In this document: in pieces, positions 1-64,000 of the stretch
Layout: every line of letters starts with the position of its first letter
Numbering within the stretch: position 1 is the stretch's first letter
NCBI GenBank assembly: GCA_046075565.1
Contig: JBJTQJ010000052.1
Location: 32,001-96,000, forward strand
Source: Verrucomicrobiales bacterium
GTDB taxonomy: Bacteria; Verrucomicrobiota; Verrucomicrobiia; Verrucomicrobiales; SLCJ01
Direction: 5' to 3'
Length of the DNA: 64,000 nucleotides
Notes under the pieces: model-generated
What the model was told of the DNA's origin: nothing
Database searches by the model: none
The model's input: the letters and a program-made list of their open reading frames with translations, nothing else
Made by a program: the position numbers and the translations under genes

Positions 1-1039
<1,039 letters not shown>

Positions 1040-1067
1040 ATTTTCAGGAGTAGTTTGGTTGATTCAC

Positions 1068-1102
1068 AAAACCGTCGCCCCCAACCAGGGCGGCGGTTTT
1101 TT
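1068..1102 (+). terminator. Rho-independent terminator (probably bidirectional)
   Basis: AAAACCGTCGCCC-loop-GGGCGGCGGTTTTTT just after the P-II stop. Confidence 0.85.
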
Positions 1103-1229
1103 CTTGCCGGGGCGGCGTGGGGGCTTTGCTGTCATCGAAACAAAGGAGCACGGGCGTCCTCGCCCAATACCGTGAGTTTAGCACCAGCAATCTTGGTCTT
1201 CCGGGTTCCCGTTGTTCAAGTCCTTGTGG

Positions 1230-1333
1230 GGCAAGAGCGAGACGCTCTTGCTACGCTTGAAGTGGAAGCTCAAGAGGATATGGCCTGTGAGGATCCATCG
1301 GAGTCGTAGCAAGACCGTCCCGGTCTTGCCCTG
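1230..1333. repeat. REP doublet (GTAG-CAAGA family), copy 1
   Basis: Two GTAG-flanked palindromes (GTAGCAAGAGCGTCTCGCTCTTGCC on minus; GTAGCAAGACCGTCCCGGTCTTGCC on plus); inverted 104-bp copy at 43320-43423. Confidence 0.85.
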
Positions 1334-1469
1334 AAATCTGACCACTCTTTGCCATTTCGAGTGCTAAACCGACAGAATTGGGCGTCCTCGCCCGTGATTG
1401 GATTCAAAAACGGGCAAGGATGCCCGTTCTCGTTTTCATGAGGTGCTAGCCCGCATATCTCACGCTTTA

Positions 1470-2132
1470 TCATCTCGCCACCGGCCTCGCAAGCTCTCCC
1501 TCCGACACCGTAGCGGCCCGGCCGTCGAAATAGAGCGCTTGCCGCTCGCGGCCGTGGATTGGATCCAAGGGGGTGTTGGCTTTCCATCCCGCCGAAGCCA
1601 CCCGCGGGTTTTTCTGGTCGGCGTCGGCCATGGCCCAGATATTGCCCGGCGGGATTGTCTGGCTCAGCGACCGGGGGCTTTTCGGGTCGGCCAAGGAGCC
1701 CCACGGATTGATGACCGTGCCATCTTCGAGCGGGACTTCCATATTGAGCACATAAGTGCGGGCGTCATTCAGGCGAGAGGGCTCGACCGCTTTGCGGTAG
1801 GCGGGCGGGATGAAAATAGAGGAAAGCTCCGGCTGGGTGGGCACCGGTCCGCCGAGATAAGGAGCGAGGTCGCGCGAGAGACGACCATCCCGGGCGGGAT
1901 CGACCATCGGCATCTGACCCGGCCACATCGGCCCGGGAAAACGCCCGCCATGTTCCCCGCCATAGGAAACAATGGCCGCGCCGATTTGCCGGAGCTGGGT
2001 CAAGGCCACCGAGCGATCCGCGCCGCGACGGAGAGACTCATAACCGGCAAAACCGCCAATCGCCAGGACAGCGACAATCACGATCACGATCAGCAACTCG
2101 ACGAGCGTGAAAGCGCGCTCGGATTCGACCAT
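1470..2132 (-). CDS. Prepilin-type N-terminal cleavage/methylation protein with C-terminal H-X9-DG motif
   Basis: RAFTLVELLIVIVIVAVLA N-terminus; H-GRERQALYF-DG near the C-terminus; start may be 2150. Confidence 0.88.
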   Translation of the reverse strand: MVESERAFTLVELLIVIVIVAVLAIGGFAGYESLRRGADRSVALTQLRQIGAAIVSYGGEHGGRFPGPMWPGQMPMVDPARDGRLSRDLAPYLGGPVPTQPELSSIFIPPAYRKAVEPSRLNDARTYVLNMEVPLEDGTVINPWGSLADPKSPRSLSQTIPPGNIWAMADADQKNPRVASAGWKANTPLDPIHGRERQALYFDGRAATVSEGELARPVAR

Positions 2133-2197
2133 GAGACGGGGACGAAACATCGGGCAAAATACGCCAAACCGGGCATCTCCGGATGAAGAAATGAAGA

Positions 2198-4612
2198 TCA
2201 CCGATATTCGAGCTTGGTGGTAACGGTCGCTTCGCCGTCGCTGCGGAAGCGCACCCAATAGGCTTGGAAAGCCTCCGGGAATGTGTGATCCATCGAACCA
2301 TTGACCTCGAAGGTCTGGTAGGGAGCCCAACGGCCGGTGCCATCCAGATCGATTTCGACGGCGATATTCACCGCTTTATCCGACTGGAGGGAAAGCGACT
2401 TTTGATCATATCCGGTCATCAAATACGGGTCGGAAACTTCCCCCGCCTTCACGGTGGTTGCGTGCCATGGCCCTCCGCTACCGCGGGCTTTGCCCATTTT
2501 CCAGATGTCGTCGATGGCTCCGGCCCAGAGCGCGGCTTTGCCATCCTCGGAGCGAATCACATGGGGATTGTCTCCGGCGCTTGTGGGCGTGACTCCGGAG
2601 ATGATGAATAGTCCGCGATACGAACAGAAGTCGTGGATGGAGAGATTGTGAGTGGCGACCGGCCGGAGCTTGGCGAAACCTCCCGCATTCTCGGCGGGAA
2701 GTTCATAGAAGCTGCCATGGACGTGCAGCAAATCGCGTTCGGTGGCGACTTCGCGGGCGACGCGATAGGACCCCGCGATACCGGCTTTGTCCATGCTGGC
2801 ATCTCCCTTGGGCAAGCGCCAACGACGGCCCGCATCATCGATGATGAGGATGGAGCCGGGATCATTCACATAGACATTTTTCGGAACCGAGGCGTGATCG
2901 AGCGTGTGTTTGAGCAGGCCTTCATCGGCGGTAGGCACGAGCCGGGTATTCGCATCGAGTTCGTATGCTCCCATGGCCTTGCCTGTTTGGTCCATGGCGG
3001 CGAAAGCGAGGGTGCGTTTGTTTTGATCCCGGGCGCGTAAAACTCCAGCGCTCGCGGACTCCTTGGCCGAATCCAATCCGAGACCGGCAAAGATGGCATC
3101 ATTTTCCATTCCGCGCGGATCGCGGTTGGATAGGTGAAACCACGCCGTGATGGCGGGAACGGGCCGGTTGCTCGTCAGCCTGACCCACTCGCCTTGGATG
3201 CCACCAAGATCCACCCACTGGTAAGCCTTGCCGGTGAGTGAAATCTCCTGCGCGTCTTTCCATTCGCCCGTGCCGTTGGCATCGACGTCGATCCGAATGA
3301 CGAGCCCATCGAGCGCCCCCTCCGGAAGATGGAGGTGCAGTGCTTTGCGGTCATACCCGGCAATGAGGAAAGGATCGGAAGGGACGCCAGCTTCGACGGC
3401 ATCACCAACCCAAACGCCGCCCCGTCCAATGGCCGGGCCGAAGGAATCGAGTTTGGCCGGTTCGACAAACCAAAGGTTCGACTGGGACTGCGGTGCGGCG
3501 ATTTCTCCTTTCGCTTTGCGTTTGTTGAGAAACTCCGATTTCGCGGTGTCGTCACATCCGAAGGCGATACGGTCGCCCCAGCGTGCGAAATCGCCGATGA
3601 CTTTGAGGTAGTTCGACCGCGGGCGGATACCGGCGTGTTTTCCGCCGCCGAAGTCGCGAGGAAACCGCCAGAAGGTGCCGTGCATGGTCATCAGAAAATC
3701 TTCTTCCCCGATCTCGCGGATCCGCGGCCATTCGGTATTCCATCCGTGCGCACCGTCATAGGAATGCGAACCCTTCGGCAAACGCCGGAAACTCCAACCG
3801 GATTTTGCATCACGCGTGCCGAGAATCAAAGAGCGGTAATCCCACCCGATGGTCCAGATCGGATCCGTAGCGGGATGCGGGTTACCCGTGATGCCGCCGG
3901 GACCGGTGACTTCGGTGAATTGATTTCGGCGCACAACGGTCCATTTGTCGGCTTGCCCATCCCATTCCGCCAGGACACCGCTTGGTGTCTCGGGCTTGCT
4001 TTTCGCATCGGATCCGTATTCACCGTTGTTCGCATAGACATAGACCCCTTGGCCCGAATAGAAGCCCTTTCCATGATAACCGGGCAGGTTCGCCTTGCGC
4101 GGGCTTCTTTCGGTTGCCGTGTCAGCCCATAGCTCACGGGTTTCGAGGGTCTTCACATCAACTTCATAGATCCCCTCCTCCATCGTGGCGGTGACCACTT
4201 TGTTCGCGGGATCCGTAAGATGACGCGCTGTTCCCGTTGGCCGGCCGAGCATCTTCTTGTATGGAACGGCCCGAACTTTGCCCCCGGCGTCGATGGCGTA
4301 GGGTCCCATAAAAAGTTGATTCGACTCCAAATGAACAAGCCGGTTCGCGGGTGTGCCGCCGATAGATTCCGGATGCACGGTGAATGAACCATCCTTGCCC
4401 AGGGAATAGAGCTTGTCGGAGGAGCCGGACGGACTGTGAGGTGCATAGGTCAACCACCACACTCGATCCGCCCATGGCACCACGGCACCAGTTCCACATT
4501 CGCCTTCATTATTGAAGGAAGCGATGGCGGGGTTGATGCCGGAAATCTCAACGGGAGCCGCCATCAGTGGAGAGGCGGCAAGCAGGACGAGGAATGTGGA
4601 GCGGGGAAACAT
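2198..4612 (-). CDS. Large secreted protein of unknown function with an internally duplicated domain
   Basis: ~804-aa ORF with a signal peptide (MFPRSTFLVLLAASPLMA); GG.W....V.AG..SDP.L..GYD.K motif occurs twice. Confidence 0.85.
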   Translation of the reverse strand: MFPRSTFLVLLAASPLMAAPVEISGINPAIASFNNEGECGTGAVVPWADRVWWLTYAPHSPSGSSDKLYSLGKDGSFTVHPESIGGTPANRLVHLESNQLFMGPYAIDAGGKVRAVPYKKMLGRPTGTARHLTDPANKVVTATMEEGIYEVDVKTLETRELWADTATERSPRKANLPGYHGKGFYSGQGVYVYANNGEYGSDAKSKPETPSGVLAEWDGQADKWTVVRRNQFTEVTGPGGITGNPHPATDPIWTIGWDYRSLILGTRDAKSGWSFRRLPKGSHSYDGAHGWNTEWPRIREIGEEDFLMTMHGTFWRFPRDFGGGKHAGIRPRSNYLKVIGDFARWGDRIAFGCDDTAKSEFLNKRKAKGEIAAPQSQSNLWFVEPAKLDSFGPAIGRGGVWVGDAVEAGVPSDPFLIAGYDRKALHLHLPEGALDGLVIRIDVDANGTGEWKDAQEISLTGKAYQWVDLGGIQGEWVRLTSNRPVPAITAWFHLSNRDPRGMENDAIFAGLGLDSAKESASAGVLRARDQNKRTLAFAAMDQTGKAMGAYELDANTRLVPTADEGLLKHTLDHASVPKNVYVNDPGSILIIDDAGRRWRLPKGDASMDKAGIAGSYRVAREVATERDLLHVHGSFYELPAENAGGFAKLRPVATHNLSIHDFCSYRGLFIISGVTPTSAGDNPHVIRSEDGKAALWAGAIDDIWKMGKARGSGGPWHATTVKAGEVSDPYLMTGYDQKSLSLQSDKAVNIAVEIDLDGTGRWAPYQTFEVNGSMDHTFPEAFQAYWVRFRSDGEATVTTKLEYR

Positions 4613-4681
4613 GAGCCCGACCAATACGGAAATGGCGCGCAGAGTGTTTCAATTTCAAAAACCGGCCACGCTCAAATCCCA

Positions 4682-5938
4682 TCAATCGCGGCCGAACCAG
4701 CGCCGCCAGCCCCCTTGCTTCAACGGCTTCGCCGCGCGGGCCTCCTTCAATCGCGTTTGGAGATCTTGGATTTTCTCATTGGCAGTCTCCAGTTTTTCTT
4801 CCAGCCGGATGACGCGTTTTTCATCCCGGGTTTCGTGGCCATGGCGGAGGGCATTCCACAATTCGCGTTGGCTTCCTCGCGCGCCGGGCCGGGGCAAGCG
4901 CAGCGGCAGGTCAGCTGTCTTGCGCAACGCTTCCAGGGGTTGTTTGGAAAGGAACAACTGGAAACGCAGCATATCCGCGGCCTCAAGGGCAGGATCATAG
5001 GCTGGAGGAACAAACGTGGAGGCTTCGTGATAAAGTGCTTCGAGCTGGAGCAGCGCGGCATCCAGCGACGCTTCGGAGCGGACGCGGAGACTGACGGCAC
5101 CCGCATCAGCGGCATCGTAGGCGTCCAGCTCCGCGCCGAGGATAGCCGCGCTGGCCTCCCGGCGCATCGAACGGTAGCCGAAATTCCAGGGTCTGATTTC
5201 GTCGAAGTTGGCACTGGTAACCAGACGCCCGACACCAAAGTGATCGGCCTGGATGATCGCGCAACCGGCGGCCATCGCTTCGAGCGCGCAACGCGCCTTG
5301 GCAAAGACGATGTCATACGAGCCGAGCAATTTCTCCGGCTCCGTGGTTGGATTGCCAAAACCCGCGCCGCACCCCTCGACGGCGATCCCCCGTTCCGCGC
5401 ATGACTCCGCTATTGCACGCATGACAGGATGGCCCGGGCTCAGGTAATTGGAAAATACAAGCGCGCGCTGCGGCCGCGCTGGCAGGGGATCGCGCGCGGG
5501 AAACCGCCGCATGTCCACGAAGTTCAAAACCAAGGCAACCCGATCGGCGGGAATGCCCTCCTCATGGATGAGGCGTTCGCGGCAGGCTTCATCCACTGCC
5601 ACCCAGCGCGCGACATTCGGAAGGCGGCATGGCGCCTCTTGCCATGCCTCCGGACCGTGGCAGAACGACAGCACCGGTGACGAACGCGCCGTCATCGCCA
5701 CCAACGTTGTCTCGATCGCATGATGGCCGTGGATAACATCCGGTGTCCATGGCAGAAGCCGTGGATCATCAACCACCGGAATTCCCGCCGCCCTCAGTTC
5801 GTCGGCCACACCGCCGGGCTCGAGCGTGAATGCCGCCACATCGTGGCCGAGGGCCCGTAAGGCGGGCGCGACATCGAGAATGTAACACTCCGTGCCGCCG
5901 CGCGCGGCCAGCGTGTTGTTGGTGAAAAGGATTCGCAT
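4682..5938 (-). CDS. GT-B (family 4-like) glycosyltransferase with C-terminal coiled coil
   Basis: MRILFTNNTLAARGGTE, GHDV, PDVIHGHH, LEAMAAGC motifs. Confidence 0.85.
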   Translation of the reverse strand: MRILFTNNTLAARGGTECYILDVAPALRALGHDVAAFTLEPGGVADELRAAGIPVVDDPRLLPWTPDVIHGHHAIETTLVAMTARSSPVLSFCHGPEAWQEAPCRLPNVARWVAVDEACRERLIHEEGIPADRVALVLNFVDMRRFPARDPLPARPQRALVFSNYLSPGHPVMRAIAESCAERGIAVEGCGAGFGNPTTEPEKLLGSYDIVFAKARCALEAMAAGCAIIQADHFGVGRLVTSANFDEIRPWNFGYRSMRREASAAILGAELDAYDAADAGAVSLRVRSEASLDAALLQLEALYHEASTFVPPAYDPALEAADMLRFQLFLSKQPLEALRKTADLPLRLPRPGARGSQRELWNALRHGHETRDEKRVIRLEEKLETANEKIQDLQTRLKEARAAKPLKQGGWRRWFGRD

Positions 5939-5945
5939 CGGGTTG

Positions 5946-6722
5946 TTAATCCGCGTCGGATATCGCCCACTCCCAAAGGGCGATGGCCAGCGGTTTCAAA
6001 TTCGCCTCGTGCGTGAGGATCTGCTTGTAGTGGCCTGCCGCAACCTGTTTGCGCCCGTAGGTTTCGTAAAACGGCGGCTCGGCGGAATCCCAGATGGTGG
6101 CAGCCGGTCCCGGATCAACGGGCGTGAGGATTTCGGTGCGGAAAGCATCTTCCCCGTACTGGCTGATCAATCGATCGACCTCGCCAGCCAGCTCCGGATA
6201 CCAGAGATGGGCCGCCGCGTGTTTGGCAGCGAATTCCTCGTCGTTGAGACGGAGCACGACCTCGCCGGGAATCTGGCTGGGAGCGGGCATGGACTCGAGG
6301 GCGAAGGCTAGGTTGCGCAGGGAACGCCCCCGACGGCGCAGCTTTTCCACGGCGGCATTGATCATGGCGCGGCAGAGGTCATGCGTGATACTGAAGCCCT
6401 CGACCATGTCACCGGCGACCGTATCGATATCGGCTTCTTCCCATGAACTCGCGAATCCCCGGGCGAGGGCGACAAAGGGAGCCGGATTCCCCTCGCTGAC
6501 CATCTCGTAGAAGCGCCGGTCTGAATACGCGCCCTGGAGCTTGCCGAGACGACCGCCCGCACCCTCGATGAGATTGCGCGTGGAGGCGAAGCGCGATTCG
6601 CGGTTCGGACCCGAGCCGTCGGTGATCACATCCACAAGCGGAGTGTTCTTCCGCATCCAGTCAAATACCCTCAACTCGTGTCCTGGGTGGCCGATACAAA
6701 GCGCGCAACGGGAGATTTCCAT
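5946..6722 (-). CDS. Hypothetical protein, weakly LmbE/PIG-L-like N-terminus
   Basis: 258-aa ORF 7 nt upstream of the GT; GHPGHE, ITDGS and HDLC segments resemble HPDDE/TxG/HxDH. Confidence 0.65.
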   Translation of the reverse strand: MEISRCALCIGHPGHELRVFDWMRKNTPLVDVITDGSGPNRESRFASTRNLIEGAGGRLGKLQGAYSDRRFYEMVSEGNPAPFVALARGFASSWEEADIDTVAGDMVEGFSITHDLCRAMINAAVEKLRRRGRSLRNLAFALESMPAPSQIPGEVVLRLNDEEFAAKHAAAHLWYPELAGEVDRLISQYGEDAFRTEILTPVDPGPAATIWDSAEPPFYETYGRKQVAAGHYKQILTHEANLKPLAIALWEWAISDAD

Positions 6723-6827
6723 GGGGACGCCAGCCTAACATCCTGCTCTTGCCAAGTCAACCCTCGCGGTTTCGCGTGGATGAGAACGTAGAAGCCCAAG
6801 ACGTGCGGCGTTGTTCACGAATCGACC

Positions 6828-8201
6828 TCAGCACTCGACCACATTCACGGCCAGGCCACCGCGCGAGGTTTCCTTGTATTTGGAATGCATGTCGCGTCCG
6901 GTATCACGCATGGTGCGGATGACCTTGTCGAGGGAAACGAAGTGACTGCCGTCGGAAGCGAGGGCGAGGCGGGCGGCATTGATGGCTTTGACGGATACCA
7001 TGGCGTTGCGTTCGATGCAGGGGATCTGCACGAGACCGCCAATGGGATCGCAGGTGAGTCCGAGGTTGTGCTCCATGCCGATTTCCGCGGCATTTTCCAC
7101 CTGCGCGGGAGATCCCCCGAGGTATTCAACCAAGCCGGCGGCGGCCATGGAACAGGCCAAGCCGACTTCACCTTGGCAACCGGCTTCCGCGCCGGAGATG
7201 GAAGCATTGCGTTTGTAAAGGAGCCCGATCGCAGCGGCGGTAAGGAGAAAACGATGCACACCATCGGCATGGGGCGAAGCGCGGAAGCGGGTCGCATAAT
7301 GCAAGACCGCGGGGAGAATGCCGGCCGCGCCATTCGTGGGCGCCGTGACAACCCGGCCGCCGGCCGCGTTTTCCTCGTTCACCGCGAGCGCGTAGAGGTT
7401 CACCCAATCGAGGATACGCAGAGGATCGATGAGCGCTTCTTCCGGCCGGGCGTGGAGTTGTTCGGCCAGCGCCTTGGCCCGGCGTCGCACTTTCAACCCC
7501 CCGGGTAGAACACCATCGCGCGAGCAACCGCGACGCACGCAGTCCTGCATCGCCGCCCAGATCGCGTCCAGGCGCGCGCGCGTTTCCGCCTCAGGACGAA
7601 AGACTTCCTCGTTGGCGAGGACAATATGACTGATCGCTAATGAACGGGCTTGGCCATGGGAGATCAACTCCGCGGCCGAGGTAAAAGGCATGGGCACCGA
7701 AACACCGATGGTGGTTGGAGCCGCCATCTCTTCCTCCGTGCCGATGAAGCCTCCCCCGAGCGAATAGATCACCGCATCGCGCAGAATGGCATCGTCTCCA
7801 TCGATTGCGGTGAAGTGCATGCCATTCGGATGCAACGGCAGGGGTTTCAGCCGCCGGAAGGTCAAATCAACCGCGGGATCAAATCCGATTTCCTTTCCTC
7901 ATGGCAAGCGCAGGAGCTTGCGGGTGGAGATTTCTTCGCGCCTTGCCTCCATCGATTCGACATCGATGGATTCAGGATTCTCGCAGAGGAATCCGAACAC
8001 GATGGCGCGATCGGTGCCATGGCCTTTTCCGGTGGCGGCCAACGAACCATAGAGGTCACATTTCAACCGCGCCACCCGTGGGGCCAATCCGGCGGCTTCG
8101 ATTTCCCGGACAAAGCGTGCCGCCGCCCGCATCGGGCCGACCGTGTGTGACGATGACGGTCCGATACCGATGGTGAACAATTCCAGGGCGGATGTGTTCA
8201 T
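6828..8201 (-). pseudogene. sdaA: L-serine ammonia-lyase interrupted by an in-frame TGA at 7899-7901
   Basis: IGIGPSSSHTVGPM N-terminus and [30 protein letters not shown]...PCIERN C-terminus share one frame; the junction reads RLP*GKEIGFD. Confidence 0.88.
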
Positions 8202-8281
8202 GCGCGCGTCTTCAAACGAATCTGGAGCACGGGACAGGCAATGGCAAGGCCCTCGCTTGACGCCCGCGCTATGGTTTGCCC

Positions 8282-9013
8282 ATGGGACGCCAATGGTTGC
8301 AGGCTCATCGGGAAGTCGCCTCGCTGAAAAAGTCGCGGGCGGTGGTCAAATTCGTACGCGAAATCATGGTGGCCGCCCGTGCCGGGGGTACCGATCCCGA
8401 CCTGAATGCGCGGCTGGCCCACGCCATCGAGAAAGCCCGCCGCGAAAGCGTGTCGCGTGATGTGATCGAACGTGCCATCCAGAAAGGCGCCGGCGTCGGC
8501 GGCGAGAGAATGAACTATGAACAATTCACCTTCGAGGGTTATGCGCCCCACAAGGTGCCGGTGATCGTCGAGGTGATGACCGACAATAACAACCGCACGG
8601 CACCGGAAATCCGCGTGCTTTTCCGCAAAGGACAACTCGGCACGACCGGCAGTAACAAATTTCTCTTCGAACATGTCGGGCTTGTCGAAGCCCATTGTGC
8701 GGACACCGCCGCCGACATCGAAGCGGCCGCCATTGAAGCGGGCGCGAACGAAGTCGAGCCCCTCGACGCAAGCCAGAACGACGACATCCCGGATGGCACC
8801 TGCGGGGCGCGCTTTATCACTGAACGCACCGCCGTGGCGCAGGTCGCCCAATGGCTTGCCGCCAACGGCTGGACCGTTGTCACCAGCGAACTCGGCTACC
8901 TGCCCAAACAATTCCCCGACCTGACCGACGATCAACGGCGCGAGGTCGGCGAATTCCTCCAGTCTCTCGATGACCACGACGACGTCCACCGCGTGTGGGC
9001 CGCCGTGAAGTGA
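8282..9013 (+). CDS. yebC: YebC/PmpR family protein
   Basis: REIMVAARAGGTDPDLNARL, FEGYAP, TDNNNRT, LDDHDDVHRV. Confidence 0.92.
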   Translation: MGRQWLQAHREVASLKKSRAVVKFVREIMVAARAGGTDPDLNARLAHAIEKARRESVSRDVIERAIQKGAGVGGERMNYEQFTFEGYAPHKVPVIVEVMTDNNNRTAPEIRVLFRKGQLGTTGSNKFLFEHVGLVEAHCADTAADIEAAAIEAGANEVEPLDASQNDDIPDGTCGARFITERTAVAQVAQWLAANGWTVVTSELGYLPKQFPDLTDDQRREVGEFLQSLDDHDDVHRVWAAVK

Positions 9014-9166
9014 TCGGTTAACCACGGAAATGAATGATATGACGCGCTTTGGCGATTGCCATAATTACACCATCTGATGAACGGATAGGAGATTGAGCCT
9101 TTGTGCGATCGAGAGATGCCGTTCTTGGGATGGAGCATCCATCTGGGAAACACGTCTTCTGAATTC

Positions 9167-9254
9167 TGTAGCGGCGGTCTGTGACCGTCGCATTTGTCTG
9201 GGGATGGAGCATCCCGCTGGGAAAAGCCACCGGCGGTCACAGACCGCCGCTACA
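9167..9254. repeat. REPIN-like inverted REP pair (GTAGCGGCGGTCTGTGACCG family)
   Basis: TGTAGCGGCGGTCTGTGACCGTCG ... CGGCGGTCACAGACCGCCGCTACA; 24-nt arms with one mismatch. Confidence 0.85.
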
Positions 9255-9271
9255 AGGTTGGAGGTTGGACT

Positions 9272-9333
9272 CGGCGGCGTGTTTCACCAGACCAACTTCC
9301 CAGTAGCATTGTTCCGGTATCTACCGGTTATGG
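9272..9333. mobile_element. MITE-like element, left-truncated copy
   Basis: 62 nt identical to 57260-57321 and near-identical to the copy ending at 56834. Confidence 0.7.
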
Positions 9334-9334
9334 A

Positions 9335-9523
9335 CCCTGAAGGGGTTCTGTCCTCCGGCAAACGGGACAAAACCCCTTCAGGGGGTTTGGAGGAGTATGC
9401 ATTCGTTCCCCGGGGTAGCCCCGCGCACGGGGCAACCCCGGGCTCTGGGACACAATCCCGTTGGGATTGGGAGAAGAAGACATGCGAGCAACGGACACGA
9501 CCCTGCGGGATCGTGTCCCTCCG
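9335..9523. repeat. Composite palindromic repeat (CCCTGAAGGGGTT hairpin + GGGTAGCCCC..GGGGCAACCC + ACAATCCC..GGGATT)
   Basis: Related copies at 57323-57447, 54770-54807, 56678-56717 and 35577-35659. Confidence 0.8.
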
Positions 9524-9602
9524 ATGGACAGCCAAGGTTCTCGAGCGAATTACCTCCGATGATCCTCGTATTGGGATTTCGCGCGCATCACAGATCGAAA
9601 AC

Positions 9603-11189
9603 TCATCCGCCTTTGCCCTGAAGGGCGTCGAGCACGGTGCGGGCGAAATCAAGGGAGATGCCGGGGAGTGCGGCGAGGTCTTCGGCGCTGCGGCGGCGGA
9701 GGCGTTCAACAGAGCCGAATTCGGTGAGCAGCTTCTGTTTTTTCGTCTGGCTCATGCCCGGGATATCGTCGAGTTGGCTTTCGCGCACGCGGCGGCGGAG
9801 CAGGATTTGGTGGTAACCGTTGGCGAATCGATGGGCTTCGTCGCGGATCCGCTGGAGGAGTTTGATGGCCCCGCGGGAATGCGGAAGGAGGATGGGAAAT
9901 TCGCTGCCGGGGCGGTGGATTTCCTCGCGTTCCTTGGCCAGACCGATGACAGGTAAATCCCAGAGACCGAGGGTCTGGAGCTCCGCCACGGCCATGCCAA
10001 GTTGTCCTTTGCCGCCATCGACGATGACAAGGTCGGGGAGGAGGATGGCAGGGCGACCGGCGGCTTTGGCCTGGCGGGCGGCCCTGGCGGCGGCTTCGGC
10101 GGGGTCTTCCTGGGATTCCGGGTCGGCGTTGGGGGCGAGCTCGCGGAGGATTCGCCCGTAGCGGCGGCGCACGACTTCGGCCATGCTGGCGAAGTCGTTT
10201 TGTCCTTCGACGGTGCGGATGCGGTAGCGGCGGTAGTTCGCGCTGTCGGGTTTGCCATTTTCAAACCGAACCATGGAAGCGACGGCGTAGGTCGAGGAAA
10301 TATTGGAAATGTCGAAACACTCCATGGTCAGGGGCGGGAGAGCGAGGCCGAGCGCGTCCTGCAAATCGCGCACGTCGGCCATGGGGTCGATGCCGGGGCC
10401 GAGGGGTTCACCGCGTCCACGGGTGAAACGGCGGGTCGGGGTGGTGGTTTTTTCCAAGGCATCGATGGCGTCGCGGAGGCGGGCGGCTTTTTCGAAATCG
10501 AGGATGGCGGCGGCGGCTTCCATGTCGTCGCGCATGCCGTCGAGCATGGCTTTGTCGCCGCCTTCGAGCACACGCATTGCGGCCTGGACGCGCCCATGGT
10601 AGTCGTCGCGGGAAATGCGCCCGATGCAGGGAGCGGGGCAGTTTTTGATAATGTCGGCGTGGCAGTGGCGGTAGTCGTTTTCGTCGGGGTGACGGGGGCG
10701 GCAGACGCGGAGCCCGAACTTGCGGTTGAGCCAATCGACGGTCTCGCGCAGGGCACCCGTGTGGGCGTAGGGGCCGAAGTAGCGGGCTCCGTCCTCCTTT
10801 TTCAAACGCGTGAGCTGGAGCCGGGGAGCAGGGTCGTCGACTTTGACGCGGACGAGCAGGAATCGTTTGTCGTCGCGGAAGGAAATGTTGTAGCGCGGCC
10901 GGTATTCCTTGATCAGCTTGCCTTCGAGGAGCAGGGCCTCGGATTCATTGCGCACGACGTGGATGTCGAAATCCCAGATGCTGCGGATGAGGGCGCGGGT
11001 CTTGAGGTCGGCCAGCGTCTGACGGGATGGCTGGAAATAATGGGAAAGGCGTTTGCGCAGATCGCGGGCTTTGCCGACGTAAATGACCTTTTTCAGCCGG
11101 TCGCGCATGAGATAGACGCCGGGCTGGTGGGGCACGTCGCGCAATTTGACCTTGGGGTCGGGTCGGGGCTCAAAGGGTTCGTCGGCCAT
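9603..11189 (-). CDS. uvrC: Excinuclease ABC subunit C
   Basis: PGVYLM...IYVGKARDLRKR GIY-YIG, ECFDISN, PDLVIVDGGKGQL, IRDEAHRFA, HhH tail. Confidence 0.96.
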   Translation of the reverse strand: MADEPFEPRPDPKVKLRDVPHQPGVYLMRDRLKKVIYVGKARDLRKRLSHYFQPSRQTLADLKTRALIRSIWDFDIHVVRNESEALLLEGKLIKEYRPRYNISFRDDKRFLLVRVKVDDPAPRLQLTRLKKEDGARYFGPYAHTGALRETVDWLNRKFGLRVCRPRHPDENDYRHCHADIIKNCPAPCIGRISRDDYHGRVQAAMRVLEGGDKAMLDGMRDDMEAAAAILDFEKAARLRDAIDALEKTTTPTRRFTRGRGEPLGPGIDPMADVRDLQDALGLALPPLTMECFDISNISSTYAVASMVRFENGKPDSANYRRYRIRTVEGQNDFASMAEVVRRRYGRILRELAPNADPESQEDPAEAAARAARQAKAAGRPAILLPDLVIVDGGKGQLGMAVAELQTLGLWDLPVIGLAKEREEIHRPGSEFPILLPHSRGAIKLLQRIRDEAHRFANGYHQILLRRRVRESQLDDIPGMSQTKKQKLLTEFGSVERLRRRSAEDLAALPGISLDFARTVLDALQGKGG

Positions 11190-11337
11190 GGCGGGGGCGG
11201 AACATGCGATACGACAGGTTCGGCCCGGAGACAAGAAAAGAGGGCTCGGCGCGGCAATTTCATGGACAATCCGACCCTCGGATGGCGATTGCGTGACAGG
11301 CCCCGAGGCCTTAGGTTGTAATGGTCCCGACAAATCC

Positions 11338-12195
11338 ATGGATCGTCTCTTAAGAATTTTCTTTCTGCTGGCGCTGGCGGTTTTCCCCGTGACGGCGATG
11401 GCGCAGGGTTCGACCACCGAGGCCGTTCAAATGGCGGTCGAAGGCGCCGGCCGGGCCGGCGGCTCGTCTTTGCTCGAAATCCTGCAAAAGGGCGGCCCCA
11501 TGATGTATCCGCTCGGGGCCCTCTCCTTTGTGGGCGTGATTCTGGTGGTCGTCTACACGCTTTCCCTCCGCCAAGGCGCGGTGGTGACCATGCGCTTCAT
11601 GGATGTGGCGGAAAGCATGCTGCGGAAACAGGACTATCTCGGGCTGGCGGCCGTGTGCAATCGCGGCGGGCAATCGGTGGCATTGGTCATGCAGCGTGCA
11701 ATGGATTTCATCGGACGGAATCCGGCGGCCAGTGTCGAGGAAGTGCGAGAGGTTGCGCAAGCGGAAGGCTCACGGCAGGCGAGCATGATGACGCAGCGCA
11801 TTTCCTATCTCGCCGACATCGGGGCCATTGCACCCATGGTCGGATTGCTCGGCACGGTGCTCGGGATGATTGAATCGTTCGATACACTTTCGGGCGGATC
11901 GTTTGTCGGCGCGAAGACAATGAAGCTGGCCAACGGGGTTTCGCAGGCCTTGATCACGACCGCGGCGGGGCTTTTTGTCAGCATCCCCGCGCTCGCTTTC
12001 TATTCTTATTTCCGCGGGAAGGTGCAGAAACTCATTTCCGAACTCGAAGCGGCAAGCACGCATCTGATGGCGATTTTCGCGGCCAACCACGACGCCTACA
12101 CCGCACCGCCGCAGCCGCGCAGCTCGGCCAACCGCGGGGCGCGGGCTGTGGAGTATGCTGAAGAAGACGAGCCCCGCGTCTCCCGGCGCCGCTGA
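11338..12195 (+). CDS. exbB: MotA/TolQ/ExbB proton channel protein
   Basis: APMVGLLGTVLGMIESF and GVSQALITTAAGL motifs. Confidence 0.93.
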   Translation: MDRLLRIFFLLALAVFPVTAMAQGSTTEAVQMAVEGAGRAGGSSLLEILQKGGPMMYPLGALSFVGVILVVVYTLSLRQGAVVTMRFMDVAESMLRKQDYLGLAAVCNRGGQSVALVMQRAMDFIGRNPAASVEEVREVAQAEGSRQASMMTQRISYLADIGAIAPMVGLLGTVLGMIESFDTLSGGSFVGAKTMKLANGVSQALITTAAGLFVSIPALAFYSYFRGKVQKLISELEAASTHLMAIFAANHDAYTAPPQPRSSANRGARAVEYAEEDEPRVSRRR

Positions 12196-12198
12196 GCC

Positions 12199-12618
12199 AT
12201 GAGATTCCGCCCCTCCATCGAAGCCGAACGCGCGGGACTGCAACTGGCCCCGATGATCGATGTCGTCTTCCTGCTGTTGATCTTCTTCATTGTCACCTGG
12301 GCTTTCGCTCGTTTCGAGACCGAGCTCGATGTGGCCGTGCCGGTGGCGAAGCAGGGGGCAGACCCGAATCGTTCCGTCGGTGAAATCATTGTCAATGTGC
12401 GCCGGGATGGATCTCTCGTGCTCGAAGGGCGCGGCATCACCGGGCCGGACTTGCTCGACCGATTGCAGAAAGTGGCCTCTCACTACCGTGATGTTGCTGT
12501 GATCTTGCGCGGTGATCGCCAGACCAGCTACGAGAATATCGTGAAGGTGCTGGATCTCTGCCGCGAAGCGGGAATCATGAATGTCGCCTTCGCCACCGAC
12601 CGGCCGGATAACGAATGA
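12199..12618 (+). CDS. exbD: ExbD/TolR biopolymer transport protein
   Basis: PMIDVVFLLLIFFIV TM with conserved Asp; ILRGD. Confidence 0.94.
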   Translation: MRFRPSIEAERAGLQLAPMIDVVFLLLIFFIVTWAFARFETELDVAVPVAKQGADPNRSVGEIIVNVRRDGSLVLEGRGITGPDLLDRLQKVASHYRDVAVILRGDRQTSYENIVKVLDLCREAGIMNVAFATDRPDNE

Positions 12619-15332
12619 ACCGCCCGCCCCACTTAATCGCCGCCATGAGATCGATTTTCCATTGTTTGCTCGGCTCCACCCTCGCCATTTCGCCGTTGGC
12701 GGCCCAGAGCGTCGTGCCCGCACGTCCGGTGCCCGAGCCGGCCCCTCCGGAAATCCCGGTAGCTCCCGCGCGCCCGGTTGAGATCGGTCCCGATGGCCGG
12801 CCGATGGCCCCGGATACTCCTGTCGTTCCTCCCGCTCCGGTTGCACCGGCGGAGCCGTTCCTGGCGCCGGATCCGGCGAATGACCTCATCAAGTTCGCCG
12901 ATGAATTGTTTGGCCGCAATGAATTCGAGCTGGCCATGACTCGTTATGATCAGTTCATCGTTGATAATCCCCGCCACCCGCTCGCGCGCAAGGCGCTTTA
13001 CCAACTCGCCGAGTGCCTCCGCCGCCTGAACCGTCTCGATGACGCCGAACAAGCTTACGCACTTCTGGTGGATCGTTACAAGACGGGCGAATTCGTCGAT
13101 GTTTCGGCTTATCGTGCGGCCGGGCTCGCCTACAACCGCCGCGACTACCGTTCGGCCGTGCCATATTTCAAGATCGCGCGTTTGTTAGGAACAAAGCCGC
13201 AATTCAAGCTCGACGCCACGTTCCGCGCGGCCCGTTGTTACGAACTCAGCGGCGAATCCCGTCTCGCCGCTCCCCTCTTCCGCGAAATCATCCAGTCCCC
13301 CGACGCCGGTGAATTCAAGGAGCCGAGCATGCTCGCCCTCGCCCGCCAATCACTGACCGAAGGAAAGAAAGAGGAGTCACTTGGATTCTTCCTCGACCTC
13401 GCGACCAATGCGAAGGACGCGACCGTGCGCGCCGAGAGCCTCGTGCGCGCCGCACTCATCGAGACCGATCTGAAACGCGATGCCGAAGCGGAAAAACACT
13501 ATCTGGCGGTTTTCAAACTCCCCGAAGCCGAACCTTGGAAGCCTGTCGCCCAGCTTGGTCTGATCCGCGGGCGCTACCAGCGCAAAGATTACCAGGGCGT
13601 CATCGATGCCTACACCGCCGGGGTTTACAAACTCGCGGACGACATGCGGGTCCAAATGTTCCTCATGGTCGGGCATTCCTTCCAGCGCCTCGGCAAGTTG
13701 CAGGATGCCGTCAAAGTCTATGGAATCCTCGAGAATTTCGCGCCCGGCCAGCCCGAGGGATTTGAAGCCGGCTACCGCCGTCTCGAGTGCCTTTATCTCG
13801 CCAAAGACGATAATCTTCCCGCCTTCGTCGATAGCTTTGTCGAGACGGAAAAGAAGGCCGGCCGCAATCATAAATTCCTCGATCGCGCCATGCTTTTAAA
13901 GGCCGAAACACTCTTCGGGCAAAAAAACCCCGTTGCCGCAGCGCCGGCCTATGCCGCCATCCGCATGGAAAATATTCCCGAGCAGCAGCGCCCGACAGCA
14001 CTTTACAAACACGGATGGGCCGAAGCCGAGGCAGGTCGCCGACCGCAGGCCGTCGAGGCCCTCGGCCGTTTTCTCACCTTGGCTCCTAACGACTCCCGTG
14101 TTCCTCTCGCCCTCGCCAAACGCGGCGAGATGTATGCCCTCAATGGCGACCCCGCGCGGGCTTCACAGGACTTCACCACGGTCACGGAAAAGTTTCCCGA
14201 TTCGGAAGCGGCGGAATTCGCTTATGTGCGCGCCGCCCGTTTGCACGCCGATCAGAACGACACCCAGACGATGATCCGGCTTTATAACGGCTTGTTGGAA
14301 AAATTCCCCCAAAGCAAAGCAGCGCCCGATGCCCACTACGCCCTCGGGCGAGCCTATTACCAGACGAAAAAATACGATCTCGCCGTTGAACATCTTCGCA
14401 AAGCCCGCGACCTCGATGCGGAACTCTATGCCCGCTCGGCCGGTTCACGTCTCGTGCTTTCCTGTTATGCACTCCGCGATGCAGCCGCCCTCCGCAAAGA
14501 ACTCGACACCTTCCTCCAGGTCGCCAAAGCGAGCGAGCTTCCCCCGCAGGTGCCCGCTTGGCTCGGGGTCAAGCTTTACGAGGAAGGTGATGCCGCCGCC
14601 GCTGACGACTACCTGACCATGTCGGCCAACGAACAGGATCCCAAGGCCACCGAACCGGTTATCTGGAAGTTCCTTGCCAAAGCCCGCCTCGATGCCGGTC
14701 GTTTCGCCGCCGCCGTGCGCGCCGCCGACCATTACCTCGCCACCACCGAGGATGCCGCCGCCCGTGCCTCCGGTTCCCTCGATAAAGCCCGGGCCCAATT
14801 CGGCTTGCGCGCTTTCGCCGATGCCGATACCACCGCCATGGAAGGACAAAAAATCGTCCGCCAAGGCAAAACCAATGCCTGGCTCGGCATCCTCCGCGGC
14901 GACATCGCCGCCGCCCAAGACAAGTGGGACGAAGCCGTCAAACACTACATCGTGCCATCGCAGACGATGGTCGATTCCGAGATCACTCCCCTCGCCCTTT
15001 GGAAAACTTCGCAGGCCCTCCAGCGCGCGGGCCAACGCGACGAGGCGAAGAAATTCCGCGCGGAAATCGAAACTCGTTTCCCGCTTTTCCAGGCTCCGCA
15101 GGGCCCACTCGTTCCCAAAGCCGAACGCGAGGAACGCGGATTGCCCAATGTCCCGCTCCCCACTGACTTGCCGGACGAACCCACCGCCCGGCCCGGAGAA
15201 GAGCCTCCGCTCCGTCCTCTTCCCGGCGGCCAGCCCGGTGCCACGGTCGTCGCGCCCCCAGTGCCTGAACCGGAGCCCGAACTCCCACCCGTCGGCATCC
15301 CCGATGCCGGGGAGAACCCGCCGGAACCTTGA
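12615..15332 (+). CDS. Large periplasmic TPR-repeat protein with Pro-rich ends
   Basis: Signal peptide, many helical TPR-like repeats (e.g. EKFPQSKAAPDAHYALGRAYY), ATGA overlap with exbD; start may be 12645. Confidence 0.88.
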   Translation: MNRPPHLIAAMRSIFHCLLGSTLAISPLAAQSVVPARPVPEPAPPEIPVAPARPVEIGPDGRPMAPDTPVVPPAPVAPAEPFLAPDPANDLIKFADELFGRNEFELAMTRYDQFIVDNPRHPLARKALYQLAECLRRLNRLDDAEQAYALLVDRYKTGEFVDVSAYRAAGLAYNRRDYRSAVPYFKIARLLGTKPQFKLDATFRAARCYELSGESRLAAPLFREIIQSPDAGEFKEPSMLALARQSLTEGKKEESLGFFLDLATNAKDATVRAESLVRAALIETDLKRDAEAEKHYLAVFKLPEAEPWKPVAQLGLIRGRYQRKDYQGVIDAYTAGVYKLADDMRVQMFLMVGHSFQRLGKLQDAVKVYGILENFAPGQPEGFEAGYRRLECLYLAKDDNLPAFVDSFVETEKKAGRNHKFLDRAMLLKAETLFGQKNPVAAAPAYAAIRMENIPEQQRPTALYKHGWAEAEAGRRPQAVEALGRFLTLAPNDSRVPLALAKRGEMYALNGDPARASQDFTTVTEKFPDSEAAEFAYVRAARLHADQNDTQTMIRLYNGLLEKFPQSKAAPDAHYALGRAYYQTKKYDLAVEHLRKARDLDAELYARSAGSRLVLSCYALRDAAALRKELDTFLQVAKASELPPQVPAWLGVKLYEEGDAAAADDYLTMSANEQDPKATEPVIWKFLAKARLDAGRFAAAVRAADHYLATTEDAAARASGSLDKARAQFGLRAFADADTTAMEGQKIVRQGKTNAWLGILRGDIAAAQDKWDEAVKHYIVPSQTMVDSEITPLALWKTSQALQRAGQRDEAKKFRAEIETRFPLFQAPQGPLVPKAEREERGLPNVPLPTDLPDEPTARPGEEPPLRPLPGGQPGATVVAPPVPEPEPELPPVGIPDAGENPPEP

Positions 15333-15346
15333 CGCGATAGAATCCC

Positions 15347-16120
15347 ATGCGCCAGGATGCCCCGACCCCGCGCGCACGCTTGCTCGGCACCTTTGGTCGC
15401 GGCTTGGTTGACCTGCTTTACCCTCGCTCCTGCCCTGGTTGTGACGGGCCTGCACCCGCTACCGATCCCACCGGCCAATCATTGCCCGTTTGTCCGACCT
15501 GCGAGTCGAAGCTCGAACCACTCGTCCCGCCCTTTTGCGAAGTCTGCGGCCAGCCTTACGAAAGCGGCTCCACCGAGGGTGGATTCCGTTGCTTCAACTG
15601 CGGTGGGCGCAAGTTCGCGTTCGACTTCGCCATTGCGCCCTATCTCGCGAGCGGACTGCTCCGCGAGTTGGTACATCGATTCAAGTTCGGGAAGGTGGAG
15701 CCCCTGCGCAAACCTCTCGGTCAACTCTTCGCACGCGTCTTCGATGATCCGCGGTTGAGCGGCCACGAGTGGCAGCTAGTGCCCGTGCCCATTCACTGGC
15801 GGCGGCGCTACCAACGCGGCTTCAACCAAGCGGAGGAACTCGCCACCGTGCTCTCCAATATCACCGGCTACCAGGTCGTTGACGCCTTGCAGCGTGTTGT
15901 CTTCACTCCGCCGCAAAGTCGGCTCAATCGCCAGCAACGACTCGACAACCTCACGCGCGCCATTCGGGTGCGGCCCAAACAACTTCAGGCAATCAAAGAC
16001 CGCGACATACTGCTGGTGGACGATATCTTCACCACCGGTTCAACCGGCCAGGCCTGCGCGGAAGTGCTCAAATCCGCCGGTGCCCGCAGGGTGGTTGTGA
16101 TCACGCTGGCCCGTGGGTGA
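15347..16120 (+). CDS. comF: ComF family protein (double zinc ribbon + PRTase)
   Basis: LYPRSCPGC, four CxxC, VPVPIHWRR...RGFNQA, LLVDDIFTTGST. Confidence 0.93.
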   Translation: MRQDAPTPRARLLGTFGRGLVDLLYPRSCPGCDGPAPATDPTGQSLPVCPTCESKLEPLVPPFCEVCGQPYESGSTEGGFRCFNCGGRKFAFDFAIAPYLASGLLRELVHRFKFGKVEPLRKPLGQLFARVFDDPRLSGHEWQLVPVPIHWRRRYQRGFNQAEELATVLSNITGYQVVDALQRVVFTPPQSRLNRQQRLDNLTRAIRVRPKQLQAIKDRDILLVDDIFTTGSTGQACAEVLKSAGARRVVVITLARG

Positions 16121-16152
16121 GATCATTCACACCATCGGCAAACCAACTTGCA

Positions 16153-16749
16153 CTACGACGAGAAAGGCCTGGAGTCGTAATTGTAGGCGCGGTGAAGGGG
16201 ATTTCCCCGCATGGCGACACATCGTTCCCGCAAATGTTCGAAGATAGCTAGTAGATGCGGAGTGTCGGACAGGGCGATACGGATTCTCCGCACCATGTTC
16301 CGCATGGTATCCACGGTGTGCGGTGGATCATAGCCGAGGGGTATGGACATGGGATAGATGGTTTCATCGACTTCGCCGGGCACGAGGTCCGGCACCCGCT
16401 GTTCCGTCCCGAAATAGTAGAGCCGATGCGACTCCGTGAACTTCATGACGTTGAAAAAAGTCGTGATGAGCAAGGCGTTCCGTTTTTCGATTGGAGATCC
16501 TAGATCAGCGTAGGTATCGGCGATACTGATGAGCCAGCGTTCCCTGACTTCCTTGAAGAGGAATTTGGAAAGATCCGTTTCGACGATTTCACGGAAACGC
16601 GGCCAGCCCTCCGCGACGCCTTCGAATCTGCGGAATCGAACCACGAGCTCGACAAGCTCCCGATACAGAGGGCTCATCTTGCCGCCCTTGCATTGGATCT
16701 CGTCGGCAAGCATCATTTCAATCTGTTTTGTGGTATCCGGGTGCCACAT
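16153..16749 (-). CDS. Hypothetical protein
   Basis: 198-aa ORF filling the comF-rpoC gap, protein-like composition, no family recognised. Confidence 0.65.
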   Translation of the reverse strand: MWHPDTTKQIEMMLADEIQCKGGKMSPLYRELVELVVRFRRFEGVAEGWPRFREIVETDLSKFLFKEVRERWLISIADTYADLGSPIEKRNALLITTFFNVMKFTESHRLYYFGTEQRVPDLVPGEVDETIYPMSIPLGYDPPHTVDTMRNMVRRIRIALSDTPHLLAIFEHLRERCVAMRGNPLHRAYNYDSRPFSS

Positions 16750-16777
16750 GGTTGTCTGATTGGAAGGATTTACCGCG

Positions 16778-16810
16778 AAAAAGGCCGCGCCCTCGCGGAC
16801 GCGGCCTCTT
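16778..16810. terminator. Terminator after rpoC
   Basis: AAAAAGGCCGCG-CCCTCGCGGA-CGCGGCCTCTT; U-tract on the minus strand. Confidence 0.8.
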
Positions 16811-16825
16811 GGCGCAGATTAGCGA

Positions 16826-19800
16826 TTAGAGGTCGCCGATGGCGTCGCTCTCCGGCTCCGCGGCGGCGGCATGATGGGCCTCAAGGGCGGCGACGGTTTC
16901 CAATTCCTGCACGCGGGTGTCGCGGGCGTTGGGGAAACCGGAACCAGCCGGGATGAGGTGGCCCATGATGACGTTCTCTTTGAAACCTTCGAGTTTGTCG
17001 ATCTTTCCGTGGGTGGCGGCTTCGGTGAGAACACGGGTCGTGTCCTGGAAGGAAGCGGCGGAGATGAACGATTCGGTTTCGAGGGAAGCCTTGGTGATAC
17101 CGAGGAGGACGGGCTCCGCTTGTGCGGGCTGTCCACCTTCTTCGGTGGTCTCACGGTTGACGCGCTCGAATTCGATGCGCTCGACCTGATCACCCCAGAG
17201 GAACTCGGTGTCACCCGGATCGGTGATGCGGACCTTGCGGAGCATCTGGCGGATGATGATCTCGATGTGTTTGTCGTTGATCTCAACCCCTTGCAGGCGA
17301 TAGACCTCCTGCACCTCGTTGGTGAGGTGTTGCTGGAGGGCATTCGCTCCGGAAATCTCGAGGATTTCGTGGGGAACAACCGGACCTTCGGTGAGTTGGC
17401 TGCCACGCTTCACGAAATCACCGTTGGCGACGATGATGTGTTTGTTCGCGGGGACAAGGTGTTCCGCTTCTTCACCGGTTTCCTTGTTGTGCACGAGCAC
17501 CTTCTTCTTGCCGCGAACCAGTCCGCCGATTTCGACGAAACCATCGATACGCGCGATGACGCAGGCGTCCTTCGGCTTGCGGGCTTCGAAGAGTTCGGCC
17601 ACACGGGGCAGACCACCGGTGATGTCCTTCGTCTTGGAGGCCTTGCGCGGGGTCCGGGCGAGTTGCGCGCCGGGTCCGACTTTCTGGCCTTCCTTGACAC
17701 TGAGGTGAGCGCCGGCGGGAATCGAATAGCTCGCAAGTTGTTCCTTGGTCGACGGGTCGATGATGACGATTTGCGGGTGCAAGTCGCCCTTGTGTTCCAT
17801 GACAACCAGGCCGCCAGCTTCCGCTTCCGCGGTATTATCGCGGGAGATGGTCACGCCGCGGATCATATCGACGAAAGTGACCTTGCCACCGCGCTCGGTG
17901 ATGATCGGCACGTTGTAGGGATCCCAGGTCAGGACGGTGTCGCCTTTTTTGACCTTGGCATTGTCGGGGAAATGGAGCACGGAACCGAGCACAACATTGT
18001 AGTTCTCGATTTCCTCGCCTTCATCATCGACGAGTGCGAGGGTGCCATTCTTGTTAAGAGCGACCAGTTTGCCTTCTTCGTTGGCAACAGTGCGGATATC
18101 ATTGAAGCGGAGCGAACCGACATTCTTGACCTGCACGATCGGCTGTTTGAAGGTCGAGCTGGCCGTTCCACCAACGTGGAAGGTCCGCATGGTGAGCTGC
18201 GTTCCCGGTTCACCGATGGATTGGGCGGCGATGATGCCGACCGCTTCACCGATCTTGACGGGACGTCCGGTCGCGAGGTTCAGTCCGTAGCACTTGATAC
18301 AGCAACCACGCTGGCTTTCGCAGGTGAGCACGGAACGAATCTTGAGTTGTTCCACACCGAGGTTGGTGAGTTGGAAGGCTTGGGCTTCGGTGATGATGTC
18401 GCCTTCGCGGACGATGATCTCTCCGGAAACAGGATCCTTCACGGTTTCACCGCTGGTGCGTCCGTAGATGCGTTGCTTCAGGCTGACGACTTCGTCATCG
18501 CCCTCGTAGATCGAACGGGCGATAATGCCATTGACGGTTCCGCAATCAATTTCGGTCACGATCACATCCTGCGAGACGTCGACGAGCTTCCGGGTCATGT
18601 AACCCGAGTCGGCGGTCTTGAGGGCGGTATCGGAAAGACCTTTACGGGCGCCGTGAGTCGAGATGAAGTATTCGAGCACGGTCAAACCTTCGCGGAAGTT
18701 CGACGTGATCGGGCGCTCGATGATCGAGCCGTCAGGCTTCGACATCAGGCCGCGCATCCCGGAGAGCTGCTTGATCTGGGTCTTGTTGCCCCGGGCACCG
18801 GAGTCCACCATCATCCACAGCGGGCTGACGGTTTTGGCGCCCTGATTGTGCTCGAGTTTCCGCATAACGGAAGTTTCGAGGCGCTGGGTCGCTTGGGTCC
18901 AGATGTCAACGATCTTGTTGTAGCGCTCGCCTTCGGTGATGACACCGGCGCGGCGTTGTTTATCGACAACGGAAAGCTGATCGTAGGCTTTTTTCAGCTC
19001 GTCCGGTTTTTCGTCGGGCACGACCATGTCCACGATACCAATCGAGCAACCGGAGCGGGTGGCTTCCTTAAATCCGAGGTTCTTCATGTCGTCCAAAATA
19101 CGGACGGTTTCGCGCTGGCCGGCCACTTGGAAACATCCCCAGATGATTTCGGAAAGTTGTTTCTTGCCGACCGTCTTGTTGATGAAACCGAGGCCTTTGG
19201 GCCAAATCTCATTGAAACGCACACGACCGGGGGTCGTGACGATGACGCGCTTCTCCTTGTCGCCGAAGTGGGAGGTTTTCCCAAAGTCGGGGTTGCGGAG
19301 GCGGATGCGGTCGTGATACCAGATCTTGCGGCTGGCGATGGCGAATTCGACTTCCGTGGTGTTCTCGAAAATCGGCATGTGCAGCTCGCCTTTTTCGAAC
19401 GCCTCTTTTTCATCCGGGCGCATCGGGCGCTCGTGGGTGAGGTAATAGCAGCCCAGCACGATGTCTTGCGACGGCGTGGTGATGGGTTTGCCGTTGGCGG
19501 GCGAGAAGATGTTGTTCGGCGCAAGCATGAGCAGGCGCGCTTCCATCTGGGCTTCCACCGAAAGAGGAACGTGCACGGCCATCTGGTCACCGTCGAAGTC
19601 GGCGTTGTAGGCGGTACAAACGAGCGGGTGGACGCGGATGGCCTCGCCCTCGATGAGAACGGGTTCGAAGGCCTGGATGGAGAGGCGGTGCAGGGTCGGC
19701 GCGCGGTTGAGCAGCACCGGGTGTCCTTTGGTCACCTCTTCCAGAATGTCCCAGACTTCCGGGGTGCGGCGCTCGATCATCTTCTTGGCCGAACGCACGG

Positions 19801-20989
19801 TGTGCACGAAACCAAGCTCCTTCAGGCGGCGGATGATGAACGGCTCGAACAACACGAGGGCCATCTTCTTCGGAAGACCACACTGGTGCAGTTTGAGTTC
19901 CGGACCGATGACGATGACCGAACGACCGGAGTAGTCCACACGCTTGCCGAGCAAGTTCTGGCGGAAGCGGCCGCCTTTGCCCTTGAGCATGTCGGAGAGC
20001 GACTTGAGCGGGCGGTTGCCGGCGCCGGTAACGGCGCGGCCATGGCGACCGTTGTCGAAAAGGGCATCCACCGATTCCTGGAGCATGCGCTTTTCGTTCC
20101 GGATGATGACATCCGGGGTCTTGAGCATGAGCAGGTTCTTCAACCGGTTGTTGCGGTTGATCACGCGGCGATACAAATCATTCAAGTCGGAAGTGGCGAA
20201 GCGGCCACCCTCAAGCGGAACGAGCGGGCGCAGATCCGGCGGGATAACGGGAAGAACTTCCAGCACCATCCATTCCGGACGGCTGTGCGACTCGGCGAAG
20301 CCTTTGGCAAGCTTCAGGCGTTTGGCCAGCTTCTTGCGGTTCTGCTTCGACTTGGTCTTGAGCATGTCCTGTTCTAGTTGGACAGCCACCTCGGCCAGGT
20401 TCACGCGGGCGAGAAGGTCGCGCAAAGCTTCCGCTCCCATGCCGGCGCGGAAGGCGTCGGCTCCGTAAGCGTCTTCGGCTTCACGCATCTCGGGTTCGGT
20501 CAAAAGCTGACCGGCCGTGAGCTGGGTATCACCCGGGTCGATGACGATGAAGTCTTCGTAGTAGATGACGCGCTCGAGCTGGCGGGCCGTCATGTCGAGC
20601 ATGAGGCCGAGGCGCGAGGGCATACACTTGTAGAACCAGATGTGGGTCACGGGCACGGCCAGCTCGATGTGGCCCATGCGCTCGCGGCGCACGCGGGCGA
20701 GGGTCACCTCGACGCCGCAACGGTCGCAGATCACGCCCTTGTGTTTGATGTTCTTGTATTTTCCGCAGGCACACTGCCAGTCCTTGGTGGGACCGAAAAT
20801 ACGTTCGCAGAAAAGGCCGCCCTTTTCAGGTTTGAACGTCCGGTAGTTGATGGTCTCGGGATTGATGACTTCGCCGGAACTCCATTTGCGGATGGTGTCG
20901 GGCGCGGCCACGCGAATTGAAACCTGATCGAAGCCCTGGACGGGCTTTTCGATTCCGATGATGTCCTCCGGTTGGGGATGAGTGCTCAT
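16826..20989 (-). CDS. rpoC: RNA polymerase beta' subunit
   Basis: [32 protein letters not shown]. Confidence 0.99.
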
Positions 20990-21027
20990 GATTGTGATAT
21001 CGGATCTGGTGGGTCGGACGCTAGGGG

Positions 21028-24885
<3,858 letters not shown>

Positions 24886-25196
24886 GGCGTGTGCTGTTTG
24901 GGCTCTTGGTTGTTTCGACCGTGTGGACGGCCGGGAAATGTCGGTTTATGGGCGACCACCGTGTCGGATGCCACAGGCGGCAAAAGGCCGAACCGCGTGA
25001 CCGGGGGTCATGCGGACGGCCTTTATGGAGAATGGTTCGCGCGGCGGCGGAGTGGGCAAAGCGGTGCTGTTCGGGGTGGAATGGCGGTTGCGTTGGCGGG
25101 AACCTGGGGAATGGGAACCGGGTTTGTTAGGCCCGGTGAATTGGCCGTGCCCGGCCCTCGCGGGCCGGACACGGGAAAGGAAACGTTCGGGCGGGA

Positions 25197-25583
25197 TTAC
25201 TTGATTTCGACCTTGGCTCCGGCGGCTTCAAGCTTCTTCTTGATCTCGTCGGCCTCTTGCTTGCTGGCGCCTTCCTTGAGGGTGGCGGGCTTGCTTCCGG
25301 CGTTGTCCACCATCGCTTTGGCATCGGCGAGGCCGAGGCCGGCCACGAGGGCGCGGACTTCTTTAATGACGGCGATCTTGTTGGAGCCACCGTCGGTAAG
25401 AAGAACGTTGAATTCGGTCTTCTCTTCGGCGGGAGCAGCCGCGGCGGCGGGGCCGGCGGCGGCAACGGCGACGGGAGCAGCTGCGCTCACGCCCCAATCG
25501 GCTTCAAGTTTTTTCACCAGCTCGGCCGCCTCAAGGACGGTGAGCTTGCCCAGTTCTGCTGCAATTGTATCGATGTTAGCCAT
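25197..25583 (-). CDS. rplL: 50S ribosomal protein L7/L12
   Basis: [11 protein letters not shown], Ala-rich hinge, [15 protein letters not shown]. Confidence 0.99.
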
Positions 25584-25736
25584 GGTATTGTTGATCCTCC
25601 GGTATCATCGTTCGCCGGGGCTCCGGCGGGATTGAGTCAGGCAGCCGCCCGACCGATGAGGAACCATTTGGGTTGGATTTCAAGGAGCCAGCTTGGCGGC
25701 CGACTCCCATCGGGGTCAAATTTGTTGGTTTTGGGT

Positions 25737-26246
25737 TCAGCCTTGGTCGGCACGCGCTTGGATGACGCGGGCCAGTGCGGCGGCGGGTTCGTTGATGGTG
25801 CGAAGAAGTTTGGTCGCGGGGGCGTTGATAACTCCGAGCAGGGTCGCGAGGAGTTGTTCGCGCGAAGGAAGGTCCGCGAGTGCCTTGAGTTCGTTGGCTC
25901 CGAGGGCGTTGCCATCAAGCACGCCACCACGAAGGGCCGGCTTCTGGAACTCGGCCGCGAAATTCTTCAGCACTTTGGCCGCGGCGGGGGCTTCACCTTC
26001 GCCGGTGACGACCATGGTCTGGCCGGTCAGCACGTCGGCAAGTTCGGGAAGACCCGCGGACTTGAGGGTGCGCTTGACCAGCGTGTTCTTGAGCACGCGG
26101 GCTTTCGCTCCGACTTCTTTGAGCCGCTTGCGCAACTCGGCGAAGTGTTTGACCTGGAGACCGGTGTAGTCCGCGACAAAGAGATACGGGGACTTCTCCA
26201 GCCGAGCCAGGAGTTCGTCGATCAGGAATTGCTTTTCTGCTTGCAT
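25737..26246 (-). CDS. rplJ: 50S ribosomal protein L10
   Basis: DYTGL, VLKNTL, LADLPSREQL; synteny. Confidence 0.98.
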   Translation of the reverse strand: MQAEKQFLIDELLARLEKSPYLFVADYTGLQVKHFAELRKRLKEVGAKARVLKNTLVKRTLKSAGLPELADVLTGQTMVVTGEGEAPAAAKVLKNFAAEFQKPALRGGVLDGNALGANELKALADLPSREQLLATLLGVINAPATKLLRTINEPAAALARVIQARADQG

Positions 26247-26278
26247 GATTCTGGATTTCCTTGGTTGGGGGCTGGGGA

Positions 26279-26974
26279 TTAGTGGGCCAATTCACCGGCT
26301 TCGACGGAGACCCCGGGGGTCATCGTGGCGGCCAAGGTGGCGGCTTGGAGATAGTTGCCCTTGGCGGTCGCAGGTTTGGCGCGCACCACCGCTTCAATCA
26401 CGGCGCGGGCGTTATCCACGAGCTTTTGGGGTTCGAAAGAAACTTTGCCCATGGGCACGGAAATGTTCCCGTTGCGGTCGAGCTTGAAGGTCACCTGGCC
26501 ACCCATGACGGCATTCACCGCTTTGGCGGTGTCGTCGGTCACGGTGCCGGTCTTCGGGTTCGGCATAAGGCCGCGGGGACCAAGCACACGGGCCAATTTC
26601 CGCACCTCAGCCATGGCGTCCGGTGTCGCGATGGCGGTATCGAAATCAAGGAATCCACCCTTGATCTTCTCGATGAGATCTTCGAATCCGACGAGTTCGG
26701 CACCGGCGGCACGAGCGGCTTCGGCGGCCACGCCTTGCGCGAAGACGGCCACACGGACTTTTTTACCCGAACCGTGGGGCAGGGCACAGGTGCCACGGAC
26801 CATCTGGTCGGATTTACGGGGATCCACGCCCATCTTGAACGAGATGGTGACCGATTGGTCGAACTTCGGCGCGGGGAATTGCTTCACCAAGGCCACGGCC
26901 TCGGGAAGCGGATACGTCTTTCCGGCGGTCACCAGACCGGCGGCTTTCTTATATCGTTTGCTGCGTTTTTTCAT
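26279..26974 (-). CDS. rplA: 50S ribosomal protein L1
   Basis: DPRKSDQMVRG, LPHGSGK, LGPRGLMPNPKTGTVT. Confidence 0.99.
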   Translation of the reverse strand: MKKRSKRYKKAAGLVTAGKTYPLPEAVALVKQFPAPKFDQSVTISFKMGVDPRKSDQMVRGTCALPHGSGKKVRVAVFAQGVAAEAARAAGAELVGFEDLIEKIKGGFLDFDTAIATPDAMAEVRKLARVLGPRGLMPNPKTGTVTDDTAKAVNAVMGGQVTFKLDRNGNISVPMGKVSFEPQKLVDNARAVIEAVVRAKPATAKGNYLQAATLAATMTPGVSVEAGELAH

Positions 26975-27058
26975 GATTTCGGGCAGTTCATGCGGGCGGT
27001 TAGCCCTCCTGCTTGGTTTGGGTGAAGCCCGGCGGACCGGGCGGAAATGCGGATGGGA

Positions 27059-27484
27059 TCAACCTTCGATTTCGAGGCCCATTTGGCGGGCGGTGCCGGC
27101 GAGCACACGGCAAGCGGCGTCGATATTGTCGGTGTTCATGTCGACCATCTTCCGTTTCGCCACTTCCTGGAGCTGCGCTTTGGTCAGCTTGCCGACCTTG
27201 ATCTTGTGCGGCTCTTTGGATCCGGAAGCGAGACCGGCGGCCTTCTTGAGCAGATTGGACGCGGGCGGCTGTTTGGTGATGAAGGAGAAGGTTTTGTCCT
27301 TGTAAACGGAGATCACGACGGGAAGGATGTCGCCGGCCTGCTTCTGGGTGGCGGCATTGAACTCCTTACAGAAGGCCATGATGTTGACGCCGGCCTGACC
27401 GAGCGCGGGACCTACGGGCGGCGACGGGTTGGCCGCGCCAGCGGGAATTTGCAATTTGATTTGTTTGACGACTTCTTTAGCCAT
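27059..27484 (-). CDS. rplK: 50S ribosomal protein L11
   Basis: [26 protein letters not shown]. Confidence 0.99.
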
Positions 27485-27524
27485 GATGGGGTGCCGGTTG
27501 GGATTGAACGGGAGTTGGAAAAAA

Positions 27525-28097
27525 TCAGGCTTCGCGGGTGACTTGCCAGAATTCGAGTTCGACCGGGGTGCTGCGGCCGAAAATATCTACGGAGACACGG
27601 AGTTTGCCGCGATCGAGGTCGATCTCTTCGACCACGCCGATCTGGCTTTCGAATGGTCCATCGGCCACACGCACGCGGTCGCCGGTATCGAACTGCACTT
27701 TCGGGCGCACGCCTTCTTCGCGCTCGCGCACTTGGGCGAGAAGTTGCTCGACTTCTTTCGCGCGCATCGGGAGAGGTTTCTCCTTGGTGCCGGCGAATCC
27801 GATTACACCATCCGTCTCCTGGAAGAAATACCACGAGCGATCCACCAGGCCGCCGTCTTCGCGCAGCAGGTGCATGTTGACGATCAAGTAGCCGGGGAAA
27901 AACTTGCGGCGTGTTTCGGTCTTCTTGCCGCCCTTGACTTCATAGACCAGTTCGGTCGGCATGAGCACTTCGAAAATGACATCGCCCATTTCCTCGGTCT
28001 GGATCCGGCGTTTGATGTTTTCAAACACCTTCTTTTCCATGCCCGAAAGGACTTGGACGACAAACCACTGGTCACGGGGAGCAGGAATGGCGGGCAT
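27525..28097 (-). CDS. nusG: Transcription antitermination factor NusG
   Basis: [33 protein letters not shown]. Confidence 0.98.
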
Positions 28098-28152
28098 GGA
28101 GCGGTAAAAACGTTGGAAGAAAAATGGATGGCGGGTGAGCCGGCGGGCGGGC

Positions 28153-28371
28153 TCAGCCTCCGATGTATGTCAGCAATTTCATGGCCTCCCGGATGATGAG
28201 ATCCCAGAGCGCGACGAATCCTCCCAAGACGATGGTGGCCACCAAAACGACCAAGGTGGAGTCGCTCAATTCGCGGAATCGCTTGAAGCCTTTTTCCTGC
28301 AGATCCCAAGGCCAGTTGGCCTTGCTGAGCTCGGACTTCACTTCCGCCAGATATTGGGTTACTTTTGCCAT
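28153..28371 (-). CDS. secE: Preprotein translocase SecE
   Basis: EVKSELSKANWP plus single TM; between tRNA-Trp and nusG. Confidence 0.93.
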   Translation of the reverse strand: MAKVTQYLAEVKSELSKANWPWDLQEKGFKRFRELSDSTLVVLVATIVLGGFVALWDLIIREAMKLLTYIGG

Positions 28372-28399
28372 TCGGGTGCTTGACTTGTTTGGGATGGAT

Positions 28400-28474
28400 T
28401 GGCAGGGCAGGAGGGACTCGAACCCCCAACCAACGGTTTTGGAGACCGCTACTCTACCATTGAGCTACTGCCCT
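28400..28474 (-). tRNA. tRNA-Trp (CCA)
   Basis: AGGGCAGTAGCTCAATGGTAGAGTAGCGGTCTCCAAAACCGTTGGTTGGGGGTTCGAGTCCCTCCTGCCCTGCCA cloverleaf, CCA end encoded. Confidence 0.97.
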
Positions 28475-28574
28475 TTTAGACGGGGTTGCCTCCGGAGGAA
28501 ATTCCCCCGGAGGCGAGCCAGCCTTGAACCTTCTGGCGAACACCGGACTCGCGCCCGGCGCCCGCCGCTTGGCA

Positions 28575-29759
28575 TCACTCGATGATATCGGCGACACGGC
28601 CGGCACCAACGGTGCGGCCACCTTCACGAATGGCGAAGCGCATGGTCTTCTCCATCGCGATCGGGGTGATCAACTCGACGGTGATGCTCACGTTGTCGCC
28701 GGGCATGACCATTTCGGTCCCTTCGGGGAGGGTAACCGAACCGGTCACGTCGGTGGTGCGGAAATAGAACTGCGGACGATAGTTCGCGAAGAACGGGGTG
28801 TGACGGCCGCCTTCATCCTTGGAAAGGACGTAAACTTCCGCGGTGAACTTCTTGTGCGGGGAAGTCGAACCGGGCTTGGCGATGACCTGTCCACGCTCAA
28901 CGTCGGTCTTTTTCAGACCGCGGAGAAGCAGACCAACGTTGTCACCGGCGCGGCCCTCGTCGAGCAGCTTGCGGAACATTTCGATGTCGGTCACGGTCGA
29001 CTTGACGGTCGGGCGGATGCCGATCACTTCAACTTCTTCCATCTTCTTCACGATACCGCGTTCGACACGGCCGGTGCAGACGGTGCCACGACCTTCAATC
29101 GAGAACACGTCTTCGATCGGCATGAGGAAGGGCTTGTCGATCGGACGCTCGGGCAGCGGGATGTAGCTGTCCACCGCGGCCATCAGCTCGTCGATGCTGG
29201 TCACGTATTTGGCGTCGCCTTCAAGGGCCTTGAGGGCGGAACCACGGATAACAGGAATGTCGTCACCCGGGAATTCGTATTTGGAAAGCAGCTCGCGGAT
29301 CTCCATTTCGACGAGGTCGAGGAGTTCGGCGTCGTCCACCATATCGCACTTGTTCATGTAAACGACAAGGGCGGGCACGCCAACCTGGCGGGCAAGGAGA
29401 ATGTGCTCACGCGTTTGCGGCATCGGGCCGTCGGCGGCGCTGACCACGAGGATCGCTCCGTCCATCTGGGCGGCGCCGGTGATCATGTTTTTCACATAGT
29501 CAGCGTGCCCCGGGCAGTCAACGTGCGCATAGTGGCGGTTGTCGGTTTGGTATTCAACGTGGGCGGTATTGATGGTAATCCCGCGCGCCTTTTCTTCGGG
29601 GGCGGCGTCGATTTCATCATACTTTTTCGCTTCGGCGAATCCCTTCTTCGCCAAGGTAGTGGTGATGGCGGCGGTAAGGGTGGTTTTGCCGTGGTCAACG
29701 TGACCGATCGTCCCGACGTTCACGTGGGGCTTGGACCTCTGGAATGATTCTTTGGCCAT
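28575..29759 (-). CDS. tuf: Elongation factor Tu
   Basis: [24 protein letters not shown]. Confidence 0.99.
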
Positions 29760-29844
29760 GGTGGGTAGGTGGGTGCGCCTTCTTGGGGCGTGTATCTTAG
29801 GTTAGGCTGGTTGATTGCTTTCTGGTTGGTGACCTGCGGCGGGA

Positions 29845-29919
<75 letters not shown>

Positions 29920-30139
29920 AGGCTTACCCCTTGGCAGGCCGCCGTTCCTTTCAGAAAAAAACCGCACATTTGCTGTCCACGAGGGCCAGAAAACGCACGT
30001 TTTTCCTCATCCGGGAAGAAAAGCGGACGGGAAATTACGTCCGCAGCGCCCCGTGTCAACATTTTTCTTGTCTTTTTCCAAATTCTTGGTCTATCGGGCG
30101 GAGTTTTTAAAATATCCGGTTCCCTTTCTCCGGTCGCCC

Positions 30140-31414
30140 TCACATCCCCTTCAAATAGTGACCCAACGTTCCGCAGGAGGCTGTCTCGTTCTTTAGCAAA
30201 AAGTAGTCTCCCTGACCGTGGTTGAGCCTAGAATCCACCCGTAGATGCGCGAGTTGGGCGAGCCCACCGTTCGGTGGCACGAGATAGCCTTTGTCTACCA
30301 GAATATGGGCATCCGCGCGCGCTTTGAGGTGGCTCAAGGCTTCCTCGACCGTCCCGACCAGGCGCACATCCTTCCGTATCAGGATATGAGCCGGGATATC
30401 GGGGCCCTCCACCACGATAAATACCGTCTGGCCATCCTGATGATTCTCAATCCAGCTCTGCATCGGGCAAGGTCCGGTGTTCCTTGCCCAGATTTCCACA
30501 CACTCCCCGCACTGGAAGCCCACTCCCACCCATCCCGTCGCCCCAAGCAAAAGCAACAGCGCAGCCGCCCAAGCCAGACGAGGCCGCCCGCTGCCCTTCG
30601 GCAGCGGAATCGCCCCTTCAACCCAAGGCTTTCTTCGCCGTGCTTGCAGGTAGCACTCCGAGCCTAGCGATGGGAAAAGCCCGCCCCAGAATTGGTTCAA
30701 CCTCACCCATAGACGAGAGCTCTCCAACCACGATCCCGTCATGCGCACCGCGTGGCTACCCGTGGCGAACTCGACGTCCAGCCCCGAATCGTGGGCCAGA
30801 TTCCGCCACCGTGATGGCGAGAGCACCGTGATGTGGCCTCCCGGCACGAGTTCCCCGGCCTCCAGTTTCCTGCGAAAATACCTTTCCCGCAAACGCGCCA
30901 GCCAGTCCGGCATGGTCGGGGCCCCGCCCAGGAAAATGCCGCCGGGTCGCAGCAACCGCGCCACTTCGGCCATCGCAACCCCCGGCCTCGGCAGGTGCTC
31001 AAAAACGTGCAAGCTCACCACCACATCTGCTTCTCCGGAACCAACCGGTAACGCCTCGTCGAAGTTCGCTTGGAGGACCTCGTCGTAACCCGCCGCACGC
31101 GCGTCATCTCTCGGATTCCAGTCCAACCCGACCCATCTTCCAACTGCTCCCGCCGGGGTGAAAAATTTCAACCAGCCACGCTCGCAGCCCACATCGACCA
31201 CGACGAGCGGACGCCCCAGACGCGCCGCTTCCTCGGCCAGGGCTTGACCTGCCCACCAATACCGCAAAAGCCGCACCGAAAAGTCCGCTTTGCCGAGATG
31301 TTGGTCGAGCAGTGAGCCCGCCTCTACCGGCGGCAGGGTCTTGCGCAATGGCTTCAAAGGCCAATGGAGAAACGGAAAACGACGGCGAAAAAAGGAGAGC
31401 AGGGAATTAGGCAT
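30140..31414 (-). CDS. Class I SAM-dependent methyltransferase with C-terminal TM helix and extra domain
   Basis: VVDVGCERG, GLD, DVVVSLHVFEHLP, LLRPGG; hydrophobic AWAAALLLLLGATGW; start uncertain. Confidence 0.8.
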   Translation of the reverse strand: MPNSLLSFFRRRFPFLHWPLKPLRKTLPPVEAGSLLDQHLGKADFSVRLLRYWWAGQALAEEAARLGRPLVVVDVGCERGWLKFFTPAGAVGRWVGLDWNPRDDARAAGYDEVLQANFDEALPVGSGEADVVVSLHVFEHLPRPGVAMAEVARLLRPGGIFLGGAPTMPDWLARLRERYFRRKLEAGELVPGGHITVLSPSRWRNLAHDSGLDVEFATGSHAVRMTGSWLESSRLWVRLNQFWGGLFPSLGSECYLQARRRKPWVEGAIPLPKGSGRPRLAWAAALLLLLGATGWVGVGFQCGECVEIWARNTGPCPMQSWIENHQDGQTVFIVVEGPDIPAHILIRKDVRLVGTVEEALSHLKARADAHILVDKGYLVPPNGGLAQLAHLRVDSRLNHGQGDYFLLKNETASCGTLGHYLKGM

Positions 31415-31616
31415 GTTGAAGGGCTCGCCATATACGCCAAACCCCGCGGCTTTGGAAGCATTTTTCCGCCCTTCCCCTTGAATTTTTCCTCCCGTCCGGC
31501 CCCTATACATCGGCAGAATTGAGAATTTGCCAGATTTACTAGAAAATTTATCCATCAATCCCTCGTAAACTCTCATCTTTCTTGCAATTTTGTGGTAGCT
31601 TTGGAATATTTTAGCC

Positions 31617-32372
31617 ATGGCAACGGCTACTTTTCCCAATCCTACGGACTACCATTTTGCTTCAATTCCCGATTTAGGGGACGGGCGAGCCCGCCAATAC
31701 TATGAGAAGCTTTTCCGCGGCCTCGCCCACAAATTGAACAATCAGACTTCGGTCGTGCACGGCTTTTCCAGCCTGCTCCTCATGCAGGACAACCTCGACA
31801 GCGGCGCCCGCGACAATATTTCGCACATGAAGGACGCCTCCAACCAGATGTCCGCCCTCATGAGCCGCGTGCTCCTGCTCTCCGGTTGCGGACGCCCCGC
31901 GATGCAGCGCTTGCAATTCGGGGAGTTCTTGGCCATGATGGACCGCCCGATGCGCGAACTCATGCAAGGCCAGGGCGTGCCGTTCACCGCAAACATCGCG
32001 AAAAGCCTGCCTGCCATCCAAGCCGACCCGTCCCGCCTGCGCGAGCTTCTCTTTGAACTCCTGCGCAACGCCGCCGAAGCCGCCTCTGCCGCCGGCAATG
32101 GCCAAGTCGCCTTCGACGCCTTTGCCCCCGGCCAAGCGAGCCCGATGGACGACCCGCATGTCGATATCTTTATCCGCAACTCCGGTCAGACCATCACTTC
32201 TGCCAAAATCGCCACCGCCTTCGAACCCTTCCACGGCACCAAAGGTAGCGACCATTTCGGCCTCGGCCTGCCCACCGCCGCCATGATCACCCAGCATCTC
32301 GGTGGCAAACTCGGCATCCGCAGCCACGAAGGCACCACCACCGTCTGGCTCGCCCTTCCTGCTCTGCCTTGA
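31617..32372 (+). CDS. Sensor-less histidine kinase-like protein (DHp + HATPase)
   Basis: H box AHKLNN, N box ELLRNAAEA, F box FEPFHGTK, G2 GLGL; G1 degenerate (NSGQT). Confidence 0.85.
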   Translation: MATATFPNPTDYHFASIPDLGDGRARQYYEKLFRGLAHKLNNQTSVVHGFSSLLLMQDNLDSGARDNISHMKDASNQMSALMSRVLLLSGCGRPAMQRLQFGEFLAMMDRPMRELMQGQGVPFTANIAKSLPAIQADPSRLRELLFELLRNAAEAASAAGNGQVAFDAFAPGQASPMDDPHVDIFIRNSGQTITSAKIATAFEPFHGTKGSDHFGLGLPTAAMITQHLGGKLGIRSHEGTTTVWLALPALP

Positions 32373-32434
32373 TCAATTGGTGAAGACACATTCGCGATGG
32401 AATTTCCCGCGAGCTGTCCCACCATGATCGCGAT

Positions 32435-33832
32435 ATGACCGAAATCTCTTCCGCCGAGCGCAAAATGCTCGACCATGGTCTCGGAGAAGCCGCCATCCGG
32501 GCCTTCGCCCATGCCCGAGCGGTCCATCTCTCGGGAGCTTCCTCGCTACTCGGTGAATTGGAAATCGAGCCTGCCACCGGCCTCGCGTCGAGCACTCATC
32601 TTGATGCCCCGCCCGCCGGCGACGAACTCATCGCCCGCACCGTCGTGATCAAACTCAACGGCGGACTGGGCACCGGCATGGGTTTGGAAAAAGCCAAATC
32701 ACTGCTTGTGGTCAAAGAGGGTCACAGCTTCCTCGATCTCATCGCCCGGCAAATCCTCCATCAGCGCGCGACTGCGCCCTCGTTGCGCTTCTTGCTGATG
32801 AATAGCTTCAGCACCAGCGACGATACCCGCGCCGCTCTCTCGGCGCATCCCGATCTCGGTGATCCCGCCGCGCTCGAAATCATGCAAAACCGCGTGCCGA
32901 AACTCCGCGCCGACAATGGCGAACCCGTCGAGTGGCCCGCCAATCCCTCCCAGGAATGGTGCCCGCCCGGCCATGGCGACATCTACGCGGCGTTGTTAGG
33001 AAGCGGATGGCTCGACCGCCTGCTCGCCGAAGGCGTGCTCTATGCCTTCATTTCGAATTCCGATAACCTCGGTGCCACCCTTGATGCGAATTTGCTCGGC
33101 CACTTCGCCGCTTCCGGCGCCCCTTTCCTCATGGAAGTGACCCGTCGCACCGAAGCGGATAAAAAAGGCGGCCACCTCGCCGTGCGCAAAAAGGATGGCC
33201 GACTTGTACTGCGCGAATCCGCCCAGTGTCCGAAAGAAGACGAAGCAGCCTTCCAGGACATCGACCGCCACCGCTACTTCAATACCAACAACCTCTGGTT
33301 GCGACTCGACCGACTGAAGGAAGCGCTCGACGAAGCGGGCGGAGTCCTCCCATTGCCGGTCATGCGCAATCACAAGACCGTCGATCCGCGCGACCCGCAA
33401 AGCCCGCCCGTCGTGCAACTCGAAACCGCCATGGGCGCGGCCATCGAATGTTACCCCGGTGCTGACGCCATCGAAGTGCCCCGCACCCGTTTCGCGCCCG
33501 TGAAGACGACCGCTGATTTGTTGGTCCTCCGTTCCGACGCGTGCGTGCTCACGCCCGACTGGCGTGTCGAATTGCATCCCGACCGCGAAGGCGTGCCACC
33601 CGTGCTCGACCTCGATCCGAAAGAAACGAAACTCGTCGATGGGCTTGAGACTGTTTTCGGCACCGGCGCGCCGTCCCTGCTCGCTTGCGATCGACTACTC
33701 ACCCGTGGACCGATGATCATTCCCGCCGGAGCCGCTTTCGCCGGAAAAGTGGAAATCCACAATCTTTCGTCTGAACGAATCGCCATTCCCGCGCGTCTCT
33801 ATGAGGACGAATCCGTGCCACTCGCGCCGTGA
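32435..33832 (+). CDS. UTP-glucose-1-phosphate uridylyltransferase (eukaryote-type UGP)
   Basis: KLNGGLGTGMG..AKS, WCPPGHGD, SNSDNLGA, KKGG, FNTNNLW, QLETAMGAAI, RFAPVK. Confidence 0.93.
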   Translation: MTEISSAERKMLDHGLGEAAIRAFAHARAVHLSGASSLLGELEIEPATGLASSTHLDAPPAGDELIARTVVIKLNGGLGTGMGLEKAKSLLVVKEGHSFLDLIARQILHQRATAPSLRFLLMNSFSTSDDTRAALSAHPDLGDPAALEIMQNRVPKLRADNGEPVEWPANPSQEWCPPGHGDIYAALLGSGWLDRLLAEGVLYAFISNSDNLGATLDANLLGHFAASGAPFLMEVTRRTEADKKGGHLAVRKKDGRLVLRESAQCPKEDEAAFQDIDRHRYFNTNNLWLRLDRLKEALDEAGGVLPLPVMRNHKTVDPRDPQSPPVVQLETAMGAAIECYPGADAIEVPRTRFAPVKTTADLLVLRSDACVLTPDWRVELHPDREGVPPVLDLDPKETKLVDGLETVFGTGAPSLLACDRLLTRGPMIIPAGAAFAGKVEIHNLSSERIAIPARLYEDESVPLAP

Positions 33833-34539
33833 ACGAAACCCCGACCATCAGTCCGCCGCACCGCAAATCCCGCGCCCTTCCGCGTGGTCTCGCCATCGCC
33901 GTGATCATCCTCGCCCTCGCGGGGGGAGGATGGATCCTGCTCGACAAACTCGCGAATCTTCCCGCCCAAGTTGCCGGAGGACTCGGCAATGCGGCCGCCG
34001 ACACCGCCCGCGCCATGGCCCGCGTGGTCAAAGATGCCCTGACCATCGAGCCGAAGATCATCGTCTCTTCAACCATCATCCATGAAGGCGCGAAAGGAGC
34101 CTTTGAAGTGACCTTCGCCGAGCAGGAAATGACCCACGACCTTCGTTACGAAACCACCTGGCTCGGCAGCCGTAAGGTCCTGCATGCGCGCGGGCGATTC
34201 ACCGTAAAGGCCGGCTACAATCTTGCCGACGGCGAATGGTTCGTCGAACAAAAGCCCGACGGAACATGGATCGTCAATCTTCCCGACCCCACCGTGCTCT
34301 CCTGTGAACTGAAGGAGATCAACATGGTCGCCGATGACGATGGCATGTGGAATAAACTCAATGCCACCGACCGCACGCAGGTTCACCAGCAACTGCTCAC
34401 CGAAGCCCGCGCCAAAGCCGGGAACAAGGAATTGTTCGAACAGGTGGAAAAGGAACTCGGCCGCCGCCTGCGCGAGGCTGCCGCGCGCGAACAAGGAACA
34501 CCCGTGCCCGCCATCGGTCATTCCAACTCCCTCCTCTAA
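33829..34539 (+). CDS. DUF4230-like membrane-anchored protein
   Basis: N-terminal TM, VKAGYNL and VNLPDP motifs; GTGA overlap with the UGPase gene. Confidence 0.75.
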   Translation: MNETPTISPPHRKSRALPRGLAIAVIILALAGGGWILLDKLANLPAQVAGGLGNAAADTARAMARVVKDALTIEPKIIVSSTIIHEGAKGAFEVTFAEQEMTHDLRYETTWLGSRKVLHARGRFTVKAGYNLADGEWFVEQKPDGTWIVNLPDPTVLSCELKEINMVADDDGMWNKLNATDRTQVHQQLLTEARAKAGNKELFEQVEKELGRRLREAAAREQGTPVPAIGHSNSLL

Positions 34540-34546
34540 CAAACCC

Positions 34547-34834
34547 GTGCTACCCAATCCCCTACAGAAAAACCAAACCACCGGCAACCCGATCAAATCC
34601 CACGCCATGGCCGGGCTCGGTGCGTTCTGCGCTTTCTATCTGGCCAATCCCGGCTGGGGATTGATCGACTTTATCCCGGACAATCTCCCCATCATCGGCA
34701 ACTTCGACGAAGCCGTGGCGAGCCTGCTCCTGCTGCGCGTTCTCGCCTACTTCGGTATCAACCTCGTCGGCATCGGCGGCAAAAACCCGCCCGCCCAGGG
34801 CCGTGTCATCGATATCGACGGACCGGGGAAGTGA
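34547..34834 (+). CDS. DUF1232 (YkvA-like) small membrane protein
   Basis: YLANP..IDFIPDNLPIIGNFDE; start may be 34607. Confidence 0.8.
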   Translation: MLPNPLQKNQTTGNPIKSHAMAGLGAFCAFYLANPGWGLIDFIPDNLPIIGNFDEAVASLLLLRVLAYFGINLVGIGGKNPPAQGRVIDIDGPGK

Positions 34835-34907
34835 TTGCAATGGGTGTCCCATCGAAGCATACTTTCCGGTCCTTGCACCGGCGAGCCATTTCGGCTAGGT
34901 TAGCCAC

Positions 34908-35207
34908 ATGAGTCCACAGACCATCGAAGTCAGGGTCGATCCCGCATTGAAAAAGAAAGCCACCAAGGTTTTGGACGGGCTTGGGCTCGACATGGAAAGC
35001 GCGGTGCGCGTTTTTCTTACCAAGGTGGTCTCGACCCATTCGATCCCCTTTGCTCTCGCCGAAGAGCCGGAGAACTACCGCTTCAGCGCGAAGGAAACAA
35101 AAGAGATCCTCGCGGCCAAGCGCGAAGCTCGGAAAAAGAACCAACTAAGCGGACCTTTCACATCGGCGGAGGCGCTCGTTGGCCATCTGCGCAAAGCTCG
35201 TCCGTGA
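34908..35207 (+). CDS. dinJ: Type II antitoxin, RelB/DinJ family
   Basis: VRVDPALKKKA..VL..LGLDM.SAVRVFL.....IPF. Confidence 0.88.
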   Translation: MSPQTIEVRVDPALKKKATKVLDGLGLDMESAVRVFLTKVVSTHSIPFALAEEPENYRFSAKETKEILAAKREARKKNQLSGPFTSAEALVGHLRKARP

Positions 35208-35464
35208 AGGTTCAAACCACCAACCGTTTCGACAAAGCATTCGCACGTTTGGCCCCCAGGGACCAAAGGCGAGTGGAAGCGGTCCTGATGCTCTTCATGG
35301 ATCAGCCTTTCCATCCCTCGTTGAAAAACCACGCACTCTCCGGAAAGCTGCGTGGCACGCGCGCCTTCAGCGCCGGCTATGACCTGCGAATCGTCTATGA
35401 GGAGGAGGGTGGCCATGCCCTTGTGTTGCTGCTGAACACGGGAACGCATGACGAGGTTTATTGA
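35204..35464 (+). CDS. yafQ: Type II toxin, RelE/YafQ family mRNA interferase
   Basis: HALSGKL.G, DLRIVY, GTHDEVY; GTGA overlap with the antitoxin. Confidence 0.88.
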   Translation: MKVQTTNRFDKAFARLAPRDQRRVEAVLMLFMDQPFHPSLKNHALSGKLRGTRAFSAGYDLRIVYEEEGGHALVLLLNTGTHDEVY

Positions 35465-35576
35465 AGAGCCTCCCACAAGCGTCACTCCCCGGAAAATCTT
35501 CCGTTATTGTATCGGCGAGCCAATGGGCACCGCCTATTTTCCAAGAAAGACGCGCCACCACAATCCCCCTACCAAC

Positions 35577-35659
35577 CGGAGGAACACGATCCCGCGATGT
35601 CGTGTCCGTTGCCTGCGCGCATCCCTCCCCCAAGGCCAGCCGGATTGTGTCCCAGAGCC
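35577..35659. repeat. Degenerate inverted copy of 9441-9523
   Basis: ACACGATCCCGC..TCGTGTCCGTTGC and GGATTGTGTCCCAGAGCC match the reverse complement of 9441-9523. Confidence 0.75.
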
Positions 35660-35742
35660 ACGGGCCAGCCCCATTGTCTCCAAAAGACATTTTCTATTTT
35701 GCTGTCGGCATGTTAAATGCTTAATAGTTACAAAGCACCATC

Positions 35743-36213
35743 ATGGATACCCCACCGCCTCCACCACCTCCTTCCGAACCAGCCACCCCGCCACCACCTC
35801 CGCCGGCTGTGGCGAATGGCACGGCATCTTCGGAAACCGGGCTGGCACCGAACATCGCCGCTGCTCTGGCCGTCTTTTTCTCCTTAATCGGGGGCATCGC
35901 CTTTCTGGTGCTTGAGAAGAAAGACCAGTTCGTCCGCTTCCACGCCATGCAGTCCGTCATCTTCGGTGGCATCAATGTCGTCTTCTGGACGGTGTTTTCG
36001 GTTGCCGGGTTCATTCTCGCCTTTATTCCGTTCATCAATATCATCGCCGGCCTGGCGATGCTGATCGTCGGACCGATTGTCGGTTTGGTCATCCTCTGCA
36101 TCTGGGTCTTCCATGTCTTCAAGGCATTCAGCGGTCAGGAATACAGCCTGCCCTGGGTTGGCAAAATGGCCCGCCAGCAACTCGCCAAGATGGGTGGGCC
36201 TCCGGTGGCGTGA
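35743..36213 (+). CDS. DUF4870-like membrane protein
   Basis: GLAPNIAAALA, EKKDQFVRFHAMQS, YSLPWVG; Pro-rich N-terminus. Confidence 0.85.
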   Translation: MDTPPPPPPPSEPATPPPPPPAVANGTASSETGLAPNIAAALAVFFSLIGGIAFLVLEKKDQFVRFHAMQSVIFGGINVVFWTVFSVAGFILAFIPFINIIAGLAMLIVGPIVGLVILCIWVFHVFKAFSGQEYSLPWVGKMARQQLAKMGGPPVA

Positions 36214-36272
36214 CAAATTGCCCGCCGTGGTGTAATCTGCCGACATCGGGCCGCTGTGCCCGTCGCCTGCCC

Positions 36273-37601
36273 GTGATCCGATTTCCCATCCATCTTCGAA
36301 CCTGGCTTCCGGTCATTTTGGCCGGGTTGATGGTTTCTTGTGGAAAGTCCCCCACGGTCGAAACGAGCGATGAAGGGCACACGGACTCCACCGAGATCGC
36401 GGCCGAAGCCTTCGCGGAAGCTCCGGAAGTCGAGCCGGCCGCGCCCGTCTTCGTGCACGACAAGTCGCCGCAGGTTTCCATTCTGCTTTACCATGAGTTC
36501 TCCGCCTCGGGCGCTGCCACGGATATGACCATTCCGACGGCGGACTTCCGCGAGCAAATGCAACGCATCAAGGATAGCGGGCATGCGGTGATCAGCATGG
36601 AGGACTTCCTGGCTTGGAAACGCGGTGAAAAAAATATCCCCGATCCAAGTTTCATGATCACGATGGACGACGGATGGCGCTCGGTTTATACCGATGCCTA
36701 TCCCATTCTGAAGGAGTTCGGATTTCCTTTTACCATTTATCTCTACACGAATTATATAGCCGGCGGCAGCAAATCGCTGAGTATCGAGATGATCAAGGAG
36801 ATGTTGGACAACGGCGCGACCCTCGGGTGTCACAGCCGCAGCCATCCTTATCCTCCAACCGTGCGCGCGGCCGTGGCCAAGGGACCCGAGTCTGCCGCTG
36901 AGTTTTTCCGCCGTGAGATGGTGGAAACCGCCGACAAACTCGAAAGCCTGATCGGTGTGCGCCCGAAAACCTACGCTTACCCCGGTGGCTTCCATTTGCC
37001 CGAGATGGCCCCTTTCGCCGAAGAAGCAAAATACGAGGCCCTCTTCACCGTCAATCCCGCCAAGGTGACATGGGAAACACCGATGGACGAGGTCCACCGC
37101 TATGTCATTCTCGGCAAAGCATCATCCAGCTTCGCGTCGGCCACCTCGTTCAGCGGCATTCCGCTCGGTCGCCGCTTGCTCGGAGCGGATGGCAAGGAAT
37201 TGAAACTCGCGGTCGCGCCCGCCGATGGAAGCACCATCACGGAACGTCAACCGGAGATCACGGCTGATCTCACACCCATTCCCGATCTCGATCCCTCAAC
37301 GGTCTTCCTGCGCGTGACCGGACTGGGCCGGGTCGATGCGACTTTCGACCCCGCGACCAAACAATTGAGTTACCGCATGCCGGTGCGGCTGCGCCAGCCG
37401 GAATGTTCGGTTTTCCTTTACTGGAAACGTCTCAACGAGGAAGAATACGATGCGCCCATGGTATGGAGCTTCAACCTCGATCGACGCGCCAGTTTGTTGG
37501 GAGAAATTCCTCCGCCGCCAGCAGGCGCAAAAGCCCCGCCACCGGTCAACAACGCCTTGAACGCGCCCGCAGCTCCCTCTGAAAACGGAAAGCAAGGGTG
37601 A
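36273..37601 (+). CDS. Polysaccharide deacetylase family lipoprotein
   Basis: Lipobox LMVSC; ILLYH, ITMDDG, HSRSH, YAYPGG; start uncertain (36210-36273). Confidence 0.88.
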   Translation: MIRFPIHLRTWLPVILAGLMVSCGKSPTVETSDEGHTDSTEIAAEAFAEAPEVEPAAPVFVHDKSPQVSILLYHEFSASGAATDMTIPTADFREQMQRIKDSGHAVISMEDFLAWKRGEKNIPDPSFMITMDDGWRSVYTDAYPILKEFGFPFTIYLYTNYIAGGSKSLSIEMIKEMLDNGATLGCHSRSHPYPPTVRAAVAKGPESAAEFFRREMVETADKLESLIGVRPKTYAYPGGFHLPEMAPFAEEAKYEALFTVNPAKVTWETPMDEVHRYVILGKASSSFASATSFSGIPLGRRLLGADGKELKLAVAPADGSTITERQPEITADLTPIPDLDPSTVFLRVTGLGRVDATFDPATKQLSYRMPVRLRQPECSVFLYWKRLNEEEYDAPMVWSFNLDRRASLLGEIPPPPAGAKAPPPVNNALNAPAAPSENGKQG

Positions 37602-37688
37602 AGTGTTTCTCGCTCGCTTCGTGGCCAAGCCAGGAAACGCCTCCGCGCGTTGACAAAGCGCCCTGTCGGCCCGTCATTGTCCGCGCCC

Positions 37689-38507
37689 ATGCCGCCCCCT
37701 CCGTTCCAGAAGATTTTCGGCCCGCTTACCATGCCGGGTATCCTGCGCATTTGGGTCGGGTTCCAAGGCATCGTGTTTCTCCTTTTGATGGTGCGTGGTC
37801 CGGTCGGCGCGAGGGATATTTATGAAATGCTGATGCTGGATTGGGACCGGATCCTCAGCGGCCAAGTTTGGAGAGTGGTGAGTTTCATTCTTATACCTCC
37901 GGTCAGCCCGTTTTCCACGACCGGTCTCCTCTTCATGTTTTTCCTGGTGATGTTCACCTTCTTCGTGAACGACATCCTGGAGCAAGCTTGGGGCAGCCGG
38001 GGTCTGAGCGCTTTCTTTTTCACCGGCGTGGTCGCCTGCATCGGCGCAAGTTCCCTTTTCCCGCCCGCCCAGTTTTCCGCCGCCGCTTACCTCGGAGCGA
38101 GTGCCTTAATGGCTGCTTCGACGGTGGCCCCGCGATTGGAGGTCCGGTTGATGTTCGTGCTTCCGGTGCCGCTGTATGTCGTCGGTGGGTTGGCAGGCGT
38201 GGGATTGCTCGCCGATGTCTTCCGCATCGGGCGAGTCGCTCCGGCTTACTCGATGGTGCCGCTTTTGGCCGTGGCCAACTATCTGATCTGGGCCGTGCCG
38301 ATTTTCACGCGTTATCTCGCCCATCGCGGGGAGACCCGCGAGCGTCGCGCGCGCTTCGAGGAAGGGAAAGTGGCCAAAGGGGATGCCTTCCATACCTGTG
38401 AGTCCTGCGGCGCGACGGAAATCAGCCATCCGGACCACGAATTCCGCATTACCGCCGCCGGAAGGGAACTGTGTAACGTCTGTCGCGAGGAAGCCCCGAA
38501 GTCTTGA
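37689..38507 (+). CDS. Rhomboid-like membrane protein with C-terminal zinc ribbon
   Basis: ILSGQVWRVVSF, LEQAWG, several TMs; HTCESC...LCNVC tail. Confidence 0.75.
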   Translation: MPPPPFQKIFGPLTMPGILRIWVGFQGIVFLLLMVRGPVGARDIYEMLMLDWDRILSGQVWRVVSFILIPPVSPFSTTGLLFMFFLVMFTFFVNDILEQAWGSRGLSAFFFTGVVACIGASSLFPPAQFSAAAYLGASALMAASTVAPRLEVRLMFVLPVPLYVVGGLAGVGLLADVFRIGRVAPAYSMVPLLAVANYLIWAVPIFTRYLAHRGETRERRARFEEGKVAKGDAFHTCESCGATEISHPDHEFRITAAGRELCNVCREEAPKS

Positions 38508-38596
38508 GAATCAACGGGCCTTTGCCAGACGTTTCCTTACTGCGGTGACGCTGATTCGGTCGTGGACAAATTTGCCGGATTGGCGTCCATTTCCCT

Positions 38597-39649
38597 ATGA
38601 CTCCGCGTGCCCCTCTTCTCCTTTCTCTCGTGTTGCTCCTCACGCCGCTGGCCGGCGCCGGAGAACGACCGGAAGACCCGTTGGTCAAGTCCGCGCCTCC
38701 CTTGGCCACCACGCCGGATGATCCATCCATCGACACACGATTCAACTTGAAACGCCTGCCCGAAAACGACAGCGACCTGCAACTCATCCAGGCGGCCGTT
38801 GACAAATCCCTGCCCCGTTCCCTCAAGGCACTGGTCTGCATCGAAATGGGAGGCGGCTCCGGCAGCGGGGTCATTGTCTCCCCGAATGGTCTCATCCTTT
38901 CCGCCGCCCACGTGGTCATGGAGCCGGGCAAGGACCTCGACATCATTCTTCCGGGAGGAAAAAAAGTCAAAGCCGAGACCCTCGGCCTCGTGCCGGATAC
39001 GGATGCAGGTATGGCCCGTATCATCGACGAGGGCACCTACGACTATGTGCCCTTGGGCGATTACGCTTCGCTCAAACTCGGCCACTGGTGCTACGCACTC
39101 GGACATTCCGGTGGCTGGGATGAGAAACGCGGCCCGGTCGTGCGCATCGGTCGCATCATTCGCCTCAAGGACGGGACGATGCAGTCGGACTGCAAACTCA
39201 TCGGCGGCGATTCCGGTGGTCCCATCTTTGACATGCAGGGACGGCTGATCGGTATCAACAGCCGTGTGGGCAGCAACGTCGAGGAGAGTTTGCACTGCCC
39301 GACGGATGTTTACATTCGCGAGGACGTGCCAATGCGCAAAGGACTGGTGGTCGGCCAGGACGAGCCCGCGTTCTTCGGGGTCACTACCGTCGAAAACGAC
39401 GGCAAAGGCGTGCGGGTGACCAAAGTGCTGGAAGACGGACCGGCGGACAACGCGGGTTTGAAAGAGAAAGACACCATCCTCTCCGTTTTTGGTGAAGCCA
39501 TCGCCGACAAGGCGGCTTTTTCCGCCATCATCAGCGCGACCAAAGCGGGTGAGCGCATCCCCATTCGCGTGCGCCGGGCCGATGGGAAGGAAGAAGATAT
39601 CTGGATGCGTTCAACCAGCCGTGATGGCTTCGACGTGATGGGCACGTGA
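38597..39649 (+). CDS. Trypsin-like (HtrA/S1C) serine protease with PDZ domain
   Basis: GSGVIV, SAAHVV, DAG, GGDSGGP triad; C-terminal PDZ. Confidence 0.92.
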   Translation: MTPRAPLLLSLVLLLTPLAGAGERPEDPLVKSAPPLATTPDDPSIDTRFNLKRLPENDSDLQLIQAAVDKSLPRSLKALVCIEMGGGSGSGVIVSPNGLILSAAHVVMEPGKDLDIILPGGKKVKAETLGLVPDTDAGMARIIDEGTYDYVPLGDYASLKLGHWCYALGHSGGWDEKRGPVVRIGRIIRLKDGTMQSDCKLIGGDSGGPIFDMQGRLIGINSRVGSNVEESLHCPTDVYIREDVPMRKGLVVGQDEPAFFGVTTVENDGKGVRVTKVLEDGPADNAGLKEKDTILSVFGEAIADKAAFSAIISATKAGERIPIRVRRADGKEEDIWMRSTSRDGFDVMGT

Positions 39650-39670
39650 ACCACTGATCACACCAATACC

Positions 39671-40654
39671 ATGAGAACAATCTTCATCCTCATCACCGCG
39701 ATTCTGTCCTCTGCTGCCCTTGCGCAGGTCGATGCCTTGCCCGCCACCGAACGAGTGAATGGCATGGAAACCACCCGCGCGTTCACCGCCGCCATCGCAT
39801 CCATGCGCGCGAGCGTGCTCACGTTGCACAACCCCGGAGAACGGGATCCCATGGCCATGGCCACCTTGGTTGCTCCGGGCATCGCCGTCGCCAAAGCCAG
39901 TGATCTCGAAGGCAAAAGCTCGTTCGAGGCCCGCGACGAACGCCGCCGGACGATCAAGGTTTCCCTCGACCGCGTGGATGAGCCGTCGGATCTCGCCGTC
40001 CTGAAAGTGGAGTGGGAAGGCGGCAAACCCATCAACTGGGCCGATGATGCACCCCAACTCGGAAAGTGGGTGGTCGCCACCACGCCCCGCATTGGCATGG
40101 TGCGTGTCGGTTTGAATGCCGCCAACATGCGTCCCATCGATAGCCGCGGCGCCAGCCTCGGAGCCATGCTCGAGGATGCACCGAAGAAAAAGAAGGGTTG
40201 TCTGGTTGGTGATGTCATCCCCGATGCGGCCGCACAGAAAGGTGGCATGGAGAAAGAAGACATCATCGTGAAGGCCGGTGACAAGGCTATCACCAAACGG
40301 GAGGATCTTTCCGAATACCTCAAAGCGAAAAAGCCCGGTGAGGTCGTGAAGTTTGAAGTCCTGCGCAAGGGCAAATCGGTGAAACTCGACGTCACGCTCG
40401 ACTCGCCTTCGGACGTGCTCGACAAGATGAACCGCAACCAGCAGATGAGCGGTCGCACCTCCCGGCGCAAGGATCCCTTCCCGATGATCCTGCAAACCGA
40501 TATCCCCGTGCCGCCGGAATCCATGGGCAGTCCCTTGCTCAATCTCGACGGTCTCGCTATCGGCATTCTCATTTCCCGCACCGACCGCGTCACCACCTAC
40601 GCCTTGCCAAAGGACGTGGTGCTCAAGGTGTTGGAAGGTGTGGCGAAGGAGTAA
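39671..40654 (+). CDS. PDZ protein with degenerate trypsin-like domain
   Basis: Signal peptide, SDLAVLKV, internal PDZ, QTD...MGSPLLNLDG..IGI; catalytic His and Ser absent. Confidence 0.82.
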   Translation: MRTIFILITAILSSAALAQVDALPATERVNGMETTRAFTAAIASMRASVLTLHNPGERDPMAMATLVAPGIAVAKASDLEGKSSFEARDERRRTIKVSLDRVDEPSDLAVLKVEWEGGKPINWADDAPQLGKWVVATTPRIGMVRVGLNAANMRPIDSRGASLGAMLEDAPKKKKGCLVGDVIPDAAAQKGGMEKEDIIVKAGDKAITKREDLSEYLKAKKPGEVVKFEVLRKGKSVKLDVTLDSPSDVLDKMNRNQQMSGRTSRRKDPFPMILQTDIPVPPESMGSPLLNLDGLAIGILISRTDRVTTYALPKDVVLKVLEGVAKE

Positions 40655-40709
40655 GCGGGAAAGACCGGGACGCCTTACCACGGTCAGGAACGTGGCCGAC
40701 CTTGAAAGC

Positions 40710-40813
40710 GGCAGGGACCGCTGTCCCAACAGTCCGTGAGCTCGCGAGGAAATCGCAAACGCAGAAGTGTGGCGGATCTTCTCCCGCGGACGTTTGGGAC
40801 AAACGTCCCTGCC
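40710..40813. repeat. Inverted REP-like pair (GGCAGGGAC..TGTCCCAA)
   Basis: GGCAGGGACCGCTGTCCCAAC and TTTGGGACAAACGTCCCTGCC. Confidence 0.65.
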
Positions 40814-40941
40814 CTTGTCGTTTGGACGATGGTGTGGCATCAGCGATCACAGCACCACAAGGCCGGGAGCACATGCTCCGTGCCAGCGTTTCCCCCATTT
40901 CCCCGCTTGTCGCATGGCCAGACGGGGTGTTGAGTTGACAG

Positions 40942-42132
40942 ATGTAAATCCTCGTCCATGACTACGCCGGCCATGCCTTTCCCGTGCCTTTGAGCAGGGC
41001 CTTGGCTGCCCGTGGTCACGAGGTGGCCCACGCCTTCCCATCCAGCCTGCAAACCCCGCGCGGGGAACTCCGCCGCCGCGATGGCGATCCCACCGGACTT
41101 TCGTTCCACGAGATCGCCATGGATCCAGAGTATCCGAAATACAAATACTCGTTCGTGCGCCGGCGCTCCATGGAGGTCGCCTACGGGCACGCGGCCGCCG
41201 CCTTTATCCGGTCGTGGAAACCGGATATCACCATCTCCGGCAACACCCCCACGGAAACCCAGGAGCCGATCAGCCGGGCCGCCAACGAGAACGGGGGGCG
41301 ATTCTACTACTGGGTGCAGGATTTCTACAGCCTGGCCGTGGACAAACTGCTGCGGAAAAAGATCCCCATCGTCGGAGGTTGGGTCGGGGCCTACTATAAG
41401 ATGTTAGAAAGGAAGCAGTTCGAGCGCAGCTCCGGCGTGGTCGCCATCACGGGCGATTTCACGCCGATCCTGCGTGATGAGTTCGGCGCGCCCGAATCAA
41501 AGGTCGCGGTCATTCCGAATTGGGCGGTGCTCGAGGCGCTGCCGCAGCGGCCGAAGGACAACCCATGGTCCCGACGCATGGGTTTGCACGACAAATTCGT
41601 TTTCCTTTGCTCGGGAACGCTCGGCATGAAACACAATCGCGCGCTCTTGCTCGAACTCGCGCGAACCCATCGCACCAATCCCGAGGTCCGCGTGGTCGTG
41701 GTTTCCGAAGGAATCGGCTCCGAGTGGTTGAAAAAGGAATCCGCCGATTTGCCCAACCTTATTCTTCTTCCTTACCAGGACTTCTCCGAACTGCCCGACA
41801 TGCTGGCGAGCGGCGATGTGTTGGTGAGCGTGCTCGAGGAAGACGCCGGGGTCTTTTCCGTGCCATCCAAGGTCCTCAGCTATCTCTGTGCCGGACGCGC
41901 CATCCTGCTTGCCGTGCCGGAGGTGAATCTCGCCGCGCGGATCGTGCGCGAACACGAAGCGGGCTTGACCGTGCCACCGGCAGATATGGCGGGCTTCCTC
42001 CGCGCCGCCGCCGCGTTGCTCGCCGACCCCGCCGAGCGGGAGCGCAAGGGAAGCAACGCGCGCAGTTACGCCGAAGCCACTTTCGATATCGAGGAAACGA
42101 CAAGGAAGTTCGAATCGCTGTTCCGCATCTAG
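40942..42132 (+). pseudogene. Family 4 glycosyltransferase with a stop at codon 2
   Basis: ATG TAA ATC CTC GTC CAT GAC TAC = M*ILVHDYAGH, in frame with the GT4 body (RGHEV, IPNW, VPSKVLSYL); a shortened product from GTG 40984 is possible. Confidence 0.75.
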
Positions 42133-42139
42133 CAACCCC

Positions 42140-43311
42140 ATGTCGCGTATACTCTGGATCACACGGCAAGACACCCGGCCACTTGATAGTGGCGAGTTAA
42201 TCTATTCCGGCGGATTGCTGCAATCGCTCGCCGCCACCGGACAATTCGAGATCACCGTGCTCGCGCACGATGCGAAGAAAAACGTGGCCGAGGGACCGGA
42301 CGTACACTGGAAGTTAACCGGCCCCATCCCGACCAACCGCTGGAAAGCAATGTTCACCAGTTGGCCCACGGATGCCTGGAGGTTGGGCAACGACCGATCC
42401 CGCGCCGCCTTGCGGCAACTGCTGGGCGAACAAATATGGGATTGGGTGGTCATCGACCAGGCCGCCTGTGCCTGGGCTTGGATGAACTCGCCGGCCACCG
42501 CTCCCGCTGGGGCAAACTCGCTTACATCGCCCACAACCGCGAAGCCGATGTGCGCCGGCAAATCGCTGCCGAGGGAGATGGCTCATGGCCGATGCGCATG
42601 GCCTTGCGATTGGATGCGAGCAAATACGCCGCCATGGAAGATCGTCTGGCCGCCGCAGTCGATCTCGTGACCGCCATCACTCCGCGTGATGAACAGCTTT
42701 TCCTGCAAGCACATCCCGGCAAGACCACCATCTTCCTGCCACCGGGTTATGTTGGCAATCCCCATGATGGACTGGGCCTGAATGCAGAAACCCCGGTCGC
42801 CGTCGTGCTTGCCGGGGCTTTCGAATGGCTCGCCAAACGCCGCAACCTCGAATCGTTCCTCACCGCCGCCACGCCTGTTTTCCCAAAGCAAGGCATAAGC
42901 TTCACCGTGGTTGGCAAAGCTCCGGACGGCTACTTCGATGCTCTGAAAGCGAAATTCCCATGGTGCGAATGCGCCTGCAATGTGCCGAGCATCGCACCAT
43001 GGCTCGACGGAACCCGCATCGGCCTCATTCCCGAAGCCCTCGATGGCGGGTTCAAAATCAAGGCCCTCGATTACATCTTCCGTGGACTGCCGGTCGCCGC
43101 CATCCGACCCGCCTTGAGCGGACTTCCCATCGACCCCAATTTTGATGCCATCGTCGCCGACGACCAAGATGGCCTCGTGCGCGCGATCGCAGAACGAATT
43201 CACGACATTGATTTCCTCACCCGCGCCGCAAACTCCGCGCTCGAGAAATGTCGTAACTCTTTCGACTGGAAGGATCGAGGCGTGGCGCTGGCCGGTGCGT
43301 TGCGGAGTTGA
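42140..43311 (+). pseudogene. Glycosyltransferase with a 1-nt frameshift near 42478
   Basis: MSRILWITRQDTRPLDSGELIYS...DQAACAWA in one frame; DELAGH...YIAHNRE...GGFKIKALDY continues in another. Confidence 0.8.
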
Positions 43312-43319
43312 TCGCTTTA

Positions 43320-43423
43320 CAGGGCAAGACCGGGACGGTCTTGTTACGACTCCGATGGATTCTCAAGGGCCATATCCTCTTGAGTCTCCATTTCAATCGT
43401 AGCAAGAGCGTCTCGCTCTTGCC
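43320..43423. repeat. REP doublet (GTAG-CAAGA family), copy 2
   Basis: Reverse complement of 1230-1333 with about 8 mismatches in 104 nt. Confidence 0.88.
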
Positions 43424-43507
43424 ATGCTGGGATAAGGCGAAAGAGACGATGATGGTCATCAACACTTTCGCAAAGTAACGAGCATGGGAGCTAAAATGAT
43501 TGCGACC

Positions 43508-44296
43508 TCAAGTCCCGAGCCAACGATGGAAATTTTCCTGCAGACGTTGTGATAACTCTGATGGCGGAAGACCGCGCCATGTCCCGAGGATTTCCGCATA
43601 GCGCGCGAGATTGCCGGGATGATGCCGCCTCGGGTTGTCGAGGTGATGGGTTCGGCACTCTTCCGGAGCGGCCATATCGGGCGCATCCGTTTCGATGAGG
43701 ATGTTTTCCAATGGCATCGAGGAAAAGGTCTCGCGGGCCGCGCCTTTACGGGGCTGCAGGGCGTAGCCTCCGAACCCTAACAAACACCCGTCTTCAATCC
43801 ACACACGCGCTCGATCCGGGCTTCCGGTGAAGCCGTGGAGCAAGCAACGTCCCGGGCGGCGTGGCAATGTCGGCCATTGGCGTTCGAGATCTTCCCATGC
43901 TTTCAGGCAATGGATCGTGACCGCGCGCCCGAGGTCAGCGGCCAATTCCATCTGGGAGACAAAGACCCCGCTCTGGATGTTGATGTCAGGGCCTTTTACC
44001 CAACGATCGAGTCCGATTTCCCCAACCGGGCAACCCGGGAATTGCTCGAGATAGCCAGCCAATGTTTCCAGCCAAGCCGGGGTGCGGTCCGCAACGTGCC
44101 ATGGATGCAAACCGAAAGAGGGGATGACAAACCCGGGAAACTCCCTCGCCAAACGTGCTACTTCCGACCAGTCGCTTTCACGGGTTCCATTGACCACCGC
44201 GCGTCCAATGCCGAGATCTTGCAGCGACGCGACAAATCCGGCGTCGAGTGGTGGCAGTCGCGAATCGTGCAGGTGATTGTGGGCATCAATCCACAT
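43508..44296 (-). CDS. tatD: TatD family hydrolase
   Basis: IDAHNHL, GLHPW, VGEIGLD, LLHGF, ILIETDAP. Confidence 0.93.
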   Translation of the reverse strand: MWIDAHNHLHDSRLPPLDAGFVASLQDLGIGRAVVNGTRESDWSEVARLAREFPGFVIPSFGLHPWHVADRTPAWLETLAGYLEQFPGCPVGEIGLDRWVKGPDINIQSGVFVSQMELAADLGRAVTIHCLKAWEDLERQWPTLPRRPGRCLLHGFTGSPDRARVWIEDGCLLGFGGYALQPRKGAARETFSSMPLENILIETDAPDMAAPEECRTHHLDNPRRHHPGNLARYAEILGTWRGLPPSELSQRLQENFHRWLGT

Positions 44297-44720
44297 GGGA
44301 ATCCAGCGCCTCTTTTGCGAGAGTTTGGATACGCGTCACCACGGATGCGAGTCCGTTCAGACGCGTCGGGGTGATCTGACGTTCCAGTTTCAAGCGGGCA
44401 GGCCAATCGAGATTGATGGCAGCCAATTCCCTGGCGGAACAACCATCCGCGAGCCGGACGGTCACGCCGACGAGTCCGCGCACCATGACGGAATCGGCGA
44501 GGACGCGAAAATGAAGGCTGGTGATATCACCATCCACCGCGAGATGAACCCTCGACACGCAACCGTGAACGCGGTTTGTTTCGGTACCGAGTGCTTCGGG
44601 AAGTTCGGTCGCTTTTTTCCCCCAATTCGCGAGCGCGCCCAATCGCTCCTGAGGATCCGGCAGTAGAAGCATGTCTTCCACCAACGTGTCCAAGCGGGCT
44701 TCGATTTCCATGCGGCTCAT
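44286..44720 (-). CDS. sufE: SufE family Fe-S assembly protein
   Basis: VHGCVSRV, ADSVMVRGL, ITPTRLNGL. Confidence 0.9.
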   Translation of the reverse strand: MSRMEIEARLDTLVEDMLLLPDPQERLGALANWGKKATELPEALGTETNRVHGCVSRVHLAVDGDITSLHFRVLADSVMVRGLVGVTVRLADGCSARELAAINLDWPARLKLERQITPTRLNGLASVVTRIQTLAKEALDSHVD

Positions 44721-45259
44721 GGTGCCAGCGCTTGTTCAATGGCCGCGATGACCTCCGGGCTCTCCGGTTTTTGTTTTGGCTCGAAACGGGCCAGTGGTTT
44801 CCCATCCTTCCCGATGAGGAATTTGCCGAAGTTCCACTTCACGTCACCGGGGAAAGCGCCATCCTTGCCGGTGAGGGCAGTATAAAGCGGATGCTGTTCC
44901 GCGCCCTTCACGTGGATTTTTTCCATGAGGGGAAAACTGACCTTGAAACGATTGCTGCAGAATTCCTGGATTTCCTCGGCGGTGCCGGGTTCTTGTCCTC
45001 CGAAGTCATTGCAGGGAAAAGCGATGACCGTGAAGCCCTTGGCGGAGAATCGCTGGTGAATTTTCTCGAGTTCCTCGTATTGCGGGGTCAGTCCGCATTT
45101 GGACGCGGTATTCACCACCAGCACCACCTTACCGCGATGGGCTGCCAGGCTGGTGCTCTCTCCGGTGATGGTTTTGAAGGGAATTTCGGCAAGGTCACCG
45201 GCCAGAGCGCAAACGCCGGAACCGAGAATGGCGAGGGTGGAAAGGAAAATGCGGATCAT
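44717..45259 (-). CDS. Glutathione peroxidase (Cys-type, signal peptide)
   Basis: VNTASKCGLT, FPCNDFGGQEPG, KWNFGKFL. Confidence 0.95.
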   Translation of the reverse strand: MIRIFLSTLAILGSGVCALAGDLAEIPFKTITGESTSLAAHRGKVVLVVNTASKCGLTPQYEELEKIHQRFSAKGFTVIAFPCNDFGGQEPGTAEEIQEFCSNRFKVSFPLMEKIHVKGAEQHPLYTALTGKDGAFPGDVKWNFGKFLIGKDGKPLARFEPKQKPESPEVIAAIEQALAP

Positions 45260-45355
45260 AATGCCGAAGATACGCGTTCGGGAGCGGCCACGTTTCGCCG
45301 GAAATGGGAACATGGGTTACGTTGACGGTTCGTCCGTGAAGTTCGTGCGAACGCT

Positions 45356-46165
45356 TCACGGAACATTTTCGGAACGATGCGGGTTCCAGAAACCATTCTC
45401 CTCATCGGGGCCGAACCAGCCGAGGCCGGCAGCATCCGCGTCCCCGCCATGGGGGTTCTCACCGACCGCCCGGGTATTTTTTGGTTCGGCGGTCACGCGT
45501 CCATCGCACCAGGCGACGAGGGCTTTTCCATTCGCGCGGAAATGCACGGTGGGTGAGGGGCGTTGGCCGCTCGGACCGGCGCCGAAATCCCAGAAGGGCG
45601 GTTCGCAATAAGGGTATTCCTGAATTCCACCTTCGCGCGCGTAGGCCGTGGTCGCGAACATGACGGTGTGTGCGGGATTGCCGACACGGCCCGGATGTTC
45701 GGGAATCCGCAGGCCGCTCGCGCGGTCGAATTTTCCTCCCGGCCGGCCGCCGATGTATTGCGCGTTGTATCCATATCCCCCGGTGCCGGTTTCAAAACTC
45801 TCCTTGCCTTCGACCATGGCCGTGAGCAAAGGACAGGGTGTAATCTGACGCGATTTTCCCAGATAGGGGGCGAGGAATCCATCTTCCGGAGCAAATGCCT
45901 GACCTCCTTTGCGCGCGCCGTGCCAGCGCTTGTTGTTTGTCCGGTCATCGGCCGGAGCGAAGGTGCCGTGATCCGCGACATACAGCAGATTGGCGGCGGC
46001 CAGTTGCCCGAGGTTCTGGCTACTGCGTGCGATGCGGGCGCCTGTGACGGCTTTCTGCAAGCTTCCAAAACCAACAACCGCCAGCACCGCGATCACGACG
46101 AGCACGATGAGCAGCTCGACGAGCGTGAAGCCGGGGCGTCGGAAGTTGGCAGTTGGAAAATTCAT
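45356..46165 (-). CDS. Prepilin-type N-terminal cleavage/methylation protein, H-X9-DG-like C-terminus
   Basis: RPGFTLVELLIVLVVIAVLA; SQNLGQL..A..LY..DH; GYGYN; HFRANGKALVAWCDG; start overlaps the upstream stop (TGATG). Confidence 0.9.
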   Translation of the reverse strand: MNFPTANFRRPGFTLVELLIVLVVIAVLAVVGFGSLQKAVTGARIARSSQNLGQLAAANLLYVADHGTFAPADDRTNNKRWHGARKGGQAFAPEDGFLAPYLGKSRQITPCPLLTAMVEGKESFETGTGGYGYNAQYIGGRPGGKFDRASGLRIPEHPGRVGNPAHTVMFATTAYAREGGIQEYPYCEPPFWDFGAGPSGQRPSPTVHFRANGKALVAWCDGRVTAEPKNTRAVGENPHGGDADAAGLGWFGPDEENGFWNPHRSENVP

Positions 46166-47439
46166 CAGGGCGTAGTGGGCCGGACGGCGAGTCGGAAATG
46201 GGCGCTGGGAGAGGAAGGTAAGGGCAAAGTGACGGTTTGGCGACGGATAACTCCGATGCTGGCGATGGGTGAGGCCGAAACGTCGCCCAGAGTGGGGGAA
46301 AAGGGCGCGACGGGTTTGAATGCCCCGCCATCCGTGGAACGTGCGATGGTGTCCCAATCTTTGAGATTGAGGGAGCGTTGCACTTCCAGAACCAGTCCCC
46401 GGGCACGCGTGTCGCGGTTGAATTCCAGCACCACGGAGCCGTAGGTGATGTTGATGGACATCGCTGGTTCGTTTTCCCTTCGCGTCGGTTCGCGGCCGAG
46501 GGCAAACTCGAGGGCATTCGAACAACCATCATCATCCGCATCGACTAACCAGGCCGACGATTCGGACGGAATCTCTTTGATGCCGACCCATGTCGTGAAA
46601 TCAACCGGTGTCGAGATCCCGCCGATGGCTTCGAGGTCGAAACCACCCGAGCCGGTGGTGACCGATGGGTCGTAGATTGGCGATCCTTCGCTATCGAAAA
46701 ACTGCCCGGTGCCGGGAATATCGACGACCCGCACATGAGTGATGGCGTTGAGATTGACAGCCCCACTAACAACCACTGAATGCGACGTGAGTTGCGAAAG
46801 ATCAAACGGTGTGCCCCAGGAAATTCCGTAACCATTCGCGTGTTTGCCCGCGAGGTTGAAGACATTGGTGGCATTAAAGACTCCATAAGCGGTAATAGAC
46901 GATGTGCTCAACGAACGCGACGGAAACCGCGCGAAGACGTTGCCATTGCTCGACACCTCAATGTAGGCGAGTTCGCCGAAAATCTGGTTGCCACTCGAGA
47001 ATCCATTTTCAAAGACCGCGAGGTCGGCGCCGGGAAGATCGGCAATCGGACGCGCCAGGGTAATGGTGATGTGGCCGGGCAGGAAGCCGCTGGTGACCTG
47101 TGTGGCGGTCAAATCGCCGAGCGAAACGGTGTCGAGATAATGATCTCCGGTGACCGGGCCGAGGGCCCACTGGGGATCGTCATTCGTGTCGTCCCCCGGA
47201 TTCGCGCTTTCGTAGCTCACGACTTGATTCGCCCACGTGAAGAATAATGGATTCACCCGATTCGCGGCACCCGGTTCTCCATCGAGTCCGGTAGCACCTT
47301 CTCCATCCGGACCGATGAAGCCGGGAATTCCGGCGTCGGCTTTTGTAGGATCCGATCGTGGCCCGGAATACGGACCGGCGGCGGCCAATCCCGCAAGCAC
47401 CATGACCGAGCACGCAATGATATGAGAGGGTAATTTCAC
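46165..47439 (-). CDS. Secreted cell-surface protein, possibly a cobalamin-binding (BtuH-like) domain, plus a Verrucomicrobia-type C-terminal domain
   Basis: Signal peptide; VSLGD, GADLAVFENGF, ELAYIEVSSNG, NLAGK, GTPFDL, ITHVRVVD, GFDLEAIG; tail DADDDGCSNALEFALG...FRLAV; function is inferred. Confidence 0.8.
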   Translation of the reverse strand: MKLPSHIIACSVMVLAGLAAAGPYSGPRSDPTKADAGIPGFIGPDGEGATGLDGEPGAANRVNPLFFTWANQVVSYESANPGDDTNDDPQWALGPVTGDHYLDTVSLGDLTATQVTSGFLPGHITITLARPIADLPGADLAVFENGFSSGNQIFGELAYIEVSSNGNVFARFPSRSLSTSSITAYGVFNATNVFNLAGKHANGYGISWGTPFDLSQLTSHSVVVSGAVNLNAITHVRVVDIPGTGQFFDSEGSPIYDPSVTTGSGGFDLEAIGGISTPVDFTTWVGIKEIPSESSAWLVDADDDGCSNALEFALGREPTRRENEPAMSINITYGSVVLEFNRDTRARGLVLEVQRSLNLKDWDTIARSTDGGAFKPVAPFSPTLGDVSASPIASIGVIRRQTVTLPLPSSPSAHFRLAVRPTTP

Positions 47440-48413
47440 GCGGAAATTCTCCGGCGGCGGATACCAAGCATGAAAACTCCGGCAAGGCCAAGAACGGCCG
47501 CGCCCGGTTCGGGAATCGGCAATGTCGAGAGAGGCGCATATCCATAGGAAACGGCATCACCGCTTCCAAAGCCCGCCCGATTCACCCAGCCGAGATACTC
47601 TGTTCCGCCATTCGTGAAGGTGGCTAGACTCGCGTAGTTGGAGTTGTTGAAACCGGGCGCGACGAGGGTTCCTGTCTCACTGGTGCCGAGATCGAGCACG
47701 CGGATGCCATTGATTTGATATCCGCTCGCGTAGAGCCGGTTGGTTGTCGAATCCACCGCCAGGTAACCACTCACGCCAAGATTCGCTACAAAAGTGCCGT
47801 TCGCGAGGGTGAGCGGCGTTCCTGCGATGGCCGTGGTGATTTGCGCGGCGGTATAGCGGTAGATGTTATTGTCGTTGGCATCGAGCCCGGCATGGGCGAG
47901 ATAGACATTTCCGACATCATCCATGGCGATGCCACCCGAGAAATCGGAGAACGCGGTAATCAGGGTTGTGATGGTGCCACCGGATGAAATGTGATAGAGA
48001 GCCGATGAACCGAATCCCTGCGAACCGACCATGAGCAAGGCGCCCGATCCGTAGTTGACGCCCGCATAAGGATTATTGGGCGGGGCTATCGCGGCGTTGA
48101 AAGTGGTGGCGGTATTCGTGCCGTCGTAACTTCGCGTGCCGGAGTTGGAATATCCGATGTGCGTGGAAGTGATGAAGCTTGAATCACCTGCTGGTGCGTT
48201 CGTGTAAGGAGTCGCCGTCGACGCTCCGAAAGTATCCTGCCGGATGAGGTTTCCGTTGTGGCCGTATACAAAACGACCGTCCGGCAGATGGCCAAGAGCG
48301 GTATTGGTGAAGTTTTGCGTATTCGGCAGGGGCAACACAGTCCATGACGCGCGGGCCGTGGAAACAAAACCGGCCGCGATGGCGGCCGCCAATACAAACA
48401 ATGATTTTTTCAT
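47436..48413 (-). CDS. PEP-CTERM sorting domain protein, beta-propeller-like
   Basis: Signal peptide MKKSLFVLAAAIAAGFVSTARA; blade-like GGIAMDDVGNVYL and YLAVDSTTNRLY; tail IPEPGAAVLGLAGVFMLGIRRRR; AAGGA SD. Confidence 0.9.
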   Translation of the reverse strand: MKKSLFVLAAAIAAGFVSTARASWTVLPLPNTQNFTNTALGHLPDGRFVYGHNGNLIRQDTFGASTATPYTNAPAGDSSFITSTHIGYSNSGTRSYDGTNTATTFNAAIAPPNNPYAGVNYGSGALLMVGSQGFGSSALYHISSGGTITTLITAFSDFSGGIAMDDVGNVYLAHAGLDANDNNIYRYTAAQITTAIAGTPLTLANGTFVANLGVSGYLAVDSTTNRLYASGYQINGIRVLDLGTSETGTLVAPGFNNSNYASLATFTNGGTEYLGWVNRAGFGSGDAVSYGYAPLSTLPIPEPGAAVLGLAGVFMLGIRRRRISA

Positions 48414-48536
48414 GTGGTGTCCTTTGCAAAGACGGGGTGGATGAAAAGGACAATCCTTTTCCCCGAATGCGAAAGGACTACCCCCGCACGGACGTTTTCG
48501 CGACGCCGTTGTCCATTTCAGGACGGTGCGGTTTTC

Positions 48537-48612
48537 TCCGCCGGTTCGAACCCGGACTTTGACCTTTGCGCGACAGTGAGGGACTTTCACCCTGCTTTCC
48601 TAGGCCGGCGGA
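48537..48612 (-). promoter_or_regulatory. Cobalamin riboswitch (short AdoCbl-variant type)
   Basis: Minus strand CCGCCGG-CCT-AGGAAAG-CAGGGTGAAAGTCCCT-CACTGTCGCGCAAAGGTCA-AAGTCCGGG-TTCGAA-CCGGCGG: closing stem plus characteristic AGGAAAG, GGTG.AA.TCC, CACTGT.GCGCAA and AGTCCG blocks. Confidence 0.88.
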
Positions 48613-48801
48613 TTGGTTGGATAATGGAAAGATCGAATCGAAACCGCAGGCGGCTTCGTTGGTGACAAGATGCTTTAGGATACACGGGTCGTCAAGTATC
48701 GGATTCCTTCAAATCTCCCGTCAAAGTCGGCGAATCCAAATATCCAACGAATCCGGCAGATCCCGGGGTGGCAAGCGCCCGGCCGCCGCGTATGGTGGGG
48801 C

Positions 48802-49560
48802 ATGACATCTGCAGTGGAGCCCAATCCGGCGCGTCGCCGCCCCACCTTCATCCAGGTGGCCCTCATGGTTTTGCCGATTGGCACGGTCGTGCTGGGAACC
48901 ATCGCCATGCTCTGGTATTTCCACGAAGGTTCACGCCCGGGAGCAAAGGAAGAACGCGGCCTTTACACCAAGGAACCAACGGCGGCTTCCATTCGTGACA
49001 GCGTGCGGAAACTCTCCCTGCCCCCGTTGGCGGTGCGCGGGGAAGCCACGGAAGCCGGTGGAGTAGGCTGGCAGGCGACGATGAGTTTGATCGAAGGCGC
49101 GACTGGCGAAACGAACATGGGTTATCAACCGGTCCTGCATGAATACGACTCCGGCGCCGGAAAATGGCGGCATCTCTGGGTGGACAACTCCGGCAAACGC
49201 AACCTCACCGAGATCATCGAGGTGCGGGCACGCAGCGTCCCGACCGGCAATCGCGAGGGACTGGCGGTGCATTTGCCCATCGCGGTGGCCCTCGAACTGG
49301 CCCAAGCCTTTGCGGGTACGGAAAATCGACGCACCATACGTTTTGTTTTTCTCGGCGGAGGTCAGGATCCGACGGGCGAGCAATCCTATGCCGAGTTGAT
49401 GAAAGACCGGCGCATCAAGGTGCAGGGGGTTTTTGATCTCGATGCCTCGGATTTCCGCGCCGCCGCCTGCCTCGATGCCTCCGGCCAAATCGACGATACC
49501 GCTCTCATGCGGGAGGTGGAAAACCTGCGGCAGAATATCCGGCGCGCCGCCAACCAGTGA
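48802..49560 (+). CDS. Membrane-anchored hypothetical protein, degenerate M28 peptidase-like fold
   Basis: N-terminal TM; VALELAQAF...RRTIRFVFL resembles the M28 core; metal ligands not evident. Confidence 0.65.
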   Translation: MTSAVEPNPARRRPTFIQVALMVLPIGTVVLGTIAMLWYFHEGSRPGAKEERGLYTKEPTAASIRDSVRKLSLPPLAVRGEATEAGGVGWQATMSLIEGATGETNMGYQPVLHEYDSGAGKWRHLWVDNSGKRNLTEIIEVRARSVPTGNREGLAVHLPIAVALELAQAFAGTENRRTIRFVFLGGGQDPTGEQSYAELMKDRRIKVQGVFDLDASDFRAAACLDASGQIDDTALMREVENLRQNIRRAANQ

Positions 49561-49634
49561 GTGAGAAAATCCCGTGCGAGGTTGATTTCTCCGCTCCGGG
49601 TTCTAGAGTTGGCGTCCACCCGCATTCCTGAATT

Positions 49635-50858
49635 TTGGCCCGCATCGTCCAGAAATACGGCGGCACGTCCGTCGGCAATCCCGAACGCATCCGCAATGTC
49701 GCCCGCCGCCTGATGGAAAGCGCCCGCCAGGGCAATCAGGTCGTCGGAGTCGTCTCCGCCATGGGAGGCGTGACCGACAAGCTTATCGGGCTTGCCCGCG
49801 AGGTCTCGGAAGACCCCGCCGCCGGCGAAATGGATGTGCTCTTGTCCACGGGGGAACAAACCACCATTGCCCTCGTCTGCATGGCTATTCAGGCGATGGG
49901 CGGCAAGGCGATTTCCATGACCGGTCCCCAGGCTGGCATCCTCACTGATTCCGGGCACACCCGCGCCCGCATCCTCGACATTCATCCGGAGGCGGTGACC
50001 CGGGCCCTCGACGAGGGAGCCATCGTGGTGGTCGCCGGTTTCCAGGGGCAATCGGTGCAAGGCCGACTCACCACCCTCGGCCGCGGTGGTTCCGACCTCA
50101 CCGCCATCGCCATGGCCTCGGCGGTGAAAGCCGACCTCTGCCAGATCTTCACCGATGTGGATGGGGTCTATACCTGCGACCCGCGTATCGTGCCCGACGC
50201 GAGAAAATTGCACGAGATTTCCTACGACGAAATGCTCGAAATGGCCAGCAGCGGCTCGAAAGTCATGCAGGCCCGATCGGTCGAATTCGCAAAAAAATAT
50301 GGCGTGCCCTTCGAGGTGCGCAGCAGCCTCAACAACGAACCCGGAACCCTCGTTACCGAAGAACACCCCAACATGGAATCAGCAGTCATCCGCGGCATCA
50401 GCCTGGAACGCGACCAGGCCAAGGTCACCATCAACGATCTGCCCGACGAACCCGGCGTCTCGGCGAAAGTTTTCAGCGCGCTTGGTCGCGCCGATGTGAA
50501 CATCGACATGATCATCCAGAACGTGTCGAAGTCCGGCAAAGCCCGGATTTCCTTCACCGTGCATCGCAATGATCTCGGACGCGCCGAGAAGGCGCTCGCC
50601 CCGGTGGTTTCCTCATTTGATGGCTCGATGATGGAAAGCGAAGCCGGTATCGCGAAACTCAGCGCGGTCGGTATCGGCATGCGCTCCCACTCGGGTGTGG
50701 CCGGGGAAATGTTCGATGCCCTCGGCAAAGGCGGAGTGAACATCCAGATGATCTCCACTTCCGAAATCAAGATTGCCGTCACCATCGATCAGGATCGGGC
50801 GGAAGAGGCGGCCCGCCTCGTGCACGCCGCCTTTGCGCTCGGCCGACGCGAGGCATGA
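49635..50858 (+). CDS. lysC: Aspartate kinase
   Basis: VQKYGGTSV, TTLGRGGSD, TDVDGVYTCDPR, ACT domains, ISTSEIK; TTG start. Confidence 0.97.
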   Translation: MARIVQKYGGTSVGNPERIRNVARRLMESARQGNQVVGVVSAMGGVTDKLIGLAREVSEDPAAGEMDVLLSTGEQTTIALVCMAIQAMGGKAISMTGPQAGILTDSGHTRARILDIHPEAVTRALDEGAIVVVAGFQGQSVQGRLTTLGRGGSDLTAIAMASAVKADLCQIFTDVDGVYTCDPRIVPDARKLHEISYDEMLEMASSGSKVMQARSVEFAKKYGVPFEVRSSLNNEPGTLVTEEHPNMESAVIRGISLERDQAKVTINDLPDEPGVSAKVFSALGRADVNIDMIIQNVSKSGKARISFTVHRNDLGRAEKALAPVVSSFDGSMMESEAGIAKLSAVGIGMRSHSGVAGEMFDALGKGGVNIQMISTSEIKIAVTIDQDRAEEAARLVHAAFALGRREA

Positions 50859-51850
50859 AGATTCGCCGACCATCGCCGGGTCCGGGCACACGGTGGACAC
50901 GCCGCGCCACCCTCGGAGGACTCGTCTCGCTCTGTCTTCCTCGCTGGAGCCCGGCCGTGCCGGCCAAGGGTTTTGATCCGCGTGATGTTGAAGCCAGCCT
51001 GCGCCTGCAAATTTACCTCGACCGCCAGGGCTTCGGTCCCGGTAAAGTGGACGGCAAGCCGGGTGAGTTCACCCGCAAGGCGGTCGATTGCTACAACACG
51101 ACCATCGGTCTCGCCCCCGGCGACTACAGCGCCGTGCTCAAGGAGTCGGAAAACATGCCGATCTGGAAAAACCACCTCGTGAGCGAAACGGACTTCGCGT
51201 GGGTGGATGCCACTTTGCCAACCGATCCACCGGAACAGGCAAAGCGGAAACTTCTCCCCTACCGCAGTCATCTCGAGTTTCTCGCCGAGCGATACCATAC
51301 CGACGAACCATGGTTGAAAAAGTCGAACCCGAAAATCGACTTTGCCAACCTCAAGAGCGGCGACACCGTGCGTGTGCCCAACGTCGTGCCTTTCGCGATC
51401 GAAAGTTTGCCACGTCCTCACCAATGGGCCTCCACTCCCGCCTACGCGAAACGCACCGCGCTCGTCGATACCAATTACAAATTCGCCTGCATCTTCGAAG
51501 AGAACCGCATGATCGCGGCTTTCCCCGTCACTCCCGGCGAGGAAAAATTTATCCACCGCGGCGATTGGAAAATTGTCGTCATGCAAGCATGGCCGCAATT
51601 CCGTTGGGATAAATCCATGCTCGAAGCCGGACTACGCGGCGAGGAATTCCACATGCTCCCGCCCGGCCCCAATAGTCCCGTCGGCGTGCTCTGGGCCGGA
51701 CTCAACCGCTCCGGCATCGGACTCCACGGCACCGCCACGCCCGAAACCATCGGCCGCTCGCGCAGCGCCGGTTGCATCCGCCTCGCCAACTGGGATGCCG
51801 TGCGCCTTCCCAATTTCTTGCGCCCCGGTTGCCCAGTCGTGGTGCGATGA
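50855..51850 (+). CDS. L,D-transpeptidase with peptidoglycan-binding domain
   Basis: PGKVDG, PPGPNSPVG, GLHGT...SAGCIRL; Tat-like TRRATL signal. Confidence 0.92.
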   Translation: MKIRRPSPGPGTRWTRRATLGGLVSLCLPRWSPAVPAKGFDPRDVEASLRLQIYLDRQGFGPGKVDGKPGEFTRKAVDCYNTTIGLAPGDYSAVLKESENMPIWKNHLVSETDFAWVDATLPTDPPEQAKRKLLPYRSHLEFLAERYHTDEPWLKKSNPKIDFANLKSGDTVRVPNVVPFAIESLPRPHQWASTPAYAKRTALVDTNYKFACIFEENRMIAAFPVTPGEEKFIHRGDWKIVVMQAWPQFRWDKSMLEAGLRGEEFHMLPPGPNSPVGVLWAGLNRSGIGLHGTATPETIGRSRSAGCIRLANWDAVRLPNFLRPGCPVVVR

Positions 51851-52030
51851 CCCGCCCCCGGTTCGAACCCGCGATGAACCATCGGACTTGAACTCCGAAA
51901 AGAGAACCACAGACTTCGCTGATACTGGGAGGGATGGATGAGGTGCTTTTCTGCCGAATGGTTTCTTATTCTTTCGACGGGCATTTGTCAACTTGAGCCC
52001 CCTCCGCTCTCCGCGTATCATTGTGCTGCC

Positions 52031-52321
52031 ATGGATTCCCCCGCACCCGATCGCGCCGCCGCCGAACTCAAGGCGATGCAGGATTCCATCTACCGGGAGA
52101 AAATCCTCCGGGCACGCCGCCAGACACCGGAGGAGCGCTTGGCCGATGTCTTCGTGCTAACCAACTCAGCGTTCGCCCGCATGCATGCGGGAGCGATGTG
52201 GCAGGCGGGAACAACGGACGAGCAGGAAGGATGGCGGATCGTGCGACAGAGGCTCGCCCGTTTGAGCAAAGTCCATGACGCCGGGCGCTTTGTCAGCCAC
52301 CCCCCATCCCCCCGCGCATGA
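52031..52321 (+). CDS. Small helical protein, putative partner of the downstream nucleotidyltransferase
   Basis: IYREKILRARRQTPEERL; ATGA overlap with the next gene. Confidence 0.7.
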   Translation: MDSPAPDRAAAELKAMQDSIYREKILRARRQTPEERLADVFVLTNSAFARMHAGAMWQAGTTDEQEGWRIVRQRLARLSKVHDAGRFVSHPPSPRA

Positions 52322-52884
52322 CCATCGAGCAACTTGCATGTGCTGTTCTGGATGCCTGTGAGGCCGAGGGGGTCGATCACATGCTCACCGGCGCCTTCGC
52401 GCACGGGCTCTATGGTATCCCACGTTCGACAAAGGATGTGGACGTCGTGCTCAGTATCACTGCCGACGACTCGATCACGAAAGTGGTCAAGCGGCTCGAT
52501 GGCATCGTCCTATTCGAACCCCAGGTCCAGTTTGACACCCTCATGTGGGGCAGGCGCCTTGTAGGAGAGTCCATTGGCACACCTCCCTTCCAAGTCGAAC
52601 TTTTCGAGTTATTCGACGATCCTTTTGTCCTTTCCCAGTTCAAGCGGAGGCGGCGAATGGTCTCCGCCCAGATCCAGCGCGAGACGTGGCTGCCCACGCC
52701 CGAGGACGTCATCGTGCAAAAGCTCCGCTGGGGCCGGAACAAGGACCTCGATGACGCCCGCGACGTGCTCGCCGTGCAGGGACCGGAAACTCTCGATATA
52801 ACCTACATCGAGCACTGGTGCAGCCAGCACGGCACCGTCGCCCGACTCCAGGAAGCTCTCGCCGGCATCCCGCCGCTCGATTGA
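52318..52884 (+). CDS. Nucleotidyltransferase-superfamily (AbiEii/DUF6036-like) protein
   Basis: LTGAFA...YGIPRSTKDVD, PEDVIVQKL...R.KD..D. Confidence 0.82.
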   Translation: MTIEQLACAVLDACEAEGVDHMLTGAFAHGLYGIPRSTKDVDVVLSITADDSITKVVKRLDGIVLFEPQVQFDTLMWGRRLVGESIGTPPFQVELFELFDDPFVLSQFKRRRRMVSAQIQRETWLPTPEDVIVQKLRWGRNKDLDDARDVLAVQGPETLDITYIEHWCSQHGTVARLQEALAGIPPLD

Positions 52885-53261
52885 CTTTTCCATCGGGGCA
52901 GCGTGGGAAATCCTCGCCGTTTTCGGTGGACATCTCACCCTATTCTTGGTAAATCGCACATGAGATGGTCTTACCCGAAGAACCGCTGTCTCCCGATGTC
53001 GGGCTGGCTCGTCCGTTCCCGATTCCGCAAGGACTGAAAGCCGGGCATCTCACCGGTCACCATTTTCGGCCATTCTCCGCGCCATTGCGATCACGACAGG
53101 ATTGTCGTGGCTCCAAACCTGAACAGCGACACGCGGATGTTCGGAGCAACCAAAATCCTGTGGTTGCCGAAAAAGCCAAGAGCAAGAGAAGCCTCGCTCA
53201 TGTCCCCTGTCGCCCTCCACATGACTCTCCGGGAAGTTTGACGCCGCATGGGGCCTCGCTC

Positions 53262-53757
53262 ATGATTTTGGTATAAATGTCATCACTGCAATGGTGCGCT
53301 CGATGTGGGACTTTCTTTCTGCCCCTATTGCGGGGTGCGCGCCGATGTTGATTTGCGGCAGGTGCATTTCCGAGATCTCGGACCGACAGAAGGGCAGAAA
53401 TGTCCCTCGTGCAGCGGCAAACTCGGAGGCATCGAGTTTCCCGGCAAGACGCCGATCGTGATCGAGCGTTGTCTTTCCTGCCATGGCATGTTTTTCAATC
53501 CGGGGGAGCTGGAAGCCGGAGGACTGCGGCGGCTCATGGAGTGGTGGCGCGTGGGTGGAAAGCTCGTTTACGAGCAACACCAACACGAAAAAGCCCGGAT
53601 TCTTTATGGCAAATCGGAGACCCCGACCTTCCACAAATCGGTCGAACCGGCGTCCTCCTGGCTGCCAAAAGAATCGAAGACGCCCGAGTATCCGATATAC
53701 TCCGGCTGGGAGGATATCGTGGTCTGTCTACTGGAAGGGTGGCTTTCGAATGGCTGA
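53262..53757 (+). pseudogene. Zinc-ribbon (zf-TFIIB-like) protein, probably degraded
   Basis: In-frame CHHC, CPYC, CPSC, CLSC..FFNPGEL from 53272; nearest ATG (53262) is 1 nt out of frame. Confidence 0.55.
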
Positions 53758-53854
53758 GTCGGGACAGAAAAAGGATGGAGGTGTCCGAAAATGGGAAATT
53801 TTGCTGGAAGAAGCCACGTTGTCCTGCTAGATGATGAATAAGGAGGTAAGAATT

Positions 53855-54745
53855 ATGAGATTCCAACAAATTGTCGTAGGGGTAGATTTTTCGCCGAACA
53901 GTCGCCAGGCGCTCAGGGAAGCGGCGCGTGTGCGCCGGGACAGCCACACCGGAGTGGTGGCCGTGCACATCATCGAAAAATCGCTGGTCGAGGACCTGAA
54001 AAAGCACGCCAAGATGACTGAAGAAGTGATTCAGCAGCAGGCTGAGAAACGTCTTTCGTATTGGCTGGCGGAATTCCTGGGTTCCGACCACGGTGTGGCA
54101 AGCGAGGCCGTGATTGCCCATCCCTTCGAGGGAATCATACACGCGGTGGAACGCCACCAAGCCGATCTGCTCGTGCTCGGATCACGCGGCATGGAGGCGG
54201 ACGGCGGTCACCCGGGAGCGGTGGCGAGCAAATGCATCCGCAAGACGCCCGTCGATGTGTTGCTCGTCCGGCGAGCCCAGGATGGGCCATTCCAACGTGT
54301 GGTCGCGTGCCTCGAATTCACGGAGACCTCGGCGCGGGCTTTGGAATGCGCGATTGCCGTCGCAACGGCGGACGGTGCGGTGTGCGAGGCGCTGCATGTG
54401 CATGTTCCTCTCGTGCTCGGCGATATCGCCCTCGATCCATTTCCACCATCCGAGTCCGTGCAACTGCACGACAACCGGGACCAGGCCGCGCGTGCTGAAT
54501 TTGAAGCGTTCGTGGCCAAGTATGGGAAAAGCGAAGATGGCGTCGTGGTCATGCCGAATTTCCAGACCGCCGCCAGTCCGACCGATGGCATCATCGACCA
54601 CTTGCGCCAAAGCAAAGCAGACCTGGCCGTGCTCGGCACACGCGGACGTTCCGGCTTGCGAGCCTTCCTGCTCGGCACCACCGCCGAACGGCTCGTGCAC
54701 GATGCCCCATGCTCCTTGCTCGTGGTCAAAGAGCACAAGGCCTGA
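53855..54745 (+). CDS. Tandem-domain universal stress protein
   Basis: IVVGVDFS, ADLLVLGSRG, LGTRGRSGL..FLLGTTAE; AGGAGG SD. Confidence 0.95.
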   Translation: MRFQQIVVGVDFSPNSRQALREAARVRRDSHTGVVAVHIIEKSLVEDLKKHAKMTEEVIQQQAEKRLSYWLAEFLGSDHGVASEAVIAHPFEGIIHAVERHQADLLVLGSRGMEADGGHPGAVASKCIRKTPVDVLLVRRAQDGPFQRVVACLEFTETSARALECAIAVATADGAVCEALHVHVPLVLGDIALDPFPPSESVQLHDNRDQAARAEFEAFVAKYGKSEDGVVVMPNFQTAASPTDGIIDHLRQSKADLAVLGTRGRSGLRAFLLGTTAERLVHDAPCSLLVVKEHKA

Positions 54746-54769
54746 GACCCTAGCATCGGAGGGGTTCCC

Positions 54770-54807
54770 AATCCCGACGGGATTGTGTCCCGGAGCCCGG
54801 GGTTGCC
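54770..54807. repeat. Partial inverted copy of the composite repeat
   Basis: AATCCCGACGGGATTGTGTCCCGGAGCCCGGGGTTGCC. Confidence 0.75.
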
Positions 54808-54884
54808 ACGTGCATCGGACAATTTTGCTATTCAAATGCCCATAGGTTACAGGGACTGAAATGCTCAACTTGGCGCGTAGGCCC

Positions 54885-54976
54885 GTAGCGGCACCGCTTC
54901 CGGTGCCGGGCGAAGGACGCTCCACCTCCTCTGAGCCGCGAGGTCCCCACCTCGGAACGCGAAGGCGTTCCGCTAC
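54885..54976. repeat. Inverted REP pair (GTAG-CGG..CTTC..CCG family)
   Basis: GTAGCGGCACCGCTTCCGGTGCCG and reverse-strand GTAGCGGAACGCCTTCGCGTTCCG. Confidence 0.75.
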
Positions 54977-55137
54977 TGGGAGAAATTCTTAACTGGACGC
55001 GTATGCCCGGTTGGATTCAATCCTTGACTGTCTCTGCTCCATCGAATGCACCAACGGCAGATTCAGAGCAAGACGCTATAACTCCACTCGATTTCCCGAT
55101 GATCGTTGTTCCTTGGGATCTGTTAGTCGGGCCGCGG

Positions 55138-55527
55138 TCAGCGGCGCACCAGGCCGAGGAAAGCCCGGCGTTCCGTCCAGAGCAGGAAGAGAGAGGAGGC
55201 CGCGAGAAAGAGCATGATCGGACCGAATAACCCCTCTCCCTTGAGCAGGAATGCGTGGAAAGCGGCGATGTTCAAGATGATCGGCCCGAGCACGAGCAGG
55301 CCGAGATTCCTGGTCAGGGGAATGACGACGAGCAATCCTCCGATCACCTCCAACACTTTCACGAACCCAAGGTATCCGGTCGGGAACAACGCGCCCATGA
55401 AAAGGGCGGGAGGTGAGCCCTCCGGCGGAGGCGGAGGCATGGGCATGAATTGCAGGAAGTAATTGAGTCCGAAGACAATGAAGAGGAGGCCGAGAAGGCC
55501 GGCGATAACGTGGGCTGCGATTTTCAT
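55138..55527 (-). CDS. DoxX-like membrane protein
   Basis: LLGLLFIVFGLNYF, GYLGFVKVLEVIGG, PIILNI..FH. Confidence 0.88.
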   Translation of the reverse strand: MKIAAHVIAGLLGLLFIVFGLNYFLQFMPMPPPPPEGSPPALFMGALFPTGYLGFVKVLEVIGGLLVVIPLTRNLGLLVLGPIILNIAAFHAFLLKGEGLFGPIMLFLAASSLFLLWTERRAFLGLVRR

Positions 55528-55581
55528 ATTGAATGGATGGGGGGCAGATGTGGAATGTGGACTTGGGGTCGATAGGGCGGT

Positions 55582-56298
55582 TCAGGCGAGATCAAAAAGC
55601 AAGCCTTCGGAACCAGCTTCACCGGTGATCTCCAGTTCGCCCGCTTCCTCGGTGCTTACGGCATCACCTTCACGGAGCGGCACGCCATTGACGGTGAATT
55701 GTCCGCGGGCGGCATGGAGCCAAATCCCGCGTCCGGGTTTCACCTCATGGGTTACCGACTCTCCGACGCGTGGACGAAGCAGGAAAACCTCGGCATCCTG
55801 GAAGATGACGGCGGAGCTATCGCGGCCGTCCGGAGAGATGACCAGGGTTTTGGCGGCGGCCGGACCGGAGGCGGGTTTCCATTCGGTGTAGCGGGGTTCG
55901 AGTCCGCGGGTGTGCGGCTCGATCCAGATTTGCAGGAAATGGGCCGAATCGGTCGGAGACGGGTTGTATTCGCTATGGCGCACGCCGCGCCCCGCACCCA
56001 TGAGCTGGATTTCTCCGGGCCCGAGGATGCGCCCATTGCCCATGCTGTCCTGGTGCTGCAGTTTGCCCTCGAGCACATAGGAAAAGATTTCCATGTCGCG
56101 GTGAGGGTGGGTGGGAAAACCCCCTCCGGGCGCGACGCGGTCATCATTGATCACACGCAGGGAACGGAAACCCGTGTGGCGGGGATCAAAATAGTCGGCG
56201 AAGGAGAAGGTATGATGGCTGTTTAACCATCCGTGATTGGCATGACCGCGGTCATTGGCCAGACGAACGGTGAGTCGGGGAGTCGAGTTGGTTTTCAT
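55582..56298 (-). CDS. Pirin family (YhhW-like) protein
   Basis: RGHANHGWL, FSFADY, HPHRDMEI, HSEYN, LQIWI. Confidence 0.95.
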   Translation of the reverse strand: MKTNSTPRLTVRLANDRGHANHGWLNSHHTFSFADYFDPRHTGFRSLRVINDDRVAPGGGFPTHPHRDMEIFSYVLEGKLQHQDSMGNGRILGPGEIQLMGAGRGVRHSEYNPSPTDSAHFLQIWIEPHTRGLEPRYTEWKPASGPAAAKTLVISPDGRDSSAVIFQDAEVFLLRPRVGESVTHEVKPGRGIWLHAARGQFTVNGVPLREGDAVSTEEAGELEITGEAGSEGLLFDLA

Positions 56299-56440
56299 AA
56301 CGAGTTGAGTATTTCATCGAGCCGGCTTTTCCGCCAATGCCGATTCGTTGGGCTGGGTCAACCCGCCAGGCATAGCAAACTTTGGGGGAGGAAAGAGATT
56401 TTCCATCGGCCCGGATGGCGTTATCATGCGCTTCACAGGC

Positions 56441-56677
56441 ATGTTCGAACTGCGTCATCTCAAATACTTCGTGGCCGTGGCCGAAGAAGGCAGCATCAAC
56501 CGCGCCGCCGCCCGGTTGCGTCTAACCCAACCGGCGCTGAGCCGTCAGATCCGTGCCTTGGAAGATGAAGTGGGCGAATGCCTGCTTTCCCGCACGGGAA
56601 ACTCCATCCGTCTCACCGAAGCCGGCCAACTCTTGCTCGGGGAAGCCCGGGGCGTGCTCGAACGGGCCGAATCCGCC
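56441..56677 (+). pseudogene. LysR family regulator, HTH only, truncated by a repeat
   Basis: ELRHLKYFVAVAEEGSINRAA..L.LTQPALSRQIRALE; similarity ends exactly where the repeat starts (~56678). Confidence 0.88.
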
Positions 56678-56717
56678 CCAAAGCCCGGGGTTGCCCCGTG
56701 CGCGGGGCTACCCCGGG
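56678..56717. repeat. Inverted copy of the GGGTAGCCCC..GGGGCAACCC hairpin
   Basis: GCCCGGGGTTGCCCCGTGCGCGGGGCTACCCCGGG is the reverse complement of ~9409-9443. Confidence 0.85.
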
Positions 56718-56742
56718 AAAACCATCCCCTGCAGAAAACAAC

Positions 56743-56834
56743 CCTCATCGGGAAGTCGTTTGTTTTTGCTCTGCGGCGACGTGTTTCACCAGACCAAATT
56801 CCCATTAGCATTGTTCCGGTATCTACCGGTATGG
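56743..56834. mobile_element. MITE-like element, diverged copy (92 bp)
   Basis: CCTCATCGGGAA...GTGTTTCACCAGACC...CCGGTATCTACCGGTATGG aligns end to end with 57229-57321. Confidence 0.7.
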
Positions 56835-57027
56835 ACGCTGCCTGTGAGCATTCCTCGGAGTCGTAAGAAGACCGTTGAGGCCTTCGAAGCCCTGGCGAAG
56901 TAGGCCCGGTCTTGCCCTGGGATCTGTCGCCGGAAGGTCCAGAACGACATCAAGATATCGACCTTGCGGAAGCTTTCGGCGAAATGACTTCGGATTGACG
57001 ATTGGTTGAAAAGCGTTCGACATCCGT

Positions 57028-57215
57028 CCCCAAAGCGGTGTCATCCCCGACAGGTCGGGGTTGCCACCGCACTCCAACACACTCGCTTGGGCAGTCGCTG
57101 TGTTGGACTGCGCCGGCTGTGACAACGCTTTCGGTTGTGGAGCACGGCGACTCGTGCGGCACCCCGCACGAAATGGCCTCACTCACTTGTAGGGCCCCGA
57201 CGGCGTCGGGGCTAC
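57028..57215. repeat. Cluster of further REP-like hairpins (TGGAGTGCGG/TGGACTGCG type and others)
   Basis: CCAAAGCGGTGTC..GCCACCGCACTCCAA, TGGACTGCGCC..CGCTTTCGG, GCCCCGACGGCGTCGGGGC. Confidence 0.6.
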
Positions 57216-57228
57216 GCTTGACATGGAA

Positions 57229-57321
57229 CCTCATTGGGAAATTGATTGTTTTTGCCCTGCGGCGGCGTGTTTCACCAGACCAACTTCCCAGTAGCATTGT
57301 TCCGGTATCTACCGGTTATGG
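57229..57321. mobile_element. MITE-like element (93 bp)
   Basis: CC...GG termini; third copy in the window. Confidence 0.7.
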
Positions 57322-57322
57322 A

Positions 57323-57447
57323 GGCTGCAAGGGTTGCGTCCAAAGGGGGCACAACCCTTACAGGGTTGCTGATCTTTGGTTTGGACCTCCCTGGGTAGCC
57401 CCGCAAGCGGGGCAACCCAGGGCTCTGGGACACAATCCCTTCGGGAT
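57323..57447. repeat. Composite palindromic repeat, same layout as 9335-9468
   Basis: CTGCAAGGGTTG..CAACCCTTACAG hairpin, then CCCTGGGTAGCCCC..GGGGCAACCCAGGGCTCTGGGACACAATCCC. Confidence 0.8.
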
Positions 57448-57573
57448 AGGGAAGAACCCAGAGGATTAGGAAAAAGAGCAGTTCATCTTGTGGGTGAGAG
57501 AATACCCACACACAAGCCTCTGGGTTTCAATTTCTTCTTCGTGTTACTTCGTGTCCATTCGTGGTTTCTTTCT

Positions 57574-58767
57574 TTATTTCGCCGACGGAAGAATATCCCC
57601 TACGACCAACAGAGGACCCACATAGTAAGTCATGTTTTCCGGCAGTTTCGTGATCTCGAATCGCACGGTGTGCTCACCTGGCTTCATCTCGGGCAAGAAA
57701 AAGAATCTGCCCATCCTCTGCTCGGCACGATAAGTCTCCTTCCGCGAAATCACCACCGGCCCCTTGCCATCAATGAAGGCGGAAACCCTTGTCTCCTCGG
57801 GTCCCGGTAGATCGATGAAGCCCGCTGTCGTCCCTTTGAATCGTATCGTCAACGTCGCGCCTTGAGCGGAGGTCTTAACCGCCGCAGGGAACATCGACGA
57901 GGATCGATCTTGCCCGCGCGCGATGATGGGATCCTTGGCCACATCCACCGGCGACCAGTTTCCACCGAGGGAAGCCGCTTTGATAGGCACCAACTTCGCT
58001 TTGTTCCACGAACCAGCGTCCAACGGCGCGGGCAGACGATGCGCACCTGCGGTGCCGACCTTTTTCATGGCGGCAAACGACCTTACGATGACATCTCGAT
58101 AGATATCATGACCTATCTCGCCGGGATGTGTGCCATCTTCGGCGAAGATCCTCTTGCCCTCCTCCTTCTTCCCTTTGAAGACCAGCGACCGATCTTTCAC
58201 CTGACGCGTGACTTCGAGCCCGAAGTCAATGGTCGGAATCCCGTAATGGTTTGCCACGCCTTCCATGATCGAGCCGAAGGCAACATTCCTGCCCGAGGAA
58301 AGCGCCGACACCATGCGTTCGCTGATCGTGTAAACGAAGCAGATATCGGTCGTCGGATCGTTGGTCCAAATCTGCCGGACAATTCCCTCCATCGACTTGA
58401 GATCCCCGCCATTGACCCGGAACTCGACAAATACCAGGTCGGGCTTGTGCTGGAGCACATGACCGCCGAGACGGCAGGCCCCATAAGTGGAACCGGTTCC
58501 GGAAACGGCGGCGTTGATTTCAATAACATTCGTCTTTGCATTCGCCGCCTTGAAATGGGCGAGGGTCTTGACTCGCCATCCCTCGGCCTTGGTTATGCTC
58601 CCCCCGAGATAAGCAATGCGCACATCGCCGCCCCGATCCAGCTTGGCGAAGAAATTGGGCAATCCATCCCTCGCCCGAAGCTCTTCCGCGAGCTTAACAT
58701 CGAAGTCAGTTGCCGCCCGCAGAAATCCGGGAATCAGCGCAATGCAAAACAATATCAGATTTCTCAT
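57574..58767 (-). CDS. Secreted SGNH/GDSL hydrolase
   Basis: IAYLGGSIT, NAAVSGTGS, PDLVFVEFRVN, DGTHP; signal peptide. Confidence 0.92.
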   Translation of the reverse strand: MRNLILFCIALIPGFLRAATDFDVKLAEELRARDGLPNFFAKLDRGGDVRIAYLGGSITKAEGWRVKTLAHFKAANAKTNVIEINAAVSGTGSTYGACRLGGHVLQHKPDLVFVEFRVNGGDLKSMEGIVRQIWTNDPTTDICFVYTISERMVSALSSGRNVAFGSIMEGVANHYGIPTIDFGLEVTRQVKDRSLVFKGKKEEGKRIFAEDGTHPGEIGHDIYRDVIVRSFAAMKKVGTAGAHRLPAPLDAGSWNKAKLVPIKAASLGGNWSPVDVAKDPIIARGQDRSSSMFPAAVKTSAQGATLTIRFKGTTAGFIDLPGPEETRVSAFIDGKGPVVISRKETYRAEQRMGRFFFLPEMKPGEHTVRFEITKLPENMTYYVGPLLVVGDILPSAK

Positions 58768-58875
58768 GGTGCTCTCCTTGGTCGCAGGAAATGGGTTCCT
58801 CATCATGCCTGATTCTCTCGCCATCGCAACATCGGATGTGCGCCACCAGTTCCAGGTGGGCGGGTGAAACCAACT

Positions 58876-59886
58876 TCAGATCCCTGGCATGAGTTTCACG
58901 CGATCCCAGTCGGAGGGTTCGAGGCAGCAAGGGTCGCGGCGGACGAAGTGGCCGGGTTCGATTTCCACGAGAGGCATGTCGAGGCCGACGGTTTCCTGGT
59001 AACGCGGGTGAGCGATGCGGTGGCCAAAGGCGCTGCCGGCCGGCGGATCGATAGGCGAGGGCACATCTCCTTCGAGCAGGACCCGCTGGGGCTGTCTTTC
59101 CGGATCCGGCACGGGAATCGCGGAGAGCAGGGCCTTGGTGTAGGCGTGGCGTGGACCATGGTAGATGGTTTCCGCGTCGGCCAGTTCGACGATCTGGCCG
59201 AGATACATGACGGCAACGCGGTCGGACACGTGTTTCACGACGGCGAGGTCATGGGCGATGAAGAGATAGGCCATGCCCATCTCACGCTGGAGGTCGAGCA
59301 TGAGATTCAGCACCTGACTCTGGATGGAAACATCAAGCGCGGATACCGGTTCATCGGCGATGATGAGGCGTGGCTTGAGCGCGATGGCGCGGGCGATGCC
59401 GATGCGTTGGCGTTGGCCGCCCGAGAACTCGAAGGGGAAACGGTCGGCGGCTCCTGATGGTAAACCCACTTTTTCGAGCAATTCTTGCACCCACATTCTC
59501 CGCTCCGCGCGTGTGCCGAGATTCTGGATCTCGAACGGTTCGGAAAGAATGTCTCCGATGGAGAAGCGCGGGTTGAGGCTCTCCGCGGGATCCTGGAAGA
59601 TCATCTGGATGTCACGGCGCAGAGGACGGAGCGCGCGGCTGGAGAGCAAATTCAGATCGATTCCGTCGAAGCGAACATCGCCGGATGTGGCCCGATGCAA
59701 ACGCACGATGGCTTTTCCGAGCGTGGACTTGCCGCATCCGCTCTCGCCGACCAGCCCGAGGGTTTCGCCGGTCTCAAGGCGCAGGCTCACATCCCGCACG
59801 GCCTTACACCATTTGCGGGTGCGCATGAGGACCCCGCCCTTGACCGGGAAGTTCACGGAAAGATGTTTTACATCGAGCAGGGGCAT
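58876..59886 (-). CDS. oppF: Oligopeptide ABC transporter ATP-binding subunit
   Basis: GESGCGKST, FSGGQRQR, ADEPVSALD, HAYTKALL. Confidence 0.93.
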   Translation of the reverse strand: MPLLDVKHLSVNFPVKGGVLMRTRKWCKAVRDVSLRLETGETLGLVGESGCGKSTLGKAIVRLHRATSGDVRFDGIDLNLLSSRALRPLRRDIQMIFQDPAESLNPRFSIGDILSEPFEIQNLGTRAERRMWVQELLEKVGLPSGAADRFPFEFSGGQRQRIGIARAIALKPRLIIADEPVSALDVSIQSQVLNLMLDLQREMGMAYLFIAHDLAVVKHVSDRVAVMYLGQIVELADAETIYHGPRHAYTKALLSAIPVPDPERQPQRVLLEGDVPSPIDPPAGSAFGHRIAHPRYQETVGLDMPLVEIEPGHFVRRDPCCLEPSDWDRVKLMPGI

Positions 59887-59894
59887 GAGGTCTG

Positions 59895-60875
59895 TTAGGA
59901 GCGGGCGGTGCAAATCGGGCAACCCTCGACCCAATGGCCGGGGGCGATTTCCATCATGGGATAGCGGGTTTCCAGGGTTTCTCCCTCGCGTCCCATACGC
60001 TGGCAGAACCGGCAGCCGGGCACGAGTTGATGGAGCGGGGCCACCATGCCCGGAATCACCGGCAGGCGGCTCTTTCTCGGTGTTTCGAGACGCGGCATTG
60101 AAGCGAGCAGCCCGCGGGTGTAAGCATGGGAGGGATTGCGGAAAAGGGTCTTCGCGGGAGCGCGTTCCACCACGCGGCCGGCATACATCACGACCACTTC
60201 GTCGCAGGTCTCGGCAATCACCCCGAGGTCGTGGGTGATCATGATAATCGACATACCGACTTCCTTTTGCAGCGATTTCAGCAACTCGAGAATCTGCGCC
60301 TGCACAGTCACGTCCAGCGCGGTGGTCGGTTCGTCGGCGATGAGCAAGGCGGGTTTGAGGGCGAGCGCAATGGCAATGCCGACCCGCTGGCGCATGCCGC
60401 CGGAAAGCTGGTGCGGGTATTCCATGGCCCGGATCTCCGGCGCGGGAATGCCCACCTTGTCGAGCACCTCAATGGTCTGCTTCCACGCTTCCGCTTTGGT
60501 AGCTTTGCCGTGGGTGAGGAAAACCTCGCTGACCTGGCGTCCGATGCGATGCACCGGATTGAGCGCGGTCATTGGTTCTTGGAAAATGACCCCGATGCCT
60601 TGGCCGCGGATCGTCCGCATTTCCTCGTCGCTGGCGGTTGCCAGATCCTTGCCTTGGAAAAGGACTTGTCCGGCGGCGATGCTCCCGGAAGGTTGGGGCA
60701 AAAGGCGGGTGATGCTCATGGCGGTCACACTTTTGCCGCACCCGCTTTCCCCGACGATGCCGACCGTCTTGCCACGCGGCACGGAAAAACTCACCCCATC
60801 CACCGCCGTCAGCAATCCGGCGTCGGTGGCGAAAGTGGTGCGCAAATCGCGCAGTTCTAACAGCGTCTCGCTCAC
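59895..60875 (-). CDS. oppD: Oligopeptide ABC transporter ATP-binding subunit
   Basis: GESGCGKS, LSGGMRQR, ADEPTTALD, GCRFCQR. Confidence 0.93.
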   Translation of the reverse strand: MSETLLELRDLRTTFATDAGLLTAVDGVSFSVPRGKTVGIVGESGCGKSVTAMSITRLLPQPSGSIAAGQVLFQGKDLATASDEEMRTIRGQGIGVIFQEPMTALNPVHRIGRQVSEVFLTHGKATKAEAWKQTIEVLDKVGIPAPEIRAMEYPHQLSGGMRQRVGIAIALALKPALLIADEPTTALDVTVQAQILELLKSLQKEVGMSIIMITHDLGVIAETCDEVVVMYAGRVVERAPAKTLFRNPSHAYTRGLLASMPRLETPRKSRLPVIPGMVAPLHQLVPGCRFCQRMGREGETLETRYPMMEIAPGHWVEGCPICTARS

Positions 60876-63142
60876 GATTTGGGAAGGGGTTGGGGTGGCG
60901 GTGGCGCGGGCTCTTCACCGGTGGCGGGCGGCGGGCCATTCCGGTAGTTGTCGTGGATGGCCATGACTTCGGGGAATTTCCGGTTCTCCACCCGCGCTTC
61001 GAGGGTTTCCTCCCTCATCTTTTCGTCAATCCACCAGACATAACTGTCGAATCCGATATAACAAGCCGCAGTTGCATACTTCTCCGGCCAGCGGATCCAC
61101 CGCCACGAGGCCTCGCGCAGGAAATTGATGCGCACCGCGGGAATGAAAATCCCCTCGTCGTAAATGAGTTGCTCGATCTCCGCCGTCAGACGCGACATTT
61201 CCTCCAGACTGGTGGCGACCCGGTGGGCTTCGGTTAGCTTGTCCATTTCCGGATTCGAGTAACTGAAGAGGTTGTTGGTGTCGGTCTTGACCCGTCCGTC
61301 TTTTTCGTAGGCATTGCTGCTATGAAGAAACTGGAAGTAATCGTTGATGGGAGGGCTGAAGCCCCAGGAATTGTAACCGATCTGATGCAATTTCTGCCCG
61401 ACCTTCTGAAAGGCGCCTGTTCCCTCCATGGCATCCACCTTGATTTCAATGCCGGCCTTTTTCGCCAACTCGGCCAGAAGGTTCAGGGTGGCGACGCGGG
61501 TGGCTATCTGGATGACGGTGACGGAAACGCTCAAGCGTTCGCCCTGGGCGTTCTTGAGAATTCCATCCGCATCCGGAATCGTGTAACCCGCGGCCGCGAA
61601 ATGCTCGCGGGCCTTCGCCACATCATGGGGACGTGCTTTGACTGGTGGGTCTTTGATCAGGACATAACCCTCCTGCAATGCGTTGCCCCGCACACCGTCG
61701 CCGCGGAGGAGGATCTTGATCACGGAGTCCCAATCGCAAGCGTAGGCCAGACCGAGGCGGACATCCTTGTTGTTGAGCGGCGGTCGGGCGACGTTGAGAT
61801 AAAGCCCGCTTCCGGATCCTGGCCAGACATTGTAGAAGGTATGGCGCTCGATGTAGCCATTGAAGACCTCGGGGATTTCGCTGCGTTCATACCAGTATTC
61901 GGGAACGCTGAGAGGGAAAATGTCCAGCCCTCCCCCGCGGAAGACTTCCCAGGCTTTCGGGATGTCCCGGATGACCCTGTGTTCGATGCGATCCGCATTG
62001 AAGCGGTAGCGGCGGTAACGTTTGTCCTTGGCCCACCAGTTCTCGACCCGGAACATGGTAATCGAGCGTCCCTTGTTGATGCCCTCGGGACGGAGGGCAT
62101 AGGGTGCGACGGTGGGTCGGCAACGCCAGTCGTAACGTTTGTCGAAGTCGGGACCGATCTCGGAGTAGAATCCCGTGTGGGCCGGATAGTTGCCCGCCAG
62201 CACCGGCGCCAGGGGTTTCTTCTGCTTCAAGGTCACCGAGTAGATGCTATCGGAATAGACGGTCAAATGGGAGAATTGCTCGCGGTAATACTGCTGGCCG
62301 TAGGTGTTATTTGTATAGGTGTTGAGGTGCAGGTAATAGGATGTGAGGAAATCCTCGGTGCGCACCGGTTTCCCGTCGGAGAACTTCGCTTCGGGATCGA
62401 TGTGGTAATAGACCGTGCGTTCATCCGGGGACATGGCCCAGCGGTCCGCGACGCCGGGAATCATTTCGCCGGTGTCGGGATGCATCTCGACCGGCAGCAT
62501 CTCCACATTGTCGTAATGCTCGGAGCGGAACGAGTTATTGGAATCGTTGCCAACGACACGCAAGGTAGGTGGAAAAGCCGGCATCATCTGGTGGAAGGTG
62601 CCACCCTTCTTGGCCTCTGGAGAACCGACTTCCGGAGCATCGAGGTTGGTCACCCAAGCCAAATCCTTAGGCAGATCGGCGAGGGTGGCGAAGGTAAAGT
62701 ATCCGGGTTTCTGCAATTCGAGGCTCTTCTTCCGGGCGGTTTCCAAGATGATTTCCCAATTCGCATCGGTCGCGACGAGGCGTTTTTCCATGGAGGAAAA
62801 ATCTCCCGCCACGACCGGCCGGGATTTCTCGACCTCTTTTACTCCGGGCAACGAACGGGCCCAAGTCAAAAGCGGCTCCGGCCACGGGGTGGATGCGTTC
62901 TGGGCCAGCTCCTTGGCCAAGCGTGGGATGTCTTCGCGTGCCTTTTCCAAAGAACCGGCTGCTTCGAGCGACTTGACCATCAGTTGATCGCTGACGAACT
63001 GATCGTGATACTCGCGATCCCAATCCCGCAGGAAATTCTGAAACTCCACTTTGGAATCATACGGCTCGAAGTCCTCCTTGGCCCCGCATCCGGAAAAGAG
63101 CGGCCAGAGAACCAGAACAAAAATGGCACGGACGAATCTCAT
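60872..63142 (-). CDS. ABC transporter family 5 solute-binding lipoprotein (YejA-like) with N-terminal extension
   Basis: Lipobox LFSGC; GSPEAKKGG, AKFSDGKP, ENWWAKD, DVRLGL. Confidence 0.9.
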   Translation of the reverse strand: MRFVRAIFVLVLWPLFSGCGAKEDFEPYDSKVEFQNFLRDWDREYHDQFVSDQLMVKSLEAAGSLEKAREDIPRLAKELAQNASTPWPEPLLTWARSLPGVKEVEKSRPVVAGDFSSMEKRLVATDANWEIILETARKKSLELQKPGYFTFATLADLPKDLAWVTNLDAPEVGSPEAKKGGTFHQMMPAFPPTLRVVGNDSNNSFRSEHYDNVEMLPVEMHPDTGEMIPGVADRWAMSPDERTVYYHIDPEAKFSDGKPVRTEDFLTSYYLHLNTYTNNTYGQQYYREQFSHLTVYSDSIYSVTLKQKKPLAPVLAGNYPAHTGFYSEIGPDFDKRYDWRCRPTVAPYALRPEGINKGRSITMFRVENWWAKDKRYRRYRFNADRIEHRVIRDIPKAWEVFRGGGLDIFPLSVPEYWYERSEIPEVFNGYIERHTFYNVWPGSGSGLYLNVARPPLNNKDVRLGLAYACDWDSVIKILLRGDGVRGNALQEGYVLIKDPPVKARPHDVAKAREHFAAAGYTIPDADGILKNAQGERLSVSVTVIQIATRVATLNLLAELAKKAGIEIKVDAMEGTGAFQKVGQKLHQIGYNSWGFSPPINDYFQFLHSSNAYEKDGRVKTDTNNLFSYSNPEMDKLTEAHRVATSLEEMSRLTAEIEQLIYDEGIFIPAVRINFLREASWRWIRWPEKYATAACYIGFDSYVWWIDEKMREETLEARVENRKFPEVMAIHDNYRNGPPPATGEEPAPPPPQPLPKS

Positions 63143-64000
63143 CGGTAGGTGGTGAACTTTTTGGGATCAAAGGCCTCGCGGAGCGCCTCACCAACAAAGG
63201 TGACGAGCAGGAGGACAAAAACGATCATGAAGAAAACGCTGGAGACAATCCATGGCGCGGTGCGGAGGTTTTCGACCCCGTCGCCGAGCAAGCGCCCCCA
63301 ACTGGCATACTTTTCCGGCAATCCGAAGCCGATGAAATCAAGGGAGGTGAGGGCCGACGAAATACCGGTAATGGAGAATGGAATGAGCGTGACCAGCAAG
63401 GCGATGGTGTTGGGCAGGATGTGTTTGAAGATGATCCGCCCCGATCTCGCACCCATGACACGCGCGGCGGCCACATAGTCGCGGGCTTTTTCCCGGTAGG
63501 TTGCCGAGCGCATGTAGTAGCTGCATCCGATCCAAGAGAAGAGGCAGAATACCCCGATGATCAAGGGCAGGGTGATATTCTCTTTCTCCATGATGCTCAC
63601 GAGGATGATCACGAGGTAGAGGAACGGGATGCTGCTGAGCACCTCGATGAAGCGCTGCATGATCAGATCGAAGATACCGCCCCAGAATCCCATCATCAGG
63701 CCCAAACTGGTGCCGATGACATACGTGACCAACAGGTAAAGCGCGGCCGCCTTGAGGATGACTTGGAATCCACCAAACAACTGGGCCGCCACATCCCAGC
63801 CCTTGCCATCCGAGCCAAGATAATGACGCCGCTCGAAGTTGGGGGCGATGGGCGGATAGTCCATTTCCTGCCAAGGGCCGATTTCCATGGAGAGGACGGC
63901 GTCCGCACCCTCCTCGCGTTTTTCCTCGATCTTCCGCCCCATGTCCCACTTCGCGTTGTAAACGATTTTTCCATCCGGCGAGAAGGCTTCTTCGGTCAAG
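63139..64000 (-). CDS. ABC transporter permease (OppC/YejE-like), 5' end beyond the window
   Basis: HYLGSDGKG, YVAAARVMGA, HILPN, GEALREAFDP. Confidence 0.92.
   Translation of the reverse strand, partial: LTEEAFSPDGKIVYNAKWDMGRKIEEKREEGADAVLSMEIGPWQEMDYPPIAPNFERRHYLGSDGKGWDVAAQLFGGFQVILKAAALYLLVTYVIGTSLGLMMGFWGGIFDLIMQRFIEVLSSIPFLYLVIILVSIMEKENITLPLIIGVFCLFSWIGCSYYMRSATYREKARDYVAAARVMGARSGRIIFKHILPNTIALLVTLIPFSITGISSALTSLDFIGFGLPEKYASWGRLLGDGVENLRTAPWIVSSVFFMIVFVLLLVTFVGEALREAFDPKKFTTYR

Follow-up and report, generated by a model that had tools for sequence, protein, structure and literature searches.

A conserved cobalamin riboswitch module of PEP-CTERM, secreted and pilin-like proteins in Verrucomicrobiota: a putative B12-scavenging system

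Here, we describe a three-gene operon behind a class-II cobalamin riboswitch, which is probably a cobalamin-repressed module for scavenging B12 at the cell envelope of a B12-requiring verrucomicrobium that has no B12 synthesis, BtuF or BtuCD. B12 is a keystone micronutrient that most of the bacteria requiring it have to scavenge. Surface capture of B12 has, to our knowledge, been worked out for Bacteroides only. The operon lies in a 64,000-nt stretch of DNA (the window) and encodes a PEP-CTERM-type protein (P0001), a secreted protein (P0002) and a type IV pilin-like protein (P0003).

The operon and its riboswitch

The original prediction placed three overlapping genes about 125 nt downstream of an AdoCbl-variant-type riboswitch. 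The Rfam match, the gene coordinates and the translations all agree with this (Table 1): the shared coordinates of the three genes yield GTGA and TGATG overlaps, and the distance between the aptamer end and the P0001 start codon is 124 nt. No btuB, btuCDF, ECF or B12-enzyme gene is found inside the operon or adjoining it, as had been noted from the sequence, and the operon itself contains no outer- or inner-membrane transporter. Control of a B12-independent isoenzyme, another common use of such riboswitches, is ruled out for this operon, because all three products are exported envelope proteins. Neighboring genes were rejected as operon members, as tblastn returned no match in 80/80 survey loci for the upstream 252-aa ORF or for the downstream GPx, SufE and TatD genes; nor was a conserved fourth gene found after the pilin in the surveyed loci.

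Table 1. Features of the operon and its upstream region (window coordinates)
Feature	Coordinates	Strand	Description
P0001	48413..47436	-	325 aa, ATG start at 48413
P0002	47439..46165	-	424 aa, GTG start
P0003	46165..45356	-	269 aa
Class-II cobalamin aptamer (AdoCbl-II type)	48538..48611	-	RF01689
Structured leader/expression platform	48414..48537	-	between aptamer and start codon
Promoter-like site	48695..48724	-	TTGACG, 18-nt spacer, GATACT; ~85 nt upstream of aptamer

The aptamer matches RF01689 over the full model (positions 1-81) with 35.0 bits and an E-value of 2e-6 in an 801-nt search, thus giving a full-length, significant match to the consensus structure in the 5′ leader of the operon. 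This score is 1.5 bits below the gathering score of the family (36.5 bits), so the aptamer is absent from a whole-window scan at the gathering threshold. It is the only RF01689 match in the genome. Recurrence across relatives had been proposed as a check, and the same RNA indeed precedes the three genes at the corresponding position in seven other species, scoring 36.9 bits in one of these (locus L087, above the gathering score) and 30.6-35.1 bits in the others. A 91-nt stretch covering the aptamer has a mean column identity of 97% across seven species, with pairwise identities of 91-97% where the pilin genes are 59-69% identical. Compared with known AdoCbl-II riboswitches, the RNA shares the conserved core and aligns over all 81 model positions, but it is an almost invariant, lineage-specific variant that is followed by a conserved two-hairpin platform. 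This platform is kept in the seven class-II loci, where RNAalifold predicts 52 base pairs, six of them with compensatory double changes, all located downstream of the aptamer. In the minimum free energy fold of the window sequence, the region of the AAGGA ribosome-binding site is paired in a hairpin (z -1.99, a modest value). Further upstream, a promoter-like site has 9/12 matches to the consensus in a consensus scan; it is a weak candidate, because one site was found in the region versus 1.5 expected from shuffled sequences.

Linkage to cobalamin riboswitches across Verrucomicrobiota

Relatives of the pilin gene occur in 184 stretches of a species-representative genome collection, spread across Verrucomicrobiota and including the cultured Chthoniobacter flavus Ellin428. 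In most other relatives, a class-I cobalamin riboswitch stands in place of the class-II RNA. Among the 53 pilin loci of species representatives with at least 3000 nt of upstream sequence, 49 carry a cobalamin riboswitch 2.0-3.1 kb upstream of the pilin (42 detected with R1, a model built from RF00174 hits, and seven with RF01689), while none was found at the remaining four (L084, L107, L110 and L121). Likewise, 16 of 17 P0002 loci in relatives are preceded on the same strand by an RF00174 match that exceeds the gathering score, and the 17th scores 30.9 against a gathering score of 31.5. P0002 homologs are present at 73/80 pilin loci, and in four genomes (G013, G005, G031 and G057) the operon riboswitch is the sole RF00174 match found. 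The linkage of the module to a B12 riboswitch is thus well supported by comparative sequence analysis, from which we infer that the operon would be regulated by B12.

The composition of the module varies: genus g7 carries the riboswitch and P0002-type genes without the pilin, and genome G001 lacks P0002 but encodes a PEP-CTERM protein along with a distant pilin, which implies that none of the proteins is required in all lineages. The G031 operon additionally includes a TonB-dependent receptor. The sub-threshold score of the aptamer could still be taken to mean that the riboswitch is a chance match in front of a common type of surface-protein operon unrelated to B12. We give this reading practically no weight, given the E-value of 2e-6, the recurrence of the RNA before the same genes in seven other species, and the class-I riboswitches that occupy its place in 42/53 pilin loci and at the P0002 loci of 17 relatives.

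P0001 and the gene-1 slot

P0001 begins with a Sec signal peptide, continues with ~270 aa that resemble a beta-propeller and ends in a PEP-CTERM-type tail. The predicted tail is evident in the translation, which ends on PIPEPG, a hydrophobic stretch and RRRR: in PIPEPGAAVLGLAGVFMLGIRRRRISA, a P-E-P motif precedes a hydrophobic helix, and basic residues cluster at the very C-terminus of a protein that starts with a signal peptide. P301, E302 and P303 are invariant in an alignment of 16 family members, followed by an R-rich tail. PF07589 has no match in P0001 at E≤1 (only a MYXO-CTERM model does, at E 0.087), while precomputed PF07589 matches exist for 2/18 P0001 homologs, and the genome encodes two PF09721 (exosortase) matches above the cut-off. 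The cleavage site of the signal peptide is A-R-A, and a lipobox cysteine is lacking. P0001 therefore departs from the BtuG description of a surface lipoprotein beside btuB, as it has a PEP-CTERM tail and no TonB receptor is present in the window operon. The BtuG-like assignment of the original prediction is likewise weak at the level of the fold: the P0001 profile matches the NHL propeller of PknD in the PDB (E 7.4e-4, a weak match) and no BtuG chain at E≤1, and P0001 matches SGL with an E-value of 0.081, also weak, with no significant match to a Pfam family.

A link to B12 comes from the proteins that occupy the same slot in relatives. In 18/42 related loci, gene 1 encodes a DUF4465 (BtuJ-type) protein, with P0001-like proteins in other loci, and these gene-1 DUF4465 proteins match the B12-bound structures 9hmu (E 5e-59) and 9fct (E 5e-37). 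Verrucomicrobial DUF4465 proteins of Coraliomargarita and Haloferula are reported to retain B12 (PMC13398666). On the pilin tree, DUF4465 and P0001-like genes swap between sister lineages (e.g. L088/L101 and L079/L085), with at least five changes for the DUF4465 label and at least seven for the P0001-like label on well-supported branches. The P0001-like label of seven loci comes from a second HMM round, which can drift via shared signal and PEP-CTERM segments; such drift was seen from round 2 onward, and round 3 was discarded. PF14717 (DUF4465/BtuJ) has no match in P0001 or P0002, and no DUF4465 protein was found in the source genome. A further domain, 'X', has only the PEP-CTERM tail in common with DUF4465 according to hhalign, and its profile has no PDB match.

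P0002, a widespread unnamed domain

An unnamed domain of ~270 aa (residues ~25-290) follows the signal peptide of P0002; a TSP3/dockerin-like acidic linker then leads to a C-terminal domain of ~110 aa. Direct reading of its translation recovers the motifs by which it was first noticed (VFENGF, GTPFDL and GGFDLEA), and no Pfam or NCBIfam match was found. The family comprises 1333 cluster representatives at E≤1e-30. Among 67 representatives scanned, 17 have the P0002 domain fused to DUF4465, and one further protein combines it with four DUF4430 copies and an alpha-toroid; DUF4430 is described as the C-terminal domain of transcobalamins (PMC4350170). Genus g7 has both the P0002 and the P0001-like domain joined in a single polypeptide.

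The top PDB match of the P0002 profile is 8blw_B (residues about 393-480), which we take to be BtuG1, with the matched stretch presumably being its BtuH-like domain. The match is marginal, covering ~85 residues at E 0.0038, and its E-value falls as the P0002 profile grows (0.38, 0.012 and 0.0038). BtuH2 (7BIZ) is not matched by P0002-family profiles, and hhalign detects no relation of P0002 to DUF4465 (probability 2.6%, A1 versus A8) or to the 'X' domain. The P0002 domain may be a remote relative of the B12-binding BtuH domain, as judged from profile comparisons, although the partial match leaves the BtuH-like guess of the original prediction weak. A likeness to the HasA hemophore (E 0.095-0.62) was dismissed, as it disappeared with broader profiles. 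No P0002 or P0003 structure was found in the ESM Atlas.

In many other proteins, among them large adhesin-like ones, the P0002 domain is accompanied by PKD, LRR (LRR_5), Ig and RTX modules, so it may have a general role at the surface instead of binding B12. The C-terminal domain of P0002 is found by itself in many large surface proteins of relatives. Pilins commonly mediate attachment. Together, these points would fit a B12-starvation response in which adhesins and a pilin are displayed to attach to B12-producing partners or particles, with no part in uptake. We consider this improbable, because the gene-1 slot is shared with DUF4465 proteins with published B12 binding, the P0002 domain is fused to DUF4465 and transcobalamin-like domains, and a TonB-dependent receptor lies inside the G031 operon. 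These same fusions, the sharing of the gene-1 slot and the riboswitch linkage (17/17 P0002 loci and 49/53 pilin loci) give the B12-capture idea as a whole strong comparative support, and P0001 and P0002 would be its putative B12 binders.

P0003, a conserved pilin-like protein

P0003 has a GFTLVEL prepilin N-terminus, as predicted, and a large, highly conserved globular head. Matches to the prepilin motif exceed the cut-offs of PF07963 (E 3.7e-7) and of TIGR02532 (E 5.4e-7), and a prepilin peptidase (PF01478, above the cut-off) is encoded on contig C119 of the genome. The predicted model has a type IV pilin fold, with a long N-terminal helix packed on an antiparallel beta-sheet. Foldseek returned nothing at E≤0.001 against the PDB, and the ranked structural matches are all pilins or pseudopilins, with no periplasmic binding protein among them.

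The assignment of P0003 to the H-X9-DG type does not hold: the spacing is H-X12-DG (HFRANGKALVAWCDG) and is conserved across the family, and neither PF07596 nor TIGR04294 matches P0003, the latter not even at E≤1. Some sources name family members H-X9-DG proteins, and TIGR04294 has weak matches in 19/40 members (best E 0.0051) and PF07596 in 3/40 (best E 0.025). By sequence and predicted structure, P0003 is a pilin-fold protein that is only a distant relative of the H-X9-DG/DUF1559 class. It shares with these prepilins of PVC bacteria the prepilin N-terminus and a head with a His...DG motif near the C-terminus, but forms a separate subfamily that is tightly conserved, present in single copy and linked to B12 riboswitches. 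Of the head columns of this family, 55 are invariant, and many of these are aromatic or His.

Three roles for P0003 may be weighed within a B12 system, all of them putative. Tentatively, and with more doubt than confidence, P0003 could be a B12-regulated minor (pseudo)pilin that binds cobalamin or a loaded binder and carries it inward on a short, possibly retractile fiber. The retractile-fiber reading is modeled on DNA uptake by competence pili, and Verrucomicrobia are largely without BtuF. Among ligand-binding minor pilins, ComP serves DNA uptake, while the cargo of P0003 would by analogy be a vitamin or a vitamin-binder complex; sequence similarity between P0003 and ComP (5hz7, 2nba) is restricted to the N-terminal helix.

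Alternatively, the B12 system is real and P0003 is a cargo-specific pseudopilin of a type II secretion-like machine, which pushes P0002, and perhaps the gene-1 proteins, across the outer membrane and never touches B12 itself. This role is rather unlikely: the 55 invariant head columns suggest recognition of a ligand or partner more than the work of a piston subunit, a related pilin persists in G001 without P0002, and genus g7 has P0002-type proteins without the pilin. It is also unlikely that P0003 is a periplasmic B12 binder that replaces BtuF while anchored in the inner membrane through its pilin helix, never assembling into a fiber. The strong conservation of the head is compatible with such a role, as are the nearest Atlas clusters, which combine N_methyl with PF07596 (Pfam name SBP_bac_10; score 0.98), and the distribution of Peripla_BP_2, not found in the source genome and present in only 3/61 relatives. 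Against this stand the predicted pilin fold, its structural matches to pilins and pseudopilins throughout, and the lack of any partner inner-membrane transporter among the genes searched. Moreover, BtuF is absent in the order with or without the operon, so that this gap is no specific hint at P0003.

B12 economy of the genome

The source genome encodes MetH, while the de novo B12 pathway is absent (only two TP_methylase genes and no CobN). Two short MetE-like genes are also present, which means that B12 may not be essential. Peripla_BP_2, as expected for BtuF, was not found in the genome, and neither was BtuCD, the FecCD matches being Zn/Mn-type transporters; the search of the genome revealed no path for B12 across the inner membrane. 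The absence of BtuF was rejected as a mark of operon carriers, as 58/61 relatives lack it.

A model for B12 scavenging

In our preferred reading, a cobalamin-repressed scavenging module, scarcity of B12 would let the class-II riboswitch leave the leader open, so that the three proteins are made. P0001 would be exported and fixed to the cell surface by an exosortase, where its propeller-like domain may act as a corrinoid binder in the slot that DUF4465 (BtuJ-type) binders occupy in sister lineages. P0002 would be secreted and could serve as a second binder or hand-over protein, its domain being fused elsewhere to DUF4465, transcobalamin-like domains and beta-propellers. P0003, cut by the prepilin peptidase, might then connect surface capture with the periplasm as a dedicated minor (pseudo)pilin: it could carry or display the complex of binder and B12 on a short pilus or pseudopilus, or could bind the vitamin itself.

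The closest known systems are the BtuB-BtuG-BtuH-BtuJ loci of Bacteroides, which resemble this module in their riboswitch control and in encoding several surface-exposed B12 accessory proteins (PMC10404256, PMC8941943 and PMC13398666). Shuffled combinations of beta-propeller-like and BtuH-like modules occur in both, and BtuJ-type DUF4465 proteins are shared through the gene-1 slot. Unlike the Bacteroides loci, the window operon lacks BtuB, BtuF and BtuCD, anchoring would rely on PEP-CTERM and exosortase rather than on lipoproteins, and neither P0001 nor P0002 resembles BtuG or BtuH2 significantly in sequence. In addition, the pilin-like gene is the most conserved member here and has no counterpart in the Bacteroides loci. 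In the literature on DUF4465, cobalamin riboswitches, PEP-CTERM/exosortase and prepilins, no description of this module was found; the text of PMC13398666 does not contain the words pilin, PEP-CTERM or Verrucomicrob, and its supplements may hold genome-neighborhood data.

Implications

Taken together, the riboswitch, PEP-CTERM binder, P0002 and pilin probably form a conserved and previously undescribed B12-scavenging module, in which B12 binding and the role of the pilin are putative. The module carries a nearly invariant class-II riboswitch variant that the Rfam threshold misses, and opens to test how bacteria without BtuF and BtuCD take up B12. It also makes testable the function of the widespread unnamed P0002 domain (often fused to DUF4465), and the role of at least one member of the expanded prepilin-like proteins of PVC bacteria. 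If the tentative uptake role of P0003 is true, a pilin-like protein would be a dedicated working part of vitamin uptake. This would provide a first ligand and role for a member of the expanded DUF1559/H-X9-DG-like prepilin class of PVC bacteria, and would suggest that other members of this class are cargo-specific uptake pilins.

Layout of the operon and its leader RNA

The operon comprises gene 1 (encoding the PEP-CTERM protein P0001), a gene for the secreted 424-aa protein P0002 and a gene for the prepilin-type protein P0003 (the pilin). The original prediction of a cobalamin riboswitch upstream is borne out by an Rfam scan of window positions 48200-49000, in which the class-II (AdoCbl-II) model RF01689 matches over its full length, at 35.0 bits against a gathering score of 36.5. 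For this reason, the aptamer is missing from the whole-window scan at gathering threshold, which lists two tRNAs only. Searched genome-wide (3.9 Mb, completeness 100%), RF01689 matches this aptamer alone among the 150 of 350 first-look candidates scored, and class-I riboswitches (RF00174) have no match among 150 of 419.

Seven other species representatives carry an identical-type aptamer 2.3-3.1 kb upstream of P0003 homologues. A 91-nt alignment of the window with L087, L092, L096, L102, L074 and L064 has 97% mean column identity; compared one by one with the window, the aptamers are 91-97% identical and the corresponding pilin genes 59-69% identical at the DNA level. The leader 3′ of the aptamer is also kept, with compensatory double changes at 6 of 52 predicted pairs, and in the minimum-energy fold of the window leader the ribosome-binding region is paired. 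Judged from sequence, we take this RNA to be a genuine, lineage-specific class-II cobalamin riboswitch lying just below the Rfam threshold.

Position 48413 is the first ATG preceded by a ribosome-binding site (AAGGA), 124 nt past the aptamer. The predicted GTGA and TGATG overlaps match the gene coordinates (47439/47436 and 46165/46165), and every protein motif named beforehand is found in the translations. Within 45 nt of the P0001 start codon, among signal-peptide codons, sits a terminator-like hairpin (7 G-C pairs followed by GTTTTGTTTC), which may be chance or an attenuator.

No transporter or B12 enzyme gene adjoins the operon: downstream come genes for glutathione peroxidase, SufE and TatD, whose stops and starts overlap, and upstream are an unknown ORF and aspartokinase. 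Since the glutathione peroxidase-SufE-TatD genes are unlinked to the pilin in 80 other loci, and no gene downstream of the pilin is conserved across the surveyed loci, the unit consists of riboswitch, gene 1, P0002 and pilin. E. coli btuE, of the btuCED operon, is likewise a glutathione peroxidase.

Features of the window and of related loci
Feature	Location	Strand	Details
AdoCbl-II aptamer (RF01689)	window 48611..48538	minus	full-model match, 35.0 bits, E 2e-6
P0001	window 48413..47436	minus	translation; first ATG with ribosome-binding site
P0002	window 47439..46165	minus	translation; GTG start
P0003	window 46165..45356	minus	translation
Glutathione peroxidase, SufE, TatD	window 43511-45259	minus	after pilin
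Terminator-like hairpin	window 48371-48388	minus	
Prepilin N-terminus	window ~1947-2111 (G000:C52:33947-34111)	minus	55-residue helix only
tRNA (RF00005)	window 28403-28474	minus	70.2 bits
tRNA (RF00005)	window 29848-29919	minus	72.1 bits
Class-II aptamer	L087		36.9 bits, above gathering score
Class-II aptamers	L092, L096, L102		35.1 bits
Class-II aptamer	L094		33.3 bits
Class-II aptamer	L074		32.5 bits; gene 1 is DUF4465
Class-II aptamer	L064		30.6 bits
Class-I riboswitch	L119:3792-3965	plus	
Class-I riboswitch	L119:3468-3604	minus	
P0002-like/pilin ORF	L040:6068-8122		685 aa
X/P0002-like ORF	L038:8828-10594		
Split TonB-dependent receptor	G000:C124:46942-48977 (L132:2942-4977)		182, 254 and 186 aa

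Linkage of riboswitch and genes across relatives

Homologues of P0002 spanning its N-terminal domain occur in 17 genomes among 60 relatives (loci L003-L019). At the first flank size, 15 of the 17 have RF00174 above gathering score, upstream and on the same strand; with a longer flank, the remaining two score 57.3 bits (genome G031) and 30.9 bits (G005; cut-off 31.5). For G013, G005, G031 and G057, the operon riboswitch is the sole RF00174 match found genome-wide (137 of 312-953 candidates scored in each).

A pilin-alignment search of species-representative genomes returned 184 stretches encoding a P0003 relative. The best 80 were surveyed, and these belong to Verrucomicrobiales, Chthoniobacterales (including C. 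flavus Ellin428), Methylacidiphilales, Puniceicoccaceae and Opitutaceae. In C. flavus Ellin428 (locus L085, NZ_ABVL01000005.1 positions 110225-121007), a riboswitch precedes a P0001-like gene of 402 aa, a P0002 gene of 446 aa and the pilin. With R1, a covariance model trained on 16 RF00174 hits, 46 of the 80 loci show a riboswitch in the same orientation as the genes. In 53 loci the sequence extends 3000 nt or more upstream of the pilin; 42 of them carry a class-I and seven a class-II riboswitch (49/53); class-I and class-II searches found none upstream of the pilin in L084, L107, L110 and L121. A P0002 homologue is present in 73 of the 80 loci, and in five of the seven others the pilin lies at a contig edge. 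The arrangement recurs in other Verrucomicrobia. Two neighbouring class-I riboswitch matches in L119 point away from each other, one on each strand, which suggests two divergent B12-controlled units.

Gene 1 as an exchangeable slot

Among 42 gene-1 proteins scanned, 18 contain DUF4465 (BtuJ-type) above cut-off and 26 have PEP-CTERM at E<=0.01. The DUF4465 proteins match the B12-bound structures 9hmu (D5EK51; E 5e-59) and 9fct (BtuJ1; E 5e-37), and PMC13398666 reports that DUF4465 proteins of Coraliomargarita akajimensis and Haloferula luteola retain B12. P0001-like proteins fill the slot in 11 loci by a first HMM round and in seven more by a second. P0001 has no family assignment, with traces only of SGL (E 0.081) and MYXO-CTERM (E 0.087); its small family (18 proteins, PEP invariant, tail Arg-rich) has weak similarity to the NHL/PknD propeller (E 7.4e-4). 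The other alternative is X, a domain of ~230 aa with a fold without assignment.

On a tree of 52 pilins, gene-1 type switches at least 15 times, and well-supported branches force at least five changes for DUF4465 and at least seven for P0001-like proteins. Sister pairs differ accordingly (L088 DUF4465 and L101 P0001-like; L079 DUF4465 and L085 P0001-like). This repeated swapping in one slot, under one riboswitch kind, is the main argument that P0001 would do the job of the DUF4465 B12 binder.

Gene order varies around this scheme. In G031, the riboswitch is followed by DUF4465, a TonB-dependent receptor and a P0002-like gene; in G001, which belongs to the same family as the window's genome, by an X-like PEP-CTERM protein and then a prepilin with 28% identity to P0003. 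In genus g7 (L041, L046, L047, L048), the genes behind the riboswitch encode an X-domain PEP-CTERM protein, a fused P0002-N + P0001-like + P0002-C protein (688-791 aa), a ~730-aa protein with He_PIG/PKD-like domains and a P0002-like domain at its end, and a TAT-signal AmiA-like amidase; this operon variant has no pilin. Single ORFs of 589-633 aa join X and a P0002-like domain in L038, L035, L039, L042, L044, L112-L114, L128 and the protein P0364. Their PEP-CTERM signal lies mid-protein (residues 200-223 in L038, 245-268 in P0364), an arrangement that would require the chain to cross the membrane a second time or to be processed internally.

The P0002 family

P0002 matches no Pfam or NCBIfam family. 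Its own family is large, with 2096 hits in a word-indexed search and 1333 representatives at E<=1e-30 in a profile search of a 50%-clustered library. The conserved part, the N-terminal ~270 residues, recurs in many multidomain proteins. A domain scan covered 67 representatives out of the best 150 (nearly all those >500 aa, plus six short ones), and DUF4465 shares a chain with the P0002 domain in 17 (5/25 + 12/42). Beta-propeller families occur alongside it in eight of the 67, a prepilin motif follows it in one, and further partners are PKD, LRR_5, Ig or RTX modules. In another, P0373, it is joined by an alpha-alpha toroid and by DUF4430, present four times; transcobalamins have DUF4430 as their C-terminal domain (PMC4350170). 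The L040 ORF and P0295 (658 aa) contain a P0002-like domain, an internal prepilin motif and a pilin head, and could represent either a gene 2-gene 3 fusion or a missed internal start.

The domain combinations of the P0002 family resemble those of BtuH homologues, which have PKD or beta-propeller domains at the N-terminal end and bind structural calcium (PMC8941943). The top PDB chain for P0002-family profiles is 8blw_B (663 aa), whose deposited name is 'YncE family protein'. This match is marginal and only partial, with E falling from 0.38 to 0.012 to 0.0038 as the profile is broadened. PMC10404256, in which the entry code occurs a single time, describes BtuG1 as BtuG with a C-terminal BtuH-like domain of ~250 residues. 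From chain length and that description, 8blw_B appears to be BtuG1, with residues 393-480 within its BtuH-like part. BtuH2 (7BIZ) was not matched in the same PDB search. We consider true homology between the P0002 domain and the BtuH-like part of 8blw_B fairly probable.

The pilin

P0003 has a prepilin motif (PF07963, E 3.7e-7; TIGR02532 also matches). The predicted H-X9-DG assignment did not hold: the His...DG spacing is X12, and neither TIGR04294 nor PF07596 matches P0003 itself. Its family (40 sequences; 56% mean column identity; 55 invariant columns, rich in Trp, Tyr, His and Gly) is distant from the H-X9-DG/DUF1559 class, with TIGR04294 matching 19 of the 40 (E 0.0051 at best) and PF07596 (DUF1559) three. 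P0003 is single-copy in its genome, where other prepilin-like genes resemble its N-terminal helix only. One prepilin N-terminus elsewhere in the window is 45% identical to P0003 over the 55-residue helix only, and the GF[TS]LxE motif occurs in ~16 ORFs of the genome, five also with H-X(9-12)-DG.

The nearest Atlas clusters combine N_methyl and SBP_bac_10 (the Pfam name of PF07596) at 0.98. The AlphaFold model (pLDDT 78.8, pTM 0.77) has a long N-terminal helix (15-66), a beta-sheet (168-229) and large ordered loops in between; from this helix and sheet, the predicted fold is that of a pilin, not of a periplasmic-binding protein. We favour P0003 as a cargo-linked minor (pseudo)pilin; this job, like the choice of B12-binding protein, is what we infer. 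Less likely but live rivals are a pseudopilin for secretion only and a membrane-tethered periplasmic binder.

B12 needs of the genome

The window's genome has genes for MetH (1781 bits) and two further B12-binding-domain proteins, two short MetE-like genes, two exosortases and a prepilin peptidase. TP_methylase genes number just two and CobN was not found, which argues against de novo B12 synthesis. No Peripla_BP_2 was found in this genome, and both its FecCD matches are Zn/Mn-type permeases. Of its two TonB-dependent receptors, one is siderophore-like and the other, of a heme/B12-like type, appears split into three consecutive ORFs; the gene may be a pseudogene with a frameshift, or the assembly may be wrong at this point. 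Across the window's order, Peripla_BP_2 (PF01497, BtuF/FhuD-type) is found in three of 61 genomes (13 of 14 well-known genomes in a control search), making the missing periplasmic and inner-membrane steps a group-wide question.

A candidate module for cobalamin scavenging

Independent lines of evidence make it likely that this envelope module scavenges cobalamin and is repressed by B12: the RNA, the riboswitch linkage, a gene-1 slot shared with proven binders, the fusions between domains and what the genome needs. We found no description of the riboswitch/gene 1/P0002/pilin module in the literature, and the words pilin, PEP-CTERM and Verrucomicrob are absent from the main text of PMC13398666, the DUF4465 paper. 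Bacteroides is known to capture B12 at its surface under riboswitch control, and the system here would be of the same kind. New in comparison are the chemistry of anchoring, the families of P0001 and P0002 and, most of all, a pilin dedicated to the system. A less probable reading, vitamin uptake mediated by a pilus, would be categorically new.
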